Part shown: one piece after another, positions 1 through 64,000 of the stretch
Position numbering within the stretch: the first letter of the stretch is position 1
Layout of the letters: every line of letters starts with the position of its first letter
NCBI GenBank assembly: GCA_015075275.1
Contig: JABTUU010000001.1
Coordinates: 1,031,216-1,095,215 of the forward strand
DNA length: 64,000 bases
Direction of reading: 5' to 3'
Origin: Anaerolineales bacterium
GTDB taxonomy: Bacteria; Chloroflexota; Anaerolineae; Anaerolineales; Villigracilaceae
Made by a program: the position numbers and the translations under genes
Notes under the pieces: model-generated
Told to the model about the DNA's origin: nothing
Databases searched by the model: none
What the model saw: only the letters and a program-made list of their open reading frames with translations

Positions 1-1
1 C

Positions 2-817
2 GCAACGATCTGGTGGGATCATCTGCTATACGGCATGGCGCCGCCCGGCTTAGACGTTCGTCTCACAATTGACCTCGCATTGCAATCTCGCGCCGACGAA
101 CTTCTGCGCGGATATTCCGGCGCAGCGCTCGTCTTAAACGCAACGACCGGCGAGATCTTAACGATGGCGTCTCACCCAACATTCGATCCCAACCAGTTAG
201 CTGAAACCGGCGACACATTGCAAAGCGACCCTAGGCATCCGCTCATCAACCGCGCTACGCAAGGTCTGTATCCTACCGGCAGCCTCTTAGATCCGTTTGC
301 GCGGGCTGTAACGGGAAAACAAAGCTTAACAGACGCAGAGCGCGAATCGGTCTACGAAGCGATCGGCTTTCAACGAACGCCGCAAATTCAACTGCCCGCC
401 GCTCAATCGTTTTCAGCGGTCGGGCTGGAACATTTCCACATAACGCCTCTGCAAGCCGCGCTTGCCGCCGCCGCGCTCAGCGCGCATGGGATTGCCCCAG
501 CGCCGAACATTGCGTCGGCGGTCAACACGCCTGCCGACGGTTGGGTGGCGCTCCCTGCGCTAGGGGCGTCATTTGAAGCGCTGAACGCATCCATCGCGGA
601 TGAAACAGCGCAGAGTCTCATCCGCAGCGGCGACCGTTACTGGTCGCATCGCGGACGCGCAGTAGAAGGCAATTCTGCTGTCACATGGTTCATCGCCGGC
701 GCCCCCCCCAATTGGGGCGGCGTCCCCATCGTCGTCGTCGTTTTAATCGAAGAAGATAACCCGCAAGCGGCGGAACGCATCGGCTCACAATTGATCGCAG
801 GCGCAATGAATCCGTAG
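2..817 (+). CDS. Penicillin-binding protein transpeptidase-like domain, 5'-partial, catalytic motifs degenerate
   Basis: Frame is open from base 2. LTIDLALQ..GAALVLNATTGEILTMASHPTFDPN..INRATQGLYPTGS is the typical PBP2/FtsI transpeptidase entry. SxxK reads SLLD and KTG reads HRG. Confidence 0.8.
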   Translation, partial: ATIWWDHLLYGMAPPGLDVRLTIDLALQSRADELLRGYSGAALVLNATTGEILTMASHPTFDPNQLAETGDTLQSDPRHPLINRATQGLYPTGSLLDPFARAVTGKQSLTDAERESVYEAIGFQRTPQIQLPAAQSFSAVGLEHFHITPLQAALAAAALSAHGIAPAPNIASAVNTPADGWVALPALGASFEALNASIADETAQSLIRSGDRYWSHRGRAVEGNSAVTWFIAGAPPNWGGVPIVVVVLIEEDNPQAAERIGSQLIAGAMNP

Positions 818-865
818 TCTTGTTGCCTGTAATTACCAATGATATAATCTCGGGGCTTCACACAT

Positions 866-938
866 GGAGCCTGTAGCTCAATGGCAGAGCGCCACACTGT
901 GGATGTGGATGTTGTGGGTTCGAAACCCATCAGGCTCC
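866..938 (+). tRNA. tRNA-His (GTG)
   Basis: G-1 plus acceptor stem GAGCCTG/CAGGCTC with C73; anticodon arm CCACA-CT GTG GA-TGTGG; T-loop GGTTCGAA. Confidence 0.95.
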
Positions 939-945
939 CAACAAA

Positions 946-977
946 AGACCCTAAAGGAACAGACGCCTTTAGGGTCT
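946..977 (+). terminator. Hairpin downstream of tRNA-His
   Basis: agaccctaaagg / cctttagggtct, a 12-bp inverted repeat; no strong U-tract. Confidence 0.55.
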
Positions 978-998
978 ACTACTAGTGAGCGAATTCCT

Positions 999-2513
999 AT
1001 GACTCAAACTATCAACGTACTCTTCCTCGCAGCGGAAGCCGAGCCATTCATAAAAGTGGGCGGTCTCGGAGATGTGGCGGGTTCGTTGCCGCGCGCCCTC
1101 AAGGAACTTTCCAACAACGAAGTTAAATTCGACATCCGCGTCGTCCTGCCGCTGCATGCGGCAATCAAAGCCGGCTCGCTGAAACCGGTCAGCATGTTCT
1201 CGTTGCAGCGCGGCGACGTTGAAGTTCAAGCGGAAGCCTACGAAGGATCGCTCGACGGATTGCCGGTCTACTTCATCAATGGCGATGCGATCCGCGCCAG
1301 CGGTTCGGTCTATTCGTCTAACAACAAACTTGACGCGGAAAAATACGTCTTCTTTTCGCTTGCGGCGCTCGAATTGCCGCGACAGATTAACTGGACGCCG
1401 GACGTCATTCACTGCAACGACTGGCACACCGCGCTCGCCGCGTACAGCAACCTAGTCGAGCGTTGGGGAGATAGAAAGCGCCGCATCGCTTCTATTGTTA
1501 CGATACACAATCTTCCATTTCTCGGTCCCGACATCGGCGAGAAACTTGAGTCGTATAATTTGCCGCTCGCCAGCACCGACCTGCCCCATTGGGCGCGCGT
1601 CTTGCCGATGCCGCTCGGCTTATGGGCATCAGACGCCATTGTCGCCGTCTCGCCCACCTATGCCGCTGAGATCCTGCACGAAGAATTCGGATGCGGACTG
1701 CAAGAATTCTTCCGAAATCGAACCGACACGCTGCATGGAATTCTCAATGGGATTGATACAGTCTCATTCGACCCACAAACTGATTCAGCCTTACAGGTCA
1801 ACTATAACGCCGACGACCTCCCCGCCCGCGCAAAAAACAAACTCGCATTGCAAGAATCGCTCGGCTTGCCCGTCAATCCAGACGTTCCCCTGCTCGGCAT
1901 AGTCTCGCGGATGGACCCGCAAAAAGGCATAGACATCGCCCTCAAGGGCTTGCGTATGTTGAAAAAGCAGAATTGGCAACTGGCGCTGCTTGGCGCCGGC
2001 GACCCTAAACTGGAAGCTGCAGCAAAAAAACTACAAGAAGATTTTCCCGATCGTATCCGCATTGAAACGCGCTTCGATACGAAACTAGCGCGGCGCATCT
2101 ACGCCGGCGCCGACCTGCTGCTTATGCCCTCGCGCTACGAACCCTGCGGCATCTCACAGATGATCGCTATGCGTTACGGTTGCGTTCCGCTTGTGCGCGC
2201 TGTCGGCGGATTGCACGATACCGTCACCGAAGCGGAAACCGGCTTCGTCTTCGTAAGCGCGAATGTCAAAGCATTTAATGAAGCGCTGCGCCGCGCATTG
2301 ACCCTGTTTCCAGATCGTGCAGCGTGGCAAACCCTCCAAAGGAACGGCATGGCGACCGATTTCGGCTGGCGCGCTTCGGCGCAACAATACGCCGACCTCT
2401 ACAAACGACTCGCCGAGGAATTGCGCGAATCATATCGCGCCGCCGAAAATTCCAAATGGAATGTTCGCGAAGATAAGACCAAACTTCAACCGATTTATGG
2501 AGGAGGCGAATGA
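999..2513 (+). CDS. glgA: Glycogen synthase (GT5)
   Basis: KVGGLGDV, IHCNDWH and PSRYEPCG motifs. Start moved to ATG 999 because the longer ORF runs through the tRNA. Confidence 0.93.
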   Translation: MTQTINVLFLAAEAEPFIKVGGLGDVAGSLPRALKELSNNEVKFDIRVVLPLHAAIKAGSLKPVSMFSLQRGDVEVQAEAYEGSLDGLPVYFINGDAIRASGSVYSSNNKLDAEKYVFFSLAALELPRQINWTPDVIHCNDWHTALAAYSNLVERWGDRKRRIASIVTIHNLPFLGPDIGEKLESYNLPLASTDLPHWARVLPMPLGLWASDAIVAVSPTYAAEILHEEFGCGLQEFFRNRTDTLHGILNGIDTVSFDPQTDSALQVNYNADDLPARAKNKLALQESLGLPVNPDVPLLGIVSRMDPQKGIDIALKGLRMLKKQNWQLALLGAGDPKLEAAAKKLQEDFPDRIRIETRFDTKLARRIYAGADLLLMPSRYEPCGISQMIAMRYGCVPLVRAVGGLHDTVTEAETGFVFVSANVKAFNEALRRALTLFPDRAAWQTLQRNGMATDFGWRASAQQYADLYKRLAEELRESYRAAENSKWNVREDKTKLQPIYGGGE

Positions 2514-3778
2514 AAACGCGCGCTATCATCCTCGCTGGCGGCGAAGGCTCGCGGCTCGGCGTATTAACCAAGAAACGCACTAAGCCTGCTGTTCCATTCG
2601 CCGGCAAATATCGCATTATTGACTTCGCCCTCTCGAACTGCGTCAACTCGGGAATCTTCGATTTAATGGTGCTCGCTCAATATCGCCCGCAATCGCTCGT
2701 CGAACATATCGGCTCAGGCGCGCCTTGGGACCTCAACCGCGACTTCACCGGCGGCGTTAAAATCCTTACGCCATACAAAGCCCGCAACAACGCGGGCTGG
2801 TTCGCCGGCACTGCGGACGCCGTGCAACAGAATTTCAGTTTCATTAAACAAGGCAACCCCGATCTTATCCTCATCCTCTCAGGCGATCACATCTACACGA
2901 TGGACTATGAACCGATGATTTCCTTCCATCTGGATCATCAAGCCGACGTAACCATCGGGACCATCAGCGTCCCGCTCGAAGAAGCGCCGCGCTTCGGCAT
3001 CCTCGCCACAGACAATAATTATCGCGTCAAATCGTTCGTCGAAAAGCCCCCCAATCCGCCAGGCCGACTCGCCAACATGGGCGTCTATCTCTTTAACCGC
3101 TCCGTGTTGGACAAATGCCTATGGGAAGACAGTCAGCGCAAAGGCTCTTCGCACGATTTCGGCAAAGATATCTTGCCGCGGCTTGTCAAGGCTAAAGCGC
3201 AAGTATTCGCCTTCCCTTACACCGGTTATTGGATGGACGTTGGCACGGTCCAATCTTACTGGCAAGCGCACATGGATTTACTCGCGCCGTCGCCCGCGCT
3301 TAAGCTCTATAACCGCGATTGGATCATCCATACGCGCACCGAAGAATACCCTCCCGCGCGCCTGCCCGCCAGAGCCGATATCTATGCCAGCATGATCTGT
3401 CACGGCTGCTTTATCGAAGCGGGCGCGCGCGTTGAAAGCAGCGTCCTCTCGCCGGGCGTCATAATTCGCGCCGGCGCAGTAGTGCGCGAATCGATCATCG
3501 CCACCAACGCCGTCATCGAAAGCGGAGCGGTCGTCGAGCGCGCCATACTGGATAAACGCGCCCACATCGGGCAGAACGCCCGCATCGGCTGGGGCGTAGC
3601 CGATCAAGATATTCGCATCGCACTTGTCGGCAAAAACAGCGAAGTGCCGCCCGGATACGTCGTCGAGCCGGAAGCCGAGATCGGCACCGATGTTGCCATA
3701 GGCGATTACAGCGAAACTGAAACAGTTGTCCGCGCCGGGCAGACTGTGGAGACAAAAAGGCTGGCAAATGAAGTTTGA
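2510..3778 (+). CDS. glgC: Glucose-1-phosphate adenylyltransferase
   Basis: LAGGEGSRL..KPAVPFAGKYRIIDF, GTADAV, FVEKP, YWMDVGT; overlaps the glgA stop. Confidence 0.93.
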   Translation: MKTRAIILAGGEGSRLGVLTKKRTKPAVPFAGKYRIIDFALSNCVNSGIFDLMVLAQYRPQSLVEHIGSGAPWDLNRDFTGGVKILTPYKARNNAGWFAGTADAVQQNFSFIKQGNPDLILILSGDHIYTMDYEPMISFHLDHQADVTIGTISVPLEEAPRFGILATDNNYRVKSFVEKPPNPPGRLANMGVYLFNRSVLDKCLWEDSQRKGSSHDFGKDILPRLVKAKAQVFAFPYTGYWMDVGTVQSYWQAHMDLLAPSPALKLYNRDWIIHTRTEEYPPARLPARADIYASMICHGCFIEAGARVESSVLSPGVIIRAGAVVRESIIATNAVIESGAVVERAILDKRAHIGQNARIGWGVADQDIRIALVGKNSEVPPGYVVEPEAEIGTDVAIGDYSETETVVRAGQTVETKRLANEV

Positions 3779-5273
3779 TCGCGCCGGCGGAATCCTTTTA
3801 CACCCCACAAGCCTTCCAAGCCCGTACGGCATCGGCGACCTCGGTCCGCAAGCCTATCGTTTTGCTGACTGGCTCGCATCGGCAAACTGCAAACTTTGGC
3901 AAATTCTTCCGCTCGGACCGACGGGCTATGGCGATTCGCCATATCAATGTTTTTCCGCCTTCGCAGGCAATCCTTATCTAATTAGCCCAGACGTTTTGAT
4001 TCAAGATGGACTGCTGACTCAAGACGACTTGCGCGACACGCCGAAATTTCCTGCCTCTCGCGTAAATTTCGGCGCGCTCATCCCGTGGAAGCTAAATCTA
4101 CTCTCCAAATCTTTCGCTCGCCTCTCCGCCTCGACCCAAGACCTCCGCAACGGCTTCGATTATTTTTGCGCACAAAACGCGGCATGGTTGAACGACTTTT
4201 CTCTCTTCATGGCGTTGAAAGATTCGCACGGCGGGAAAGCGTGGAATACATGGGAAGAACCGCTCCGCGCGCGCAAGCAATCTGCCTTAGACGAGGCGCG
4301 TAAAAAATTATCAAACGATATCCATCGCCATTCGTTCTACCAATTTCTATTCTTCCGCCAATGGGAAAGTTTGCGAAAATACGCTAACGAAAAGGGATTG
4401 AAAATTATCGGCGACATGCCGATCTTCGTCGCCTACGACAGCGCCGACGTGTGGTCGCGCCCTGAATTATTTTTTCTCGATGAAGCAGGCGCTCCGACCG
4501 TCGTTGCCGGCGTGCCGCCCGATCTTTTCTCGCCCACCGGTCAATTATGGGGCAACCCGCTCTACCGCTGGGATGCACACAAAGAGTCTGGCTACGCATG
4601 GTGGCTGGAGCGGGTCAAGTCCGCGCTGAAATCGTTAGATATTTTGCGGCTCGATCACTTTCGCGGCTTTGCGGGTTATTACGAAATCTCCGCTGGGGAC
4701 AAAACCGCCGAACATGGACATTGGGTTCCGGGTCCCGGTTCCGATTTCTTCCGCACGCTCAACGAAAAACTTAGCGGCGGCGCGGCAGCCGCCGACCTCA
4801 ACCTCCCCATCATCGCCGAAGACCTTGGTTTGATCACGCCCGACGTAACCGCCCTGCTCGAAGAATTCAAACTGCCGGGCATGAAAGTATTGCAATTCGG
4901 CTTTTCCGGTCCCGATAACCCCTTTCTGCCGCATAACTATCCCGAAAATTGCGCGGCATATACCGGCACGCACGACAACAACACCGCGCGAGGCTGGCTT
5001 GAAGCCGCTGACGAAAATGAGCGTGAATTCGCGCTGAAATATTTAGAATCGGATGGAAGCAACTTCGCGTGGGATTTGATCCGCGCGGTCTGGTCGTCGG
5101 TAGCCACGATCGCCATGACGCCTATGCAAGACGTGTTGAACTGCGGCGGCGAAGCGCGCATGAACTTCCCTTCCACGCTAGGCGGCAATTGGGAGTGGCG
5201 GATGAACGAAGGCGATTTGACCGAGTCGCTGGCTGAACGGCTGAAAGAATTGAATTGGTTGTATTTGAGATAA
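3768..5273 (+). CDS. malQ: 4-alpha-glucanotransferase (GH77 amylomaltase)
   Basis: GILLHPTSLP, WQILPLGPT, RLDHFRG, IIAEDLG and YTGTHDNNT motifs. Confidence 0.95.
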   Translation: MKFDRAGGILLHPTSLPSPYGIGDLGPQAYRFADWLASANCKLWQILPLGPTGYGDSPYQCFSAFAGNPYLISPDVLIQDGLLTQDDLRDTPKFPASRVNFGALIPWKLNLLSKSFARLSASTQDLRNGFDYFCAQNAAWLNDFSLFMALKDSHGGKAWNTWEEPLRARKQSALDEARKKLSNDIHRHSFYQFLFFRQWESLRKYANEKGLKIIGDMPIFVAYDSADVWSRPELFFLDEAGAPTVVAGVPPDLFSPTGQLWGNPLYRWDAHKESGYAWWLERVKSALKSLDILRLDHFRGFAGYYEISAGDKTAEHGHWVPGPGSDFFRTLNEKLSGGAAAADLNLPIIAEDLGLITPDVTALLEEFKLPGMKVLQFGFSGPDNPFLPHNYPENCAAYTGTHDNNTARGWLEAADENEREFALKYLESDGSNFAWDLIRAVWSSVATIAMTPMQDVLNCGGEARMNFPSTLGGNWEWRMNEGDLTESLAERLKELNWLYLR

Positions 5274-5396
5274 CAAAATTCGTGGCTTGATCTCGGGGTC
5301 TTGCGTAAGTCCTATTAGCCCTATTTGAAGCAATTAACCGCGATAATTTCCCCACAAGATCATTACAATCAGCTTGCAAATTCGCCTTTTTAATCC

Positions 5397-5426
5397 TTGA
5401 CTAATCTTTGTCTTAATTATTATAAT
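5397..5426 (+). promoter_or_regulatory. Putative sigma70 promoter for the sortase-fusion gene
   Basis: ttgact-N18-tataat in an AT-rich intergenic region; RBS aggag precedes ATG 5517. Confidence 0.5.
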
Positions 5427-5516
5427 CGCAGGTAAGGATGCTCTCAGGGACTCGCCGCCTCAACACCACTATTCCCCTCAAAGAATATCTTAAAATTTAT
5501 TTACCAGGAGAATCGG

Positions 5517-7511
5517 ATGAAACTATCAGTTGTTTTCAAGGCGTTTACAGCTTTAATGATTGCTATGCTGGTCTTTGGCGCATTGCCAACCAGCCAAGCG
5601 CGCGCCGCCACGTTATGCGTAGGAGGCGGCGGCTGTCACGCAACCATCCAAGACGCTATTAACGCCGCTTCCGCTGGCGATACGATTAACGTCAATCCGG
5701 GGACTTATAACGAAGATATTACGATCGGCAAATCGTTAACGCTCAGCGGCGCTGATTCCGCCACGACGATCATCGTCGGTCAAATTGGCGGACCCTCTGC
5801 TGCAACCGTGCGGATTCAGGCGAGCAACGTCACGGTTCAGGAATTTACGATCACTCGCGCTGGAAATAATCCGGTGGATTGGAATAACGTATCTCTCAAC
5901 TCGGCGGGAATTGCCATTCAAGGCGTGGCATATACCAACGCGCTAATTCTAAATAACATAATTACCGGCAACCGCACAGGCATTGATATCAACCTAAGCT
6001 CGGGACACACAATTACAGGAAACGACATTAGCGATAATCATACCGGTATGATTTTCCGTAACCAGACTGATAACTTGACCGTCATGTACAACAAAATCAT
6101 GAACAATCGGACAGTAGGCGTTCTTTTCTTGGACGCCAGCGGCGGCTCAAACATTCCGGTGCAATCCGCTATTGGCTCGATGTTTCGCGGCAACAATATT
6201 AGCGGCAATTGGTACGGTCAAGCCGTAGATCGTCAAACTGGCGGCGCTTTGCCGCTGCCCAACACGACAAACACAAAAGACTTTCAGGGCAATTGGTGGG
6301 GCGTTCCTACTCCGGTGGTAGCGATTCAAAATAGCGGCGAACCTCTCTATAGCTTACTTATGCCGGTCGCCTATGGCGGATCGGCAGTTCCGCCATCGCC
6401 TCAACCCGATATCCTTGGCTTAGCCGCAGAAAACATCCTCTACCTCTCATCGCCTTGCGACTACTATAGCTGCCCGTGGACTACGCCTTTATTAATTACC
6501 ACGACCGGCAGCGTCCCAGCGGACGGTGACATACTCAACGCAGGCATTTCGCAACTAACGGTTACTTTCAATAAAGGCGCCTTAGACGACGGTTCCGCGC
6601 AAGCCGCCAACAACGTCGTCAACTACATGCTGTATGAATATGGCGTCAACGCCTCATCCGATACAATCAACTGCATGAGCGGCATCGGCGGAGACGACGT
6701 CAATATCGCCGTCAATAGCGCAACCTACGATCCCATAACATTTACCGCCACAATTAATGTGAACAGCGGCGTCCCCCTGCCTGCTGGAAGATATCGCCTG
6801 TTGGTCTGCGGAACGACTTCCATTGAAGACAACGATAATAACGAATTGAATTGGGGCGCGATTGACAGCGCGGTTAACTTCACGGTACTGGCGACGCCGA
6901 CGCCCACCGCATCCCCGACGCCCACTGGCTCTCTCACGCCCACTGCATCCCCGACGCCTTCTGGCTCTCTCACGCCCGGTTCTCCCAGCCTCAATGCTTT
7001 CGCATTACCTGCTACCGGTTTCGCCGTAGGGCGAACAACTACGCTTTCATCGCCAAGCGTCGCCTATAATACGCTCGGCGACCTATGGCTTGAAATCCCA
7101 CGCTTGGGCGTAAAAATGCCCATCGTCGGCGTTCCGCAAGCCGTCAACGGAAACTGGGATGTCTCGTGGCTGGGCAACAACGCCGGCTGGCTGCAAGGGA
7201 CCGCATTCCCCACTTGGAGCGGCAATTCAGCGATCACCGGTCACGTTTGGGGCGCGGACAATAAAGCCGGCCCGTTCTTGTCCATTAATACGCTCTGGTA
7301 TGGCGACCGCATCAGCGTTCACGCTTGGGGACAGGAATACGTCTACGAAGTCCGTTCCGTATCGCAAGTAGAGCCTAATGCGACAACCTCCGCCTTCCAG
7401 CATAAGGATGTCCCTTGGCTGACGCTCATCACCTGCCGCTCTTACGATGAAGCGTCCGACGCCTATCGTTATCGCGTGTTGGTGCAAGCAGTGCAAGTGA
7501 CTATTAAATAG
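5517..7511 (+). CDS. Secreted right-handed beta-helix (NosD/pectin-lyase-like) protein with Ig-like domain, PT linker, LPATG motif and C-terminal sortase domain
   Basis: Signal peptide ending ARA; ATIQDAINAASAGDTINVNPGTY and Asn-ladder repeats; sortase His (ITGH), Cys (LITC) and Arg (YRYR); LPATG at 7005-7019. Confidence 0.85.
   Translation: MKLSVVFKAFTALMIAMLVFGALPTSQARAATLCVGGGGCHATIQDAINAASAGDTINVNPGTYNEDITIGKSLTLSGADSATTIIVGQIGGPSAATVRIQASNVTVQEFTITRAGNNPVDWNNVSLNSAGIAIQGVAYTNALILNNIITGNRTGIDINLSSGHTITGNDISDNHTGMIFRNQTDNLTVMYNKIMNNRTVGVLFLDASGGSNIPVQSAIGSMFRGNNISGNWYGQAVDRQTGGALPLPNTTNTKDFQGNWWGVPTPVVAIQNSGEPLYSLLMPVAYGGSAVPPSPQPDILGLAAENILYLSSPCDYYSCPWTTPLLITTTGSVPADGDILNAGISQLTVTFNKGALDDGSAQAANNVVNYMLYEYGVNASSDTINCMSGIGGDDVNIAVNSATYDPITFTATINVNSGVPLPAGRYRLLVCGTTSIEDNDNNELNWGAIDSAVNFTVLATPTPTASPTPTGSLTPTASPTPSGSLTPGSPSLNAFALPATGFAVGRTTTLSSPSVAYNTLGDLWLEIPRLGVKMPIVGVPQAVNGNWDVSWLGNNAGWLQGTAFPTWSGNSAITGHVWGADNKAGPFLSINTLWYGDRISVHAWGQEYVYEVRSVSQVEPNATTSAFQHKDVPWLTLITCRSYDEASDAYRYRVLVQAVQVTIK
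6900..6971 (+). repeat. 2 x 36-bp tandem repeat encoding a Thr/Pro/Ser linker
   Basis: acgcccaccgcatccccgacgcccactggctctctc followed by acgcccactgcatccccgacgccttctggctctctc. Confidence 0.9.
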
Positions 7512-7537
7512 ACTATCGTCTCTTACCGCTTAACATG

Positions 7538-7568
7538 GCAGAGTCCCATCTTTAAGATGGGACTCTGC
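7538..7568. terminator. Hairpin between convergent genes
   Basis: gcagagtcccatct / agatgggactctgc inverted repeat. Confidence 0.7.
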
Positions 7569-7648
7569 TCATTAACGCGGCGCGCTCCTCCTTGCTCAAC
7601 AAAGCGCCGCGTCCAAACTTCTTGGAGCGTTGTTTTATCTTAAAATCA

Positions 7649-9817
7649 TTACGGCGTGTAGTATTCGACAATCAACGCCGGTCGATTTCCTGCAGTTGGG
7701 GTATTGCCGCTATAAAAACGGATAAAATCCGCGCTGCCATTATCGTTATCGCCAAGGGCAAATCTCAAGCGAAATTGCGTTCGCCCTGTTTTATTGATGT
7801 AAGCGAGAATATCGCTCGTCCACACGCGTACATGCCAGCCATTCACTCGCGTAGACGGAAGCACGCCGACCGCATGCTTCGTTGCCGCGGCTTGAAAATC
7901 AATTAACTCAAGACCGGGATCGTTGCTAAACGCGCCGTTTCGCACATCCACAATCAACCTGCCGAGCGAAGTAAACGCATTCGTTCCAATCGTGCGGAAG
8001 AATCGAATCTTGAGCGTGACCTTCGTAATCACTGCGTTATCAGGAAGAGACGAAGTATCAAAAGACAAAAAGCCGCGATACTGGCGATCATCCGCATCAT
8101 CTCCCACACTGAACGCCCCCGTCGAACGATTGAGCATTCCGCCCGTAGAGCTATTCTCCGTCGCCTCCAACGTCCAACCGTCTTCCGCTCCAATCGAACG
8201 GAAAACGCTTCTACCCGGGACAGCCGAAGAGGCGCCAAAATACGCGCCCGGCGGGCTGATCGTAGCGCGAGTCGCGCCGGCGGCATCCGCGTCCACCGCA
8301 TTTGAAAGAATTCCCGGCGGAACGGAAGGCAAGGCAGGCGCATCGCTCCATATAAAATCAGGAATGGGATATGTCGTCGCAGTAAACACATTTCCGCCTG
8401 CCACAGGATGGAAGTCTCCGCCGGCAGGGTTGACTAGCTGCGGCTGGATGACGTTAATGGCGTTGTCAGCGCGTAATTGCGTTTCATTGCAAGTTGGGTT
8501 CGCAGGACGACATCCTTCACTCGAATCTTCAATTCCCAGAGGATGACCTGCCGGCCCGTTCCAGATGATGTTGCCGCGAATTCTTAAATTCACATCCGTT
8601 TTTGCGGGATTGGGAATATTCGAACCGCCCGCAGGCGTGCGCGGTCCATAAATAGCAAAATGCTGCCACGCGCTCTGGAAGCCGGCCGGGTTATAAACAA
8701 TATTATTGTAGATATACACATTGCGGTCAGGGATAGGCTCTTCGTCTCCAATAATATTTCTGCCCCATCCTCCCGCAAGCCGATTCGCATTGCATTGCGC
8801 AGCGTCGCCATCGCAAGAGCGCCCGCCAAAAACAACCTCGATCGCATGGCTGCGGCTGCCCACGCGATAGCAAGTGTTGTAAGCCATCAAGGTGTTATAG
8901 CCGCCGTTGACGCCAAAACACGCTCCTTCGACGTCGTGGATAACGTTATTGACAAATTTGACGTCATACGTTTCGTAATGCAGCCAAGGCGAGGACATGT
9001 ATTCAAACCCTGTGCCTTGCCCAGCGGTGAATCCGCCTGTGCCGCAGTTGTAAATAACATTCCCTTCCACGCGGATATAGGCTGAGCCGCCCTTCACATA
9101 GGCGCACCAGTCATCGCCGTCGTGGATTTTATTTTTTACAATATGACCATATTGCACAGATACGAAGTCAATTACATTTTCGTACGAGCCCGAAAGGTCG
9201 CTGTTTTCTATATAGAGATATTGCGACTGATTAACTTTAACGGTTTCATGCGCATCGCCATTCCCTCTGAAATCTACGTTGCGCAACAACAAATGATCGC
9301 ACAGCTCGCAATGCAATACGTCGCCGTTGACATTAATGGTCAATGATTCGATATAGAGATAGCGCGTATCGTAAATATTCAAATCGCCGAGCAAAACGAT
9401 CTGCCCGCGCGCCCCATTGCCGCGTATCCAAACAGGAGCATCATATGCGCCATAGCGCGACTCTAAGTAAACTGGAATGGAAGATTCGGGATAGCTGCCC
9501 GGCTGGAGATTAATGCGCACGCCTTCGTTCAACACAACGTTCATCGGAACGTCGTTCCATGCGGCGCTGATGGTGCGAAAGGCGGCAGCGGGCGAAGCGC
9601 CGTCATTGGCGTCGTTTCCATTAACGGGGTCCACCCAGATATCGCGCAAAGAGGGGCTTCCAGTCGCATATAACTCATAAGCAGGCGCGCGAGCCTCGAT
9701 GGATTCTCCGGCTTGGGCTGGCGCAGCCTGCGCAGAATCTGTGCGGGAAGTAAAGACAGAAAGAACAAGAATTCCAATAGAAAAAGTTGCTTTCATCAAG
9801 CGTGTCAGGGTCGGCAT
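7649..9817 (-). CDS. Secreted right-handed beta-helix protein with C-terminal DNRLRE-like domain
   Basis: Signal peptide; IWVDPVNGNDANDGASPAAAFRTI (DUF1565-like start); parallel beta-helix repeats; C-terminal YRGFLSFDTSSLPDNAVITKVTLKIR. Confidence 0.7.
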   Translation of the reverse strand: MPTLTRLMKATFSIGILVLSVFTSRTDSAQAAPAQAGESIEARAPAYELYATGSPSLRDIWVDPVNGNDANDGASPAAAFRTISAAWNDVPMNVVLNEGVRINLQPGSYPESSIPVYLESRYGAYDAPVWIRGNGARGQIVLLGDLNIYDTRYLYIESLTINVNGDVLHCELCDHLLLRNVDFRGNGDAHETVKVNQSQYLYIENSDLSGSYENVIDFVSVQYGHIVKNKIHDGDDWCAYVKGGSAYIRVEGNVIYNCGTGGFTAGQGTGFEYMSSPWLHYETYDVKFVNNVIHDVEGACFGVNGGYNTLMAYNTCYRVGSRSHAIEVVFGGRSCDGDAAQCNANRLAGGWGRNIIGDEEPIPDRNVYIYNNIVYNPAGFQSAWQHFAIYGPRTPAGGSNIPNPAKTDVNLRIRGNIIWNGPAGHPLGIEDSSEGCRPANPTCNETQLRADNAINVIQPQLVNPAGGDFHPVAGGNVFTATTYPIPDFIWSDAPALPSVPPGILSNAVDADAAGATRATISPPGAYFGASSAVPGRSVFRSIGAEDGWTLEATENSSTGGMLNRSTGAFSVGDDADDRQYRGFLSFDTSSLPDNAVITKVTLKIRFFRTIGTNAFTSLGRLIVDVRNGAFSNDPGLELIDFQAAATKHAVGVLPSTRVNGWHVRVWTSDILAYINKTGRTQFRLRFALGDNDNGSADFIRFYSGNTPTAGNRPALIVEYYTP

Positions 9818-10049
9818 AAGAATTCCTTCAAAAGAAGGTGAAATTTAAGGGCGCAAGGCAACTACATCTCTCGATTTGAAGCTAATTTTATCGGAATTGG
9901 AATAGATCGTACCGACAGTTTTGTTAACGTAGATCAAGGAGAGTATATAACCGGCTGCATATGGACGCGAAGAAAGCAGTCTTCTAGAGTTCTTACATCG
10001 GTAGACGTCGCTTCAACGGTCCTTCGCAACTGCCTAGCCGCCAAATGTA

Positions 10050-10076
10050 AAAGAGGAGACAACAAGTCTCCTCTTT
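10050..10076 (-). terminator. Intrinsic terminator of msrB
   Basis: aaagaggagac / gtctcctcttt stem, with a U-run on the minus strand. Confidence 0.7.
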
Positions 10077-10091
10077 CTAAGCATGGTCAGT

Positions 10092-10538
10092 CTACTTTTC
10101 AAACAGCAACTTATATTCTCCGTACCCTTCCTCTTCCAATTTCTCCACTGGGATAAATCGCATCGAAGCCGAATTCATGCAATAGCGCAAACCCGTCGGC
10201 GCAGGACCGTCTTCAAAAACGTGACCCAAATGCGAATCGCCTTGTTTCGAACGAATTTCAATGCGCTGTACAGACAGCTCATCGTCCTCGCACTCGACGA
10301 TATTATCCGCTTCCAGCGGCTGCGTGAACGAGGGCCAGCCGCAGCCCGAATCGAATTTGTCCAACGAACTAAATAACGGTTCGCCCGAAACGATGTCCAC
10401 GTAAACGCCGTCTGCTTTGTTGTCCCAATATTGATTCGCAAAAGCGCGCTCAGTGCCTCGCTGTTGCGTAACCTGATATTGCAACGGCGATAGTCGCCTG
10501 CGCAACTCGGCATCGGCAGGCTTGGTAAATACAGTCAT
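10092..10538 (-). CDS. msrB: Peptide-methionine (R)-S-oxide reductase
   Basis: [21 protein letters not shown] and RYCMNS motifs; zinc-binding CxxC pairs are absent. Confidence 0.95.
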
Positions 10539-10605
10539 AAAGAAACTCCTTGTTCTTCAAATGCCGAGCGTATCACGCTCGGCATTCTTTTTGACGACTC
10601 GCGCG

Positions 10606-11094
10606 CTATCTTTCTTCCCTAATCGTCAGATTCACTACGATAGCGCGACTCGCAAGGATTAAATCCTGCGGCGCGATCATAATCTCCTCGCCCCATTGAC
10701 CCGCGCCCGTGCCGAGGATGGGCTCGTTGAGCAAGGTCGCTTCAAGGAAGGAGCGGAATCCGCTGGGCTGCCAGCCGAACGCAGGGATCGAACCGATCGC
10801 GTAGCCCGTTGTATCCTTCACCGCATCGGGCGAAGCCATCTGAATATTGCGCGAACCGATCGCTCGCTTTAAATTTCCAGAGATCGCGTTCTGATCGCCG
10901 CCAAGCATAACAAGGATGCGTTCGCCGGTCTCCGTTTGAAAGATCAGTGTCTTCACCGCTTGCCGTTCAGAGAATCCCAATACATGCGCCACATGCGCCG
11001 CGCCCTTTTCAGTTTTAGGAGAAAAACTGCGCGTTTCATAAGCGATGCCGCGTTTGTCGAGATATAGATGCGGGGGAAGTTTTATCATTTGCAT
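10606..11094 (-). CDS. YbaK/EbsC family aminoacyl-tRNA deacylase
   Basis: VKTLIF, TGYAIGSIPAFG and GAGQWG motifs. Confidence 0.85.
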   Translation of the reverse strand: MQMIKLPPHLYLDKRGIAYETRSFSPKTEKGAAHVAHVLGFSERQAVKTLIFQTETGERILVMLGGDQNAISGNLKRAIGSRNIQMASPDAVKDTTGYAIGSIPAFGWQPSGFRSFLEATLLNEPILGTGAGQWGEEIMIAPQDLILASRAIVVNLTIREER

Positions 11095-11098
11095 TCTC

Positions 11099-11995
11099 TT
11101 ATCTACTCTTCACGGCAAGATAGATGCCCGCGAGAATTAACGCGCCGCCAAACAAGGTTGTTGACGAAGGCGTTTCCTGCAATATGAAATAGGCTAAAAA
11201 CGCCGAACCAACCGGTTCGCCCAGCGTGGTCGCCGCCACAAGCGCCGCCGACAGGCGCTTCAGCGCCCAATTGTAAATAGAATGACCAATAACTTGCGGC
11301 AATGCCGCCAGTAGGAAGATCCACAGATAGGTTCGCGGCGCGAGACCAAACGGCGAATCGCCGGCGGCAGTCATCGTTAATAACAACATAACGGCGGCGG
11401 CTCCATACACAAGGAAAACGTATGGGATTAATGACATGCTTGCGCGAAGCTTCCGCCCTAAGATCAAGTAACCGCTCACCGCCCACGCTCCCACAAGCGC
11501 GAGGAAATTCCCCCACATGGCGCGTCCGCTTAACCCAGCGCCGAGGCTGCCGCGCGCGTCGAAAAGCGCGATGGCAATTCCACCAGCCAGCGCCAGCGCC
11601 AGCCCAGTCAGGGCGCTGCGAGATAGGCGTTCTTTTAATAACGCCGGCGACAACAACGCCACCCAAAGCGGGCCCGTGCTGACAAATACGACCGAGCTGG
11701 CTACGCTCGTATATTCCAGCGACGTGATCCAAGCGGCAAAATGAACGGCGAGAAAAGCGCCTGAGAAAACAGCGAGTAGAATCTCAGTCTGCGAGAGACG
11801 CTTGAGTTCAACCCAGTGACGGGTAAGCGCGAGCGGAGCAATCAGCAGCGCGGCAAACGTCAGCCGCAACGCTGCGATCGTTAACGACGAAGCGCCGCCG
11901 TTCTGCGCAAATCGAATAAAAATACTTGCGGTCGAGACGGCAAGGATTGCGGCGCTTAACGCGGCGGGGAGAAAAGACCGGCTGCGGGAATCCAT
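11099..11995 (-). CDS. DMT/EamA family transporter
   Basis: About 10 TM helices in two EamA repeats; LGEPVGS motif. Confidence 0.88.
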   Translation of the reverse strand: MDSRSRSFLPAALSAAILAVSTASIFIRFAQNGGASSLTIAALRLTFAALLIAPLALTRHWVELKRLSQTEILLAVFSGAFLAVHFAAWITSLEYTSVASSVVFVSTGPLWVALLSPALLKERLSRSALTGLALALAGGIAIALFDARGSLGAGLSGRAMWGNFLALVGAWAVSGYLILGRKLRASMSLIPYVFLVYGAAAVMLLLTMTAAGDSPFGLAPRTYLWIFLLAALPQVIGHSIYNWALKRLSAALVAATTLGEPVGSAFLAYFILQETPSSTTLFGGALILAGIYLAVKSR

Positions 11996-12075
11996 CGCCG
12001 CCGAGTGTACCCCACTTTAAGAAGGTCGTCGGGCAAGCGCATGAGTTTCGTCGCCAACAACGATGAATATCTTTC

Positions 12076-12104
12076 TTGACACTCTCTACTCACAAGGCTA
12101 CAAT
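12076..12104 (+). promoter_or_regulatory. sigma70 promoter of sod
   Basis: ttgaca-N17-tacaat; RBS aaggag precedes ATG 12135. Confidence 0.75.
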
Positions 12105-12134
12105 TTCCGTAATCATTTTTATAAGGAGACGATC

Positions 12135-12740
12135 ATGGCATTTGAACTTCCAAAACTGGCATACGCTTTCGACGCGCTTGAGCCTCATATTGACACGCGC
12201 ACGATGGAGATCCACTATGCAAAGCACCATCAGGCTTATATTACGAATTTAAATAACGCGGTAGATAAAACTCCCGAACTTGCGGGCAAATCGCTCGTCG
12301 CGATGTTAAGTGATTTAAACGCTGTTCCCGAGTCTGTGCGCGGCGTTGTGCGCAATCATGGCGGCGGGACGTACAACCATAATCTATTTTGGGAGATTAT
12401 GGGTCCAAACGCCGGCGGAACGCCGAAAGGCGAATTGGCTGAAGCGATCAACTCAGCCTTCGGGTCGTTCGAAGCGTTCAAAGAGGAGTTCGCTAAATCT
12501 GCAGGCGCGCGCTTCGGCTCCGGCTGGGCGTGGCTCGTCAAGAAAAGCGGCGGACTCGCGGTCGTTTCGACGGCAAATCAAGACAATCCGCTTTCAGACG
12601 GCGCAATCCCGATCCTCGGCATTGATGTATGGGAACACGCCTACTACTTGAACTATCAAAACCGCCGCGCCGACTATGTGACAGCGTGGTGGAACGTAGT
12701 CAATTGGGACACGGTCGCTGAGAAGTTCGCTGCAAAATAG
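12135..12740 (+). CDS. sodA: Fe/Mn superoxide dismutase
   Basis: [24 protein letters not shown] and DVWEHAYY motifs. Metal specificity is inferred (Mn-like) and not certain. Confidence 0.92.
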
Positions 12741-12822
12741 AGCGATTTTCATCTTGTCAAGAGCGTGAAGATAGATATAATCTGGCAACCTTAATAAAAC
12801 AACTTCTCAAAAGGAGAGTTTC

Positions 12823-13236
12823 ATGACTCATATCATCACAAGTTTGTGCGTTCGAGATCGAGGCTGCATTGAAGTTTGTCCGGTAGAATGTATGTTGCCG
12901 GGCTTCCCGCTCGAAGAATGGCCCTGGATCTATATTGACCCCGACACCTGCATTGACTGCGGCGCCTGCGTGCCCGAATGCCCCTATATGGCGATCTTCC
13001 CCGAAGACGAAGTGCCCAGCGCCTACACCGCCAAAGGCGGCGAATATATCAGCCAAGTCGGGCTGACCGGCCACTTCGAAGGCACGAACCATCACGGCAA
13101 TCCGATTTCGATTGACACCGCCCGCCAACTCGAAGCCGGCGAAGTCCTCGACTTCACGCCCGACATCCAACCCCACTATGACTTCTTCAAAGACGGACCG
13201 GGCTACGGCGTGAAAGACGTAGACGACGGACGATAA
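12823..13236 (+). CDS. 7Fe-type ([3Fe-4S]+[4Fe-4S]) ferredoxin with long C-terminal extension
   Basis: CVRDRGCIEVCPVEC and CIDCGACVPECP motifs; about 70 extra residues. Confidence 0.8.
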   Translation: MTHIITSLCVRDRGCIEVCPVECMLPGFPLEEWPWIYIDPDTCIDCGACVPECPYMAIFPEDEVPSAYTAKGGEYISQVGLTGHFEGTNHHGNPISIDTARQLEAGEVLDFTPDIQPHYDFFKDGPGYGVKDVDDGR

Positions 13237-13240
13237 AACT

Positions 13241-13266
13241 AAAAGCCGCGCGAATGCGCGGCTTTT
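13241..13266. terminator. Bidirectional terminator between ferredoxin and hisS
   Basis: aaaagccgcgc-gaat-gcgcggctttt. Confidence 0.8.
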
Positions 13267-13310
13267 TTCTTGGATATTTCAACGCCGCCAGAAGCCGGCG
13301 CAGAGCAGAT

Positions 13311-14585
13311 TCATGCTTGTAAAATTTCTTCTACAGATTTAAAAACCGCTTCTCTCCCGACTTGAGCCTGCTCGCCCGTCGTCAGGTTTTTAACCACGAC
13401 CAAGCCTTTCTCTGCCTCGTCGGGACCCAGCACCAGCGCGGCTTTCATCTTCATCTTGTCGGCGAATTTAAATTGCTTCGGCAGTTTCGTCGGCTCAGGA
13501 TAAACCATCACATTGAGTCCCGCGCTCCGCAACTCTGCCGCGAGCGCGTACGATTGCGTCAACAATTTTTCATCGAATACAGTGACCAACACCTGCGCGG
13601 GGCTGGGCTGAAACTCAGGGATGAGTCCCGCCTCTTGCAGGATGATCCCCACCACCACATCGCCCATCGCAAAGCCAACACCAGACAACGGTTGCCCGCC
13701 GACATCCGCGAGCAAATTGTCGTAGCGACCTCCGCCGAAGATGGCGCGTCGCACCGACCCGCTGGTGTCGAACGCTTCGAAGACCGTGCCTGTGTAATAC
13801 AACAGTCCGCGCATAATGTTCGGATCGAACTTCACATATTCTTTCACGCCCAACGCTTCGAGCGCGGCGAATGTGCGAGTCAATTCATCGCTTTGCTTCC
13901 ATAAGTCAAAGTTGCCGAGCAAATCTTTCAAGCCATCGAGTTGACTTTGATTCAACCCGATCTCGAGCGCGTACGCATCCCATTTCGCGGATTCCATTTT
14001 GGCGCGGCGGTCAACGAGATTCGACACGTCCACGCGCTTATCGGCTGGGATGTCGAGCGAGTCGAACCGCGATTCCATCAGGCGCCGATTATTCACACTA
14101 ATTTGAGTCAGACTGGGGCTGAGTCCGACCGAGCGCAGGAACGTCGCCCCCACCGCGATGAGCTCCGCATCCGCTTCGGGCGAGTCTGCGCCGAGCATGT
14201 CAATATTCCATTGGAAGAATTCGCGCGCGCGTCCGCGTTGCGGAGTTTCGTATCTCCAAAACGGACCGAACGACCACCAGCGTACGGGGAAATTCAACTC
14301 GCCTTGTTTCGCCGCGATCATGCGCGCCAGCGACGGCGTGAGTTCGGGGCGCAGTGTTACCAAATCGCCGCCGCGATCTTCGAACGTGAACGATTGCTTC
14401 TTCACAAGTTCCTCGCCCGATTTCGCCGCGTACAAGTCAATCGGCTCGATGAACGGCCCGTCCCACTCCTGATAGCCGAACATCTCAGACGCCGCGCGCA
14501 CTTTTTCATAGATGAAGTTGCGCGCGAACATCTGCTCGGGGTAAAACTCGCGTGTGCCTTTGACGGAATTTATTTTGCTCGCCAT
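13311..14585 (-). CDS. hisS: Histidine--tRNA ligase
   Basis: LRPELTPSLAR, RYETPQRGRAREFFQ, RGLLYYTG and GGGRYDNL motifs. Confidence 0.96.
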   Translation of the reverse strand: MASKINSVKGTREFYPEQMFARNFIYEKVRAASEMFGYQEWDGPFIEPIDLYAAKSGEELVKKQSFTFEDRGGDLVTLRPELTPSLARMIAAKQGELNFPVRWWSFGPFWRYETPQRGRAREFFQWNIDMLGADSPEADAELIAVGATFLRSVGLSPSLTQISVNNRRLMESRFDSLDIPADKRVDVSNLVDRRAKMESAKWDAYALEIGLNQSQLDGLKDLLGNFDLWKQSDELTRTFAALEALGVKEYVKFDPNIMRGLLYYTGTVFEAFDTSGSVRRAIFGGGRYDNLLADVGGQPLSGVGFAMGDVVVGIILQEAGLIPEFQPSPAQVLVTVFDEKLLTQSYALAAELRSAGLNVMVYPEPTKLPKQFKFADKMKMKAALVLGPDEAEKGLVVVKNLTTGEQAQVGREAVFKSVEEILQA

Positions 14586-14648
14586 GATGACTCCAATACG
14601 GAAATTTTATCATGGCTTCTAAATGCTTCTTGATAATTCAACTTGCTA

Positions 14649-15558
14649 CCCATATCCATCTCATACCTTATTCGTATCACATTTACACCCGCCTCTGCAA
14701 CTCCGCTTACTGTGGCTCTGCGTCAAAGAACTCTGTCCCCTCCGCCATCCTGTCCATGATCTCTTTATTGAAGACCATTTCCCCGCCTGCGGTAAACTCT
14801 ATGTAGTTATAAAAGCTATCCACCACCGCCGTCTTGGGGTTCCTCCCAATAACCTGTGCGACATTCCCTACCCAGTTCATCAATTGGTTCCACGACCTTG
14901 CATTCTCGGGAATTTCATAAGTGGCGTCAGGCATCAAAACTCCATAATCATTCTTCCCATCTCCATCCTTATCTCCCAGCGTTTCACTAGATTTATCAAA
15001 CTCATTAGACATCTTAAATACCACCCGAAATACCTGTTGCCCGTTGACTATCATCCCCTCAATCGGCTCAAGTACTTGTTTCATCTGCGCCCCGCCAAGC
15101 ATCCTGATATACCCGCCCTCTTGCTGTGCCTCAGTCCAGTCCACTATCTCCATTCCCAATTGGCTCGTATCTATGAGGGCATTGTTGCCCACTCTCACGC
15201 CATCTATCTCCCACTCACTCGCAGGTCGGAACACACCTGCCGTTGATAGGACAGAGTCAGGATGCCATACCATACCTACATCCATGGCTAGTTGCAGTGG
15301 CTTATTCTTGAGCATCGCCTCGTACGAGCCGAGCGTCGGGTACTTGCCTGGCTTCTTATCCCGCACGCTCCAGGTATCGAGCCACCCGATTGTATTATTG
15401 AGTTTTGATAGAGTCTGCTTGAGCGCAGGCACATTCTCTGGGTTGAGCGTCAGGCACTGCACCGTCGCCCCCTCCGTCCCTTCCCAGAGACAGAGATCCT
15501 CTGGCGCAATGCTGAGTCCATTCTTCTCCAGCACGGCGATCACCTCTGGCGAGAATGG
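14649..15558. repeat. Direct repeat copy B (C-terminal domain plus downstream region); partner at 16998-17904
   Basis: Near-identical arms by eye, flanking a divergent core at about 14905-15107. Confidence 0.92.
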
Positions 15559-16675
15559 CGCCACATCTATCTTGACCTCGTACCTCTCCCACCCCGCTTG
15601 CCCCCATACCCATTTCTGCCCGTTCTCAGTCGTGACAACTTGCACTCCACTACTGCCGTCAATGCTAGAGACTGCAAGCCATACCTCACCCGCAATAATC
15701 ATCTGTTTATCCCCCACCGCCAACATCTGCGTACCCTGGTCCGCGAGCCTTGTCCACTCGTGAGTTGTTTGGTCAAAAGGAATATCCCATTCTCATTATC
15801 AATCCATAGTCTCTTGTCCCGTGGCGAGTAGTGGATCTCTCTATCTTTTGCCTGATACTCGCCCTCACCCGAGGCAAAGAATAATATATTCGTACTCTTG
15901 TCCACACTCTGTTGATAGTCTATCCCGTATCCTTCACCTGCCAGGAGCGCCGTCGGTCCCGAGAGGCTACTTGTCCACTTGTCACCCACTGGGAGCCACA
16001 CTCCTCTACTGCTTGGGTTGTCAGTAAATGCCGACATGTAGCCAAGAAGTTCGCCTGTCTCCCTATCCAGTTGCGCCCAGTACAGGGCAGACAGATCCCT
16101 CTGGGTTGTACCTTTACGACCTGCATACACACCGCATTGTCAGGACAGGCTATACCTACGCGCATATTGCGCACCACCTTACCATCAGGCGAGGCATACT
16201 CTATTATTGTCCCTCCTGGAGCAAGCGGACCTTGGGGCGTGAGAACAGGAGCCTCTTCGTCTCCTATCTGCGTCAGTTGCGGGGCATATACGATACCGTT
16301 CTTTTTAGCGTAGTTCACCACATGCCCATCTTGTAGCGCTGGCACGAGTCCGTGCTGGCGCAAACTCGCGTATTTCTCTCCATCCCAGGAAGTGGCTTGC
16401 AAGTCTTCAGGTAGGCCCATCTCCTCAAAATTTCCGATGATCCATTCTGGAGGAGCCGCGTTGGACGAATCAATCTCCGCTGACGAGGACAATTCCGCTT
16501 GCGGCGCGCTAGGCGTGACGACTAGGCGTTGTACAGGAGTTGACGTTGCGGTCAAGACTTCGGGAGTCTCGAAGACTTCCGAAGTCTGAGGGATGACCGT
16601 CGCTTGCGGCGTCGGCGCGGCGCAGGAAGTCAAGAGAATCATTACAAAGAATAGGAGTATTGATTTGCTTCGCAT
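14707..16675 (-). CDS. Large surface lipoprotein, copy B (about 650 aa), split by 2 apparent frameshifts
   Basis: Lipobox LLTSC and T/P linker. ORFs 15920-16687, 15699-16130 and 14707-15726 join if one base is added at a G-run near 16097 and one at an A-run near 15777. Confidence 0.65.
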
Positions 16676-16833
16676 ATTGTTCTCCATTTAATACGATTTT
16701 ACTCGCGTTGCGCGGGAATGAAGACCGTCCACGAATAGGCACGAATTCTCGAATGTCGGCTCGCTAATTCGTTTACATGTGCCCGTTAGGGTATTCGTGA
16801 GCATTCGTGGATGGTTCGCTGTCGAGTCAAAAT
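16544..16833. repeat. Direct repeat copy B (signal peptide/linker plus upstream palindrome); partner at 17974-18273
   Basis: cgttgcggtcaagacttcgggagtctc... and attcgtggatggttcgctgtc are shared with the second copy. Confidence 0.9.
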
Positions 16834-17013
16834 AGTTCTTGGCTCGCCCTCTCTAGGTGGAGCGTATCTTGCCAGCTCACTTTCCCTTACCTCCCACACC
16901 TTGCCAGGTAGACACGATATCCAGATATAGCGCTCGCCGATCTTGACTTGCCCCGCCCCGTACCAGCCTACAATAATAAGTATCAAGACAAGCGCTCCCC
17001 ATATCCATCTCAT
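16786..17013 (-). CDS. Small single-TM protein MRWIWGALVLILIIVG...
   Basis: 75-aa ORF with RBS-like aataaggt before the ATG and an N-terminal hydrophobic helix. The 3' end runs into a palindrome and is uncertain. Confidence 0.5.
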   Translation of the reverse strand: MRWIWGALVLILIIVGWYGAGQVKIGERYIWISCLPGKVWEVRESELARYAPPREGEPRTILTRQRTIHECSRIP

Positions 17014-17904
17014 ACCTTATTCGTATCACATTTACACCCGCCTCTGCAACTCCACTTACCGTGGCTCTGTGCCAAAGAACTCTGTCCCCTCCGCCATCTT
17101 GTCCATGATCTCTTTATTGAGGACAACTTTGCCTCCTGCGGTAAACTCTCTATGTAGTCATAAAGTCATCCGCCACCGCCGTCTTGGGTTCCTCCCAATA
17201 ACCTGCGCGACATTCCCTACCCAGTTCATCAGTTGATTCCCACGATCTTGCATTGTCTACGATAGATAAGGTTAAATCTGGAATTAAAATGCCATAATCG
17301 TTTACACCATCACCATCACCATCATATTTGATATTATCCGAAGCCACCGCAAGATCCGTAAACTTTATCACAACTCTAAACACTTGTTGCCCATTTACTA
17401 ATACCCTTCCACAGGTGCTAGTCCCTGTTTAACCTTTGGCCAGCACCGAATTGTATATACCCACCCTCTTGCTGTGCCTCATTCCAGTCCACTATCTCCA
17501 TTCCCAATTGGCTCGTATCTATGAGGGCATTGTTGCCCACTCACGCCGTCTACCTCCCACTCACTCGCAGGTCGGAACACACCTGCTGTTGGTAGGACTG
17601 AGTCAGGATGCCATACCATACCTACATCCATGGCTAGTTGCAGTGGCTTATTCTTGAGCATTGCCTCGTACGAGCCGAGCGTCGGGTACTTGCCTGGCTT
17701 CTTGTCCCGCACGCTCCAGGTATTGAGCCACCCGATTGTATTATTGAGTTCTGATAGAGTCTGCTTGAGCGCTGGCACATTCTCAGGGTTGAGCGTCAGG
17801 CACTGCACCGTCGCCCCCTCCGTCCCCTCCCAGAGACAGAGATCCTCTGGCGCAATGCTGAGTCCATTCTTCTCCAGCACGGCGATCACTTCTGGCGAGA
17901 ATGG
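16998..17904. repeat. Direct repeat copy A; partner at 14649-15558
   Basis: Same arms as copy B, with a divergent AT-richer core at about 17255-17455. Confidence 0.92.
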
Positions 17905-18105
17905 AGGCGCCTTCACCTTTGTCGGTTCGGGCGTTGCAGCGCTTGTCGGCGTTGACGCGGGAGTTTGGGTTGGCGTTGCGGTCAAGACTTCGGGAGTCTC
18001 GGGGACTTCCGAAGTCTGAGGGATGACCGTCGCTTGCGGCGTCGGCGCGACGCAGGAGACTAAAAGAATCGTTACAAAGAATAGGAATGTTGATTTGCTT
18101 CGCAT
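17056..18105 (-). CDS. Surface lipoprotein, copy A (about 350 aa), multiple apparent frameshifts (pseudogene or sequencing error)
   Basis: Lipobox LLVSC and T/P linker fused directly to the shared domain PPFSPEVIAVLEKNG...; TAA at 17056 matches the copy B stop; most indels sit at homopolymer or dinucleotide runs. Confidence 0.6.
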
Positions 18106-18273
18106 ATTGTTCTCCATCAATAACGATTTTACTCGCGTTGTATGGGAATGAAGACCGTCCACGAATATGCACGAACACCTGCACTGGCGTGCGGCGCCAG
18201 TGTGAACGAATTGGCGCGCCATTCGCCGAAGGTTCGCGGTCTATTCGTGGATGGTTCGCTGTCAATTCAAAAT
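17974..18273. repeat. Direct repeat copy A (signal peptide plus upstream palindrome); partner at 16544-16833
   Basis: Arms accgtccacgaat (18154) and attcgtggatggt (18243) match copy B, but the loop differs. Confidence 0.9.
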
Positions 18274-18416
18274 TCAACGGTTGAATTTTAGTTTATTTTT
18301 GGTATAATTTTTCGCAAGTATTCGTACCGCAAGATTTATCTTGCGATTCACTTGCTTTTACACTGCGCAAACGCAAAGTGAACTTTGCGGCACGAGGACC
18401 AACTCAGGAGAATCCA

Positions 18417-19217
18417 ATGGAAATCAACTACCAAGAAACTTCAAAAGACCTGCTCACCCGCATCGACATTCACGAAAAATACGGCTCCGCCAACATTGAC
18501 GTGTGGACGAACGAACTGCTCCAGCCCCAAGCGGGCATGAACATTCTCGATGTCGGCTGCGGCGCGGGCAAACTGTCTTTTCTGTTCGATGATTATACTC
18601 AACGCGGCGCGAAAATCACGGGCGGAGATTTCTCGGAAGAACTGCTCGACAAAGCGCGCGCAAAGAACAAAGAACGCGGCTCGAACATTGACTTCGTCTT
18701 TTTGGATTTCAACAAGCCGTTCAACTTTGCGGATAACTCCTTCGACCTCTGCACGAGCGCCTTCGCCATCTACTACGCTTCAGACCTCGACTTTACATTT
18801 GGTGAGGCTCATCGGGTACTTAAAACAGGCGGACGGCTTTTCGTCTCGGGTCCATTGCCCGAGAACAAGCAGATGTTCTACGAGATCATCAAAGAAGCCA
18901 CGAGCGCGACCATCCCGCCGATGCCTGGGTCGAGTCGCTTCAAAGGCGACATCTTCAACACCATTGACCGCATCTTCGCCAAGACCGAATTGCACAAATT
19001 TGAGAATCACCTCACCTTCCCCGCCGTTGCGCCGTTCATCGAATACGTCCGCGCCTCGTTGAGCGAAGACCGCAAACTGTGGACTTCCATGTTCAACGGT
19101 CATGACGAATACGAAGCCCTGATCGGCAAGATCGCTGACGTGGCGAGCCGCTGGTTTGAACGCGATGGCAAGTTGGTAATGACGAAAGTTGTGGGCGGGA
19201 TACTCGCGACGAAATAG
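18417..19217 (+). CDS. Class I SAM-dependent methyltransferase
   Basis: ILDVGCGAGK motif I, GGDFS, FADNSFDL and RVLKTGGRL; RBS aggag. Confidence 0.9.
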   Translation: MEINYQETSKDLLTRIDIHEKYGSANIDVWTNELLQPQAGMNILDVGCGAGKLSFLFDDYTQRGAKITGGDFSEELLDKARAKNKERGSNIDFVFLDFNKPFNFADNSFDLCTSAFAIYYASDLDFTFGEAHRVLKTGGRLFVSGPLPENKQMFYEIIKEATSATIPPMPGSSRFKGDIFNTIDRIFAKTELHKFENHLTFPAVAPFIEYVRASLSEDRKLWTSMFNGHDEYEALIGKIADVASRWFERDGKLVMTKVVGGILATK

Positions 19218-19220
19218 AAA

Positions 19221-19292
19221 TGTCGTTGCGAGTCTTCGAGAAGCAATCTCCTCGTCAACCAGAAGGTTGCTTCGCTATCGCTCGCAACGACA
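19221..19292. repeat. REP-like palindromic element
   Basis: tgtcgttgcgag / ctcgcaacgaca terminal arms and inner gaagcaatc / ggttgcttc arms. Confidence 0.75.
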
Positions 19293-19302
19293 TGGAAATA
19301 AT

Positions 19303-19935
19303 ATGAACTTCTCTGGCAAACGAGTCCTCTTCCTCGGCGCGCACCCCGACGATATCGAGTTGGGATGCGGCGCGTTACTCCACAGCATTTCACGCAAAAC
19401 CGATGTGCTGTGCGTCACACTATCGGATAATCAAAAGAACCCCGATCTGCAGAACGTGAAGAACGAACATTATGAAGCAATGACAGTGTTAGGCGTCCCG
19501 AAAGAGAAAATCGTATTGGGTCCTTTCACCACGCGCGTCTTTCCGAACTCACGGCAAGAGATACTCGAATACTTTCTCAAACTGCGCAAGGACTTCAAGC
19601 CCGACCTGATCTTCACCCACTCCAAACAGGATGTGCATCAGGACCACAACACGATGACCGACGAAGCCTTGCGCGCGTTCCGCGGAATCACCGTGCTGGG
19701 ATTCGATGTCGTCCGTTCTTCGTACGGATTCTTCCCACACTTCCTCGTCGAAGTGACAGAAGAGGATGTGAACAAAAAGATCGAAGCGCTATCCAAATAT
19801 GAAACGTATCGCGATAGATATTATTTCAACAGCGAGTTGACCCGCTCCATCATGGTGCGTCACGGCGCGCTGGCGGAGCGTCCGTTCGCAGAGGGGTTCG
19901 ATATTTTGAGGATCGTGGGAACTTTTGAAGGGTGA
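19303..19935 (+). CDS. PIG-L/LmbE family deacetylase
   Basis: GAHPDDIELG and DVHQDH zinc-binding motifs. Confidence 0.9.
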   Translation: MNFSGKRVLFLGAHPDDIELGCGALLHSISRKTDVLCVTLSDNQKNPDLQNVKNEHYEAMTVLGVPKEKIVLGPFTTRVFPNSRQEILEYFLKLRKDFKPDLIFTHSKQDVHQDHNTMTDEALRAFRGITVLGFDVVRSSYGFFPHFLVEVTEEDVNKKIEALSKYETYRDRYYFNSELTRSIMVRHGALAERPFAEGFDILRIVGTFEG

Positions 19936-19939
19936 AGTG

Positions 19940-20035
19940 ATGGAGAGAATTGGGAGAATTAGAGAATTGGCGATAGTCGAGTAGCCCTGAAAGTTTTTTG
20001 AGGGGCATACCGAGACCAGAGACTGGAGATTAGCA
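19940..20035. repeat. Low-complexity 7-8 nt periodic repeat tract (agaattgg/agaattag/agactgg/agattag)
   Basis: gagagaattgggagaattagagaattgg ... accagagactggagattag. Confidence 0.65.
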
Positions 20036-20040
20036 AACAA

Positions 20041-20071
20041 AAAGCGGAAGGACAACCAAGCCTTCCGCTTT
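20041..20071. terminator. Terminator between PIG-L gene and suf operon
   Basis: aaagcggaagg / ccttccgcttt. Confidence 0.7.
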
Positions 20072-20088
20072 CACTTTCCGCTTTTACC

Positions 20089-20436
20089 TTATTCCTTCGG
20101 CATGCCGATGAAGATCGTCCCATCACGCACCTGAACTGGATAGGCGGCAACATCTTCCACAGCGGGCAACTTCACCGCTTTGCCGGTGCGCACGTCAAAC
20201 TCGGCGCCATGGCGCGGACAGGTGACGTTAAATCCTTCTAGCTTCCCTTCGCCCAACGGGCCGCCGTCATGCGTGCAAACGTCGTCAATTGCAAAAAATT
20301 TCCCTGCAATATTAAACACCACCACGGATTTATCGCCAATATCTACGAAGAAGCGTTCGCCATTCGACAGGTCATCGGCGGGCATTAATTCAAGATATTC
20401 AAGTTTCGATTCGTTAACCATTGTGTAATTAAACAT
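20089..20436 (-). CDS. Rieske [2Fe-2S] ferredoxin
   Basis: CTHDGG and CPRHGAEF Rieske motifs; aaggag RBS before ATG 20436. Confidence 0.9.
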   Translation of the reverse strand: MFNYTMVNESKLEYLELMPADDLSNGERFFVDIGDKSVVVFNIAGKFFAIDDVCTHDGGPLGEGKLEGFNVTCPRHGAEFDVRTGKAVKLPAVEDVAAYPVQVRDGTIFIGMPKE

Positions 20437-20460
20437 GCTCTTCAAGACTCCTTGATGCAA

Positions 20461-20856
20461 CTATTCTACTAACTCATCGCTCGCTTCGCCAAGCCCATAG
20501 GCTCCGGCTTTCAATACTTTCAGTGAAAGCAACGCACACTTCAGGCGCACCGGTCCCAATTCAATACCGAGCAGATCGAGAACGTCTTGCTTATTCAAGC
20601 GCTTCACGTCTTCCAGCGGTTTACCAATTACAGAATCAAGCAACAGGTCGGCGGAGGCTTGCGAGATAGCGCAACCGTGTCCCTCAAAGCGCGCGTCTTC
20701 GATCGTGCCGTCGGCAGCGGTTCTTAATGTAATCTCAATATGATCGCCGCATAACGGATTGTTATCCGCAAATTGAATATCATGCGGATCGAGCCGCCCG
20801 CGATGGGACGGTTTTTTATAACGCTCGATGATAATTTCGCGATAGAGATCGTCCAT
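20461..20856 (-). CDS. sufU: SufU/IscU-like Fe-S scaffold / sulfur acceptor
   Basis: NPLCGD, GCAISQAS and RLKCA motifs. Confidence 0.88.
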   Translation of the reverse strand: MDDLYREIIIERYKKPSHRGRLDPHDIQFADNNPLCGDHIEITLRTAADGTIEDARFEGHGCAISQASADLLLDSVIGKPLEDVKRLNKQDVLDLLGIELGPVRLKCALLSLKVLKAGAYGLGEASDELVE

Positions 20857-20859
20857 AAG

Positions 20860-20955
20860 TAGTTTTATAGTCCAATAGTCAAGTAGTTTCGTAGTCGGTC
20901 AGCGGAAAGTCAAAACAATCCGACTATTCGACTAACGAACAATGCGACTAACCGA
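20860..20955. repeat. Palindromic tract of tagtc/gacta short repeats between sufS and sufU
   Basis: tagtccaatagtcaagtagtttcgtagtcgg ... cgactattcgactaacgaacaatgcgactaa. Confidence 0.6.
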
Positions 20956-22174
20956 ACAATTCCTTCACCTTGTAAATTCCGTTCACGAGCAAATCTACTT
21001 CCGCTTTCGTATTATACAAATAGAACGAAGCTCGGCTCGTGGCGGGGATGCCAAATTTCTCATGCAGAGGCTGAGCGCAGTGATGTCCCGCCCGAACGGC
21101 AATTCCGTCACGGTCAAGAATTTGCGCCACATCGTGCGGATGAACTCCCTCCAGCGTAAAGGCGGCGACACCGCCCTTCTTGTCGGCTGAAGGACCAAAT
21201 AACTTCACGCCGGGAATTTCTTCCAAGCGCTCGAGAGCGTATTCAGTGATCTCGTGTTCATGCGCAGCAATGCGATCCATGCCGACTTCCGTCAAATAAT
21301 CTACCGCCACGCCGAAACCGACCGCTTCCGCGATAGCGGGCGTTCCCGCTTCAAATTTATACGGCAACGAATTAGGCTTGAACGAGCGCAGTTTAACTTC
21401 TTTGATCATATCGCCGCCGCCTAAGAACGGCGGCATGGATTCAAGCAAATCTTCCTTGCCATATAACACGCCCACGCCTGTCGGTCCGCACATCTTATGC
21501 GCCGAGAAGGCAAGGAAATCCGCGTCAAGAGCCTGGACGTCTGCGCGGAAATGCGGAACCGATTGCGCCCCATCTACGAGTGCGATCGCTCCAGCCTGAT
21601 GCGCCAGTCGGATCATTTCGGCGGCGGGGTTAATCGTTCCCAGCACGTTAGACATCTGCGTAAAAGCAACCAACTTCGGAGTTCGCCCAAGAAGCGTTTT
21701 GTAGGCGTCTAAATCCAGCAAGCCGTCTTCTGTGACGGGGATGAAATCCAGCTCAACGCCGCGCTCCGCCTGCAATATTTGCCAAGGCACAAGGTTGGAG
21801 TGATGCTCCATTTCGGTGAGGAGAATTCGCTCGCCGGCTTTGAGGTTAGCGCGCGCCCAAGTATGCGCCACGAGATTAATAGATTCGGTTGTATTGCGCG
21901 TGTAAATAATTTGACGCGCCGAGGGAGCGTTGATGAATGCGGCAATTTTCTCGCGCGCCCCTTCGTAGAGGGCTGTCGCTTCCTCTGCGAGGGTGTGCAC
22001 GCCGCGATGAATATTAGCGTTCGAATGGCGATAAAAATCGTTCATCGCTTCGATAACCGCCAATGGCTTCTGCGATGTGGCGGTAGAGTCCAGATAGACC
22101 AGCGGGACGCCGGCGGATGTTTCGCGTTGCAGGGCTGGAAAATCTTTTCGGGTGTTATTCAAGTCGAGAGACAT
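20948..22174 (-). CDS. sufS: Cysteine desulfurase, SufS family
   Basis: YLDSTATSQKP, FSAHKMCGPTG (PLP lysine) and RAGHHCAQP motifs; start chosen at MSLDL. Confidence 0.93.
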   Translation of the reverse strand: MSLDLNNTRKDFPALQRETSAGVPLVYLDSTATSQKPLAVIEAMNDFYRHSNANIHRGVHTLAEEATALYEGAREKIAAFINAPSARQIIYTRNTTESINLVAHTWARANLKAGERILLTEMEHHSNLVPWQILQAERGVELDFIPVTEDGLLDLDAYKTLLGRTPKLVAFTQMSNVLGTINPAAEMIRLAHQAGAIALVDGAQSVPHFRADVQALDADFLAFSAHKMCGPTGVGVLYGKEDLLESMPPFLGGGDMIKEVKLRSFKPNSLPYKFEAGTPAIAEAVGFGVAVDYLTEVGMDRIAAHEHEITEYALERLEEIPGVKLFGPSADKKGGVAAFTLEGVHPHDVAQILDRDGIAVRAGHHCAQPLHEKFGIPATSRASFYLYNTKAEVDLLVNGIYKVKELFG

Positions 22175-22258
22175 GGCAACAGAGTCAAACGCGCGAGAAG
22201 GCGGCTTATGTATCATCGGCAAACCAATCGCGCTCGTTTGCCCCGCCTTCCTGCCCGC

Positions 22259-22855
22259 TTAATAATCAGGGATTATTCTTTCTTCGCGTTGCGCCGGTCT
22301 CTTGCCCGGTGCCGCACGCATGTGTTCCGAGTTCAACGGATACCAGAGGATGCGGTCTGGCACCATCCAGCCGTCGGTGAGATACACGTTTGAGCGAAAT
22401 TGAACGGCGGCGAGTTTGTCGTCCACTTGTACAATAATGCCGCGAATCCAACCCCGCACGCGATCTCGATTCTTCTCATGGTCGCAATACACTTCGACAG
22501 CATCGCCGACTTGGAAATCGTGCGACAAGCCCGGCGGTCTCATGTAAGCGTATTGTACGCTGCGCGAACTTCTCAACGACCTGCGCACGCCCGGCGACAC
22601 AGGGCGCGAGGGACGCGCTTTATCCGCCGCATGAGATTTGACGAGAGATTCCGCGAGGCGCGCCTTCTTCAAGGTCGGCTTCTGAGGCGCTACCGGGGCA
22701 GACTCAGCCTTTGCTTTTGAGCGAGGCGCCGCCTTTGTTTTCACGGTTAGCGCTTTCGTCTTCTTTGCGCGCGCAATGATTTTCTCGTTCTTTTTCGGCG
22801 CCGCTTTCGCCTTTACCTTCGCGGTTGATTTCTTTTTCGCTTCTGTCTTCGCCAT
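22259..22855 (-). CDS. Hypothetical protein: Lys/Ala-rich N-terminal tail plus C-terminal Tudor/Agenet/SH3-like barrel
   Basis: About 100 aa of K/A/P-rich sequence, then FQVGDAVEVY..GWIRGIIVQV; lies co-directionally between sufD and sufS. Confidence 0.7.
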   Translation of the reverse strand: MAKTEAKKKSTAKVKAKAAPKKNEKIIARAKKTKALTVKTKAAPRSKAKAESAPVAPQKPTLKKARLAESLVKSHAADKARPSRPVSPGVRRSLRSSRSVQYAYMRPPGLSHDFQVGDAVEVYCDHEKNRDRVRGWIRGIIVQVDDKLAAVQFRSNVYLTDGWMVPDRILWYPLNSEHMRAAPGKRPAQREERIIPDY

Positions 22856-22875
22856 CAAAACCTTCTCGTTCTTTA

Positions 22876-24216
22876 TTAGGACATCTTATCGGCAATATAC
22901 TCTTGGAAACGTTCGCGCACGCCTTCGAAAGGAATCCGCTGGAAAATAGGATCGAAGAAGCCTTCTACAACGATCTTCTCCGCCTCCGCCTGTGGGATGC
23001 CGCGCGATTTCAGATAGAAGAGCGGCTCTTGCTCCAGTTTACCAACGGTTGCGCCATGTGTACAGCGCACATCGTCGGCAAGAATCTCTAGCCCGGGGAT
23101 CGAATCGGCGCGCGCTTTATCGCTCAACACAAGGTTGCGATTCGCCTGATACCCATCGGTCTTTTGGGCGCCCGGCGCGACGTAGATCATCCCCTGCCAC
23201 ACCGAACGACTGCTGCCTTTGAGCGCGCCTTTGAACAGTAAGTCGCTGGTGGTATGCGGCGCGAGATGATTTTGCTGCGTATCGTGGTCAAAATGTTGAG
23301 CGCCATCGGTGAAGTAAAAGCCGGACATACGTCCCCACGCGCCATCGCCAGCCAGATCCAACTCAGAGAAATTCTTTGTCAAACGCGAACCGATCGCGCC
23401 GAAAATCCAGTCAAGGTTGCCGCTCTTTTCAACGCGGGCGCGCTCGTGGCTAAAATTCCAGACGTGCCGCCCCCACGATTGCAACTCGACAAATTTCAAC
23501 GTCGCGCCTTCCATCACTTGCAATTCGACGATGCCCGCGTGCAGCGAGTTTGTCCCGGTTTCGTCGGGAGACGCCGCCTCATGAACATACGTCGCCGAAG
23601 CGCCTTCGTCCACTAAGACGAGGATGTGGGAGATGTGCGCCAAATTTGCACCAGGTCCCCACAGTACGGAGTGCAGCGGTTCGTCCACCGTCACACCTTT
23701 AGGGACGTACAACACTACGCCATTTTGCGCGAACGCGCCAGCCAATGCAGAGAATTTGCCTTCTTCCACATTAACGGTTTTTCCCAGCGTCTTCGCCAGC
23801 AATTCGGGGTATTTCTCTTCGGCGGTCTTTAAATCGGTGAAGATCACGCCCTTCTTCGCAAGCGCCTCATCGAGTTCGATCGTCGCGCCGCCCGGTAAAA
23901 GGACGATCTGTCCGCCGAGTTGGTTTGCGACCAGCGGACGGAGCAAATCTTCGCGCACCGGGGGCAGATCGTTGAACGCGCCCTCCGCGGGGAATCTGAA
24001 CGCGTCTGCGGGAATAGCGTGAATGTCTGTGCGGCGCCAGGCTTCGAGAGAAGTGTCGGGCATCGCAGTCTTCTTATACGCCGACCAAGCCGCAGCTCGG
24101 TAAGAAGCGGCAGCGCCTTGTCCAATCCGCACGTCTGATTCTGCAAAAGTGAAATCTGCAGCGGCGGGGGTTGCGCGGCGAGTTTTTGAAATGACTATTT
24201 TTGGTTTTTCCTGCAT
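22876..24216 (-). CDS. sufD: Fe-S cluster assembly protein SufD
   Basis: PGLEILADDVRCTHGATVG and FYLKSRGI motifs. Confidence 0.92.
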   Translation of the reverse strand: MQEKPKIVISKTRRATPAAADFTFAESDVRIGQGAAASYRAAAWSAYKKTAMPDTSLEAWRRTDIHAIPADAFRFPAEGAFNDLPPVREDLLRPLVANQLGGQIVLLPGGATIELDEALAKKGVIFTDLKTAEEKYPELLAKTLGKTVNVEEGKFSALAGAFAQNGVVLYVPKGVTVDEPLHSVLWGPGANLAHISHILVLVDEGASATYVHEAASPDETGTNSLHAGIVELQVMEGATLKFVELQSWGRHVWNFSHERARVEKSGNLDWIFGAIGSRLTKNFSELDLAGDGAWGRMSGFYFTDGAQHFDHDTQQNHLAPHTTSDLLFKGALKGSSRSVWQGMIYVAPGAQKTDGYQANRNLVLSDKARADSIPGLEILADDVRCTHGATVGKLEQEPLFYLKSRGIPQAEAEKIVVEGFFDPIFQRIPFEGVRERFQEYIADKMS

Positions 24217-24261
24217 GTTATATCCATTCGATTGAACGACTACGCGTCAAATGCCAAACGC

Positions 24262-25671
24262 TTAGCCAACTGAACCTTCCATCTGCAACGCGATCAAGCG
24301 GTTCATCTCGACCGCATATTCCATCGGCAGTTCTTTAACGAGCGGCTCGATGAAGCCTGAAACGACCATCGTCGTCGCTTCCTCTTCGCCCAACCCACGC
24401 GACATCAAATAGAACAATTGCTCTTCGCCGACTTTCGAGACCGAGGCTTCGTGCCCGATCGTCACGTCGTCTTCATCCACTTCGATGTACGGATAGGTAT
24501 CCGAGCGCGAATGCGGATCAAGCAGCAACGCATCGCAAACCACATTGGATTTAACGTTCTTCGCGCCTTTATGAACCTTGAGCAAGCCGCGATACGAAGC
24601 GCGCCCGCCCGCCTTGGAGATGGACTTCGATGTAATTTTGCTGGACGTGTTCGGCGCAAAATGCACCATCTTCGCGCCTGCGTCTTGAATTTGACCCGGC
24701 CCCGCAAACGCCATCGAGAGCATCTCTCCGCGCGCGCCCGGTTCCATCAGGTAACAAGAGGGGTATTTCATCGTAATCTTACTGCCGATATTAGCGTCCA
24801 CCCATTCATGCGTGCCGTTCTCATATACCATAGCGCGCTGCGTCACAAGGTTGTAGACGTTCGTAGACCAGTTTTGCACTGTCGAATAACGCGAACGCGC
24901 GCCTTTCTTAACGACAATTTCGATCACGCCGGAGTGGAACGAATCCGACGTATACTGAGGCGCCGTGCAGCCTTCCACATAATGCACCGACGCGCCTTCG
25001 TCCACGATAATTAACGTGCGCTCAAACTGACCAACGTTCGAAGAGTTCAAGCGGAAGTAAGCCTGCAAAGGCAAATCCACTTTCGTATTCTTGGGAACAT
25101 AGACGAACGATCCGCCCGACCACACCGCAGAATTCAGTGCGGCAAATTTATTGTCTTCAATTGGAACGACCGTGCTAAAGTATTGTCGGAACAAGTCGGG
25201 GTGTTGTCGCATTCCCTCTTCAATTGAGAGGAAAATCACGCCTTGTTTCTCAAGGTGTTCTTGAATGGAGTGATAAACCATCTCGCTTTCATACTGCGCG
25301 CCTAAGCCCGCCAGAAATTTCTGTTCGGCTTCCGGCACGCCTAATTTATCGAACGAACGCTTGATGTCGTCTGGAATATCGTCCCAAGACTTCTCCATTT
25401 TATCGGTCGGCTTGACGTAATAGTAAATATCGTCGAGATCAAGCACGCTCAGGTCGGGTCCCCATTTCGGTATCGGCCGCGACATGAAATGCTCAAAAGC
25501 CTTCAGGCGGAAGTCGAGCATCCATTGCGGCTCCTGTTTCATGCGTGAGATTTGCTCCACGACTTCGCGGCTCAATCCCTTTTGCGACTTAAAAACATAG
25601 TTATCATCCGGCTCGTGAAAACCGTACTTGTATTCGCTTAACTCTTCAAGAAGTTGCGCATCTTCAGACAT
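24262..25671 (-). CDS. sufB: Fe-S cluster assembly protein SufB
   Basis: [29 protein letters not shown] and GHEASVSK motifs. Confidence 0.95.
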
Positions 25672-25715
25672 GTGTCATCTCCAATTTAATATATCAGCGT
25701 ATGCTGGTCGCGTCG

Positions 25716-26489
25716 TTATGCCGTAACTTCCTCGTATTTTTCGCGCACCCAATCATAGCCTTGCTCTTCGAGATGCAAAGCCAGGTCCGCCCCGCCCGAT
25801 TCAACAATGCGCCCGTCCAGCATAATGTGAACGAAGTCGGGCTTAATGTAATTCAACAACCGTTGATAGTGCGTGATGACCAGCACGCCTAATTCAGGAC
25901 CGCTCAAGGCGTTCACGCCTTCGGCAACGATGCGCAATGCGTCAATATCTAGGCCCGAATCGGTTTCGTCCAAAATAGCGATCTCCGGCGTGAGAGTCGC
26001 CATCTGAAGGATTTCGGCGCGCTTCTTTTCGCCGCCAGAGAAACCGTCGTTAAGGTAACGTCCAGCGAAGCTAGGGTCCATTCTCAGCATCGTCATCTTC
26101 TCCGTCAGCATTTTTCGGAAAGCCGCGATGGAAATCCCCTTGTCGTTCGGGTCGGCTACGCGCCGGCGCGCATTAATCGCCGTCCGCAAGAAATTTGCAA
26201 CCGTCACACCGGGAATCGCGACCGGATATTGAAACGCAAGGAACATGCCCAATCGCGAGCGTTCGTCGGGTTCAAGCTCTAAAACATTCTGTCCTTTGAA
26301 TAGGATTTCACCCTGCGTGACCGTATAGTGAGGATGCCCCATCAACGTATATGCCAACGTGGACTTCCCGGTTCCGTTCGGTCCCATAATAGCGTGAATT
26401 TCGCCCTGATTGACAGCGAGTGAAAGCCCTTTGAGAATCTCTTTCCCATCAATGGCAACGTGCAAGTTTTTGATTTCAAGATGCGACAT
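25716..26489 (-). CDS. sufC: Fe-S cluster assembly ATPase SufC
   Basis: [17 protein letters not shown] and LDETDSGLD motifs. Confidence 0.95.
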
Positions 26490-26582
26490 GCGTAATCTGC
26501 TCCTAGCGTGATAAATCGTCCCACAGGTTAACTACACACCGCGGAAACCTGCGGAACGACATAGGTTTTTAGAACGGGGGGC

Positions 26583-26664
26583 ATTATAGCAGAGACGAGT
26601 AGAAAAGTCAATATTTATGATATTTTTCTAGTATATTGACAATATAAAGCCGGACGAGTATACT
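26583..26664. promoter_or_regulatory. Back-to-back sigma70 promoters for the suf operon and sufR
   Basis: Minus strand ttgact(26611-26606)-N17-tataat(26588-26583). Plus strand ttgaca(26636-26641)-N17-tatact(26659-26664). gtcaatat-N18-atattgac inverted repeat. Confidence 0.75.
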
Positions 26665-26670
26665 GTTCGC

Positions 26671-27300
26671 ATGAAAAGCGTTAGAAGCACGAAGGATCGC
26701 ATCCTTGACGCCCTCCATCGGCAGCCTAAGATCAGCATCAACGAACTCGCTGAAGCCGTAGGCATTAATGCAATTTCCGTTCGCCACCATCTCACTAACC
26801 TGACAGCGGAAGGGCTAATCACAGCAGAAGAAGAGCGTCATGGCGTCGGTCGTCCGCGCCTAATTTACTCGCTCACGCAAGACGGGCTGGAGCGTTTCCC
26901 GACCAAGTATTTACGCCTCACCACTCGCCTGCTTGCTCAGATGAAAGAGACTTTACCGGCGCCCGAAGTCTCCAAACTGTTCAGCCTGATCGCCGAAGAG
27001 ATCGCAGACGAGTATTCTGAGCAGATCAAAGACCTCGGCATCGAAGAACGCTTAGTCCTTATCCAAAAGCTTCTGGCTCAGGAAGGGTTTACGGTAGAAT
27101 GGGAGAAAAAGGGCGCCGAGTATCAGATTCATGAAATTACATGCCCCTATTACCAGATCAGCGCCGCTCACCCAGAAGTTTGCATGGTAGACCAAACGCT
27201 CATCTCGAAAATGCTCGCATTACCGGCAAAAAGAACGCAATGCGTTCTCGACGGCAACGCACATTGCACATACGTCGTCAGTGCGGGAAGCAGAAACTAA
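26671..27300 (+). CDS. sufR: SufR-like HTH transcriptional regulator
   Basis: N-terminal wHTH (VRHHL..L, GVGRPRLIY) and C-terminal CPY..C..C..HC; divergent from suf. Confidence 0.78.
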   Translation: MKSVRSTKDRILDALHRQPKISINELAEAVGINAISVRHHLTNLTAEGLITAEEERHGVGRPRLIYSLTQDGLERFPTKYLRLTTRLLAQMKETLPAPEVSKLFSLIAEEIADEYSEQIKDLGIEERLVLIQKLLAQEGFTVEWEKKGAEYQIHEITCPYYQISAAHPEVCMVDQTLISKMLALPAKRTQCVLDGNAHCTYVVSAGSRN

Positions 27301-27339
27301 CACCCCAGACTTCATACAAGTCTAACATAACGAGGAACA

Positions 27340-27684
27340 ATGACAGCAGAGTCAGTTAATGAAATTCAATGGACTATTCACCAAACTCATCCCGAGATCG
27401 TTCAACAGGCGCGAGCCAGACTCTCTGAAGTAATCGATCCTGAGATCGGGCTAGATATCATTCAACTTGGGCTGGTGCGCGATGTCTCTATTAATAACGG
27501 CGTCGCTACCGTCAGAATGATCCTCACTACCCCGTTTTGTCCGTACGGTCCCGCCATGGTCGAAATGACTAAAGCCAAGGCGTTGGAAGGTCTGGATATG
27601 CCCGTCACAATAGAAATGGGCATGGAAATGTGGGACTTCTCGATGATGGAAGACCCATCCGCGCTGGACTGGGGCATGTACTAG
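27340..27684 (+). CDS. SufT/DUF59 Fe-S assembly protein
   Basis: VIDPEIGLDIIQLGLV and LTTPFCP motifs. Confidence 0.85.
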   Translation: MTAESVNEIQWTIHQTHPEIVQQARARLSEVIDPEIGLDIIQLGLVRDVSINNGVATVRMILTTPFCPYGPAMVEMTKAKALEGLDMPVTIEMGMEMWDFSMMEDPSALDWGMY

Positions 27685-27690
27685 ACGCGT

Positions 27691-27733
27691 GGAATGAAAA
27701 AAGCGGCTCGCTGTGAGCCGCTTTTTTCATTCC
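27691..27733. terminator. Bidirectional terminator
   Basis: ggaatgaaaaaagcggctc / gagccgcttttttcattcc. Confidence 0.85.
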
Positions 27734-27746
27734 ATAATGTTGTCTT

Positions 27747-28469
27747 TTATTCTTCCACGATCGTTATCGTTTCGATCACATCACCGACAAAAGATGGGGA
27801 TAATTCCGGATCGCGACGCGTGATACCGTTGACTACATCCATCCCTTCGACGACCTGACCGAAAATGGTATAACCGCCATTCAGAAATTCTGCCGGCGCG
27901 AAGGTGATAAAGAATTGACTGCCGTTTGTATTTCGACCAGCGTTCGCCATAGCAACCACACCCGCCTTGTCAAACTTCAGATCGCTGTCTTCGTTGTCAA
28001 ACGCGTATCCAGGATCGCCCATACCGGTGCCAGTCGGGTCGCCGCCTTGCGCCATGAAACCATCAAGCACACGGTGAAATGTTACGCCGTCAAAATATCC
28101 GTCGCGCGCGAGAAAAACAAAACTATTCACCGCGAGGGGCGCTTTATCCGGGAAAAGCTGAATGGTAAACTCCCCGCCCTTCTCCATCTTGACTGTTGCA
28201 GAATATTTCTTTGCCAGATCAATCGTCATAGGCGGATAGACTGAGTAACGCTTCACAGTATTCCCCTCCTCTAACGACGCTTCCGTCGCGGCAGGAAGCG
28301 CGGAAGTTACAGGCTCAAGATTCGGCGAGCGTTCGCTATTAAGGAACATATACCCAAGCAACGCCAACGCGATCGCAATAACTCCTCCGCCAAGCAGTCT
28401 AATTCGCCGCTGCGTCCTTTGCGTTTGCAACTCTTGCAACCGTTCCTCGATCTTCTTCTTATTTGCCAT
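27747..28469 (-). CDS. Membrane-anchored cyclophilin-type peptidyl-prolyl isomerase
   Basis: FHRVLDGFMAQGGDP and ANAGRNTNGSQFFIT motifs; one N-terminal TM; start chosen at MANKK. Confidence 0.9.
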   Translation of the reverse strand: MANKKKIEERLQELQTQRTQRRIRLLGGGVIAIALALLGYMFLNSERSPNLEPVTSALPAATEASLEEGNTVKRYSVYPPMTIDLAKKYSATVKMEKGGEFTIQLFPDKAPLAVNSFVFLARDGYFDGVTFHRVLDGFMAQGGDPTGTGMGDPGYAFDNEDSDLKFDKAGVVAMANAGRNTNGSQFFITFAPAEFLNGGYTIFGQVVEGMDVVNGITRRDPELSPSFVGDVIETITIVEE

Positions 28470-28638
28470 AGTTCTTTTCTCCATAGGTGAAATGATCGCA
28501 CCGCTCAAAGACGCGACCAATACGACGATTCTAGCACATTCGTCAAGGAATATAATTGGGTTTGACCTTCGGCTTTTCCCTGCTACAATGTAAGCGCGAG
28601 ATAGAAGAAACATATTCACGTCAAACTGGAGGCAAACG

Positions 28639-28878
28639 ATGAGCGAAGAATTGAAATGGGAATTGCTTACCGAAATCCAAGGGCGTTGGAAAGCCGACAT
28701 CGTCAAAGCCATGCTCGACAGTAACGGCATTGAATCGGAACTATTTCAAGAATCGGTCGGCTCACTTTACCCTACATCGTTAGATATGCTGGGACGCGTG
28801 CAAATTTTCGTGGCGAAAACAGACGCGGAAGCCGCGCGTAAATTAATGGAAGAGTATAACCATAACTTGGAGCGTTAA
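28639..28878 (+). CDS. DUF2007-like small putative signal-transducing protein
   Basis: ADIVKAMLDSNGIES..VQIFVAKTDAEAARKL pattern. Confidence 0.7.
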   Translation: MSEELKWELLTEIQGRWKADIVKAMLDSNGIESELFQESVGSLYPTSLDMLGRVQIFVAKTDAEAARKLMEEYNHNLER

Positions 28879-30030
28879 ATGGATTTCGATCTAACTCAAG
28901 AACAAAAAGCGTGGCAGAAGACCGTCCATGAATTCGTCGCCAAAGAAGTGCGTCCTAAAGCGCGCGAGGTAGACGCCGCCAGCGAGTTCAACTGGGACGC
29001 GACGCGCAAGATGGGTCCGCTTGGATTACTGGGACTCAATATCCCTGAAACTTACGGCGGCGCAGGAGTGGACTCGATCAGCGCGGCGATCGCGCTGGAA
29101 GAACTTGGCTGGGGCTGCGGCTCAACCGCGTTGGCAATTGCCGCACATAACGGGTTAGGCTCAACTCCGATCGTCCTCTACGGGAACGAATCTTTAAAGC
29201 AAACATGGCTTCCGCTTGTATCAAGCGGGAAGAATAAGCTTGCCGCATTGGCGCTCACCGAACCCGGCGCGGGGTCCGACCTACAAGGCGGCGTAACCAC
29301 GAGAGCGGTCAAAGACGGGAATGAGTGGGTCATCAACGGCGCGAAGATGTGGTGCACGAACGCTTCCATTGCGGAGTACATCATCACGCTCGTCCGCACG
29401 GACCCACAAGGCGGCTCGCATTCGTTGAGTCAGATTCTCGCACCGACAAACTCCAAAGGACTCAAGATCGGTCCCGCTGAAAAGAAAATGGGGCTACACG
29501 GCTCTCCTACCCATGCTGTCGCTTATGAAGACGTGCGCGTGCCGCTTGACAACTTAATCGGCGAAGAGGGCAAAGGATTGCAACAAACGCTCGCTACGCT
29601 CGACGGCGGACGCGTTGGAATCGCAGCGATCTCGATCGGCATGGCGCAAGCCGCCTTTGAATACGCGCTCGAGTATGCCCACGAACGTAAAGCTTTCGGA
29701 AAGCCTATCGCCGAACAACAAGCTATTCAGTGGATGTTGGCGGACGCAGCAACCGAAATCGAACTCGCGCGCACCATGCTGTATAAATCCGCATGGCTTA
29801 AAGAGCAAGGGCGATCGTACGGCAAAGAAGCCGCCATGGCTAAGTTATTTGCCACCGAAATGGCTGAGCGTGTTTGCCGCGACGCAATGCAAATTCACGG
29901 CGGTTACGGCTACTCAAGCGAATATCCCGTCGAGCGCATCTATCGCGACGTTCGGCTGATGACAATCGGAGAAGGCACGAGCGAGATTCAGCGCATGGTC
30001 ATCGCAAGGCGCTTACTGGCGGGAGAATAA
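28879..30030 (+). CDS. Acyl-CoA dehydrogenase
   Basis: LALTEPGAGSD, QIHGGYGY and TIGEGTSEIQR motifs. Confidence 0.93.
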   Translation: MDFDLTQEQKAWQKTVHEFVAKEVRPKAREVDAASEFNWDATRKMGPLGLLGLNIPETYGGAGVDSISAAIALEELGWGCGSTALAIAAHNGLGSTPIVLYGNESLKQTWLPLVSSGKNKLAALALTEPGAGSDLQGGVTTRAVKDGNEWVINGAKMWCTNASIAEYIITLVRTDPQGGSHSLSQILAPTNSKGLKIGPAEKKMGLHGSPTHAVAYEDVRVPLDNLIGEEGKGLQQTLATLDGGRVGIAAISIGMAQAAFEYALEYAHERKAFGKPIAEQQAIQWMLADAATEIELARTMLYKSAWLKEQGRSYGKEAAMAKLFATEMAERVCRDAMQIHGGYGYSSEYPVERIYRDVRLMTIGEGTSEIQRMVIARRLLAGE

Positions 30031-30088
30031 ATTCGCGCCCAATATTAAACGATGGAAACTCCGAATAGGCGCAGTCTATAGACTGCGT

Positions 30089-30655
30089 CTATTCATCTAC
30101 CGTGATCAGATCTTCCAAGCGTTCGAACAGTGCGGGACCAATTCCTGAAACGTCCATAATTTCCGTAATATCTAGGAAATCCCCGTTCTCTTCCCTGTAA
30201 TCAATAATTCTTTGCGCTAACGCGGGTCCAATGCCGGGCAACGCATCCAGTTCAAACAAGGATGCTGTATTGATATTAACCAGATCCGCGTTCGACGTAT
30301 TCGCTGCATCAACTTCGTCGGTAGGGATCACCAACGACGCGTCCTCGCCGAATGGTATTTCGATCCGCTCGCCGTCTTCTACGCGGCGCGCCAGATTAAC
30401 TTTCTCTTTATTCGCTTCAGCAAGGAAACCGCCAGCGGCAGAGACGGCGTCTTGCACGCGCGCGCCGCGCGGGAGCGCGTACACTCCAGGGCGCGGCACT
30501 GCGCCGGCGATCTGCACAACGATCGGCGCCTCGGTGGGAACAGGGCGCAACGTCACAGCCTGACCGCTCGGCGCGCGCGCCGACACCCAAATCAACGCGG
30601 CGACGAATAGCCCAAACAGTATTCCCGAAACGATATACAAAATGGATTTAAGCAT
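30089..30655 (-). CDS. comEA: ComEA family DNA-binding protein (SLBB plus HhH)
   Basis: N-terminal TM, GAVPRPGVY, VNINTAS..LPGIGPALAQRII..GIG motifs. Confidence 0.88.
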   Translation of the reverse strand: MLKSILYIVSGILFGLFVAALIWVSARAPSGQAVTLRPVPTEAPIVVQIAGAVPRPGVYALPRGARVQDAVSAAGGFLAEANKEKVNLARRVEDGERIEIPFGEDASLVIPTDEVDAANTSNADLVNINTASLFELDALPGIGPALAQRIIDYREENGDFLDITEIMDVSGIGPALFERLEDLITVDE

Positions 30656-30703
30656 ATGCGCCGCCAGTTATTTTATTGTAACTACTTCGCCTACAGACGA
30701 AAG

Positions 30704-31327
30704 TTAGATCACACCTGCCGCAACGACAATAATAAACGTCGCAATGAACCAATGGATCAGAAACGGATAGAGGAAGGATTTCGTCCTCCAAGCCACCCAG
30801 CCGAAAGCAAAACCGCCGAAGATCGTAGACAGCGTTTCCACTTCGGGTTTGCCATTGTGCATCAGCGCAAAGGGGACCGCCTGCAACCACAACGCTTCCG
30901 CTCCGAATTGCCGGGCGTAGCCGAACAGAATCCAGCCGCGGAAGATAAACTCCCAGCCGAGCAGGTCGAGGAAAGTCGTCCACGGCAAGCCGCTTACATA
31001 GGGTTGATAATACTTACGCATCGTCTCGTCGCCGCTTCCAAGAAAATAAATTACGGGGGTCATTATGAAAACGCCGATGACAACGATGATTAATCCCGCC
31101 TTCCAGTCGCCTATTCCAAATCCGTATTCTTTCGGATTCTCGCGAAAAACGAGCACGATGAAAATCAGCGGTGTGATTAAATAGAGAACGACGCGAAACC
31201 AATGCCCAAGTTGATTAAACAAAAACTGACGGTGATAGAAATCCGCCATGAACAGGAGCGTCGAGACAACCGTTATTGTTACGATCTTCCAGTTAAATTT
31301 GAGGCGTTCGCCGAAGAGATAATTCAT
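30704..31327 (-). CDS. CPBP family intramembrane glutamic endopeptidase (CAAX/Abi)
   Basis: WEFIFRG, FALMH and PFLIH motifs in a multi-TM protein. Confidence 0.85.
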   Translation of the reverse strand: MNYLFGERLKFNWKIVTITVVSTLLFMADFYHRQFLFNQLGHWFRVVLYLITPLIFIVLVFRENPKEYGFGIGDWKAGLIIVVIGVFIMTPVIYFLGSGDETMRKYYQPYVSGLPWTTFLDLLGWEFIFRGWILFGYARQFGAEALWLQAVPFALMHNGKPEVETLSTIFGGFAFGWVAWRTKSFLYPFLIHWFIATFIIVVAAGVI

Positions 31328-31336
31328 AGTGGACGA

Positions 31337-32815
31337 TCAGTAGGGGAAATAAGATTGATTTCCATTCGGACCTAGCAATTGTATAATTTTATCCCAATCG
31401 CGGATGAGTTCGCTCCCCCAGTTGGCTGCTAGAAAAACAGCGCAAAGAATTGAAAGGATTATAAGAATTTTTCCCGATCTCGCTTCGTTCCAACGATCAG
31501 ACAACGCCTTGAAACCGTTCGTCCAGAATAGAGCCGATAAAATAGCGAAGTATGGGACAAGCGCAAGATGGAAACGATCTTCCGCGAGAATGAATATATG
31601 AGGGAAGATGTAAAGAACAAACAATAGAGCCAACAGGCAAGTTCGCAAATTCCAACGGAGGAGCGACAGCCCCAGCGCGGCAGAGATGGAAATGATCACA
31701 AACGGCAAAAGCAAAATCGCAACGATCGTCAATAAGAGCGGAAGAGGGATAAAACCAAGAAGATCGTTACCGTAAAAATATGCCAACGCTCGCTTTTCTA
31801 ATCCAAAGAAGAAACCAAGCCGACTGACTGCCAACGGAATAAACCTTTCAGGTTGCGCTTTTATAAATTCAATCGCTTTCTCTGTTCCGACTTTATTGCG
31901 TTCGGCGTCATCAAGGATGGGAAGCAAATCCAGCGAGGGCCCGAACACAAACGAACCGTTGCCTTGCGGATGATAGCCGAGATACAAGTTGTATCCCATC
32001 GAAGTCTCAATTCCCGTCAATTTGCCGTGCAAAAGCGAATTACGAACGATCCATGGAGCGACGAGGAAGAAAAAAGCCAAGGCTGCTAAGATGGCTCGTC
32101 TGCCATGCGCATAAATTAGCAGGCAAAAAACGGCAAGAGCAAATACGAGAACAACCGAGCGCGTAAGGACAACAAGGGCAAGGAAGATTCCAGAGAGCAG
32201 AAAATGAAGAACAGAAGGATCTTCTAAAGAAGAAAGCAGCAGGAGGAAGGAGGCGAGTAGAAGGATAAAGAATAGATTCTCGGTTCCTAACCCAAGCGGA
32301 TAGACGAGTAGAAGAGGATAAGCGGCGATAAGCCAAGCGGAAATCCTCGCTGTTTTCTCCGCCGCCTTTTCTCTTTCGTCTTTTGCTTCAAAATAGAAAG
32401 AGGAGAGGAGGAAGAGTTTCTTCGCCGTCCAATACGTCAGCGGAGCAAGCGGCGCGCCTAAAAGAATCGCCTGCGCCAAACGAGCAGCGAAGAAACGCGA
32501 AGCGTCAATTCCATTGATAAAGTAAACAATTGCAAGAAAGGCGGGATACAACGGCGCACGAAACGAGGTGCGAATGCCGAGGATGGGATCATATTCTCGA
32601 GCGGTGGACAGGTCGAAGTTCACGAAAGGCGCGAGTTGAGCCAGATCCGCTTCGGCGTACCAGCGAAATCCATGCCCTTGTGCGAGGCTGCGCGCAAGCA
32701 TGTCATACTGAAACATGTCGTCGAGCCCAATGCCCAACCCGTGCGCGGCGAAGACAGGAAAAATTCGCAAGATGAGGGCGATAAGATAGATTTTGAATGC
32801 GAAGGATTTAAACAT
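31337..32815 (-). CDS. GT-C fold (ArnT/PMT/GT39-like) membrane glycosyltransferase
   Basis: DD after TM1, FRAPLYPAFLA, LTRS and PWIVRN motifs; multi-TM. Confidence 0.72.
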   Translation of the reverse strand: MFKSFAFKIYLIALILRIFPVFAAHGLGIGLDDMFQYDMLARSLAQGHGFRWYAEADLAQLAPFVNFDLSTAREYDPILGIRTSFRAPLYPAFLAIVYFINGIDASRFFAARLAQAILLGAPLAPLTYWTAKKLFLLSSFYFEAKDEREKAAEKTARISAWLIAAYPLLLVYPLGLGTENLFFILLLASFLLLLSSLEDPSVLHFLLSGIFLALVVLTRSVVLVFALAVFCLLIYAHGRRAILAALAFFFLVAPWIVRNSLLHGKLTGIETSMGYNLYLGYHPQGNGSFVFGPSLDLLPILDDAERNKVGTEKAIEFIKAQPERFIPLAVSRLGFFFGLEKRALAYFYGNDLLGFIPLPLLLTIVAILLLPFVIISISAALGLSLLRWNLRTCLLALLFVLYIFPHIFILAEDRFHLALVPYFAILSALFWTNGFKALSDRWNEARSGKILIILSILCAVFLAANWGSELIRDWDKIIQLLGPNGNQSYFPY

Positions 32816-32854
32816 AAACGGGTTGCGCAATTGTACCGCGCAACCCATTCTATA

Positions 32855-33382
32855 CTAAGCGGCGACCGCTTTTAATTTGAGCGCTTCGATGCGCCGCGCG
32901 AGATACGGCATATAATAGCCGCGATATTTTTCCCATAGTTCAGGGATGGACCAATCCGTTCCTTTCACAACCCCGCGACAGTTTGCGTCGCCGCAGCGAC
33001 ACATAAATTCATCATAGTCTGAGCCGTCGCACATGGCGTAATCAAAATTGAGTTCTTCGCCCGCGCGGATGTCGCGCATAGCGACCAAGCCGATCTGCCC
33101 GGTGAAACCTACATTCGGCTCGCACGAATGATTGAAGCAATCGGTCGGTTCGAGCGGAAGCGGCGCTTCAAGATAGAAACCCTCTTCGATTTGAAGAATA
33201 CGTTGCGTGAACGATTCCATCGTCGGGTCGAGTTCGGCTTCCGCGACAATGCGCCCGCCCCACAAGCAGACTAATTCGCCTTTCTTGATCGGCTCGCGAG
33301 CAAACACGCCGCGTCCGCCTTTCTCTTCGAACGCACCTGAGTCGCATTTGGGGTTGAGATAAGAATAAAATTGTCCGGTCAT
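32855..33382 (-). CDS. SET-domain lysine methyltransferase with post-SET
   Basis: GRGVFA, FNHSCEPN, ELNFDY and post-SET CRCGDANCRG motifs. Confidence 0.92.
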   Translation of the reverse strand: MTGQFYSYLNPKCDSGAFEEKGGRGVFAREPIKKGELVCLWGGRIVAEAELDPTMESFTQRILQIEEGFYLEAPLPLEPTDCFNHSCEPNVGFTGQIGLVAMRDIRAGEELNFDYAMCDGSDYDEFMCRCGDANCRGVVKGTDWSIPELWEKYRGYYMPYLARRIEALKLKAVAA

Positions 33383-33758
33383 TCTTTCCTTTCGTAACTA
33401 GAGGGCGTTTTGCCCAAGATAATGCTTTGACGCCGCGCGCCAAAGAAACAAAAACAGCCAAAGCACAACAGCTCCAAACCACTGTGTTGACTGCGATTGC
33501 CTTAAGCAGTCCCGCCGCCTCACCAATGGAAATCGGAGGGCGGCGGAAGCCAGATTTTATTCGTGGCGTAAGTTATAGAATTGGCACAAGTATCTCTTCA
33601 TTCACACTCGTGCGAGTCGTTAGAATGTCAACGCTCCTTTTAGAATATCGGCGCAATTTTAATAGAGATTGGCGTATTGTCAATATTTTTAAGAAGGGAA
33701 TTTCGCTGGATTCAAAATCACTTCACGCTTACCGAGAAATCAATTTGCCCACGCAGAC

Positions 33759-34583
33759 TTAGCCCGACGAAGCCAGCGTAACTACCGAGCGGAAAGCGCG
33801 ATAGGCGGCGTCCATCGTTTGCCCAATCCATGAGACGCGAGTCTCTTCGCGTTGCGAGCCAGGCATCAACGCAGCGCGATCCGCCATATCAGAAGTGAAG
33901 AATTCGACCGCGACGCAAATTGGCTTCTTCAACGCGAACGGCTTCGGCGCATCGCCGTTCTTTAGCCGCGTCGTCGCTCGCATCGCGGCGGCAGAGATTA
34001 ACTCGCGAGTCGTTTCCGGGGATAGACACTCCGCGGCATAACGCCCTGTCGCCTGCTTGACGATCGCGCACTCCATGGCGCCGAGCAAGTCCGTCACTTC
34101 CGCGCACGCCGTCTGGTCGCCGCTGGCCATAACGACCGGTGCGTTAAAATGACCGGCAAGCGCGGCGTTCAAGCCGTATTCGCCAGTAAGAGCGCCGTTC
34201 AACCAAACGTTCGCAACCGTCTTTGACGACCATGTATGATCGAGTATCGCACTTTGCGAGCCGTTGCGTGCGTGATAGCCGATGAAGAAAACGCCGTTCA
34301 CGCTTTCGTCAATGCCTTGCATCATCGAAAATGGAGAGGGCGAGCCGCTGTTCAATCTCGCACGCGGATCAAGTTCTTCGATGAGAATATTCGATCCGTT
34401 CCAATGTCCGTCGGCAACGATGGCTTCGTCCGCTCCCGCGTTAAACGCGCCGCAAATGGCGGCATTAACATCTTGCGTCATCAGTCGTCGAAAGCGCGCG
34501 TATTCGGCGTGCCCCGGCGTAACGTGATCCCATGTAGTAACGCCGGTGATTCCTTCCATGTCTGTTGCAACGAGAATTTTCAT
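33759..34583 (-). CDS. M55 family D-aminopeptidase (DppA-like)
   Basis: ATDMEG, DGHW, GYHA and LDHT motifs. Confidence 0.9.
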   Translation of the reverse strand: MKILVATDMEGITGVTTWDHVTPGHAEYARFRRLMTQDVNAAICGAFNAGADEAIVADGHWNGSNILIEELDPRARLNSGSPSPFSMMQGIDESVNGVFFIGYHARNGSQSAILDHTWSSKTVANVWLNGALTGEYGLNAALAGHFNAPVVMASGDQTACAEVTDLLGAMECAIVKQATGRYAAECLSPETTRELISAAAMRATTRLKNGDAPKPFALKKPICVAVEFFTSDMADRAALMPGSQREETRVSWIGQTMDAAYRAFRSVVTLASSG

Positions 34584-35476
34584 AGAGTCTCCTGTTTCAG
34601 AATGACGCGCGCGACCAACTTTCCAATAATTGGATAGCGATAATCGTCGCCTTTGAGCGTGCGATAACCCGCCCATTGCCCCATAATATGAAAGAGCGGA
34701 ATAACGAGAAACATCAATAGCGCGGCAGCCATCGCCCCAAACGCGACGATAACTCCAATCAGCCCCGCTGAAGAGTTCGTCGATTCGCCGCTAAAGCCTG
34801 TAAGGCCGATAAAAGCGACAAACCCAACAAGGTAGAGCGCGCCTGCAGCGAATCCAAATAAAAGCGTGAAAGCATGAAGCGCTATCGCTTGCGCGGATTG
34901 AAATTTTAGCCATGCGCTGCGCCTGCCTTGTAAAATCCATGCGGCAACCGGAGCGAACAGCCCCCAAAAAGCGATAATTACGCTAAAGTGTCCAGCCGCC
35001 GCGACCCAGCGATCTTCACGGTCTTCGTTCAAACTGTCCTCGCTCACAGGGTCATAATTAAGGTATTTGGCAAGACGCTTCCCCATAAACGGATAGTAAA
35101 AATCTTTGCCAAGCGCGCAAGCGATCGCGGCAATGACAGGAGGGATGAAATACAGACCCGCAATCATGAAGACAAGGCTGAAATGGCCGATCATCCAGCC
35201 GTTCAACACAGCTTCCGAATTCTGAACGCTTTCAATGTTGAACAGCAAGAAAAATATACTGGCGCTCCCCACGAGCAAGCCGACCAAAATCCAGACCGTG
35301 TATCCCAGCGATTGATAGCCTAATGCTTGCAGCGATTGAAATACGGCGTATTTCGATTTGCCTCTTTGTTCCGCCCAGCCGATCACGGGCAAGATTAATC
35401 CCATGCCCATGCCCAGCGCAGAAAGATGCGTCAACACAGCCCAGATGCGTTCTTCAGAGGTTCGAGTTTGATTCAT
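34580..35476 (-). CDS. Tandem DUF4870-like membrane protein
   Basis: Two repeats of EERIWAVLTHL / EDRWVAAAGHF..FQS.QA..FYYP/YRYP. Confidence 0.75.
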   Translation of the reverse strand: MNQTRTSEERIWAVLTHLSALGMGMGLILPVIGWAEQRGKSKYAVFQSLQALGYQSLGYTVWILVGLLVGSASIFFLLFNIESVQNSEAVLNGWMIGHFSLVFMIAGLYFIPPVIAAIACALGKDFYYPFMGKRLAKYLNYDPVSEDSLNEDREDRWVAAAGHFSVIIAFWGLFAPVAAWILQGRRSAWLKFQSAQAIALHAFTLLFGFAAGALYLVGFVAFIGLTGFSGESTNSSAGLIGVIVAFGAMAAALLMFLVIPLFHIMGQWAGYRTLKGDDYRYPIIGKLVARVILKQETL

Positions 35477-35679
35477 AACAATATCTAGCGGTTAATCTCG
35501 CTGATTACTCCCAATGCGCCAAAACTGATCTAACGGCACGCTAACCCGTAATGATAGAAAATAAAGCGATGCCGTAATACTTAACGCTAAATGAAGATCT
35601 TCGCAAGCGGATCTGTGCTTTGAATTTGCTTTTCGGCTATTGAATGAGTCGTCATGGGTGCGCTCCAAAAGCGAGGCTT

Positions 35680-36645
35680 TTATTCATCAAATAAAATCGG
35701 ACTTTGACGTTGACGGTTGACGCGTAATTGTAATACATCCGGGCGACTGTAATGTCCCGAAGGATCGAAGTTCTGGCGTTCTTCGCGCACGCGGCGATGA
35801 TTGATTTCCGCCACAATTAATTTTTCTTCTCCTATCAACGGTTCAACGATCCATTGTCCGTTGGGTCCCGCAATGCAAGAGCCGCCGTTGGCAAGAAAAC
35901 CTTCGCTATTTTCGAGGATGGCTGAAAGGTGCGGCGTGTCTTTTGGGAAATCGCTAGGGCGCATCAGACCAGAAACGGATAGCACATACGAGCGCGATTC
36001 CAGCGCCACAAAACGAGTATTATCTCGCGTGTTATGCGCGCCGCCGGGCCAGAGCGACACGTGTAAATCTTCTCCCATGCCGTACAGCGCTGCTCGCGCC
36101 AACGGCATCCAATTTTCCCAACAGTTGAGCGCGCCAACCGTAAAAGCCCCCAATGAATACACCCTCAATCCATGCCCGTCGCCCGGCGACCACGTCAGCC
36201 GTTCTTCGTAAGTGGGCATCAACTTGCGGTGCACCGATTGGATCGCGCCGTTTGAATCAATATATACCAGACTCGCATACAGACTATGACCGCCGCGATC
36301 CAGCGGACGCTCAATGCAACCTAAAATAACGGCGACGCCAAATTCTTTTGCCGCCGAGCAAAGCGGGTCGAGATGCCCCGCTTCGATTTGCACGGCTTGA
36401 TCCATGTAATGCGCGTGAATTTCTTTTTGTATGGGCGAGTTGAACGTCGCGCCGTTCGTTCTTTCAATCCAAAAGGGATAACCTGGAAGCAAGCCTTCGC
36501 CAAACGCGACGAGATGGCATCCCGCCTCGCCCGCCGCCCGAACTTGATCCAATATCTTTGACAGAGTCCCCGTCCGATTCAGCCAAACGGGAGCGATTTG
36601 CGCAAGCCCAACTACGAGCGAGTCTTTCAGATAAGAACGAGTCAT
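35680..36645 (-). CDS. Nitrilase (carbon-nitrogen hydrolase family)
   Basis: Catalytic Glu (FGEGLLPGYP), Lys (HRKLMPT) and Cys (LNCWENW); DPSGHYSRPD motif. Confidence 0.9.
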   Translation of the reverse strand: MTRSYLKDSLVVGLAQIAPVWLNRTGTLSKILDQVRAAGEAGCHLVAFGEGLLPGYPFWIERTNGATFNSPIQKEIHAHYMDQAVQIEAGHLDPLCSAAKEFGVAVILGCIERPLDRGGHSLYASLVYIDSNGAIQSVHRKLMPTYEERLTWSPGDGHGLRVYSLGAFTVGALNCWENWMPLARAALYGMGEDLHVSLWPGGAHNTRDNTRFVALESRSYVLSVSGLMRPSDFPKDTPHLSAILENSEGFLANGGSCIAGPNGQWIVEPLIGEEKLIVAEINHRRVREERQNFDPSGHYSRPDVLQLRVNRQRQSPILFDE

Positions 36646-36807
36646 AGTCTATTCCTCATGCCGTCTTAAGCGGCGTTCAGTTTGTCTATTCTTCTTAGAC
36701 CGGACGCGTCTTGTAGAAGCCGGTATAACGGCATTCTATCAGAACGTCGTCGTTATCTGCCGCATCGTAAAGGGTATAATCGAAGCAATTCATTTCTTGG
36801 AGGCTTC

Positions 36808-37977
36808 ATGACCGACCTTGCCCTGTATTCGCTCAGCGATGAGCATAAGATGATTCAAAACGCAGCCCGCGATTTTGCTCAAAAAGAAATTCTCTCCATC
36901 GCCGCGGAGTTCGACGAAAGCGAGGAGTTCCCCTACGATACGATCAAAAAAATGGGAGAACTTGGATTCATGGGGCTGGAAATTCCCGAACAATACGGCG
37001 GCGCGGGCATGGACACGCTTGCTTACGTTCTTGCCCTCGAAGAGATCTGCAAAGCGGATGCGTCGCACGGCGTCATTATGTCGGTCAACAATTCGTTATA
37101 CTGTCACGGCATCATGAAGTTCGGCACGGAGGAACAGAAGAAAAAATTTGTGACTCCCATCGCATCGGGCAAAGCCATCGGCGCGTATTCGCTCACCGAA
37201 CCCCAAAGCGGATCGGATGCGGGGACGATGAAATCGCGCGCGGTTCTCGACGGCGACCATTTCATCTTGAACGGGCGCAAGTCGTGGGTCACGAGCGGGC
37301 CGGTGGCGGAGTATTTCGTCGTGTTCATGATGACCGACCCCGCGAAGAAACAAAAAGGCGTGAGCGCGTTTTTAGTGGAAGGCAACACGCCCGGACTGAT
37401 ACGCGGAAAGAAGGAACCGAAACTCGGCATCCGCGCCTCGGCGACGAGCGAATTAATTTTTGAAGATTGCCGCGTCCCTACTGAGAACTTGTTGGGCAAA
37501 GAAGGCGAGGGATTCAAGATCGCCATGACCGTGCTGGACGCCGGCCGCATCGGGATCGCGACACAAGCGTTGGGGATTGCAGAAGCGGCTTACGAAGCGG
37601 CGCGCAGGTATGCGGTCGAGAGAGAAGCGTTCGGTCAGCCTATCGGTCAATTCCAAGGGACTGGATTCAAGATCGCCGACATGAAAACGCGCATCGAAGC
37701 GTCGCGCTTGTTGATCTACAATGCGGCGCTGGCGAAAGAAAAATCTAAAAAGGACGGCGGGCGCTATTCGCTCGAAGCCTCGATGGCAAAATTATTCGCA
37801 TCCGAAACCGCGATGTATGTGACGCATCAAGCCGTGCAAATTCACGGCGGCATGGGCTACAGTAAAGAGTTACCCGTCGAACGATATTTTCGCGACGCGA
37901 AGATCACCGAAATCTACGAAGGCACGAGCGAGATTCAACGACATGTGATCTCGCGCAGCGAGCTGGGATTCAAGTAA
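36808..37977 (+). CDS. Acyl-CoA dehydrogenase (short-chain type)
   Basis: YSLTEPQSGSD, QIHGGMGY and EIYEGTSEIQR motifs; ggagg RBS. Confidence 0.93.
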   Translation: MTDLALYSLSDEHKMIQNAARDFAQKEILSIAAEFDESEEFPYDTIKKMGELGFMGLEIPEQYGGAGMDTLAYVLALEEICKADASHGVIMSVNNSLYCHGIMKFGTEEQKKKFVTPIASGKAIGAYSLTEPQSGSDAGTMKSRAVLDGDHFILNGRKSWVTSGPVAEYFVVFMMTDPAKKQKGVSAFLVEGNTPGLIRGKKEPKLGIRASATSELIFEDCRVPTENLLGKEGEGFKIAMTVLDAGRIGIATQALGIAEAAYEAARRYAVEREAFGQPIGQFQGTGFKIADMKTRIEASRLLIYNAALAKEKSKKDGGRYSLEASMAKLFASETAMYVTHQAVQIHGGMGYSKELPVERYFRDAKITEIYEGTSEIQRHVISRSELGFK

Positions 37978-37982
37978 ACGCG

Positions 37983-39017
37983 ATGAAGGCTGTCCTGTTT
38001 CATCAGCACGGGGGACCTGAAGTTTTAGAATATGCCGATTTTCTTACGCCCGAGCCGAAACCCGGCGAAGCGCTGATCCGCCTGCGCGCCGCGGCGCTCA
38101 ACCGCATGGATGTAATGGTGCGCAACGGCTGGGCTGGACTCAAGCTCGAACTTCCTCACATCAACGGCGCGGATGGCGCGGGGGTAGTACAAGAGATTAG
38201 AGGAGTAGAGAATAGAGAATTAGAGACTGGGGATTCAGTCGTCATCAACGCTAATCTAGGATGCGGACAATGCGAGTTCTGTTTAGCCGGCAAAGACAAC
38301 CTGTGTTTGAATTGGCATCTGCTCGGCGAGACGGTTCGCGGCACATATGCGGAATTTGTGTGTGTCCCCATAAAGCAACTTCACAAACTCCCGAAGGATT
38401 TTGATTTTCATCACGCCGCCGCGTCCGCGTTAGTCTATCAAACCGCATGGCATTCGCTAGTCGCGCGCGGAAAAATTCAAGGCGGCGAAACGGTTCTCGT
38501 CGTTGGCGCAGGAGGCGGAGTAAACACTGCGAGTATCCAGATCGCAAAATATCTCGGAGCGCGAGTCATTGTCGTCGGATCGAACTCGAAGAAATTGGAG
38601 ATGGCAGAATCCATCGGCGCGGACGTGTTGATTGACCGCTCCAAAGAAGAAGATTGGTCGAAGGCGGTTTACCTTGCCACGAACAAACGCGGCGTGGATG
38701 CCGTTGTAGATAACGTCGGCACAACACTCATGCTGAGTCTACGCGCGTTGCGCAAAGGCGGCAGGCTTCTCACTGTCGGCAACAGCGGCTCACCCAAATT
38801 TGAAATTGACAACCGCTACATGTTCGCCAAGCACTTGAGCATCCTCGGCTCGACAATGAGCACGATTGCCGAGTTCAACGAAGTGATGGATCTGATCGTC
38901 GCGGGAAAACTCAAGCCCGTAATGGACAAAACCTTTCCACTTAAAGACGCCGCCCTCGCGCAAGAGCGACTATGGAAACACGAAAACTTCGGCAAAATTA
39001 CATTAGACATCCCATGA
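37983..39017 (+). CDS. Zinc-binding MDR-family dehydrogenase
   Basis: GADGAG, structural zinc CGQCEFC..C and VVGAGGGV motifs. Confidence 0.9.
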   Translation: MKAVLFHQHGGPEVLEYADFLTPEPKPGEALIRLRAAALNRMDVMVRNGWAGLKLELPHINGADGAGVVQEIRGVENRELETGDSVVINANLGCGQCEFCLAGKDNLCLNWHLLGETVRGTYAEFVCVPIKQLHKLPKDFDFHHAAASALVYQTAWHSLVARGKIQGGETVLVVGAGGGVNTASIQIAKYLGARVIVVGSNSKKLEMAESIGADVLIDRSKEEDWSKAVYLATNKRGVDAVVDNVGTTLMLSLRALRKGGRLLTVGNSGSPKFEIDNRYMFAKHLSILGSTMSTIAEFNEVMDLIVAGKLKPVMDKTFPLKDAALAQERLWKHENFGKITLDIP

Positions 39018-39105
39018 CTCCACCTTTACAGAATCCCTTCGTGTCATTTCCGCTTCGCTCAATGCAAGCCTTCGCGTTTAAAAAATCTTTCAGCGAACTC
39101 CGATA

Positions 39106-41166
39106 ATGATAAAGCGCCACTGGTTCGAGATCATCTTCGTTATCGTCGTCATGTCTATCAGCGCCTATGCCGCGCTCTCCGACGCGCAAAATCTTTCGTT
39201 GCGCTGGTTTACTCGCGACGATGCTTATTACTACTTTAAAGTCGCGCAAAACATCAGCGAGGGGCACGGCTTCACATTCGACGGCATCAACTTAACCAAC
39301 GGTTATCATCCGCTCTGGGTTTTGCTCTGTGCGCCCATCTTCGCGCTGGCTCGATTCGATCTCGTCCTCCCGTTGCGCATTCTGTTGCTCGTCATGAGCG
39401 CGCTTCAAGTCTCGACGGCGATTCTGCTCTATCGATTGATCGGAAAGGTTTTTATTCCAGCCATCGGCGCCATAGCGGCGTTATATTGGGCGTTTAGCTT
39501 CGACATCCTTGGCAATCTGTACATGATGGGGCTTGAATCCGGTGTTGCTGCATTTTTTATTGTGCTTCTTCTCTATAAATTCCAGTTATATGAAGCCGAT
39601 CCGCCTGACGCGCAAAAGAGGATGAAGCGCCTCGCTACACTCGGGTTAATCGGCGCGTTAACCATTTTCAGCCGGCTCGATCTAGTCTTCTTCGTTGCGT
39701 TGGTCGGCGTTGGAGTCGTCTTTCGCGGGCGCCCGCTCCGCGATTTTCTTCCACTCGACAGCGCTGCAATCGTTGGCTCCGTCTTCCTTTCGTTCATTCT
39801 ACGACTCGGCTTACCGGAATATTACAGCTATTCAAACGCGGCGCTTCTTATGGCAGCTCTCGGGTTGATTGCAAAAATTCCCCTGCTGTTTCTTCTGGGC
39901 TTATATCAACGTCTTACATTAATGGATTTTCGCAAGTGGGCGCTGCGTCTCCTTTGCGCAACAGCGGGCGGTTCCGCGCTCGCGGGCGTTCTTATGCTCG
40001 CGGCTTCCGCCAGCGGCGACAACGCTCTCCGTTTCCCTCGTTCCGTCGTTTTGCTCGATTTCGCATTCACACTCCTGACTCTCGGTTTTCTACGACTCGC
40101 CTATACGTTTCTCCGCGCTAAAAACATCGCACTCAACAACGATGAAGCCAGCCCGTTGCTCGACTTTAAACAAAATTGGAAAATATGGCTGCGAGACGGC
40201 TTTTCCTACTTTGGCGTTGCATTCGGTTTGCTGGGCGTGTACATGCTCTGGAGCAAATTCACTTTCGACTCATTCTCGCCTGTCAGCGGGCAGATTAAAC
40301 GCTGGTGGGGCTCGTTCCCTTCCCGCGTCTACGGCGGGGCGACGCGCAGCCCACTCGACTTCTTCGGCGTCAACTTTCAAGGCGAAGGCGTCGCATGGGT
40401 TCCCATCACAGACAGGCTCGGAAATTACGTCAGCCAATTTTCAAATCGCACCGTCGAACTGACGTCATATTATTGGTTCGTATTAATCGGCGCATCCGTA
40501 TTCTTTTTCCTGCTTTTACTTCTTAATAAAGACAAAAGTAGAACGGCGCTAAAACACTGGAGTCTTATTCCGCTTGTATGCGGGTCCATCTTGCAAACTC
40601 TCTATTATCACTCCAGCGGTTACTCCGCCTTCAAAGAATGGTATTGGATTACGCAACGCGTCGGCGCGATCTTGCTCTTAAGCCTCGCGTTGGGCGCGCT
40701 CTTTACGCTTGTCAAAAACATTAAACATATGGATCGAACCGCTTGGGTCGTCGCCGCGATCGTTGGATATATAATGGGGCAAGCCTACTGGACGGGCATT
40801 CACAACATCATGCGCTACGACCGCTGGGAAGCGGATACGCCCATGATGGAAATTGCAACGTTCCTTGAAACCAACACCGAACCGGGCAGTCTTATCGGTT
40901 TGACCGGCGGCGGCAATGTCGGTTACTTCATCCGTGATCGCGCTGTCCTCAACATGGATGGATTGATCAACAGCGTTTCATATTTCGAGCATTTACAGAA
41001 CGGAACGGCCGGCGATTATCTCGCAAGCATCGGCTTGGATTATGTTTTAGCCAATCCCTATATTCTTGATCACCATCCTTACGACGGTCAATTCGACAAA
41101 TACATGATCCCTACCGACATATTCTACGGCGGCAAGCGCTTGCTGATCTACAAAAGCGATAAGTAA
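39106..41166 (+). CDS. Large multi-TM membrane protein, probable GT-C glycosyltransferase
   Basis: DDAYYYF after TM1, FDGINLTNGYHPLW and NMDGLIN in the C-terminal soluble domain. Confidence 0.6.
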   Translation: MIKRHWFEIIFVIVVMSISAYAALSDAQNLSLRWFTRDDAYYYFKVAQNISEGHGFTFDGINLTNGYHPLWVLLCAPIFALARFDLVLPLRILLLVMSALQVSTAILLYRLIGKVFIPAIGAIAALYWAFSFDILGNLYMMGLESGVAAFFIVLLLYKFQLYEADPPDAQKRMKRLATLGLIGALTIFSRLDLVFFVALVGVGVVFRGRPLRDFLPLDSAAIVGSVFLSFILRLGLPEYYSYSNAALLMAALGLIAKIPLLFLLGLYQRLTLMDFRKWALRLLCATAGGSALAGVLMLAASASGDNALRFPRSVVLLDFAFTLLTLGFLRLAYTFLRAKNIALNNDEASPLLDFKQNWKIWLRDGFSYFGVAFGLLGVYMLWSKFTFDSFSPVSGQIKRWWGSFPSRVYGGATRSPLDFFGVNFQGEGVAWVPITDRLGNYVSQFSNRTVELTSYYWFVLIGASVFFFLLLLLNKDKSRTALKHWSLIPLVCGSILQTLYYHSSGYSAFKEWYWITQRVGAILLLSLALGALFTLVKNIKHMDRTAWVVAAIVGYIMGQAYWTGIHNIMRYDRWEADTPMMEIATFLETNTEPGSLIGLTGGGNVGYFIRDRAVLNMDGLINSVSYFEHLQNGTAGDYLASIGLDYVLANPYILDHHPYDGQFDKYMIPTDIFYGGKRLLIYKSDK

Positions 41167-41205
41167 GGCGCTGCTTGTTTCTAGCCCATAAAGTGATTTT
41201 TTCTT

Positions 41206-41619
41206 ATGTCCTCGCCCAGACCCATTAGCGTAACTCTGTTCTTATGGATGGCGTTATTACTGTCAGCATACGGTGCAACTCGGCTTGTCGGCGCATTACA
41301 ATGGCAGAGTGTCTTAACAGAGTTCGCGTCCGTTCTTAGCCCGCTATATTTAGCGATTAGCGGCGGCGCCTGGATCGCTTTAAGCGGCGCACTGCTCTGG
41401 GGTATTATCCAGCGGCGGCGCTGGGCAAGATTCGCCCTGCTCGCTTCAGCCGTCTTGTGGTATGTTCAGTATTGGATCGAACAATTACAGTTTGAAGTCG
41501 AGCGAAACAACGTCAACTTTGCGCTGACAGTCACAACGGCGGCTCTGGCAATCGTCATGACAACCACATTTCTACCCAGCGCAAAGAACTACTTTTCAGA
41601 AGAGTTAAGGCATGGATAA
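41206..41619 (+). CDS. Hypothetical 4-TM membrane protein
   Basis: RPISVT start, hydrophobic helices; overlaps the next gene. Confidence 0.7.
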
Positions 41620-43162
41620 GTCAATCAATATTCAAAAATTGCACGACCTCAAAACAAAATCACGGGTGGGCGGCGGAGAAGAGCGCATCAAAGCGCAGCA
41701 CGCCAAGGGACGGCTGACTGCGCGCGAACGCATTGACCTGTTGCTCGATAAAGGCTCCTTTCGTGAAGTGGACGCGTTCGTTCAACATCGCACGAACGAT
41801 TTCGCGCTCGATAAGCAAAGATTTATCGGAGATTCAGTCGTCACCGGCTGGGGGACTATCGAGGGCAAACTCGTATATGTTTTCTCACAAGATTTCACGG
41901 TGTTTGGCGGAAGCCTTGGCGAAGTGCACGCCGAAAAAATCTGCAAGATCATGGATCTGGCGATGAGAAACGGCGCTCCTATCATCGGTCTAAATGACTC
42001 GGGCGGCGCGCGTATTCAAGAAGGCGTCGTTTCGCTGGCGGGCTATGCCGATATCTTCTTGCGAAATACACTGGCATCCGGCGTCATCCCGCAAATTTCA
42101 GCCATTATGGGTCCGTGCGCCGGCGGCGCAGTCTATTCGCCAGCGCTGACTGATTTCATTTTTATGACGCGCAACACCTCATATATGTTTGTCACCGGTC
42201 CCGACGTCGTCAAAGCGGTCACGCATGAAGATGTGACGCAGGAAGAATTAGGCGGCGCAAGCGTTCATTCCGAGAAGTCCGGCGTGTGCCACGTCGCCGC
42301 GGAAAACGAAGCGGACACGCTTTTCCTAATTCGCAAATTGCTCAGCTATCTGCCGCAAAACAACATGGAAGATCCGCCGTTTGTAGAGACCGGCGACAAC
42401 CCATTGCGTATGGACGAAGCGCTCGACAGCATTATTCCCGATGATGCCAATAAACCCTACGATATCAAAGACGTGATTCGCCTAATTATGGATAACGGTC
42501 AGTTCTTCGAAATTCATGAGAACTACGCCGCTAACATCGTAGTCGGTTTTGCGCGCCTTGGCGGGCATTCGGTTGGGATTGTAGCAAACCAACCGGCCGT
42601 GTTGGCAGGCGTGTTGGATATTGACGCGAGCGAAAAAGCCGCGCGTTTCGTCCGCATCTGCGACTCGTTTAACGTCCCCATCATCACATTTGAAGATGTG
42701 CCGGGCTTCCTACCGGGCACCAACCAAGAGCATCACGGCATCATCCGCTCCGGCGCAAAATTGCTATACGCATATTGTGAGGCGACTGTTCCAAAACTTA
42801 CTGTCGTCACTCGCAAAGCCTATGGCGGCGCTTACTGCGTTATGTCATCCAAACACATCCGCGGCGACGTAAATCTCGCCTGGCCCAGCGCCGAGATCGC
42901 CGTAATGGGACCCGATGGCGCGGTCAACATCATTTTTCGCAAGGAATTAGAAAAAGCGGAAGACCCGCTCAAACGAAAGGCGGAATTGGTCGCCGAATAT
43001 CGCGAAAAGTTCGCCAGTCCATACGTCGCGGCGGAACGCGGCTATATTGACGACGTGATCGAGCCAAAAGAGACTCGTCCGCGCTTGATCAACGCGCTTG
43101 AAATGCTGGAAAATAAGCGCGACTCGAATCCGCCCAAAAAGCACGGGAATATTCCTCTTTAA
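41612..43162 (+). CDS. pccB: Acyl-CoA (propionyl/methylmalonyl-CoA type) carboxyltransferase subunit beta
   Basis: [29 protein letters not shown] and KKHGNIPL motifs. Confidence 0.88.
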
Positions 43163-43236
43163 GAAGTGTCAAGTTCCAAGTATCATGCATCACGTTTCAA
43201 GGTCGAGGACGTGGGACATGAAACCTGAAACACGAC
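43163..43236. repeat. 7-nt periodic palindromic tract
   Basis: aagtgtc-aagttcc-aagtatc-atgcatc-acgtttc followed by gacgtgg-gacatga-aacctga-aacacga. Confidence 0.65.
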
Positions 43237-43251
43237 ATATACGGAGCATAT

Positions 43252-44760
43252 ATGTTCAATAAAGTCTTAGTGGCAAACCGAGGCGAGATCGCCGTCCGAG
43301 TTATCCGCGCATGCCGAGAGCTGGGAATCGAGACCGTCGCCGTTTACTCCGAGGCGGATCGCAGCGCCTTACATGTCCGCTTTGCAGATGAGGCATACCT
43401 GCTGGGACCTTCTCCTTCGCGCGAATCGTATTTGCGCGCCGACAAGATCATTGACATTGCACGAAAGACCGGCGCTAGCGCGATCCATCCGGGTTATGGC
43501 TTCCTCGCCGAACGCGAAGACTTCGCCGCCGCCTGCGCCGACGCGGGCATTACATTCATCGGACCCAAACCCGCCTCCATCGCCGCAATGGGAGATAAAG
43601 CCGTCGCGCGCGCGACCGTTCTTAAAGCAGGCGTGCCAGTTGTACCGGGCATTGAGGGCGTCGGCAATCGGACCGACGACGAGCTGCTCGCAATGGCACC
43701 CGGCATCGGCTTCCCGCTGCTGATCAAAGCCTCCGCCGGCGGAGGCGGAAAAGGCATGCGAGAAGCGACCAGCCTTGAAGAAATGCCCGCCCTTCTCCAA
43801 TCTGCGCGGCGCGAAGCCGAATCAGCTTTCGGCGACGGCGATGTGTATCTCGAAAAACTGATCACCGCTGCCAGGCATATCGAATTCCAAATTCTCGCAG
43901 ACGCGCACGGAAACACGATCTATCTCGGCGAACGGGAATGTTCGCTGCAACGACGCCATCAAAAATTACTCGAGGAAGCGCCGTCATCCGCAGTCAGCGA
44001 GGAATTACGCGCCAAAATGGGCGGAGTTGCCATACGAGCCGCGCAAGCCGTTGACTACGTTAACGCCGGCACGATCGAATTTCTGTTGGATAAAGACGAG
44101 AATTTCTATTTCCTCGAAATGAATACGCGCCTGCAAGTGGAACATCCGATCACTGAATTGGTCACCGGCGTAGATATTGTCAAAGAACAGATTCGCATCG
44201 CGCGCGGCAGACCGTTGAGCTACGCGCAAGACGAAATCAAAGTCAACGGGCACGCTATCGAATGCCGCATCAACGCCGAAGATCCGTACAACAACTTCCT
44301 GCCATCTACCGGGCGAATTACGCACAGTCTGATTCCCACCGGGCCAGGCGTGCGCGTGGACACCGGCGTATATCCCGGCTTCGAGATCACGCCGTTCTAC
44401 GACTCGATGATCGCAAAACTGATCGTGTGGGGCGAGACGCGCGCCCAAGCCATCTTACGCATGCGACGCGCGCTGGAAGAGTACCGCGTCATCGGCGTGC
44501 GGACGAACATTCCCTTCCACCAAGTGATGATGGATTCGCATCGTTTCATGGGCGGTCAATACGATACGCGCTTCATCGAAGAACGCTTCTCTATGGAAGA
44601 CGCGGAAGAATATGTTGAGGATTATTCCGAAGCGGCAGCGATCCTCGCCACGCTGGTTGCTCATCGAGAAACTGAAAAAGCCGCTCAATTCGTGCAGCGC
44701 AACGAGAGAGATACAAGCAACTGGAAGTGGGTCAGCCGTTGGGAAAGGATGCGACGATGA
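43252..44760 (+). CDS. accC: Biotin carboxylase
   Basis: [30 protein letters not shown] and [10 protein letters not shown] motifs. Confidence 0.92.
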
Positions 44761-45254
44761 AATACATCGCGACCATAGAAGGCAAGGAATTTTCAGTGGA
44801 CGTTATTGACGAAAAACAAGTGGTCGTCAACGGCAAACCCTATCACATTGACTTCGAGTCGGTCAGCGGACAGCCCGTCTATTCGTTGATCGCCGAAGGC
44901 AAATCGCACGAAGCCTATATCGCGCAAGCCGACGAGGGCTGGCAGGTTCTCCTGCGCGGACGGTCGTATTCAGTTGCTGTAGAGGACGAGCGCGAGAAGC
45001 GTCTGCGCGTCGCAGCAGGCGGAAGCGCGGCGGAAAGCGGCGAATTTACGCTTAAAGCGCCGATGCCGGGACTCGTTGTCGCCATATCAGTGGAAGATGG
45101 GCAAGCCGTGGAAAAAGGGCAGGTTCTCGCCATCCTCGAATCGATGAAGATGCAAAACGAATTAAAATCCCCGCGTGCCGGCAAGGTTGCCCGCATCAAA
45201 GTGAAACCGGGTGATAGCGTAGAACAGAAACAAGCGCTATTAAGCATAACTTAA
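44757..45254 (+). CDS. Biotin carboxyl carrier protein
   Basis: APMPGLV and ESMKMQNE (biotin lysine) motifs. Confidence 0.9.
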
Positions 45255-45305
45255 AAGCGTTCCTACACCGATTAACGACTCGCTCTTGCGCAAAAGGAGA
45301 TTCTT

Positions 45306-46451
45306 ATGTGTCCTTGTTTCCACCCGGTCGAATGTGTCATCCCCGAACATATGCTGGAAAGCATTGCCACTCACGGCACGTCTGCGCAAAGACAGGCGGC
45401 GCTGAACAACATCAGGGTCGTCTATCAACTGCGGGCAGAACAGGCAATGCGCGCCAGTTTCAAAGGGCTGTTCGACTCGGCGATCCCACGCGCGATCAAT
45501 AATGAAAAGGAGCGCGTCATTTACGACGCAATGCGCCGCGACACCCTGCCGGGGACGGTTGCCCGTCGCGAAGGCGATGCGCCCTCCTCCGACCCGGCGG
45601 TTAACGAAGCCTATGACGGCGGCGGAACGACATACGACCTGTTTATGAAAGAGTTTGGGCGAAATTCGATTGACAACCGCGCCATGCGCCTTGATGCCAG
45701 CGTTCACTACCGAACCGGCTACGACAACGCATTTTGGGACGGAACACAAATGGTCTACGGTGACGGCGACGAAGATCTTCCAACCGACGAACGTCTCTTC
45801 AACCGCTTCACCATCGCCGTTGACATTATCGGTCACGAACTCACGCACGGCGTCACGCAATTTGAAGCCAAACTCGTTTACTCGCAACAATCAGGCGCGC
45901 TAAACGAGCATATGTCCGACGTGTTCGGCTCGCTAGTGAAGCAATATCAACTCCAACAGTCCGCCTCCGAAGCAGATTGGATCATCGGCGGCGGCTTGCT
46001 CACCGGCAACGTGAACGGCGTCGGCGTCCGCAGCATGAAAACACCCGGCGCCGCATACGACGATCCTGTGCTGGGCAAAGATCCGCAACCTGCGCACATG
46101 CGCGCTTACGTCAACACTGTCAGCGATAACGGCGGCGTACACATTAACTCAGGCATCCCGAATCATGCGTTTTATCTAACAGCGTTGGAAATCGGCGGCT
46201 ATGCGTGGAAAAAAGCCGGGCAAATCTGGTATACCGCTCTACGCGACAAACTGAGCGAAAGCTCAAACTTCCAACAGTGCGCCGACCTCACGCATCAGAC
46301 GGCGGGAGAACTGTTCGGCGTCGGCAGTCTCGAACAGCAGGCGGTTCAACACGGCTGGGCGGCGGTCGGTTTAACCGTCAGCGAGAGCGGCGGAAAACCC
46401 AAACCGAGCGGTTGCCTTGAGGCAACCTTGCGTTTCATCGGCGCGGCATAA
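45306..46451 (+). CDS. M4 metallopeptidase, protealysin-like
   Basis: Short propeptide CVIPEHML, NAFWDG, HELTH, GALNEHMSD and GGVHINSG motifs; no signal peptide. Confidence 0.92.
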   Translation: MCPCFHPVECVIPEHMLESIATHGTSAQRQAALNNIRVVYQLRAEQAMRASFKGLFDSAIPRAINNEKERVIYDAMRRDTLPGTVARREGDAPSSDPAVNEAYDGGGTTYDLFMKEFGRNSIDNRAMRLDASVHYRTGYDNAFWDGTQMVYGDGDEDLPTDERLFNRFTIAVDIIGHELTHGVTQFEAKLVYSQQSGALNEHMSDVFGSLVKQYQLQQSASEADWIIGGGLLTGNVNGVGVRSMKTPGAAYDDPVLGKDPQPAHMRAYVNTVSDNGGVHINSGIPNHAFYLTALEIGGYAWKKAGQIWYTALRDKLSESSNFQQCADLTHQTAGELFGVGSLEQQAVQHGWAAVGLTVSESGGKPKPSGCLEATLRFIGAA

Positions 46452-46462
46452 CAGAGATCATT

Positions 46463-46783
46463 ATGGAATTCACACAAATCAAATTCGAACGCAGCGGCGG
46501 ATTCGCCAACATCCGCATCACGGCAGAGCTCAATCTACGCGATCTATCCGACGAGCAAGCGATCGCGCTGAAAGAATTATTAGACGAATTAGATTTCCCC
46601 AAATTGCCCACAAAACTGACAAGCGGCGAGACCGTTCCGGACGAATTTATTTATACGATCACCGTCGAAACGGAGAAATGGCAACACACCATTATCGCCG
46701 ACGGCGTTCCTAAAGACGCAAAGATACAAGAATTGCTGGAATTGCTCAACCGGCTTGCGCGTAAAAAAATGAGAAACTTATAG
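46463..46783 (+). CDS. Emfourin-like protealysin inhibitor
   Basis: RSGGFA and PDEFIYTITV motifs, directly downstream of the protealysin-like gene. Confidence 0.85.
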   Translation: MEFTQIKFERSGGFANIRITAELNLRDLSDEQAIALKELLDELDFPKLPTKLTSGETVPDEFIYTITVETEKWQHTIIADGVPKDAKIQELLELLNRLARKKMRNL

Positions 46784-46810
46784 AAACGCTGGACGCTTAA
46801 CGAAACGCGT

Positions 46811-46846
46811 ATAAAAAGGAGTCGAGCGAATTCGACTCCTTTTTAT
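46811..46846. terminator. Bidirectional terminator
   Basis: ataaaaaggagtcga / tcgactcctttttat. Confidence 0.85.
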
Positions 46847-46867
46847 CTTACCCTCACATGCAATGGT

Positions 46868-48511
46868 TCACACTGTGGGTCCCGCCTCAGCCACTTCCTT
46901 CGACGTTTGATCCGCATACTTGGCAAAGTTATCAATAAATTTCTGCGCTAATTGTTTATATTTCTGCTCGTGTTCCGATCTATCTTTCCACGAAGAGGCA
47001 GGATCAAGAACTTCAGCCGGAACATCGGGGCAAGACAAAGGAACTTCGTAGCCGAAGACCGGGTCGCGGCGATACTTCACCTTATCCAGCTTGCCGGTCA
47101 ACGCGGCGTTCAATAATGCGCGGGTATGCTTGATCGAAATACGCCTGCCAACGCCATAAGGTCCGCCCACCCAGCCGGTGTTGACCAGCCAGCATCTCAC
47201 ATTATGTTGTTCGATCTTCTGCCGCAACAACTCCGCATATTTCGATGGATGAAGCGGTAAAAATGGCGCGGCAAAACAGGCGGAGAACGTCGCCACCGGC
47301 TCTTTCCCCAGCCCCGCTTCGGTCCCTGCCAATTTAGCGGTGTAGCCTGAGACAAATTGGTACAACGCCTGATCCACAGACAAACGCGCGATGGGCGGCA
47401 TAACGCCGGTTGCATCCGCCGTCAAGAAAATGATGTTTTTGGGGTGGCCGGCTTTCTTCTCCGACACCGAATTGTCAATAAAAGACAAGGGATAGGAAGA
47501 GCGTGTATTTTCAGTGAGCGCAGCGTCTTCGAGGTCAATAGCGCGCGTGGCGGGGTCAAAGACCACATTTTCAAGAACCGTTCCAAAGGTATGCGTTGTA
47601 GCGTAAATTTCAGGTTCCGCTTCTTGCGAAAGACCGATCACTTTGGCATAACACCCGCCTTCATAATTGAAGACGCCGTCATCGCTCCAGCCATGCTCAT
47701 CATCGCCGATAAGGCTGCGGGTCGGGTCGGCAGAGAGAGTCGTCTTGCCAGTGCCGCTCAACCCAAAGAACAGCGCCACATCGTCTCGATCCGCCGGGTT
47801 GACGTTCGCCGAACAGTGCATAGACATCACGCCGCGCAACGGTAACAGGTAGTTCAACAGCGTGAAGATTGATTTTTTCATTTCGCCCGCATAGCGCGTA
47901 TTTCCGATAATGCCAAGTTTACGCTCCAAATTTAAAATTACGAACGTTTCAGAACGCGTCTCGTCGCTGGCTGGATCCGCCTTAAAACTGGGCAGGTCAA
48001 CAATAGTGAAGTCAGGCGTAAAGCTCTTAATCTCCTCGAGCGTTTCCGGCGCGATGAACATATTGCGGACAAACATGCTATGCCAAGCCTCTTCCGTTAC
48101 AAAGCGAACTTTCAGACGATAGTTCGGATCGGCGCCGGCGTACACATCCTGGACGAACACATCATTCCCTTGGATGCTCGTCTTCATACGATCATATAAC
48201 GCATCGAACTTTGCAGCGTCAAACGAACGGTTTCCGCCCCACCAAAGCGCCTGTTCCGATTCAGCGTTCTTGACGAAGAACTTATCGTTCGCCGACCGGC
48301 CGGTGTGCTTGCCGGTATGCGCGACAAAAGGTCCGCCTTTTGTGACTGCGCCCTCTCCGCGATACGCCGCTTCTTCGTAGAGGGCTTCCGTAGGCAAATT
48401 CCAATATACGACGCGCGCACCGGCGATTCCGTGATTCGAAAGGTCATATTCTGCGCGAAGCGTCTGCGCGGCGCTCTCCGCCGGCGTATTTCTATTTTTA
48501 TCTACATTCAT
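46868..48511 (-). CDS. pckA: Phosphoenolpyruvate carboxykinase (ATP)
   Basis: YAGEMKK, FGLSGTGKTTLS, IGDDEHGW and NYEGGCYAK motifs. Confidence 0.96.
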   Translation of the reverse strand: MNVDKNRNTPAESAAQTLRAEYDLSNHGIAGARVVYWNLPTEALYEEAAYRGEGAVTKGGPFVAHTGKHTGRSANDKFFVKNAESEQALWWGGNRSFDAAKFDALYDRMKTSIQGNDVFVQDVYAGADPNYRLKVRFVTEEAWHSMFVRNMFIAPETLEEIKSFTPDFTIVDLPSFKADPASDETRSETFVILNLERKLGIIGNTRYAGEMKKSIFTLLNYLLPLRGVMSMHCSANVNPADRDDVALFFGLSGTGKTTLSADPTRSLIGDDEHGWSDDGVFNYEGGCYAKVIGLSQEAEPEIYATTHTFGTVLENVVFDPATRAIDLEDAALTENTRSSYPLSFIDNSVSEKKAGHPKNIIFLTADATGVMPPIARLSVDQALYQFVSGYTAKLAGTEAGLGKEPVATFSACFAAPFLPLHPSKYAELLRQKIEQHNVRCWLVNTGWVGGPYGVGRRISIKHTRALLNAALTGKLDKVKYRRDPVFGYEVPLSCPDVPAEVLDPASSWKDRSEHEQKYKQLAQKFIDNFAKYADQTSKEVAEAGPTV

Positions 48512-48612
48512 TTATCACCTCGAAATAGTTTGAGTAGGATTTTCTTGGGGCTAACTTTCCAATTATATTAACACATTTCAGTTGCGCTCGGACTGCCATT
48601 CATCCCGTCCGC

Positions 48613-49812
48613 TTACTGACAAACGACGGAACCGGCTTCCGGATCCGCCGCTTGCGACCAGATCTTCTCGAACTCCTGCAAGTACAGTTGCGCGATCTCG
48701 GCGTTGTCTAGCACGATCACATTTTCGTCATTGCTTCGCTCTGCGCTCGTCGAGTAATTCAACGAGCCGGTGACCACATAGCGCCGATCCACAACGATCG
48801 TCTTATTATGCATAAAATTCGGATTCCCATCCCGCCGCACCGGAACGCCAGCACAATACAGCGTGGAAAACTCCGCCGCGTCTGTATCGCTGCCGACGCG
48901 CTCATATACGCCAGCAACGCTGACGCCTGCATGAAACCGGTCAATCATCGCCTTTGCCAGCGGATAATCGGTGAAACTAAACGCGAGGAAACGGACCTCA
49001 AACTGCGCCGCATTGACCAATGGGATAATCGCCTGCTCAAGCGCGCCGTCTTCAGGAGTAAAGACTATCCAAACTTTAGAACCGTTCACCGATGCCGCTT
49101 GTTCCGACAGTTGCGAAGGCGATTTCGGACCAAACTGCCCGTTCCACATCTCTTGAAACTCCGCTTCATAAATCGCCGCAACGGCTATTGAGCGAATTAC
49201 GAGCGCGTTGTTCTCTTGTTTAAAGATAGCGCTCTTCGTGAGATTCGTCGAACCGCTCCACACGATCTGATTATCGAAGACAATAAATTTGTTATGCATC
49301 AACGCGGAACGATCATCCGCGCGAACCTCGATACCCGCTTCTTGCAACATCGCAAATTGACCGCGCCCCGGGTCTTCGTCCGCCTCCAGCCCATACTCGT
49401 TATCCGTTACCCAGCGCACGTCAACGCCTCGTTGTCGTGCCGCAATCAACGCCTCGGCAACGGGCGTGAGGTCAAATTCAAACGCCGCGACATGAATGCT
49501 GTTTTGCGCAGCATTAATCCTTTCGATCAACTTCCCTTCGACGGAGTTTTGCCACTGCGTAGGATCGTTAACGTTTATACGATCGGTAAAATAGACCTCG
49601 ATCCACTCATCGTCCGCTGGCGCAAGAGTCGGCGGGACACCTTCCGTAGCCGAAAGGGTTGCAATCGTCCAGGTCGCTGTCGTATCGGTAGAATTCTTAG
49701 CGCCAGGCTCGCTTTTTGTAAACAGCGCGATCGCGCTCAGCGCGCAGACGAAGATCAACCCGACGATCGTATTCAATGCGCCCGCGCGCGAAATTCTTCG
49801 CCGCCTTGACAT
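48613..49812 (-). CDS. Membrane-anchored phospholipase D/nuclease family protein
   Basis: Two HKD-like motifs, MHNKFIVFD and MHNKTIVVD; N-terminal TM. Confidence 0.88.
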   Translation of the reverse strand: MSRRRRISRAGALNTIVGLIFVCALSAIALFTKSEPGAKNSTDTTATWTIATLSATEGVPPTLAPADDEWIEVYFTDRINVNDPTQWQNSVEGKLIERINAAQNSIHVAAFEFDLTPVAEALIAARQRGVDVRWVTDNEYGLEADEDPGRGQFAMLQEAGIEVRADDRSALMHNKFIVFDNQIVWSGSTNLTKSAIFKQENNALVIRSIAVAAIYEAEFQEMWNGQFGPKSPSQLSEQAASVNGSKVWIVFTPEDGALEQAIIPLVNAAQFEVRFLAFSFTDYPLAKAMIDRFHAGVSVAGVYERVGSDTDAAEFSTLYCAGVPVRRDGNPNFMHNKTIVVDRRYVVTGSLNYSTSAERSNDENVIVLDNAEIAQLYLQEFEKIWSQAADPEAGSVVCQ

Positions 49813-49813
49813 T

Positions 49814-50242
49814 TTAGCCCGATTTTTCCAACAATTCTTTCAACTTCAGAACAGATTGTTCCTGCGTCGTGCCGCGCGCGCTCAACAAACAAGCGCCTAA
49901 TTCATCCGCAGCCGGCAGGCTCGCGCCCGCGCCGCGCATAATCTTCAACTGTTGAAGTAATTTATCTTGCAACTGCAACTGGCTTTCGGAATCGACATAC
50001 AGACCAGCCGCCCAATTTCCGACGGATCGCATAAATTGTCGTAATGCTTTGAGTCGCGGCTCCAGATCCCGCTCGGCAGACGCATCATCCATATCGTCGG
50101 TCGCTTGCGCAACCTCGCCCGCCAATTTCAAACCCCAATGCAGCACAAGAGTCGCAGCGTCGGCGTCGAGCGCTTCAAGCAAAGACTCGTTGCCCAGAAT
50201 TACTTTTTTTGCATTCTCGATTCGATTTTCTATGTTTGTCAT
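49814..50242 (-). CDS. Hypothetical helical protein
   Basis: 142-aa ORF in operon-like spacing; ILGNESL..LD..AA.LV..W. Confidence 0.65.
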   Translation of the reverse strand: MTNIENRIENAKKVILGNESLLEALDADAATLVLHWGLKLAGEVAQATDDMDDASAERDLEPRLKALRQFMRSVGNWAAGLYVDSESQLQLQDKLLQQLKIMRGAGASLPAADELGACLLSARGTTQEQSVLKLKELLEKSG

Positions 50243-50286
50243 AATGATTTAAGGTAGATATTCAAAGCGCCGCAAAAAGTCAGCGT

Positions 50287-51231
50287 CTACGTTTCCAACG
50301 CCGCGAAATCATCCAGCGTACCCAGCGGAAACCGGGCAGCGGACGCGTCAATTCGCTTGACCAGCCCCAGCAACACCTCGCCGCTCCCCGCCTCAACGTA
50401 CGCTTTGACGCCCATTGCGCGCATCGTTTCTATAGATTCGGTCCAGCGCACGCGCGATTGCATCTGCGCTTTGAGGTCGGCGCGCAATTCCTCCGCCGTC
50501 GTCAGCGCATTCGCATGAACATTGCCAATCAGGGGAATTTTCGGCGCGCCTATCGCACAGGCGTCCACCGCCGCATTCCATTCCGCTTGAATCGAATCCA
50601 TCAGCGGCGAATGCGCCGCAATACTGACTGCAAGCGCCATCGCCCGTCTCGCGCCAGCGGCTTGAGCGCCCGCCAGCGCACGCTCAAGCGCAGACCTATG
50701 CCCCGAGATCACTACCTGCCCTGGGCAATTATCGTTCGCCACTTGCACGAGTTCGCCCTCCGCGCTCGCTTCCGCGCAGACCCTCTCCAACGTCGGAATA
50801 TCCACACCGAGGATCGCCGCCATGCCGCCAGGATTTAATTCGCCGGCGCGCTTCATCAGCTCGCCGCGCATGCGGACAAGCATGAGTCCATCGGAAAACG
50901 ACAGCGCGCCCGCCGCCGTCAACGCGGATAATTCACCGAGCGAATGTCCCGCAAATGCGGCTGACTCAAAGTTTGGGTACAGGCGCTTAAACGTCTTCCA
51001 TGCCGCCATAGAATGGATATACAACGCCGGCTGCGTATTAACGGTTTCGTTGAGTTGAGAATCAGGTCCCTCCCACATCATATGCGAGAAAGGAAAACCA
51101 AGGACCGCATCCGCCTCGTCAAAAAGCGCTTTCGCATGGGCATCATTCGCGGCAAGGTCCCTCCCCATGCCAACTTTTTGCGATCCTTGGCCGGGAAAGA
51201 GAAACGCTGTAGGTTGTGAAGTAAGTTTCAT
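50287..51231 (-). CDS. fabD: Malonyl-CoA:ACP transacylase
   Basis: FPGQGSQ, TQPAL, GHSLGE and AAHSPLM motifs. Confidence 0.95.
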   Translation of the reverse strand: MKLTSQPTAFLFPGQGSQKVGMGRDLAANDAHAKALFDEADAVLGFPFSHMMWEGPDSQLNETVNTQPALYIHSMAAWKTFKRLYPNFESAAFAGHSLGELSALTAAGALSFSDGLMLVRMRGELMKRAGELNPGGMAAILGVDIPTLERVCAEASAEGELVQVANDNCPGQVVISGHRSALERALAGAQAAGARRAMALAVSIAAHSPLMDSIQAEWNAAVDACAIGAPKIPLIGNVHANALTTAEELRADLKAQMQSRVRWTESIETMRAMGVKAYVEAGSGEVLLGLVKRIDASAARFPLGTLDDFAALET

Positions 51232-51296
51232 AATCGTTTAAAACACAAACGGGTCGTGTTCGTCACGACCCGTTTCAGGCGAGAAAAACCCCGCCC

Positions 51297-51497
51297 TTAT
51301 TTCGATTTCTTCTTATCTTTTTTGATCGCAATAACTTCGCGACCTTCGTAGAAGCCGCAGTTCGGGCAGACCGTATGCGGAAGGCGCATAGAACCGCAGT
51401 TCGAACAGGCGATCAGATTGCGAGGTTGCAAGGCATCGTGGGCGCGGCGGCTGTCTCGCCGGCTTCTCGAGTGCTTGCGTTTTGGATGTGGGGGCAT
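51297..51497 (-). CDS. rpmF: 50S ribosomal protein L32
   Basis: PKRKHS..CSNCG..PHTVCPNCGFY motif. Confidence 0.95.
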   Translation of the reverse strand: MPPHPKRKHSRSRRDSRRAHDALQPRNLIACSNCGSMRLPHTVCPNCGFYEGREVIAIKKDKKKSK

Positions 51498-51643
51498 TAT
51501 CTTTCTCCTTATAAATAGCGCTGGCAGGGGTTATCGCCCCGCAAATTTTTGCTTGAAGCGGGTGGATTATAGCGGCAGGACACTAGAACGTCAAGGAGGA
51601 GGTTGAGGATGTTAGCGCGTCTCTCATAGTGTAAAATCAGGGC

Positions 51644-52348
51644 ATGGAACTACAAATTGCGGTAGCAAAGGTTAATAAGTATGCCGTGTCTGAAAGCGGC
51701 GACACGCTCGAAGTCGTCGAACGCCCAAACGGCGGACTCTCGGTCGTCCTCGCCGACGGGCAAACTTCGGGGCGCGGCGCGAAAGCCGTTTCGCAGATGG
51801 TCGTCCGCAAAGTGATCGGGTTGCTCGCCGAAGGCGTCCGCGATGGAGCCGCGGCGCGCGCCGCTTCTGACGCGCTCTACACCGACAAACACGGCAAAGT
51901 CATTTGCACGCTAAACATCGTCTCCCTCGATCTGCAAAGCCGTACGATCGTTCTCACGCGCAATAATCCATCTCCGCTATATATTTGTCAGGGCGAACAA
52001 ATTGACAAGTTGGATATAGAAAGCGTGCCGCTGGGCGTCTCGCGCGATGTGCGTCCGCTCATCACCGAACTTCCAATTCAGCCCGAGTTGATCGTCGTCA
52101 TCTATACTGACGGATTGGTGCACGCCGGCGAACGACGCGGGACGCCGGTGAACGTCGGCGAAATCCTCCGCGCCACGCTCGAAGATCAAGCGCCGAGTCC
52201 GCAAACGCTGGCAGATACGCTTCTCGCGCAAGCCGTCAGACTCGACGACAATCGCCCGGCGGACGACGTCAGCGTGGTCGTCTTAAAGGTCGCGCCTAAC
52301 GAAGGCGACGCCGTCCGTCGTATGACCGTCAGTCTGCCCGTCCCTTAA
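51644..52348 (+). CDS. Stand-alone PP2C/SpoIIE-type serine phosphatase
   Basis: LADG, YTDGL and DDVSVVV motifs; taaaat 6 nt before the ATG suggests a leaderless mRNA. Confidence 0.85.
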   Translation: MELQIAVAKVNKYAVSESGDTLEVVERPNGGLSVVLADGQTSGRGAKAVSQMVVRKVIGLLAEGVRDGAAARAASDALYTDKHGKVICTLNIVSLDLQSRTIVLTRNNPSPLYICQGEQIDKLDIESVPLGVSRDVRPLITELPIQPELIVVIYTDGLVHAGERRGTPVNVGEILRATLEDQAPSPQTLADTLLAQAVRLDDNRPADDVSVVVLKVAPNEGDAVRRMTVSLPVP

Positions 52349-52362
52349 CAGGCGACAAGATA

Positions 52363-52737
52363 ATGGAACATCCGTATACAAAGAAATGGATCGGTATCGT
52401 CGGCCCATGCGGATCGGGAAAGTCAACCTTAATGGAAAAGCTGGAAGCGCTTGGCTATCGCTGCCGGCATATCGCGCAAGAACATTCATTCGCGCCAACG
52501 ATGTGGCGCGTCATCGCCAACCCTGATGCGCTCATCTATCTCAACGCATCTTTCCACAGCATCGTCGCCCGCAAGAAATTCAACTGGCAGACGGCGGATT
52601 ACGAAGAACAGTTGCGCCGTCTGGCGCACGCGCGCGAACAGGCGGACTTGATCATCGAAACAGACTCATTGACTCCCAACGAAATTCTCCAAATTGCGCT
52701 CAACTTCATCTCTACACTCGACCGTAAAAAAGTTTAA
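52363..52737 (+). CDS. Small P-loop nucleotide-kinase-like protein
   Basis: GPCGSGKST Walker A; ADLIIETDSL C-terminus. Confidence 0.7.
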   Translation: MEHPYTKKWIGIVGPCGSGKSTLMEKLEALGYRCRHIAQEHSFAPTMWRVIANPDALIYLNASFHSIVARKKFNWQTADYEEQLRRLAHAREQADLIIETDSLTPNEILQIALNFISTLDRKKV

Positions 52738-52800
52738 AATCAGAGTATAATCATCGCCGCGTGGCGCCACAGCGCCACATTTTTTTGGATGGAGATGGAT

Positions 52801-54174
52801 ATGTATCGAAACAAAACTCTTTGGCTCTCGATTATCGCCGCGCTTGTTATATTCGCCCTTTGGGTGGACTTAAGTAAAACCTTATACGTTCCCAGTCCCT
52901 TCAGCGACAAGCCGCTTGTAAATCGCAATGTGGAAGTCAAGCTCGGGCTTGACCTGCGCGGCGGGCTGCAAACCCTGCTTGAGGCTGACGTTCCCGCCGA
53001 CCGCGTAGTTAAGGCGGAAGACATGACCAACGCTAAGAATATTTTGGAAAACCGTGCAAACGGACTAGGAGTCAGCGAAGTGGTTATGCAAGTAGCTGGC
53101 GATCGCCGCATTGTGGCGGAATTCCCCGGCGCGACCAACTCCGACGAGGTCGTCGCCTCGCTCAAGAAAACCGCCTCGCTCGAATTCGTAGACATGGGAA
53201 ATACGCCGGTCCCTGAGGGCACGATCATCCAGACCGACTTCGGAGCAAGCGAGTCAACCAGCGTATCTCCCGACTCAGAGACGCCTCCCGACGCCAACGC
53301 TATCATTTATCATACCGTCATGACCGGCGCCGATTTAGACTCGGCTACGGTAGGACAAGACAACTCTGGGCAATATGCCATCAACTTCACGCTGACCCAA
53401 AAAGGTTCGACCATTTTCGGCGACTATACTTCGAAGAACGTCGGTAAGTATCTCGCCATCACGCTCGATAAGCAAGTTATCTCAGCGCCTGTGATCAACC
53501 AACCCATTCTCGGCGGACAAGGCAGCATCTCCGGCAGTTTTACGCTTGAGTCGGCAAACGCGCTGGCGGTTCAATTGCGCTCAGGCGCGTTGCCTATTCC
53601 GATCAAGATCGTCGAAAGCCGCACAGTAGGACCAACACTCGGCGAAGAATCGGTTCGCAAAAGCGTGCAAGCGGGCGTCCTCGGATTAATCGTCGTCATC
53701 TTGTTCATGACGCTATACTACCGCATGCCGGGCGCGCTCGCGGCATTAGCGCTGATCGTCTATTCGTTGCTCTCGCTGATGTTGTTCAAGCTAATTCCTG
53801 TTGTGTTAACGCTGCCCGGTATCGCAGGTTTTATCTTAAGCATCGGCATGGCGGTTGACGCAAACGTGTTGATCTTTGAACGGCTCAAAGAAGAACTGCG
53901 CGCCGGCAAGAACCTGCGTCAATCTATTGATATCGCCTGGAGTCGCGCTTGGCCCTCCATTCGCGACTCAAACAGTTCCACGCTGATCACTTGTTTGATC
54001 CTCTTCATTTTCGGAAACACATTCGGAGCCAGCATGGTGAAAGGTTTCTCCGTCACCCTTGCGCTCGGCGTGCTCGTCTCATTATTTACGGCAATCCTCG
54101 TCACCCGAACCTTCTTGCACACCGCGCTCGATAATTTGAAATTCAGCGAACACCCCAGTTGGTTTGGGCTATAG
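52801..54174 (+). CDS. secD: Protein translocase subunit SecD
   Basis: LGLDLRGG, LRSGALP, VGPTLG and GMAVDANVLIFER motifs. Confidence 0.95.
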   Translation: MYRNKTLWLSIIAALVIFALWVDLSKTLYVPSPFSDKPLVNRNVEVKLGLDLRGGLQTLLEADVPADRVVKAEDMTNAKNILENRANGLGVSEVVMQVAGDRRIVAEFPGATNSDEVVASLKKTASLEFVDMGNTPVPEGTIIQTDFGASESTSVSPDSETPPDANAIIYHTVMTGADLDSATVGQDNSGQYAINFTLTQKGSTIFGDYTSKNVGKYLAITLDKQVISAPVINQPILGGQGSISGSFTLESANALAVQLRSGALPIPIKIVESRTVGPTLGEESVRKSVQAGVLGLIVVILFMTLYYRMPGALAALALIVYSLLSLMLFKLIPVVLTLPGIAGFILSIGMAVDANVLIFERLKEELRAGKNLRQSIDIAWSRAWPSIRDSNSSTLITCLILFIFGNTFGASMVKGFSVTLALGVLVSLFTAILVTRTFLHTALDNLKFSEHPSWFGL

Positions 54175-54183
54175 GAATCTGAC

Positions 54184-55131
54184 ATGAACATCATCAAAAA
54201 CCGCTACATTTTCTTCCTCATCTCTTTGATCGTGATCATCCCGGGGCTCGTTTTCCTAGGTCTCAACTGGAAGCAAGACCCAGTCGAAGGTCCGATTCGT
54301 CTCGGCATTGACTTCCGCGGCGGCTCTCTATTGGAAATCGAATTCAACGGCGCGCGCCCCAACGCAAGCGAAATTACGGCGATCTACAACGAAGTCTCTA
54401 CCGAAGCAGAGTCGGTTAAAGATCCGATCATCCAGCCGCTTGGAGACAACGCTTATGCAATCCGTTCGCGCGCCATGAATGACGAGACTAAAAGCGTTAT
54501 CATTTCTAAAGTTGAAGCGTTCGCGGGTCCTGTGACAGTGTTAAACTTCACGTCGGTCAGCGCCTCTGTCGGCGCCGAAGTGACTCGCGCCGCCGGCGTC
54601 GCCATCTTCATGGCGGCTGCCGCTATTTTGCTATACATTTGGTGGGCGTTCCGCGGCGTAGAGCATCCCATGCGTTACGGCGCGGCGGCTGTTCTTGCCA
54701 TGCTTCACGATGTGCTTGTGGTGCTCGGCGTGGAAGCCATGTTCGGCTACTTCCTCGGTTGGGAGGCGGACGCTCTCTTTCTGACCGCTATGTTGACCAT
54801 TATCGGCTTTTCGGTGCACGACACCATCGTAGTGTTCGACCGCGTCCGAGAAAATTCGCGCGTATACCGCCGGCTGGACTATGAAACGCTGGTCAATCAC
54901 TCTATTGTTCAAACGCTCGACCGCTCGCTCGTCACGCAGCTGACGGTCATCTTTACGTTGGTAGCGCTCGTTCTCTTCGGCGGCGATACGATCCGCCACT
55001 TTGTAATCATCCTGCTCATCGGTATCTTCAGCGGCACATACTCCTCCATTTTCAACGCCGCGCCTTTCCTCGTCGTTTGGGAAAACCGCGAATGGGAAAA
55101 TTGGTTCAAACGCAAAAAGGCTGCCGCCTAA
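54184..55131 (+). CDS. secF: Protein translocase subunit SecF
   Basis: GIDFRGG, HDTIVVFDRVREN and GTYSSIF motifs. Confidence 0.95.
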   Translation: MNIIKNRYIFFLISLIVIIPGLVFLGLNWKQDPVEGPIRLGIDFRGGSLLEIEFNGARPNASEITAIYNEVSTEAESVKDPIIQPLGDNAYAIRSRAMNDETKSVIISKVEAFAGPVTVLNFTSVSASVGAEVTRAAGVAIFMAAAAILLYIWWAFRGVEHPMRYGAAAVLAMLHDVLVVLGVEAMFGYFLGWEADALFLTAMLTIIGFSVHDTIVVFDRVRENSRVYRRLDYETLVNHSIVQTLDRSLVTQLTVIFTLVALVLFGGDTIRHFVIILLIGIFSGTYSSIFNAAPFLVVWENREWENWFKRKKAAA

Positions 55132-55133
55132 CT

Positions 55134-55178
55134 CGGCAATAAAAAAAGGACGCTTGCAAGCGTCCTTTTTTATTGCCG
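55134..55178. terminator. Bidirectional terminator
   Basis: cggcaataaaaaaaggacgctt / aagcgtccttttttattgccg. Confidence 0.88.
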
Positions 55179-55198
55179 TTACCACGCTGACAACCGGT

Positions 55199-56458
55199 CT
55201 ATCCGCCTACTTCGATCGCCAGCGCGTCGAAGTAAGTTCCAGCGCCGAAACCGTCAATTAGAACGTGGTCGAGCGGCTTAAGATTCGGCAATTCGCGCAA
55301 AAACGCGATCATATTTGAAGCCGCGCTCACATTGCCAAATTCTGTCAACAGCCACGGCATCGGTATGACAATGCCGTCATTTTGCAAATGCTTCGCCTTA
55401 AGCCTATTGATCTTATAATTCGCATGATGGACGATCGCCACAGTGAACGACTTCCCCGTCGTACCTAATTCCTTCAATTTTATCTGATAAGCCTCATACA
55501 CATCGCGCACTACCTGCACGCCCGTTCGCACAAACAGCTTGACCATCCCCATCGGCCCTGCCATCGCTATAGATGACCCATCCTGCGGCTCGTGCATTAA
55601 ACCCGCTATGCGAATATTATTGGCGCGCGGCTGCGTTACCTCGACATTCGTCTCTTTATTATAGTGCGAATGAGGATAATACATTTGAATTTGCAAAACA
55701 CCGTCAACATCGAATTCTTCGCGCGATTTTCCCGCCAAGAATTTCACCGTTTTACCCGGAATAACTCCGATAACTCCAGCCGCATTGCCGAATAACTGGA
55801 GCGCGCTTGCATCGTGCGAAGAGCCTACAAAGCGGCTTAAACCTTCAATTCCACCCACGAGGACTTTCTTTCCATACAGTGTTTCGGCGATATTGATATC
55901 TAGTTGACGATTCTCAGGCATTGCAGGATTTAACGCCAAATGCAGGCTGCTGGTCGAGCCGTCGCAGGCTTTATGAGTGGCTACCTTAAGCGCGCTATCA
56001 GGAATCCCCGCCGCTTTCGAGATTTGGTCAAGGTAACGATCTGAAAGGGGCGCGCTCATACCAATCAACACGCCCTCGACTTCAGATGGATGCCAACCGC
56101 AAGATTGCGCGGCTTCCACTAAAAGCCGAGCGCCCACTTCGGTCTCAAGACGAGCGTGTTCTTCAGGGGTCAAGTCCACGGGAATATGATGGCGGCTGAG
56201 GAATCCTAGATCGGCAAGATTTAATTTCTGATCCGCTGAAAGCGGTCGCTCAAGCCGGGCTTCGACGAACGAGCTCAATTCGTCATTATTGAAGCTTCTT
56301 CCCCACGCCCCATATACGCCGCCGATCCCCAAATTTGGATTGCTAATTCTCTCAAAACCAAATGGAATTCCCGCTCCTACTTGAATAGTTTCTTTTTTAA
56401 CGCCTACGCGCTCAAAAAAAGACGTGGCGGTTGTCTGGTTAATTTTATTGTTCGACAT
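55199..56458 (-). CDS. Divergent FabH/KAS III-like (thiolase-fold) condensing enzyme
   Basis: Cys in KACDG, His in HHAN, Asn in FGNVSAAS and GFGAG motif; aggag RBS before MSNNK. Confidence 0.75.
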   Translation of the reverse strand: MSNNKINQTTATSFFERVGVKKETIQVGAGIPFGFERISNPNLGIGGVYGAWGRSFNNDELSSFVEARLERPLSADQKLNLADLGFLSRHHIPVDLTPEEHARLETEVGARLLVEAAQSCGWHPSEVEGVLIGMSAPLSDRYLDQISKAAGIPDSALKVATHKACDGSTSSLHLALNPAMPENRQLDINIAETLYGKKVLVGGIEGLSRFVGSSHDASALQLFGNAAGVIGVIPGKTVKFLAGKSREEFDVDGVLQIQMYYPHSHYNKETNVEVTQPRANNIRIAGLMHEPQDGSSIAMAGPMGMVKLFVRTGVQVVRDVYEAYQIKLKELGTTGKSFTVAIVHHANYKINRLKAKHLQNDGIVIPMPWLLTEFGNVSAASNMIAFLRELPNLKPLDHVLIDGFGAGTYFDALAIEVGG

Positions 56459-56523
56459 AATTATTCTCCTTATATTTAGGGTATAAACCCTCGCCATGCG
56501 CGGAAGTTTCCGAAGCAAACGAA

Positions 56524-56547
56524 AAGACCCTCGCTCGAAAGGGTCTT
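56524..56547 (-). terminator. Terminator after tRNA-Gln
   Basis: aagaccct / agggtctt stem with a U-run on the minus strand. Confidence 0.65.
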
Positions 56548-56551
56548 TGTG

Positions 56552-56622
56552 CTGGGGGCAAAGGATTCGAACCTCTACTAGCTGATCCAGAGTCAGCTGT
56601 CCTGCCATTAGACGAGCCCCCA
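56552..56622 (-). tRNA. tRNA-Gln (CTG)
   Basis: Acceptor TGGGGGC/GCCCCCA; anticodon arm GCTGA-CT CTG GA-TCAGC; GGTTCGAATCC T-arm; CCA not encoded. Confidence 0.95.
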
Positions 56623-56749
56623 CTAAATTTCCAACGGGCGGTATTGTAGCATGGCAGAAGCGTTCGGGCAAGCCTTTTGCGCGTTTAGCGAAATCGCACT
56701 CGCTCATTTGTTATAATGGCGGCATCTAAAGTTCACGCCTGAGGATCGC

Positions 56750-58417
56750 ATGCTTACAGAAAATAAACCCAATGATTTCATCCGCGAAGCCGTCGCCGAA
56801 GATTTGAAAAACGGACGCTTCGACTATGTTCGCACCCGCCTGCCGCCCGAGCCAAACGGTTATTTACATATCGGGCATGTCAAAGCGTTCATGATAGATT
56901 ACCTCGTAGCGAAAGAAAACAACGGTGAGTTGTTTTTACGCTTCGACGACACCAACCCAACCAAAGAAGAAGTCGAATTTGTAGAAGCTATCAAAGACGA
57001 CGCCCGCTGGCTCGGCATCGTTTGGGTTAAAGAAACGTACGCATCAGATTATTTCGGTCTACTGTACGACTGGGCAAAGCGGCTCGTCTCGATGGGCAAA
57101 GCCTATGTAGACGACCAGACTCCGGAAGAGGTGAGCAAGAATCGCGGCACGCTAACCGAGCCGGGGAGAAACTCTCCGTTTCGCGAACGCAGCGTAGAAG
57201 AAAATCTAGAGTTGCTTGAACGCATGAAAAACGGCGAATTCCCAGACGGCTCGCGCATCCTACGCGCCAAGATCGATATGGCGCACTCGAATATCAATAT
57301 GCGCGATCCCGCTATGTATCGTATCTTGCATACGCCGCATCATCGCACCGGCGACGCGTGGAAGATCTACCCTCTTTACGATTGGTCGCATGGGCAGAAT
57401 GACTCGATGGAAGGCATAACTCATTCGTTGTGCTCGCTCGAATACGAAGATCATCGTCCGCTATATGAATGGTTTCTGGAACAGCTCGATGTATTCAAGC
57501 CGCGTCAGATCGAATTTGCACGACTCAACATGAACTACACTGTGATGAGCAAACGCAAACTCCGCCGACTGGTGGAAGAAAACCACGTCAACGGTTGGGA
57601 CGACCCGCGCATGCCCACGTTGCGCGCTATGCGGCGGCGCGGGTACACCGCCGAAGCAATCCTCGATTTCATTCGCCGCGTAGGCATAGCGAAGAATTAT
57701 AGCGTCACCGACGTTGCCTTACTCGAAGCGTGCGTGCGCGAAGACCTCAACAAAACATCGTTGCGGCGGATGGCGGTAATTCGCCCGCTGAAAGTGGTAA
57801 TTGATAACTATCCCGACGATTTGGTCGAGGAGATGGATGCAATTAATAATCCCGAAGATGCGGACGCGGGCGCGCGTAAAGTTCCATTTTCAAAAGTTAT
57901 TTATATTGAGCAAGACGACTTCCGCGAGACTCCGCCGCCAAAATATCACCGTTTATATCCAGGTAACGAAGTGCGGTTGCGCTACGCTTATTTCGTCAAA
58001 TGCACGCATATCGTAAAGGACGATGCGGGCAACATAGTTGAAGTCCACGTAGAATACGACCCGTCCACGCGCGGCGGCGACGCGCCCAATGGGCGCAAGG
58101 TGAAATCCACTATCCACTGGGTATCAGCCGCCCACGCGGTAGAAGCGGAAATTCGTATGTACGACCGCCTATTCTCAAAAGAGAACCCCGAAGAAGGCGA
58201 GGAGGGTTTCCTCAACTGTCTAAACGCAGGTTCGCTGGAAATTCTCACGGGGCGCGTCGAGCCGTCGCTCACAACATCGAAGACCGGCGCGCGCTATCAA
58301 TTCGAGCGACTCGGTTATTTCTGCGTAGATAAGGACTCAACCGCCGAAAAACCCGTGTTTAATTTAACGGTCAACCTCAAAGATGCGTGGACAAAAGCCG
58401 AAAAAAGGCTGAAATAG
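56750..58417 (+). CDS. glnS: Glutamine--tRNA ligase
   Basis: [34 protein letters not shown] and QFERLGYF motifs. Confidence 0.95.
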
Positions 58418-58912
58418 ATGAAGTCCCGACTCTTAAACGCGATCATTTGTATAACCGTTCTTGCGGCTTGCGCGCCGCAAGAACAAGCCGCGCCGACCGT
58501 AGATATTGCCGGTACAATGGCGGTTGAGATCGCTCAGATCATGCAAACACAGACAGCAGAAGCGCCAACGGCAACGCCTCCGCCGCCTACAGAGACCTTC
58601 ACGCCAGCGTTCACCAATACCCCGTCCGAGCCGCCGACCGAAACGCCAAAGCCGCAACCGCCCGTTGTCGTCAAGTTTGCCGGTTGCTATAAAGGTCCCG
58701 GCGAAAATTACGGGTTGATCAGCAACATTGATCCGAGTATCCGTAAATCGGGCAAACAACTCGTAAATATACTCGGCGTAGGCAGCGAACCTGGTTGGAT
58801 CGTTATTGAAAATCCGTATTTTCATAATCCTTGCTGGATACGCATCGAAAACATGGAAATCGGGCATCAAATAGATCTGTCAAAATACAAGATCTTAACG
58901 CCTCCGCCATAA
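58418..58912 (+). CDS. Lipoprotein with T/P linker and SH3-like C-terminal domain
   Basis: Lipobox LAAC; AGCYKGPG..Y..I pattern; ..CWI. Confidence 0.7.
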   Translation: MKSRLLNAIICITVLAACAPQEQAAPTVDIAGTMAVEIAQIMQTQTAEAPTATPPPPTETFTPAFTNTPSEPPTETPKPQPPVVVKFAGCYKGPGENYGLISNIDPSIRKSGKQLVNILGVGSEPGWIVIENPYFHNPCWIRIENMEIGHQIDLSKYKILTPPP

Positions 58913-58922
58913 TGAGATAAAA

Positions 58923-59543
58923 ATGAGCGCAACGCCCTCTACGAGATTTCAAGACTTGCTTCTCGAGTTTTCGCAAACCGAAAATATCGCTAAGCGCAAA
59001 ATGCTCGAGCAAAAACTGTGGGGCGAATACGGCAGGAAATTTGCGGTGTTTGTGCTGGATATGTCTGGTTTCTCATTGCTCACACGCAAATACGGGATCG
59101 TGCATTATCTTTCGCTGGTGCAGCGAATGCAGTTGATAACGCATCCCATCATCAAGTCGCTCGGCGGGATAATTATTAAATACGAAGCGGATAATTGCAT
59201 TGCGGTCTTCCCAGACTCGCTGGCGGCGGTCAACGCAGCGGAAGCCATTCATCGCGCGTTCGCAGCGTCAAACATATTAACGCCCGACGATCTTGATATT
59301 CATATCTCTTGCGGAATCGACTATGGAGAAATTCTCATCGTTGGAAACAACGATTGCTTCGGCGACCCCGTTAATCGCGCCTTCAAATTAGGAGAAGATA
59401 TCGCCGGCCCGGAAGAGACGTTGATCACCAAAGAAGCGTTCGATTTATTGCCCGCCGATGCAAACGTCAAAGGGTCTGAATTAAAAGTTTCAATTTCAGG
59501 GATTGAAATCTCCGCGTTTGCGGTAGAACGCACAAGGAAATAA
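58923..59543 (+). CDS. Stand-alone class III adenylate/guanylate cyclase
   Basis: VLDMSGFS, KYEADN, GIDYG and FGDPVN.A.KL motifs. Confidence 0.88.
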   Translation: MSATPSTRFQDLLLEFSQTENIAKRKMLEQKLWGEYGRKFAVFVLDMSGFSLLTRKYGIVHYLSLVQRMQLITHPIIKSLGGIIIKYEADNCIAVFPDSLAAVNAAEAIHRAFAASNILTPDDLDIHISCGIDYGEILIVGNNDCFGDPVNRAFKLGEDIAGPEETLITKEAFDLLPADANVKGSELKVSISGIEISAFAVERTRK

Positions 59544-59612
59544 TCAGCGTTTTTCAAGTGTATAAGAACAGAAGTAAAACGTAAGCGTACAACTAATCTT
59601 CATTGAGAAAAC

Positions 59613-60935
59613 ATGAAAAATCATTCCCGTTCCATTTCGGCGATTCTATGTTTATTAGCCGCCTCAATTGCTTGCCGCCTGCCAGCGCGAGATGCTGCTG
59701 CTTCGCAAACAAGCGCACCTCCTCTCTTAACCGCAACTGCGCTCATCGCGCCGACCGGCACGCCAGCGCCCACTTCCGACAATCCTTTGCTCCTGCCCAA
59801 TAGCAAGCCCACACAGGCGCTGACAGGTTCGCCGATCCCCCATCTTGCCGCTGGGACTTCGATAGATATTACAAATATCCACATGGTTTCCGCTTCAGAC
59901 GGTTGGGCGATCGGCGGTCAAACCGCGGCTAGCGATCATATTTTTCGCACGCAAGACGGCGGCGCAACCTGGCGCGATGTCACTCCGCCTCAACCAATGC
60001 TCGGCACAGACGGCGCTCTTAACGCTCTGGGGTTCTTCATGGACGCGTCCACAGCATGGGTCGTCTACGGCGGATCTTATGGAACCGCGTTGCCAACCGA
60101 CGAGGCTGTCTTTTGGCGCACATCAGACGCGGGCACGACTTGGCAATACAGCACAGCGCCGCAACCATCGCCATCCGAAGCTTTCTCTCCTGCGCTATTC
60201 GCCTTCACCGATGCGCAACACGGCTGGCTGATGGTCGTCATTGGCGGCGGCATGATGCACCAATACGTCGCCCTCTATTCCACAAACGACAGCGGCGCAA
60301 ATTGGAACATGATCTTGGATCCGTCGTCAGAAGCGCCGATTCAGTCCTTTCCGAAAACCGCCATGGCGTTCGCCGACGCGCAAATCGGTTGGCTAACGCG
60401 CGACGCGCAAGGCGTATCAGATACGCCGCATTTATTCCGCACACAAGACGGCGGCATTAATTGGCGGCAAATTAATCTACCCGCGCCGTCGAGCGCTTCC
60501 AATTTGTTCAATGAGTATAGCTGCGGAACGTACGCGCTTTCACTGTTCGCGCCAGGCAGCGTTGTCGTAGCATTGAAGTGCTTAAGTAAAGCGGATTATC
60601 AGACGCAATCGAACTTCCAGTACGCTTCTACAGACAACGGTCAAACGTGGACAAGCCTGCCTTTGCCAAGCGATTATTCGATGAACGATGGAGACAGCCT
60701 CTATTACTTCGACGCGAACAACGGCTTTGCGTTCGGGCGCAACATTTATCGAACCTCCGATGGCGGCAAAACCTGGGCGTTTGTCAACAAAGTCAATTGG
60801 GACGGTCAATTTAATTTCGTTAATCTAATGACCGGTTGGGCGGTAGCGCGCACCGATGCGGATATCGCGTTAGTCGTCACAAATGACGGCGGAGCGCGCT
60901 GGAGCATCGTCAAACCGACGCTAGTCGCGCCGTAG
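59613..60935 (+). CDS. Lipoprotein with BNR/Asp-box (YCF48-like) beta-propeller
   Basis: Lipobox SIAC; repeated T.DGG.TW Asp-boxes. Confidence 0.82.
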   Translation: MKNHSRSISAILCLLAASIACRLPARDAAASQTSAPPLLTATALIAPTGTPAPTSDNPLLLPNSKPTQALTGSPIPHLAAGTSIDITNIHMVSASDGWAIGGQTAASDHIFRTQDGGATWRDVTPPQPMLGTDGALNALGFFMDASTAWVVYGGSYGTALPTDEAVFWRTSDAGTTWQYSTAPQPSPSEAFSPALFAFTDAQHGWLMVVIGGGMMHQYVALYSTNDSGANWNMILDPSSEAPIQSFPKTAMAFADAQIGWLTRDAQGVSDTPHLFRTQDGGINWRQINLPAPSSASNLFNEYSCGTYALSLFAPGSVVVALKCLSKADYQTQSNFQYASTDNGQTWTSLPLPSDYSMNDGDSLYYFDANNGFAFGRNIYRTSDGGKTWAFVNKVNWDGQFNFVNLMTGWAVARTDADIALVVTNDGGARWSIVKPTLVAP

Positions 60936-60948
60936 TTCGCAACAAAAA

Positions 60949-60981
60949 AGCCTCCATTTGCCCGATAGACAAATGGAGGCT
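60949..60981. terminator. Hairpin between convergent genes
   Basis: agcctccatttg / caaatggaggct. Confidence 0.7.
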
Positions 60982-60996
60982 CGTTCTAACTTAATA

Positions 60997-61647
60997 TTAC
61001 TTTTTTGCCGCCATCGCAGAAATTACTTGCAGGAGAGCGCCGCCCACCACTTGGCCCGATTGCTGTCGGTACGAGCTCTGCCCAAACGGTCCAGCCGCCA
61101 TCAACGCGCTCAAACCCGCCTGCAAATTATCCTGCCCTTGATTTTTCGCATTCATAAATGCCATACCAGCGTTGAGCAAGTCGCCTACGTCGAAGCCGGC
61201 ATTTTGCTGCGTTTGCTGCTGAGGCTGTTGCGCTTGCGTCACCGCGCCGAGAAGCGAGCCAAGCAAGTCCGCGCCCCCAGGCTGTTTTTGCGGCGGCTGG
61301 CTTCCGCCAAGCAACGCCTGTACAAGCGTCATCGCATTGTCCGCATTGAGAGATTTCTGCCCTTGAAGTTCTTGGGCGGCTAACGAAAGTCCCTGCGCAT
61401 ATACGCGCGACGAACCGCTGGTAGCGCGTTGCGAGAGCAGTTGACTGGCATGATCTAATTGTTGCGAAGGCGTCGAGTTTTTCTTCTCCGACACCGCCTG
61501 CGTAATCAAATTGAACAACTGCACCATATTATCGCCATGATCGCCGTTGTTCGTATCCGCCTTGTTTAATGTCTGTTGTTGCGCCGCAAGCGCTTGCGCC
61601 GCTGCGCCAAACAATGTCGTTAAGTCCATTCCTGTTTTTGAAGCCAT
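60997..61647 (-). CDS. DAK2/DhaL-like helical domain protein with Gln-rich tail
   Basis: LNKAD..NGDHGDNM resembles the DhaL ADP-binding motif; low-complexity Q/G C-terminus. Confidence 0.65.
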   Translation of the reverse strand: MASKTGMDLTTLFGAAAQALAAQQQTLNKADTNNGDHGDNMVQLFNLITQAVSEKKNSTPSQQLDHASQLLSQRATSGSSRVYAQGLSLAAQELQGQKSLNADNAMTLVQALLGGSQPPQKQPGGADLLGSLLGAVTQAQQPQQQTQQNAGFDVGDLLNAGMAFMNAKNQGQDNLQAGLSALMAAGPFGQSSYRQQSGQVVGGALLQVISAMAAKK

Positions 61648-61707
61648 GTGAAAAATTCCTTTCAAAATTATAGAGTATGCGCTGACAGTATATCAGGAAA
61701 TGCCCAA

Positions 61708-63186
61708 TTATAAATGTTCCAAAATTTCAATTGCGTTTCGCAATCGCCTCAAGGATTTCTCGCGTCCTATGATCTCCATGCTCTCAAAGAGCGGCGGGCT
61801 GACCTTCTGCCCGGTCACCGCCACGCGCAACACGCCGAAGATCTGATTCGCGCCTAGCCCGGACGATTCTACATAGGCGCGCATCGGCGCTTCAACGCTT
61901 TGGTGCGATAGATCGGGCAATGCGGATAGAATTCCTATGCATTTTCTGGCAATCTCAGCCGACTGTTTCGCATCAAGTCCTTTTGCGATCAAATCCGTCG
62001 GATTCGGCAACACGTCTTCTTTGAAGAAAAAGCCGGCAAACGCCAGACAATCGTCTAATGTGACAAGACGTTCGCGAATCAGCGGCGCAATTTTAAGCAG
62101 CATGTCATCTTCAACAGGCAAGCCCGCTGCGACAAAAAACGGCTTAATGCGCGTCATAAGATCGGCGTTCGACAACAAACGGATATGCGCTCCATTGAAA
62201 TAATCCAGACGCTGAAAGTTGATCGCCGCCGGCGAAGGAGTCAAAGTGTCAACATTAAAACGCCCAATCATTTGATCGAGAGACATCACATCGTCTTCAG
62301 CGACGCCCCAACCCATCAACGCGATCCAATTCAACGCGCCTTCAGGCGTGTACCCCAAATCTTTTAGATCGTCCACAAAAATAGAATGTCCATCTTTCAA
62401 TGCCTGTGCCGACTCGCGTTTGCTCATCTTGCCCTTCCCGCTCGGCTTGAGGAACACCGAAAGATGCGCCCACACAGGCTCGCCCCACCCGAAGGCGCGA
62501 ACGATATTCACATGCAATGGAAAGGTCGCCAGCCATTCCGAGCCGCGCAACACATGCGTAATCTCCATTTCATGGTCATCCACCATTGCGGCAAGATGGT
62601 AGGTAGGAAGTCCGTCCGACTTCATAATGATCCAATCGTCAAGATACTTATTCTCGGTGACGATATCTCCCCGCAAATGATCGTGAGCGATGGTCGCGCC
62701 TTCTTGCGGCATCTTAAATCGAATCACATATTTCTCCCCGCTCGCAACCCGCCTCGCCGCTTCATCGGGATCGAGCGCGCGGCATAAACCGTCATAGCGG
62801 ACGCGATCTGCCTTTCGCGCTTCCTGCTCTTTACGCGATCGTTCGAGTCTTTCAGGCGAGCAGAAACACGGATAAGCGCATCCTTTTTGAACCAGCTCGT
62901 TCGCGCGCTGATGATACAGTTCGCGCCTTTCTGTCTGACGATAAGGTCCGAATTTTCCGCCGCGCATCGGGCTTTCATCGGGCGCAATTCCCAGCCAGTC
63001 GAGGCTGCGTACAATCTCCTCTTCCGAGCCGGGCACGAATCGTTTTCGATCCGTATCTTCAAGACGCAAGATAAACTGCCCGCCAGTTTGCCGCGCAAGT
63101 AAATAATCAAAGAGCGCAGTGCGGGCGCTCCCCAAGTGGAATCGTCCTGTTGGCGATGGCGCCATTCGCGTGCGTGCTGGTTTCAA
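61708..63186 (-). CDS. gltX: Glutamate--tRNA ligase
   Basis: APSPTG..HLG, LRLEDTD, HVLRGSEW and KMSKR motifs; TTG start. Confidence 0.95.
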   Translation of the reverse strand: MKPARTRMAPSPTGRFHLGSARTALFDYLLARQTGGQFILRLEDTDRKRFVPGSEEEIVRSLDWLGIAPDESPMRGGKFGPYRQTERRELYHQRANELVQKGCAYPCFCSPERLERSRKEQEARKADRVRYDGLCRALDPDEAARRVASGEKYVIRFKMPQEGATIAHDHLRGDIVTENKYLDDWIIMKSDGLPTYHLAAMVDDHEMEITHVLRGSEWLATFPLHVNIVRAFGWGEPVWAHLSVFLKPSGKGKMSKRESAQALKDGHSIFVDDLKDLGYTPEGALNWIALMGWGVAEDDVMSLDQMIGRFNVDTLTPSPAAINFQRLDYFNGAHIRLLSNADLMTRIKPFFVAAGLPVEDDMLLKIAPLIRERLVTLDDCLAFAGFFFKEDVLPNPTDLIAKGLDAKQSAEIARKCIGILSALPDLSHQSVEAPMRAYVESSGLGANQIFGVLRVAVTGQKVSPPLFESMEIIGREKSLRRLRNAIEILEHL

Positions 63187-63205
63187 ATAAAATCTCCCGG
63201 TATTC

Positions 63206-64000
63206 TTAAAATTCCAACTGTCGGACCCGCATAGCGACGCTCTCTACGAGTCCGACGCTTAACATTAACGAAGTCAACCCACTCCCGCCGTAACTAAAGA
63301 AAGGCAACGGCAGCCCAGAGACCGGTACAATATTCAAGTTCACTCCAATGTTGACCATGCCTTGAAAGAAAATCAGCGTTGCAACGCCATATGCAATCGT
63401 CATCCCAGCGACATCGCGCGCTTTTTGCGCCGCGCGCATACAACGCCAAGCGATGACTACGATGATTATAAGCGCCAGCGCGGCGCCGGCAAAGCCAAAT
63501 TCCTCCGAAATCGCCGAAAAAATAAAGTCGGTATGACGGACTTTGAGAAAACGCAATTGCGTCTGCGTACCGTGACCGTATCCTTGTCCAAGGGCTCCGC
63601 CGGAGCCGATCGCGATCAATGCCTGTTGAACATTATACGTCGCGCCAAAAGTCGCGTTAGGATCGGGCAAAATAAAGTTCGCAATACGATCTTGCTGGTA
63701 CTCTTGCATGAATGGAATGCGAATGTTGTAATAAGTTAATACCACGACGCTTGCGAACACAAGGGAGCCAATTGCGCCAAAAACAAGCACATGCTTAACC
63801 TGCAGCCCATTGAACCATAACAATGCGCCTAAGATTACGCTCAGCACCACTACGTTGCTCAAGTTCGGCTGAAGCAGGATCAACAAGATAATGCCAGACG
63901 CCCACGCCCCCGCGCCAATTAACCAGCGTAGATCGCGCGGTCTGTCTTGCGTGACTTGAAAATAACGCGCTAAAACGAGGATGGCGACGATCTTTGCGAA
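63206..64000 (-). CDS. FtsW/RodA/SpoVE family SEDS protein, 5'-partial
   Basis: AIGSGG..GQG, HTDFIFSAISEEFG and GLPLPFFSYGGS motifs; frame open to the window end. Confidence 0.92.
   Translation of the reverse strand, partial: FAKIVAILVLARYFQVTQDRPRDLRWLIGAGAWASGIILLILLQPNLSNVVVLSVILGALLWFNGLQVKHVLVFGAIGSLVFASVVVLTYYNIRIPFMQEYQQDRIANFILPDPNATFGATYNVQQALIAIGSGGALGQGYGHGTQTQLRFLKVRHTDFIFSAISEEFGFAGAALALIIIVVIAWRCMRAAQKARDVAGMTIAYGVATLIFFQGMVNIGVNLNIVPVSGLPLPFFSYGGSGLTSLMLSVGLVESVAMRVRQLEF

Follow-up and report, generated by a model that had tools for sequence, protein, structure and literature searches.

ORF 5517–7511 lies on the forward strand of the window (the whole 64-kb stretch of DNA that was analysed, from an Anaerolineae bacterium of sludge), and its neighbours are glgC, malQ, msrB, a ybaK-like gene and a gene for a beta-helix protein. 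A preliminary description had read the product as a signal peptide, a beta-helix, an Ig-like domain, a PT linker, an LPATG motif and a sortase with its His, Cys and Arg residues, and this architecture was confirmed here (Table 1). The signal peptidase I site was placed by eye following the AXA rule. Residues 1–28 form the sole hydrophobic stretch of the protein (Kyte-Doolittle); hence LPATG is followed neither by a transmembrane (TM) segment nor by a basic tail, and the sortase has no membrane anchor, as had also been stated. The beta-helix of the passenger probably extends beyond the region matched by Pfam, and a sequence search of the PDB with residues 31–458 returned no relative of the passenger. 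The Ig-like region matched no Pfam Ig model and was modelled by AlphaFold2 (AF2) with confidence as a beta-sandwich (pLDDT 86–93), a prediction which supports the label. LPATG is the single motif of its kind in the protein. A window-wide scan found no second sortase and no other credible LPxTG protein in the rest of the 64 kb.

Table 1. Features of ORF 5517–7511 and its upstream region (positions in the window; aa, residues of the 664-aa product).
Feature	Position	Strand	Basis and remarks
Promoter-like site TTGACT-18-TATAAT	5397..5426	+	Consensus scan, 11/12 matches; consensus match only
Shine-Dalgarno-like GGAG	5507..5510	+	Direct sequence reading; 6 nt 5' of ATG
Complete ORF, 664 aa	5517..7511	+	ATG start; signal peptide, beta-helix, Ig-like domain, PT linker, LPATG, sortase
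Sec-type signal peptide, aa 1-30	5517..5606	+	Predicted signal peptidase I site A28-R29-A30/A31
Passenger right-handed parallel beta-helix (NosD / Beta_helix), aa 44-231	5646..6209	+	Pfam
Ig-like beta-sandwich with 'YRLLVCGTTSI' motif, about aa 338-457	6528..6887	+	AF2, all-beta
Pro/Thr/Ser-rich linker, aa 460-496	6894..7004	+	Sequence not conserved; pLDDT below 50
LPATG sorting motif, aa 497-501	7005..7019	+	Predicted scissile bond T500/G501
Conserved post-motif segment, aa 502-524	7020..7088	+	Family consensus F-A-P-G/N-R-V-T-x-L-P-x-Q-P...Y
Sortase catalytic domain, aa 525-660	7089..7496	+	PF04203; followed by 4 residues and the stop codon
Catalytic His576 codon, in ITGH576	7242..7244	+	Invariant column
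Catalytic Cys640 codon, in TLITC	7434..7436	+	Invariant column
Catalytic Arg653 codon, in YR653	7473..7475	+	Invariant column

The C-terminal domain was recognised as a sortase by Pfam (PF04203, 76.9 bits against a cutoff of 26.6) and by TIGR01076 (40.9 bits against 39.35). Its barrel was modelled with a pLDDT above 90, and a structure search of the PDB with this model gave 137 matches at E <= 0.001, the best 50 of which were all sortases. By domain model, by the His/Cys (TLxTC)/Arg residues and by the predicted beta-barrel fold, the domain is thus a member of the sortase superfamily. None of the class-specific NCBIfam sortase models was matched at its cutoff: the best-scoring one, the class F model NF033748, reached 48.1 bits (cutoff 166), followed by the class C model NF033745 with 42.7 bits (cutoff 160) and the class E model with 32 of 160 bits. 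NCBI lists one relative as 'class F sortase, partial'; class F is defined by a stand-alone enzyme with an N-terminal membrane anchor, and the domain studied here sits at the C-terminus of a predicted secreted protein. A paper of 2026 describes what class F sortases do as still unknown (PMC13251363). The DP[WFY] lid motif is absent from the entire 664-aa protein. With regard to cell-wall sorting signals, the signal peptide and the LPXTG motif are present, while the hydrophobic segment and the positive tail are not; the 163 residues following LPATG constitute a sortase domain devoid of any hydrophobic stretch, and the same was seen across the family. Two AF2 models were computed, one of the cassette alone (30 sequences) and one of the Ig-like domain, linker and cassette (104 sequences). 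In both of them, LPATG and the next 16–23 residues or so had a pLDDT below 50 and were not docked in the groove.

At 50% identity, the proteins that combine an LPxTG motif with a sortase domain fall into no fewer than 1,428 clusters, and the combination was found at 575 or more loci; every genome concerned is labelled as Chloroflexota, and most belong to Anaerolineae. The combination always occupies the extreme C-terminus, in proteins of 224 to 4,130 residues. A survey proposed beforehand was to ask whether LPxTG keeps a constant distance to the sortase domain behind it while the passengers vary, and the outcome was clearly positive: [LIVMN]Px[TS]G was located 70–74 residues upstream of the GNS..H motif in 136 of the 144 relatives whose sequence reached far enough upstream, and at this same distance [LIVM]Px[TS]G was seen in 128 of 134 additional cluster representatives. 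The stricter pattern [LIVM]PxTG was found 70–74 residues before GNS..H in about 95% of the members. Against a chance expectation per position in the order of 1e-4 (a rough estimate made without a tool), the placement of the predicted motif is beyond chance. Conservation sets in exactly at the leucine of the motif, with positions -10 to -1 being unconserved A/T/S/P/G. Family-wide frequencies (in %) are L78/I16/V4 at the first position and 100 for each of P, T and G; with these three fixed and x free, the motif has the signature of a predicted sortase substrate. The post-motif segment is also conserved (F97, A78, P84, T89, L92, Q82) and its length is fixed within two residues. Two members have no motif (L024 and L064), both in frameshifted 'MFD' MAG assemblies. 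Degenerate variants were IPAIG in L012 and NPRTG in L055, and six cluster representatives displayed near-variants such as APETG, QPRTG, TPDTG and LPAAG.

The His, Cys and Arg columns do not vary in any of four alignments (30, 37, 67 and 104 relatives), and strain variants within the sortase domain are all synonymous (e.g. the Arg653 codon CGC changed to CGT), which indicates that the sortase is under selection as an active enzyme. In the cluster representatives, only 94–108 residues separate GNS..H from the stop codon, leaving no room for a TM segment or a tail. Complete relatives start with a signal peptide, mostly in the manner of the 664-aa protein, and have no TM segment further on. The fixed distance together with the invariant triad leads to the view that motif and enzyme form one self-contained sorting cassette. 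That this predicted cassette replaces the TM segment and the basic tail of sorting signals is well supported by the family alignments.

A fusion of this type could be an artefact: a mis-assembly, two genes read through as one, or a pseudogene in decay. In favour of such an origin, a 169-aa 'stand-alone' sortase appears in some public gene calls and frameshifts occur at two loci. The public 169-aa proteins, which begin at LPxTG, were rejected as stand-alone sortases: their start is a TTG inside an uninterrupted ORF, and the frame upstream of it stays open through PT repeats into an Ice_binding-type passenger, so that they are gene-caller truncations. Both frameshifted copies come from the 'MFD' MAG assemblies mentioned above, for which sequencing error is suspected. 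No fewer than 40 independent assembly blocks contain a call for the identical 664-aa product, and the architecture itself recurs at 575 or more genome loci and in 1,428 or more clusters. In metatranscriptomes of sludge and bioreactors, single RNA contigs spanned the whole ORF, and its transcript is a single monocistronic unit. The contigs started at position 5443 in two runs and at 5472 in one, and a third run's contig began at 5396. As far as sequence data can show, the artefact is refuted, and its probability is negligible.

The passengers are diverse and include DUF11, DUF7933, SpaA-like, SdrD_B and Big domains, subtilases, nucleases and beta-helices. Fifty Pfam families (Sortase included) were counted in a sample of 37 proteins and 51 in a sample of 67. 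Judged by their predicted domains, the passengers are of the kinds anchored by classical sortases. The 'YRLLVCGTTSI' motif of the Ig-like domain was detected by regular expression in 67 of 189 members, making the domain a frequent and not a universal companion of the cassette. The domain is conserved in the majority consensus of two alignments (A2 and A4), and its majority consensus holds no lysine. The distance from the Ig-like motif to LPxTG varies between 29 and 66 residues, with one outlier at 127.

In order to define the genomic context, 1,232 ORFs from 80 loci were compared by all-against-all BLAST. No conserved partner gene was found within 6 kb on either side in these loci. Besides the sortase, the one cluster that recurred was the shadow ORF antisense to the sortase domain. 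Tandem paralogues are present at some loci (95 family ORFs in the 80 loci). No classical ORF with LPxTG, TM segment and tail was found in 887 kb of family loci plus the window, a sample that in total equals roughly one quarter of a genome and is drawn from around the fusions; two matches of the scan for classical substrates were rejected as short, non-hydrophobic, spurious ORFs.

The reading that we favour, with a probability of roughly 0.55, is that the fused sortase cleaves the T-G bond, probably in cis, and hands the passenger to an amine of the envelope. The last 168 residues (LPATG, the 23-aa segment and the sortase domain) would then make up a self-contained C-terminal sorting cassette, for which we use the term 'autosortase'. 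What we infer of the mechanism is that the protein is exported and cleaved, that cleavage runs in cis, and which acceptor is used. The protein would be exported by Sec and lose its signal peptide, and the passenger with its beta-helix and Ig-like domain would fold outside the cell. The Pro/Thr linker may serve as a stalk, in the way of the Pro-rich regions that span the wall ahead of classical LPXTG motifs. The fused sortase (His576/Cys640/Arg653) would bind the LPATG lying 28 residues ahead of its first strand, most likely intramolecularly, cut the Thr500-Gly501 bond and hold the passenger on Cys640 as a thioester. Resolution of the thioester by an envelope amine, most likely that of a peptidoglycan stem peptide or a lipid II precursor, would attach the passenger covalently. 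The leaving group would be the sortase domain of roughly 18 kDa beginning at Gly501, in place of a TM segment and basic tail. With the fused enzyme as leaving group, each cargo would bring its own enzyme, which would probably act in a single turnover, and a membrane-anchored sortase would not be needed.

The stretch between motif and strand 1 is fixed in length and conserved in sequence while the upstream linker is free (29–66 residues), a difference which argues for a geometric constraint on a reaction predicted to run in cis. Single-chain engineered proteins containing sortase and LPXTG do self-cleave (PMC2901362). Counting against the autosortase reading are the predicted disorder of LPATG outside the groove in the AF2 models and an enzyme without anchor and without evident route to lipid II. 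On the whole, the data suggest an undescribed self-anchoring system in more than 1,000 predicted surface proteins. More tentatively, the surface proteome of Anaerolineae might be anchored by single-use autosortases and not by membrane-bound sortases; after cleavage in cis, Gly501 would remain tethered beside the thioester and might keep a reversible 'charged' equilibrium between peptide and thioester until an amine captures the passenger irreversibly.

The sortase of one molecule could also act in trans on the LPxTG of another and join it to a lysine or the free N-terminus of a neighbouring protein, resulting in a cross-linked layer or fibres as obtained by class C sortases with pilins. The closest solved structures and sequences are indeed pilus-polymerising class C enzymes, several passengers are of the SpaA-like, DUF7933 or SdrD_B pilin/adhesin type, tandem paralogues occur, and AF2 did not dock the motif in cis. 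This is nevertheless considered unlikely. A trans reaction does not need a fixed spacing between motif and enzyme, the 80 loci contain no conserved pilin-type gene cluster or partner, and the class C HMM score stays far below its cutoff (42.7 against 160 bits) with the DP[WFY] lid missing. Moreover, passengers that include enzymes and beta-helices share no common domain to provide an acceptor lysine. The preliminary description had proposed a self-sorting module that anchors or polymerises its own passenger; the notion of one self-contained cassette is well supported by the comparison of relatives, while polymerisation found no positive support, owing to the lysine-free Ig-like consensus and the very heterogeneous passengers.

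Two further readings were weighed. Sortases slowly hydrolyse their acyl intermediate if no nucleophile is available, and the domain could be a C-terminal pro-domain (e.g. for folding, transient retention or quality control of secretion) that frees the passenger by hydrolysis at the T-G bond. The absence of a membrane anchor that could bring the enzyme to lipid II would agree with mere self-removal, as would passengers of the secreted hydrolase type (subtilases, nucleases) and the engineered sortase fusions, which work in exactly such a manner (PMC2901362). We regard it as improbable: making a single cut with a 170-aa transpeptidase is slow and expensive, domains of adhesins and wall proteins dominate the passengers, the Pro/Thr stalk resembles wall-spanning regions, and both the complete LPxTG and the P' side are strictly conserved, as fits the substrate of a transpeptidation. 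Still less credit is given to LPxTG as an uncleaved pseudo-substrate, i.e. an auto-inhibitory lid, with the passenger targeting or tethering an enzyme that acts on other surface proteins. In class C sortases an N-terminal lid occupies the active site, and the motif does sit in an N-terminal extension of the sortase domain. However, the lids known so far do not act as true substrates, whereas here the scissile T and G show 100% conservation next to an intact triad; more than 50 unrelated families of passengers, with enzymes among them, would make improbable targeting devices; and the scanned 887 kb contained no classical substrates for such an enzyme, nor does the family have the DP[WFY] motif.

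By the textbook rule, a sortase is a separate, membrane-anchored enzyme, and a TM segment plus a basic tail keep its substrates in the membrane. Classical sortase/LPXTG sorting (classes A, C, E and F; MEROPS C60) shares with the cassette the PF04203 domain, the His-Cys-Arg triad, TLxTC, the pentapeptide, the kinds of cargo domains, the N-terminal signal peptide and the Pro-rich stalk. In contrast, the cassette unites enzyme and substrate in one polypeptide, therefore at a ratio of 1:1, with a membrane anchor on neither, and the hydrophobic segment and basic tail of the classical sorting signal are replaced by the enzyme itself. In class C sortases, the N-terminal extension, or lid, reaches the active site. 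These enzymes are the closest solved relatives by sequence (e.g. PDB 6ixz, 2xwg, 2w1j; E about 3e-14) and gave the top Foldseek matches of the cassette domain (E = 7e-11, TM about 0.62–0.65); the cassette differs from them in having no DP[WFY] lid, no TM helices and no pilin gene cluster, and its extension bears a genuine LPxTG.

Engineered self-cleaving tags of the BISOP type are said to have the reversed order, with the sortase N-terminal to the motif. These tags are likewise one chain that cuts itself at LPXTG and show that the single-polypeptide chemistry is feasible (e.g. BISOP, PMC2901362), but they are man-made and serve hydrolytic or Gly-driven release in purification, not a cellular sorting pathway. 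A similar logic is found in Hedgehog/Hint-type domains, in which a single-use C-terminal domain cuts itself off via a (thio)ester and passes the cargo to a nucleophile; fold and chemistry are unrelated, and this is an analogy and not a homology. T9SS CTD/PorU, PEP-CTERM/exosortase and archaeosortase also employ a C-terminal tag that is borne by many unrelated cargos of the same genome and removed during attachment to the envelope. There, a passive tag is processed by a separate membrane enzyme, while in the cassette the tag is the enzyme. In agreement with the preliminary description, which knew of no functional characterisation of this architecture, none was found in open-access papers and bioRxiv, nor was any description of a natural fused version; only engineered fusions and classical systems were retrieved.

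If the autosortase reading holds true, the rule of separate membrane-anchored sortases would change, and the display of hundreds of adhesins and exo-enzymes by the ecologically dominant filamentous Anaerolineae would be explained. These filamentous bacteria inhabit digesters, wastewater sludge, sediments and soils. It would also represent a new logic of cell-surface sorting and a natural, genetically encoded, self-conjugating protein tag: a compact self-cleaving and self-ligating module of about 168 residues for protein engineering, whose nucleophile specificity may be useful. An entire class of sortase substrates would then be escaping annotation, where LPXTG is sought only near the C-terminus (e.g. 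PMC12617251); standard predictors would overlook the cassette because they look for the motif only in the last 50 residues or so. Cassette genes are also often cut at the motif by gene callers.

The product of the gene was found to contain every element named in the preliminary description. Signal peptide, beta-helix, Ig-like fold, PT linker and a sortase domain with His576, Cys640 (in TLITC) and Arg653 all in place were confirmed by Pfam, AlphaFold2 or the sequence itself, and reading of the ORF returned LPATG at the position first assigned to it, as the sole motif of its kind in the protein. The sortase barrel was modelled with pLDDT above 90. In a Kyte-Doolittle scan (19-residue window), the signal peptide was the single hydrophobic stretch, and the stop codon follows within four residues of the end of the sortase domain. 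Therefore, as initially noted, neither a TM segment nor a basic tail follows LPATG, and the enzyme has no anchor.

Features of the cassette-bearing gene and its neighbours (nt positions are those of the window)
Feature	Position (nt)	Position (aa)	Strand	Basis or remark
Glycogen/maltodextrin genes	2510-5273			upstream
Promoter-like site, strong	5397-5426		+	consensus match
GGAG	6 nt 5' of ATG		+	read from sequence
ORF	5517-7511	664 aa	+	
Signal peptide, predicted		1-28		hydrophobic; A-R-A↓A site
NosD/Beta_helix		44-231		Pfam
Ig-like domain, all-beta sandwich	6528-6887	~338-457		AlphaFold2, confident (pLDDT 86-93)
Pro/Thr/Ser linker		460-496		directly before LPATG
LPATG	7005-7019	497-501	+	
Sortase domain		525-660		Pfam, 76.9 bits (cutoff 26.6)
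Beta-helix neighbour	7649-9817	722 aa	-	convergent

The C-terminal part of the protein (aa 491-664) retrieved 374 relatives at E < 1e-5. Among the best 120 of these, nearly all sequences of sufficient length displayed [LIV]PxTG 28-30 residues before the first strand, 'LxIPxL'. A profile of the cassette (LPATG, a 23-residue conserved segment and the sortase domain) was then run against one genome per species (GTDB), giving at least 575 confirmed loci, of which the best 80 all belong to Anaerolineae or other Chloroflexota-labelled MAGs. The GNS..H motif, from which the spacing was counted, was detected in 70 of these 80. In the 70 anchored loci the cassette closes stop-to-stop ORFs whose length ranges from 201 to over 2,170 codons. 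The LPxTG motif lies 70-74 residues before GNS..H in 66; of the other four, two have a degenerate motif (IPAIG and NPRTG) and two, both in 'MFD' MAG assemblies, are frameshifted. When 1.84 billion cluster representatives were searched exhaustively by HMM, 1,428 clusters were obtained at E <= 1e-30. In all of the best 150 the cassette occupies the extreme C-terminus of proteins of 224-4,130 aa, and [LIVM]Px[TS]G occurs at the same spacing in 128 of the 134 new representatives with the anchor, the other six having near-variants. The fixed distance between motif and sortase behind variable passengers, which the preliminary description had suggested looking for, was thus found in both surveys.

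The two frameshifted copies (L024 and L064) appeared as short sortase ORFs apparently devoid of the motif, since the frameshift lies just upstream of the conserved segment; given their 'MFD' origin, sequencing error is suspected rather than real pseudogenes. Among the 120 listed relatives, 14 are only 161-177 aa long (mostly 169-170) and start exactly at LPxTG. Two of them, P0055 and P0039, were rejected as short sortases after examination of L085:1546-2055, L086:431-940 and L087:5001-5510: their called start is a TTG (Leu) codon, upstream of which the open frame continues, by way of long PT repeats, as far as the passenger. Truncation at TTG by gene callers thus hides the architecture in public annotation.

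Column frequencies over 136 members were 100% for Pro, Thr and Gly of the motif; the Leu position is L (78%), I (16%) or V (4%), and the x position A (40%), G (12%), E (11%), D (10%), S (9%) or V (6%). Then follow F (97%), A (78%), P (84%), G/N, R, V, T (89%), x, L (92%), P, x, Q (82%) and P. The ten positions preceding Leu are unconserved A/T/S/P/G, hence conservation begins exactly at the sorting motif. In these columns the motif displays the substrate signature, with one free and four fixed positions.

The window protein passed the cutoffs of generic sortase models; the class models F (48.1 bits, cutoff 166), C (42.7, cutoff 160), E (32.5, cutoff 160) and D (28.6, cutoff 165) were not reached. 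By sequence and by fold, the nearest solved structures are class C pilus sortases (e.g. 6ixz, 2xwg and 2w1j), then class E, but the class C hallmarks (DP[WFY] lid, membrane anchors, pilin clusters) are missing. Within the sortase superfamily we regard the family as a clade of its own, with the fused motif as its defining trait. Relatives are publicly named no more specifically than 'sortase', 'class F sortase, partial', 'LPXTG-site transpeptidase family protein' or 'Ig-like domain-containing protein'.

Both parts, a sortase domain and an LPXTG motif, are known; their arrangement is not. In contrast to classical systems, the cassette is an unanchored 1:1 fusion in which the enzyme itself forms the tail of the sorting signal. 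A full-text literature search, covering open-access papers and bioRxiv so that an earlier mention may exist elsewhere, returned engineered fusions and classical systems and no natural sortase/LPXTG fusion, in line with the initial remark that no functional characterisation of this architecture was known. Sortases are described solely as separate enzymes in a 2021 review (PMC8225981) and a 2026 paper (PMC13251363), the latter stating the roles of class F as unknown. A 2025 survey sought sortase motifs within the last 50 residues only (PMC12617251) and would thus miss this family.

Most complete relatives start with a Sec-type signal peptide, with no later TM-like segment. Counting Sortase, 50 Pfam families were found in 37 genome-derived members and 51 in 67 full-length database members. 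Passengers include DUF11, DUF7507, DUF7933, SpaA-type and SdrD_B domains, several Big/Ig families, TIG, FG-GAP, Chlam_PMP, Ice_binding and beta-helices, and enzymes (subtilases with pro-domains, LTD with endonuclease/phosphatase, pectinesterase), the same repertoire as in Gram-positive wall-anchored adhesins and exo-enzymes. In many members the linker is preceded by the Ig-like domain, with the majority consensus 'Y.L.VCGTTSI', 'NY.LV..G...' and 'LN.G.D..F' in two alignments of relatives (A2, A4); a strict regex matched 'Y.L.VCGTTSI' in 67 of 189 members. Its distance to LPxTG varies (29-66 aa, one outlier of 127), making it a frequent companion outside the fixed module. The window protein has the 'Y.L.VCGTTSI' motif as well; there the domain matched no Pfam model and may represent an undescribed Big-type domain travelling with the cassette.

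The simplest reading is that the cassette is a self-contained sorting unit: an active-looking sortase is always fused 28-30 residues behind a perfect motif, always at the C-terminus of secreted proteins of cargo type, with no anchor and no partner gene. Past architecture and conservation, we infer that the fused sortase would cut the Thr-Gly bond, bind the passenger to Cys640 in a thioester and transfer it to an envelope amine. The sortase domain would thereby be freed as the leaving group, a role that the TM segment and tail usually have. As the newly formed N-terminal Gly would remain tethered close to the thioester, one can conceive of a reversible 'charged' state. Self-cleavage is known from one-chain sortase/LPXTG constructs for protein purification (PMC2901362). 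The segment between motif and enzyme is conserved and fixed in length while the upstream linker is free, which argues for a cis geometry; the motif was not docked in the AlphaFold2 models.

Action in trans, with polymerisation or cross-linking, would agree with the class C resemblance and pilin-like passengers, but heterogeneous cargos, a conserved domain whose consensus contains no Lys and the fixed spacing make it unlikely. Purely hydrolytic self-removal appears just as improbable: it would explain the missing anchor, yet it makes poor use of a transpeptidase and leaves out the stalk and the wall-protein nature of the cargos. That LPxTG serves as an uncleaved pseudo-substrate lid is more doubtful still, a scissile Thr-Gly conserved at 100% beside an intact triad being hard to reconcile with it. 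An artefactual fusion is ruled out by the number of loci and clusters, the RNA contigs in one piece, gene calls of the identical 664-aa product in 40 or more independent assembly blocks, and the 169-aa calls being truncations.

No conserved neighbour gene was found within 6 kb on either side of the 80 loci, the sole recurrent cluster being an antisense shadow of the sortase domain. From L001-L080, 95 ORFs (at least 120 codons) cluster with the family, 78 of them ending in a TLxTC-type C-terminus, and some MAGs hold two or three separate loci (e.g. L002, L013 and L073 in CAZRCR01). This suggests that single genomes carry several paralogues that differ in their passengers, some perhaps next to one another. 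The 64-kb window contains no second sortase or credible LPxTG protein. The gene is surrounded by glgC, malQ, msrB, a ybaK-like gene and a convergent gene for a secreted beta-helix protein. At its N-terminus the latter has a hydrophobic, signal-like segment; it also contains a beta-helix domain, but neither LPxTG nor the cassette, and no Pfam match covers its C-terminal ~390 residues; two secreted beta-helix proteins are thus encoded tail to tail, with the cassette on one only. Upstream, the mechanical ORFs for the GlgC-like nucleotidyl transferase and the GH77 4-alpha-glucanotransferase overlap by ~50 nt, and public calls place the second start later (501 aa).

Seven metatranscriptome runs, taken from studies of sludge, bioreactors and wastewater, contained 94-98% of the sampled words of the gene. 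RNA contigs of 2,047-2,126 nt span it unbroken from 5396, 5443 (two runs) or 5472 (one run) to 7511-7521, and RNA depth is clearly higher over the gene than in its flanks. This fits a monocistronic mRNA beginning just past the promoter-like site; no terminator-like hairpin was detected on the + strand immediately after the stop codon. The RNA contigs display six strain differences in the sortase part (window 7397-7481), all synonymous and in third position, four of them in the consecutive codons 652-655, which include that of the catalytic Arg653.

Follow-up and report, generated by a model that had tools for sequence, protein, structure and literature searches.

The 64,000-nt stretch of the Anaerolineales contig JABTUU010000001.1 analysed here (the window), which derives from an uncultured wastewater bacterium, contains two real, complete lipoprotein genes arranged in tandem on the same (minus) strand. 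Comparison with related genomes shows that the family to which they belong has been shaped by segmental gene conversion, in which segments of one paralog are overwritten by those of another. Taken as a whole, our explanation, to which we assign a probability of roughly 0.8, combines intact tandem genes, a small and restricted family, conversion between paralogs, frameshifts that are assembly errors and products that would serve as tethered binding modules. Homologous recombination (gene conversion) keeps overwriting segments of the paralogs, as a result of which the two window genes have almost identical arms, while a 204-nt core persists as old, discrete allelic types that are transferred whole from gene to gene, from one architecture (long or short) to the other and from locus to locus. 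The locus thereby documents segmental gene conversion as a force shaping lineage-specific surface lipoproteins in filamentous Anaerolineales, organisms that structure anammox and activated-sludge biofilms and whose envelope proteins are almost uncharted.

Layout and integrity of the tandem genes

The first-pass annotation described two direct-repeat units, each with a palindrome, a lipoprotein gene and the start of an MRWIW gene. All these elements are present in both units and every repeat pair was recovered within about 5 nt of its original placement: 14645–14800/16994–17149 (92% identical), 14837–14891/17186–17240 (95%), 15107–15194/17455–17542 (98%), 15194–15493/17540–17839 (96%), 16539–16745/17969–18175 (90%) and 16803–16833/18243–18273 (94%). 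The long gene (copy 1, 14707–16687, minus strand) encodes, after the corrections given below, a 659-aa protein in which the signal peptide is followed by a linker, a 305-aa N-domain and a C-domain. The N-domain (15559–16538, minus strand; ~305 aa, beta-rich) is found only in the long form and corresponds to the extra ~300 residues noted earlier in one of the copies. The short gene (copy 2, 17056–18117, minus strand), likewise after correction, encodes 354 aa from MENNMRSKS or 350 from MRSKS. Each gene has a 5′ cassette on the minus strand (16539–16833 in copy 1, 17969–18273 in copy 2) that consists of an upstream palindrome, an RBS, the signal peptide and a TSEV/PT linker. The upstream palindromes, which have no strand, occupy 16724–16815 in copy 1 (ACCATCCACGAAT ... 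ATTCGTGGACGGT, with CACGAAT boxes) and 18154–18255 in copy 2. A second, near-perfect palindrome of 33 nt lies in the part of copy 1 that encodes the linker (16555–16587, QTSEVFETPEVL) and recurs in the corresponding part of copy 2 (17985–18017). The repeat arms, also read on the minus strand, comprise the copy 1 C-domain, a 47-nt spacer and MRWIW codons 1–7 in unit 1 (14645–15558) and the copy 2 C-domain, spacer and MRWIW start in unit 2 (16994–17904). On the same strand, a truncated MRWIW gene (16786–17013) separates the two lipoprotein genes and an MRWIW stub (MRWIWVAS followed by a stop codon; 14638–14664) ends unit 1 directly upstream of hisS. The immediate neighbours of the locus are hisS, a methyltransferase, a PIG-L gene and suf genes.

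In the window sequence as given, neither lipoprotein gene is an open frame, which the first-pass annotation missed: the long copy falls into three pieces, and five or more shifts interrupt the short one. Ten frame-breaking indels were found in total. In copy 2, the corrections amount to seven indels and one substitution (17146 −2, 17161 +A, 17185 +G, 17239 −1, 17403 +C, 17438 G>A and +A, 17539 +CT); two of the indel errors (17403 and 17438) fall inside the core and the other five flank it within 17146–17539. Copy 1 requires three indels (15774 +A, 16099 −1, 16113 −1). These breaks could be taken at face value, the two genes being decaying pseudogenes with real frameshifts, and at least ten frame-breaking indels are indeed present in the public sequence. 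That reading is very unlikely and we rejected it, as independent assemblies and reads carry intact frames. All ten indels lie at homopolymers or dinucleotide runs and the genes adjoining the two lipoprotein genes are intact. The independent assembly GCA_949319435.1 matches window positions 24105–16176 exactly, save for seven indels and one mismatch, all within 17150–17542, and its product P0001 is 100% identical to the corrected copy 2 product. Wherever the sites are covered, the ten corrections stand at 100% of depth in eight DNA runs and one RNA run. Since the indels are missing from the independent assembly, from eight DNA metagenomes and from the contigs of a metatranscriptome, the frameshifts are shown to be assembly consensus errors within the repeat. 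In the public long contig, these ten errors, confined to the repeat, have split two annotated genes into fragments (P0010 and P0019).

The first-pass annotation also raised the possibility of a chimeric assembly of two strains, in which the tandem repeat would be an artefact produced by chaining two strain alleles of a single gene. Two observations are in its favour, namely that the ten consensus errors lie exactly in the repeat region and that short-read graphs break up at the locus. We nevertheless rejected this possibility on the independent assemblies and the reads, and regard it as so improbable as to be negligible: one independently assembled contig (L001) spans copy 2, the MRWIW gene and the first 166 aa of copy 1, both cores occur together in all eight DNA runs, and tandem pairs are also found in UTCFX1 and SHAF22. 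In four runs from four studies, both cores and the single-copy flanks agree in depth within ~twofold; in X5 the cores have depths of 222 and 232 and the flanks 164–186, i.e. about equal, and the three further runs show a similar pattern. Word depth over the N-domain (15559–16538) in X5 is ~2× that of the flanks.

Predicted proteins and the range of the family

Both products are predicted extracytoplasmic lipoproteins, with a positively charged N-terminus, a hydrophobic stretch and a lipobox of the form [LVI][ASTVI][GAS]C. Lipidation is predicted at MRSKSILLFFVMILL-TSC-AAPT in copy 1 (lipobox LLTSC) and at MRSKSTFLFFVTILL-VSC-VAPT in copy 2 (LLVSC), and the lipoprotein signal pattern is present in all full-length homologues. 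In the shared architecture, a lipobox signal peptide is followed by a tether rich in Thr and Pro and then, where present, by the beta-rich N-domain (~305 aa); the C-domain (~285 aa) has a single DxDGDG loop and a Cys pair that is conserved. The loop motifs reported earlier, DKDGDGKNDYG and DGDGDGVNDYG, are both present; DKDGDGKND and DGDGDGVND conform to the D-x-D-x-D-G pattern with a downstream acidic ligand and represent, as a sequence pattern only, a candidate Ca-binding loop. The DxDxDG calcium-binding loops are the class of Rigden and Galperin, thrombospondin type 3 or dockerin-like. The window motif, D-x-D-G-D-G-x-N-D-x-G, fits that pattern; in contrast to the DxDxDG arrays, the loop is single, has no Pfam match and is degenerate in several family members (UTCFX1_short, P0016 and P0022); the fold can therefore do without it.

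The family is small. Only 20 homologues were found among 5.8 billion clusters, only five clusters with E-values below 1e-30 were found among 1.84 billion representatives, and all members come from UTCFX1-like Anaerolineales of wastewater and anammox communities. Neither form of the lipoprotein, short or long, had a match above the cut-offs in Pfam, NCBIfam, PHROGs or PADLOC, nor did the MRWIW protein or the remote homologues, and an Rfam scan of 14400–18500 gave a chance match only. Two AlphaFold models were compared with the PDB, the second of them also with a viral library, and no fold was matched at E < 0.001; for the N-domain, the structure search gave weak hints of a beta-propeller only. 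Model confidence is moderate, with a pLDDT of 61 overall and of 75–92 for the C-domain in the second model. The core is predicted to combine a beta-hairpin with a short helix and the Ca-type loop. We infer that both proteins act at the cell surface as tethered binding modules, that the core would set their ligand specificity and that the paralog set may form a repertoire that is reshuffled slowly, in contrast to a fast switch. The family is an unannotated ORFan group in which a disulfide pair is conserved and a Ca-type loop is present, and it is thus reasonably suited to work on structure and binding.

Arms, cores and gene conversion between paralogs

A highly divergent core of ~200 bp inside the C-domain had been proposed, and a max-chi-square scan placed it at C-domain codons 150–218, i.e. 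at 14905–15108 of the window. This segment of copy 1 represents core type A (SNEFDKSSETLGDKDGDGKNDYGVLMPDATY), and its counterpart in copy 2 (17255–17455) is core type B (TDLAVASDNIKYDGDGDGVNDYGILIPDLTL), both on the minus strand. The two copies differ at 97 positions in the 204-nt core vs 33 in the 645 nt outside it; the chi-square value for this clustering is 215, and the largest value in 200 permutations was 19. The left arms of the two copies are 96.8% identical at the nucleotide level (dS 0.095, dN/dS 0.16) whereas the cores are 56.6% identical, with a pS of 0.83. Synonymous sites in the core are therefore saturated, which means that the two core types are old and that the core and the arms differ in age.

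For the window pair taken alone, the identity of the arms could be explained by a recent duplication instead of conversion, and the case for conversion comes from comparisons with other genomes. Either copy shares 87% identity in the left arm with UTCFX1_long (dS 0.44–0.49), so that in this arm the paralogs are closer within a genome (96.8%) than between genomes; the flanks of UTCFX1 and the window are 93% identical. The tract boundaries are sharp and adjacent segments have incongruent relationships, another mark of concerted evolution. Thus, the copy 2 core groups with the cores of UTCFX1_long and SHAF_350 (86% nucleotide identity to both) whereas the copy 2 arms group with copy 1 and JASOAC_348. 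UTCFX1_long and SHAF_350 share a tract of ~270 nt that is 100% identical, compared with 73–98% in the arms around it. Other tandem pairs are 87–98% identical over their first 300–420 nt and mostly 40–67% identical beyond. Paralog P0015, encoded on the same 1.59-Mb contig, has an N-domain ~96% identical in aa sequence to that of copy 1 and a C-domain that is <50% identical. In UTCFX1, the gene order at the same hisS locus is long-short. The same metagenomes also contain a P0003-type paralog, at 1× depth and with 8/8 diagnostic SNPs matching. Each genome has four or more copies of the family, and several of these form tandem pairs. The earlier proposal of a recombination-shuffled locus with homogenized arms is supported by the high within-genome identity of the left arm and with the different grouping of cores and arms; its second part, ongoing diversification of the loop, is not.

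Without recombination, the same pair could have come from a recent tandem duplication followed by fast divergence of the loop under positive selection. Near-identical arms around a very different core are compatible with such a history, as is the raised dN/dS of the right-hand arm, ~0.5–1.1 on few codons. It is nevertheless highly improbable, being already contradicted by the data: a core with saturated synonymous sites sits next to an arm with a dS of only 0.095, and each core type is found at 75–100% identity in other, related genomes, where it recurs with other arms, in the other architecture (long or short) and at other loci. Within one core type, dN/dS is 0.20, similar to that of the arms, and on this value we rejected positive selection on the core.

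Core stability and comparison with known variable surface proteins

In the first-pass annotation, the loop was seen as diversifying at present, in the manner of antigenic or phage-receptor variation. The data do not support rapid diversification: the core types are old, dN/dS within a type is low, and eight DNA metagenomes from as many studies (2018–2025) all carry both cores without a single letter changed. Contigs covering 14827–15164 (the copy 1 core) have no mismatches in X1, X5, X7, X8 and X12, and neither do shorter pieces of this core in X15, X19 and X20. The search for allele mixtures proposed for the variable core revealed no heterogeneity within the population in the Logan contigs of these eight DNA runs; such contigs drop rare variants, so the invariance of the cores holds above low-frequency alleles only.

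Programmed variation, with the genes acting either as the target of a diversity-generating retroelement (DGR) or as an expression site and silent cassettes that switch within a population, would fit the sharply bounded variable segment inside conserved arms and the palindromes close by. Like DGR targets, the window genes have a short variable region within the conserved C-terminal domain of a surface protein; unlike them, they are complete genes and have no adenine-specific pattern. Core substitutions between the two copies are of all 12 types, and changed sites occur at similar rates among A (29/60), C (16/27), G (33/65) and T (19/52), on which spectrum the DGR hypothesis was rejected. Silent donors, i.e. 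copies that have no promoter and signal peptide, were not found at the locus: each copy has its own complete 5′ region with RBS and signal peptide and a full open reading frame, so that neither is a silent cassette. The copies are direct rather than inverted, and the cores are invariant in RNA contigs as well as in the eight DNA metagenomes. Programmed variation is accordingly a scarcely tenable explanation of the locus.

The evolutionary pattern itself is already known, and the lipoprotein family adds a member to it. The babA/babB/babC adhesin paralogs of Helicobacter pylori occupy several loci and have near-identical 5′ and 3′ arms around a divergent middle that sets binding specificity; gene conversion between the loci produces chimeras, slipped-strand mispairing leads to phase variation, and the ligands are known. 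The window family resembles them in its several loci, similar arms, divergent middle segment and conversion chimeras. However, the bab products are outer-membrane beta-barrels from a diderm pathogen whereas the window family consists of predicted lipoproteins of an unrelated fold from Chloroflexota, with switching not seen in populations. The erp genes of Borrelia, with their ‘upstream homology box’, and the Mlp genes are multicopy, plasmid- or prophage-borne lipoprotein genes that encode host-interaction proteins. They share with the window family a conserved upstream region and leader peptide and mosaic, recombining mature parts, but the window genes belong to a free-living community and are located on the chromosome, flanked by housekeeping genes (hisS, tsaD and a Mur-ligase-like gene). 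A conserved framework with discrete variable segments, in which recombination between loci produces mosaic alleles, is also shared with Neisseria opa and Treponema tpr. Those genes vary measurably within populations and during infection, whereas the window cores were constant in eight metagenomes over seven years.

A broader, combinatorial reading would posit a surface-lipoprotein repertoire peculiar to Chloroflexota and built of palindrome-jointed modules. Recombination would join a universal export unit, consisting of the 5′ palindrome, the signal peptide and the TSEV/PT tether, to swappable modules, namely the N-domain, C-domain segments and the Ca-loop core, and the in-frame 33-nt tether palindrome, one instance of a REP/MITE-like repeat found widely in Chloroflexota genomes, would be the recombination joint. 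We consider this reading unlikely. The linker palindrome is unsupported as a general module joint: in other lipoproteins the shared 5′ cassette runs past it to the end of the PT tether. The truncated MRWIW gene matches a gene for a small membrane protein of ~160 aa over its first 60 codons, followed by 15 foreign codons; a homologue search found two clusters only, neither annotated. Its homology breaks at 16832/16833, where the copy 1 5′ cassette starts. The upstream palindrome of this cassette is also conserved in UTCFX1, where it precedes the long gene.

Tandem lipoprotein genes and their reading frames

The repeat locus, whose features all lie on the minus strand, is bounded by hisS (13311-14585) on one side and a plus-strand methyltransferase gene (18378-19217) on the other. 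The direct repeats described in the first-pass annotation were recovered with an offset of only a few bases. They comprise the arms of the C-terminal domain (C-domain; 14645-15558 vs 16994-17904, with blocks 92-98% identical), the 5' cassettes (16539-16745 vs 17969-18175, 90% identity) and an extra 31-nt piece (16803-16833 vs 18243-18273, 94% identity). They belong to a long lipoprotein gene (copy 1, 16687-14707) and a short one (copy 2, 18117-17056).

As assembled, the coding sequence of the long gene falls into three ORFs, and that of the short gene contains at least five frame changes. The window was compared with short-read contigs of one metatranscriptome and of eight DNA metagenomes, each from its own study (biofilm, bioreactor, wastewater and sludge; 2018-2025), and ten identical corrections were found at full depth in every run wherever the site was covered: three for the long gene (15774 +A, 16099 -1, 16113 -1) and seven for the short one (17146 -2, 17161 +A, 17185 +G, 17239 -1, 17403 +C, 17438 +A, 17539 +CT). 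All ten sites are homopolymers or dinucleotide runs, and the corrected genes are open frames of 659 aa (long) and 354 aa (short). The independent assembly GCA_949319435.1 encodes a protein (P0001) that is 100% identical to the corrected short protein, and matches window positions 24105-16176 base for base, the only differences being 7 indels and 1 mismatch that fall within 17150-17542. Because the reads share the corrections and this assembly agrees with them, we read the frameshifts as consensus errors remaining in the repeat of the 1.59 Mb source contig rather than as pseudogenisation. The window copy of the family thus needs ten corrections.

The tandem layout of the two genes is real. A contig of the independent assembly links the short gene, via the MRWIW gene (a small-membrane-protein gene named by its N-terminal residues), to the start of the long gene, of which it covers 166 residues. 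Word depth in sequencing run X5 is 222 and 232 for the divergent cores of the two genes vs 164-186 for single-copy flanks, with a similar pattern in three other runs, and the two cores were found together in all eight DNA runs. Metatranscriptome contigs span both genes at a depth below that of hisS and the SOD gene, DNA carry-over being possible in this library.

Architecture of a new lipoprotein family

The N-terminus of both proteins is a typical lipoprotein signal (MRSKS..., LL[TV]SC) followed by a tether (PQATVIPQTSEV.ETPEVLTATPT...), to which the short form adds a Thr/Pro-rich stretch. The long form has 305 additional residues after the tether; this insert is beta-rich in the second AlphaFold model, and its matches to propeller-like folds are weak and non-significant. 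In the C-domain common to both forms (~285 aa), a Cys pair (DLCLWEG...QC) and several Trp, Pro and Gly residues are invariant; the domain also has one DxDGDG loop and GTEFF at the C-terminus. There were no profile matches to the family in Pfam, NCBIfam, PHROGs or PADLOC, and no significant structural neighbours of either predicted model. This is a very small family: searches returned 20 homologues among 5.8 billion protein clusters, and of 1.84 billion representatives only five clusters fell below 1e-30, joined by a few remote lipoproteins of like design. Every named source is an Anaerolineales or Anaerolineae MAG (UTCFX1, SJ198, HS124 and KJZ52). From the architecture we infer tethered extracytoplasmic binding proteins. 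The family is new and uncharacterised, with a well-known evolutionary pattern.

Five lipoproteins (P0017, P0018, P0020, P0025 and P0027) have unrelated mature domains and carry the signal peptide of this family, with the TSEV palindrome and the PT tether (~55% aa identity over the first ~60 residues); several families in these genomes therefore use the 5' cassette.

Old allelic blocks in a mosaic C-domain

The highly divergent segment of about 200 bp claimed within the conserved C-domain was borne out by pairwise alignment, in which a ~200-nt stretch is barely alignable with near-identity on either side. A two-breakpoint max-chi-square scan placed this core at C-domain codons 150-218 (14905-15108), with 97 differences in its 204 nt vs 33 in the other 645 nt (chi-square 215, compared with a maximum of 19 over 200 permutations). 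The left arms of the two copies are 96.8% identical (dS 0.095, dN/dS 0.16), whereas the cores are 56.6% identical with saturated synonymous sites (pS 0.83); core and arms are therefore of very different age, which counts against local rapid divergence as the source of the mosaic.

Core and arm kinship are also discordant. In the arms, each window copy is more similar to the other copy than to the long gene at the hisS locus of the related genome UTCFX1 (87%, dS 0.44-0.49), flanking housekeeping DNA of the two genomes being 93% identical. The copy 2 core (type B), however, shows 86% identity to its counterparts in UTCFX1_long and in SHAF_350, a gene at the tsaD locus of genome SHAF22; this type sits in the short gene in the window and in the long gene in UTCFX1. 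The nearest relative of the copy 1 core (type A) is that of JASOAC_348 (75%, best in its left part), and at the protein level it is nearly identical in P0004, P0007 and P0008. UTCFX1_long and SHAF_350 have a ~270-nt tract in common that is 100% identical, vs 73-98% outside it; the two genomes are ~95% identical around tsaD. In their tsaD-locus tandem pairs, identity is 87-98% across the first 300-420 nt and mostly 40-67% thereafter, and these pairs carry conversion tracts at the 5' end. P0015, from the window's own genome, is ~96% identical in amino acids to copy 1 over the N-domain and the first ~45 C-domain residues vs <50% over the remaining C-domain. These comparisons indicate that the mosaic was made by recombination, probably by slow reshuffling of old allelic blocks within the paralog family.

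The proposal of a recombination-shuffled locus is supported, but its second half, one loop diversifying as in antigenic or phage-receptor variation, is not. Within core type B (copy 2 vs UTCFX1_long) dN/dS is 0.20, like that of the arms (0.16), and both cores are unchanged across all eight DNA metagenomes, including X15, whose hisS differs at 24 sites. The lack of adenine bias among the core substitutions makes a retroelement mechanism unlikely. With both genes complete, neither is a silent donor. Given low dN/dS, constant cores, complete genes and the lack of adenine bias, the family represents slow reshuffling of old blocks, not a programmed switch. In this respect the family resembles the Helicobacter pylori bab genes or the Borrelia erp/UHB lipoproteins.

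At 16145-16169, seven substitutions in 25 nt change NMRVG to YVRAG, the state of P0015 and UTCFX1_long. This patch is the sole version in runs X11, X12, X15 and X19, and X1 and X5 contigs, with only two mismatches here, are without it; it looks like a short conversion tract differing between strains.

Paralogs, neighbours and palindromic repeats

A third arm variant, on contigs at 1x depth in four runs, matched the P0003 gene at 8 of 8 diagnostic differences, and loose contig ends at 15313/17659 and 17850 read ITAHPLQLAK and ALEKSGLAVN, as in P0015. With the two window copies, the genome of this organism thus has at least four paralogs. In other assemblies the P0003 gene adjoins a Mur-ligase-like gene and has the intact MRWIW gene of ~160 aa after it. 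MRWIW is an ORFan with two homologous clusters; the gene between the window copies is truncated, its homology to the full gene ending at 16832/16833, the very point at which the long gene's 5' cassette begins, and the copy behind the long gene is an 8-codon stub. At locus L003 the intact MRWIW gene is followed, at 9575-10087, by a gene for a 170-aa Cys/Gly-rich secreted protein, which may form a three-gene module with the lipoprotein and MRWIW genes. At the hisS locus the two genes are arranged short-long in the window (14600-18300) vs long-short in UTCFX1 (L005, 7600-11300), despite collinear flanks that are 93% identical.

The tether coding sequence (QTSEV.ETPEVL; 16555-16587 and 17985-18017) is a 33-nt near-perfect palindrome, at which many read contigs break and depth is ~4x that of the flanks. 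Its 13-mer GACTTCSGAAGTC has four matches in the window, all in the two tethers, vs 0.06 expected. A 19-nt version occurs in more than 116 stretches of GTDB species genomes (L009-L124). Among the matches listed, ~10 lie in the same lipoprotein N-terminal context; the majority, from Chloroflexota and some Planctomycetota MAGs, are palindromic repeats outside coding sequence ('ETSEVLKTSEV', among stop codons). Two MAGs carry the motif within a longer repeat of 10 to ~40 copies, which by our own estimate is perhaps ~100 nt and MITE-like.

An imperfect palindrome with four CACGAAT/ATTCGTG boxes (ACCATCCACGAAT ... ATTCGTGGACGGT; 16724-16815 and 18154-18255) lies ~35 nt before the RBS of each lipoprotein gene; it also precedes the UTCFX1 long gene. 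The palindrome has conserved outer arms and a differing interior, with fold z-scores of -1.9 and -2.7, and may serve as an operator or a 5'-UTR hairpin. The methyltransferase/PIG-L intergenic region holds another inverted repeat, of 36 nt with a 2-nt spacer (19220-19293). Its depth in X5 spikes to 590 vs 186, and many contigs end there with different continuations, which suggests another dispersed palindromic repeat.
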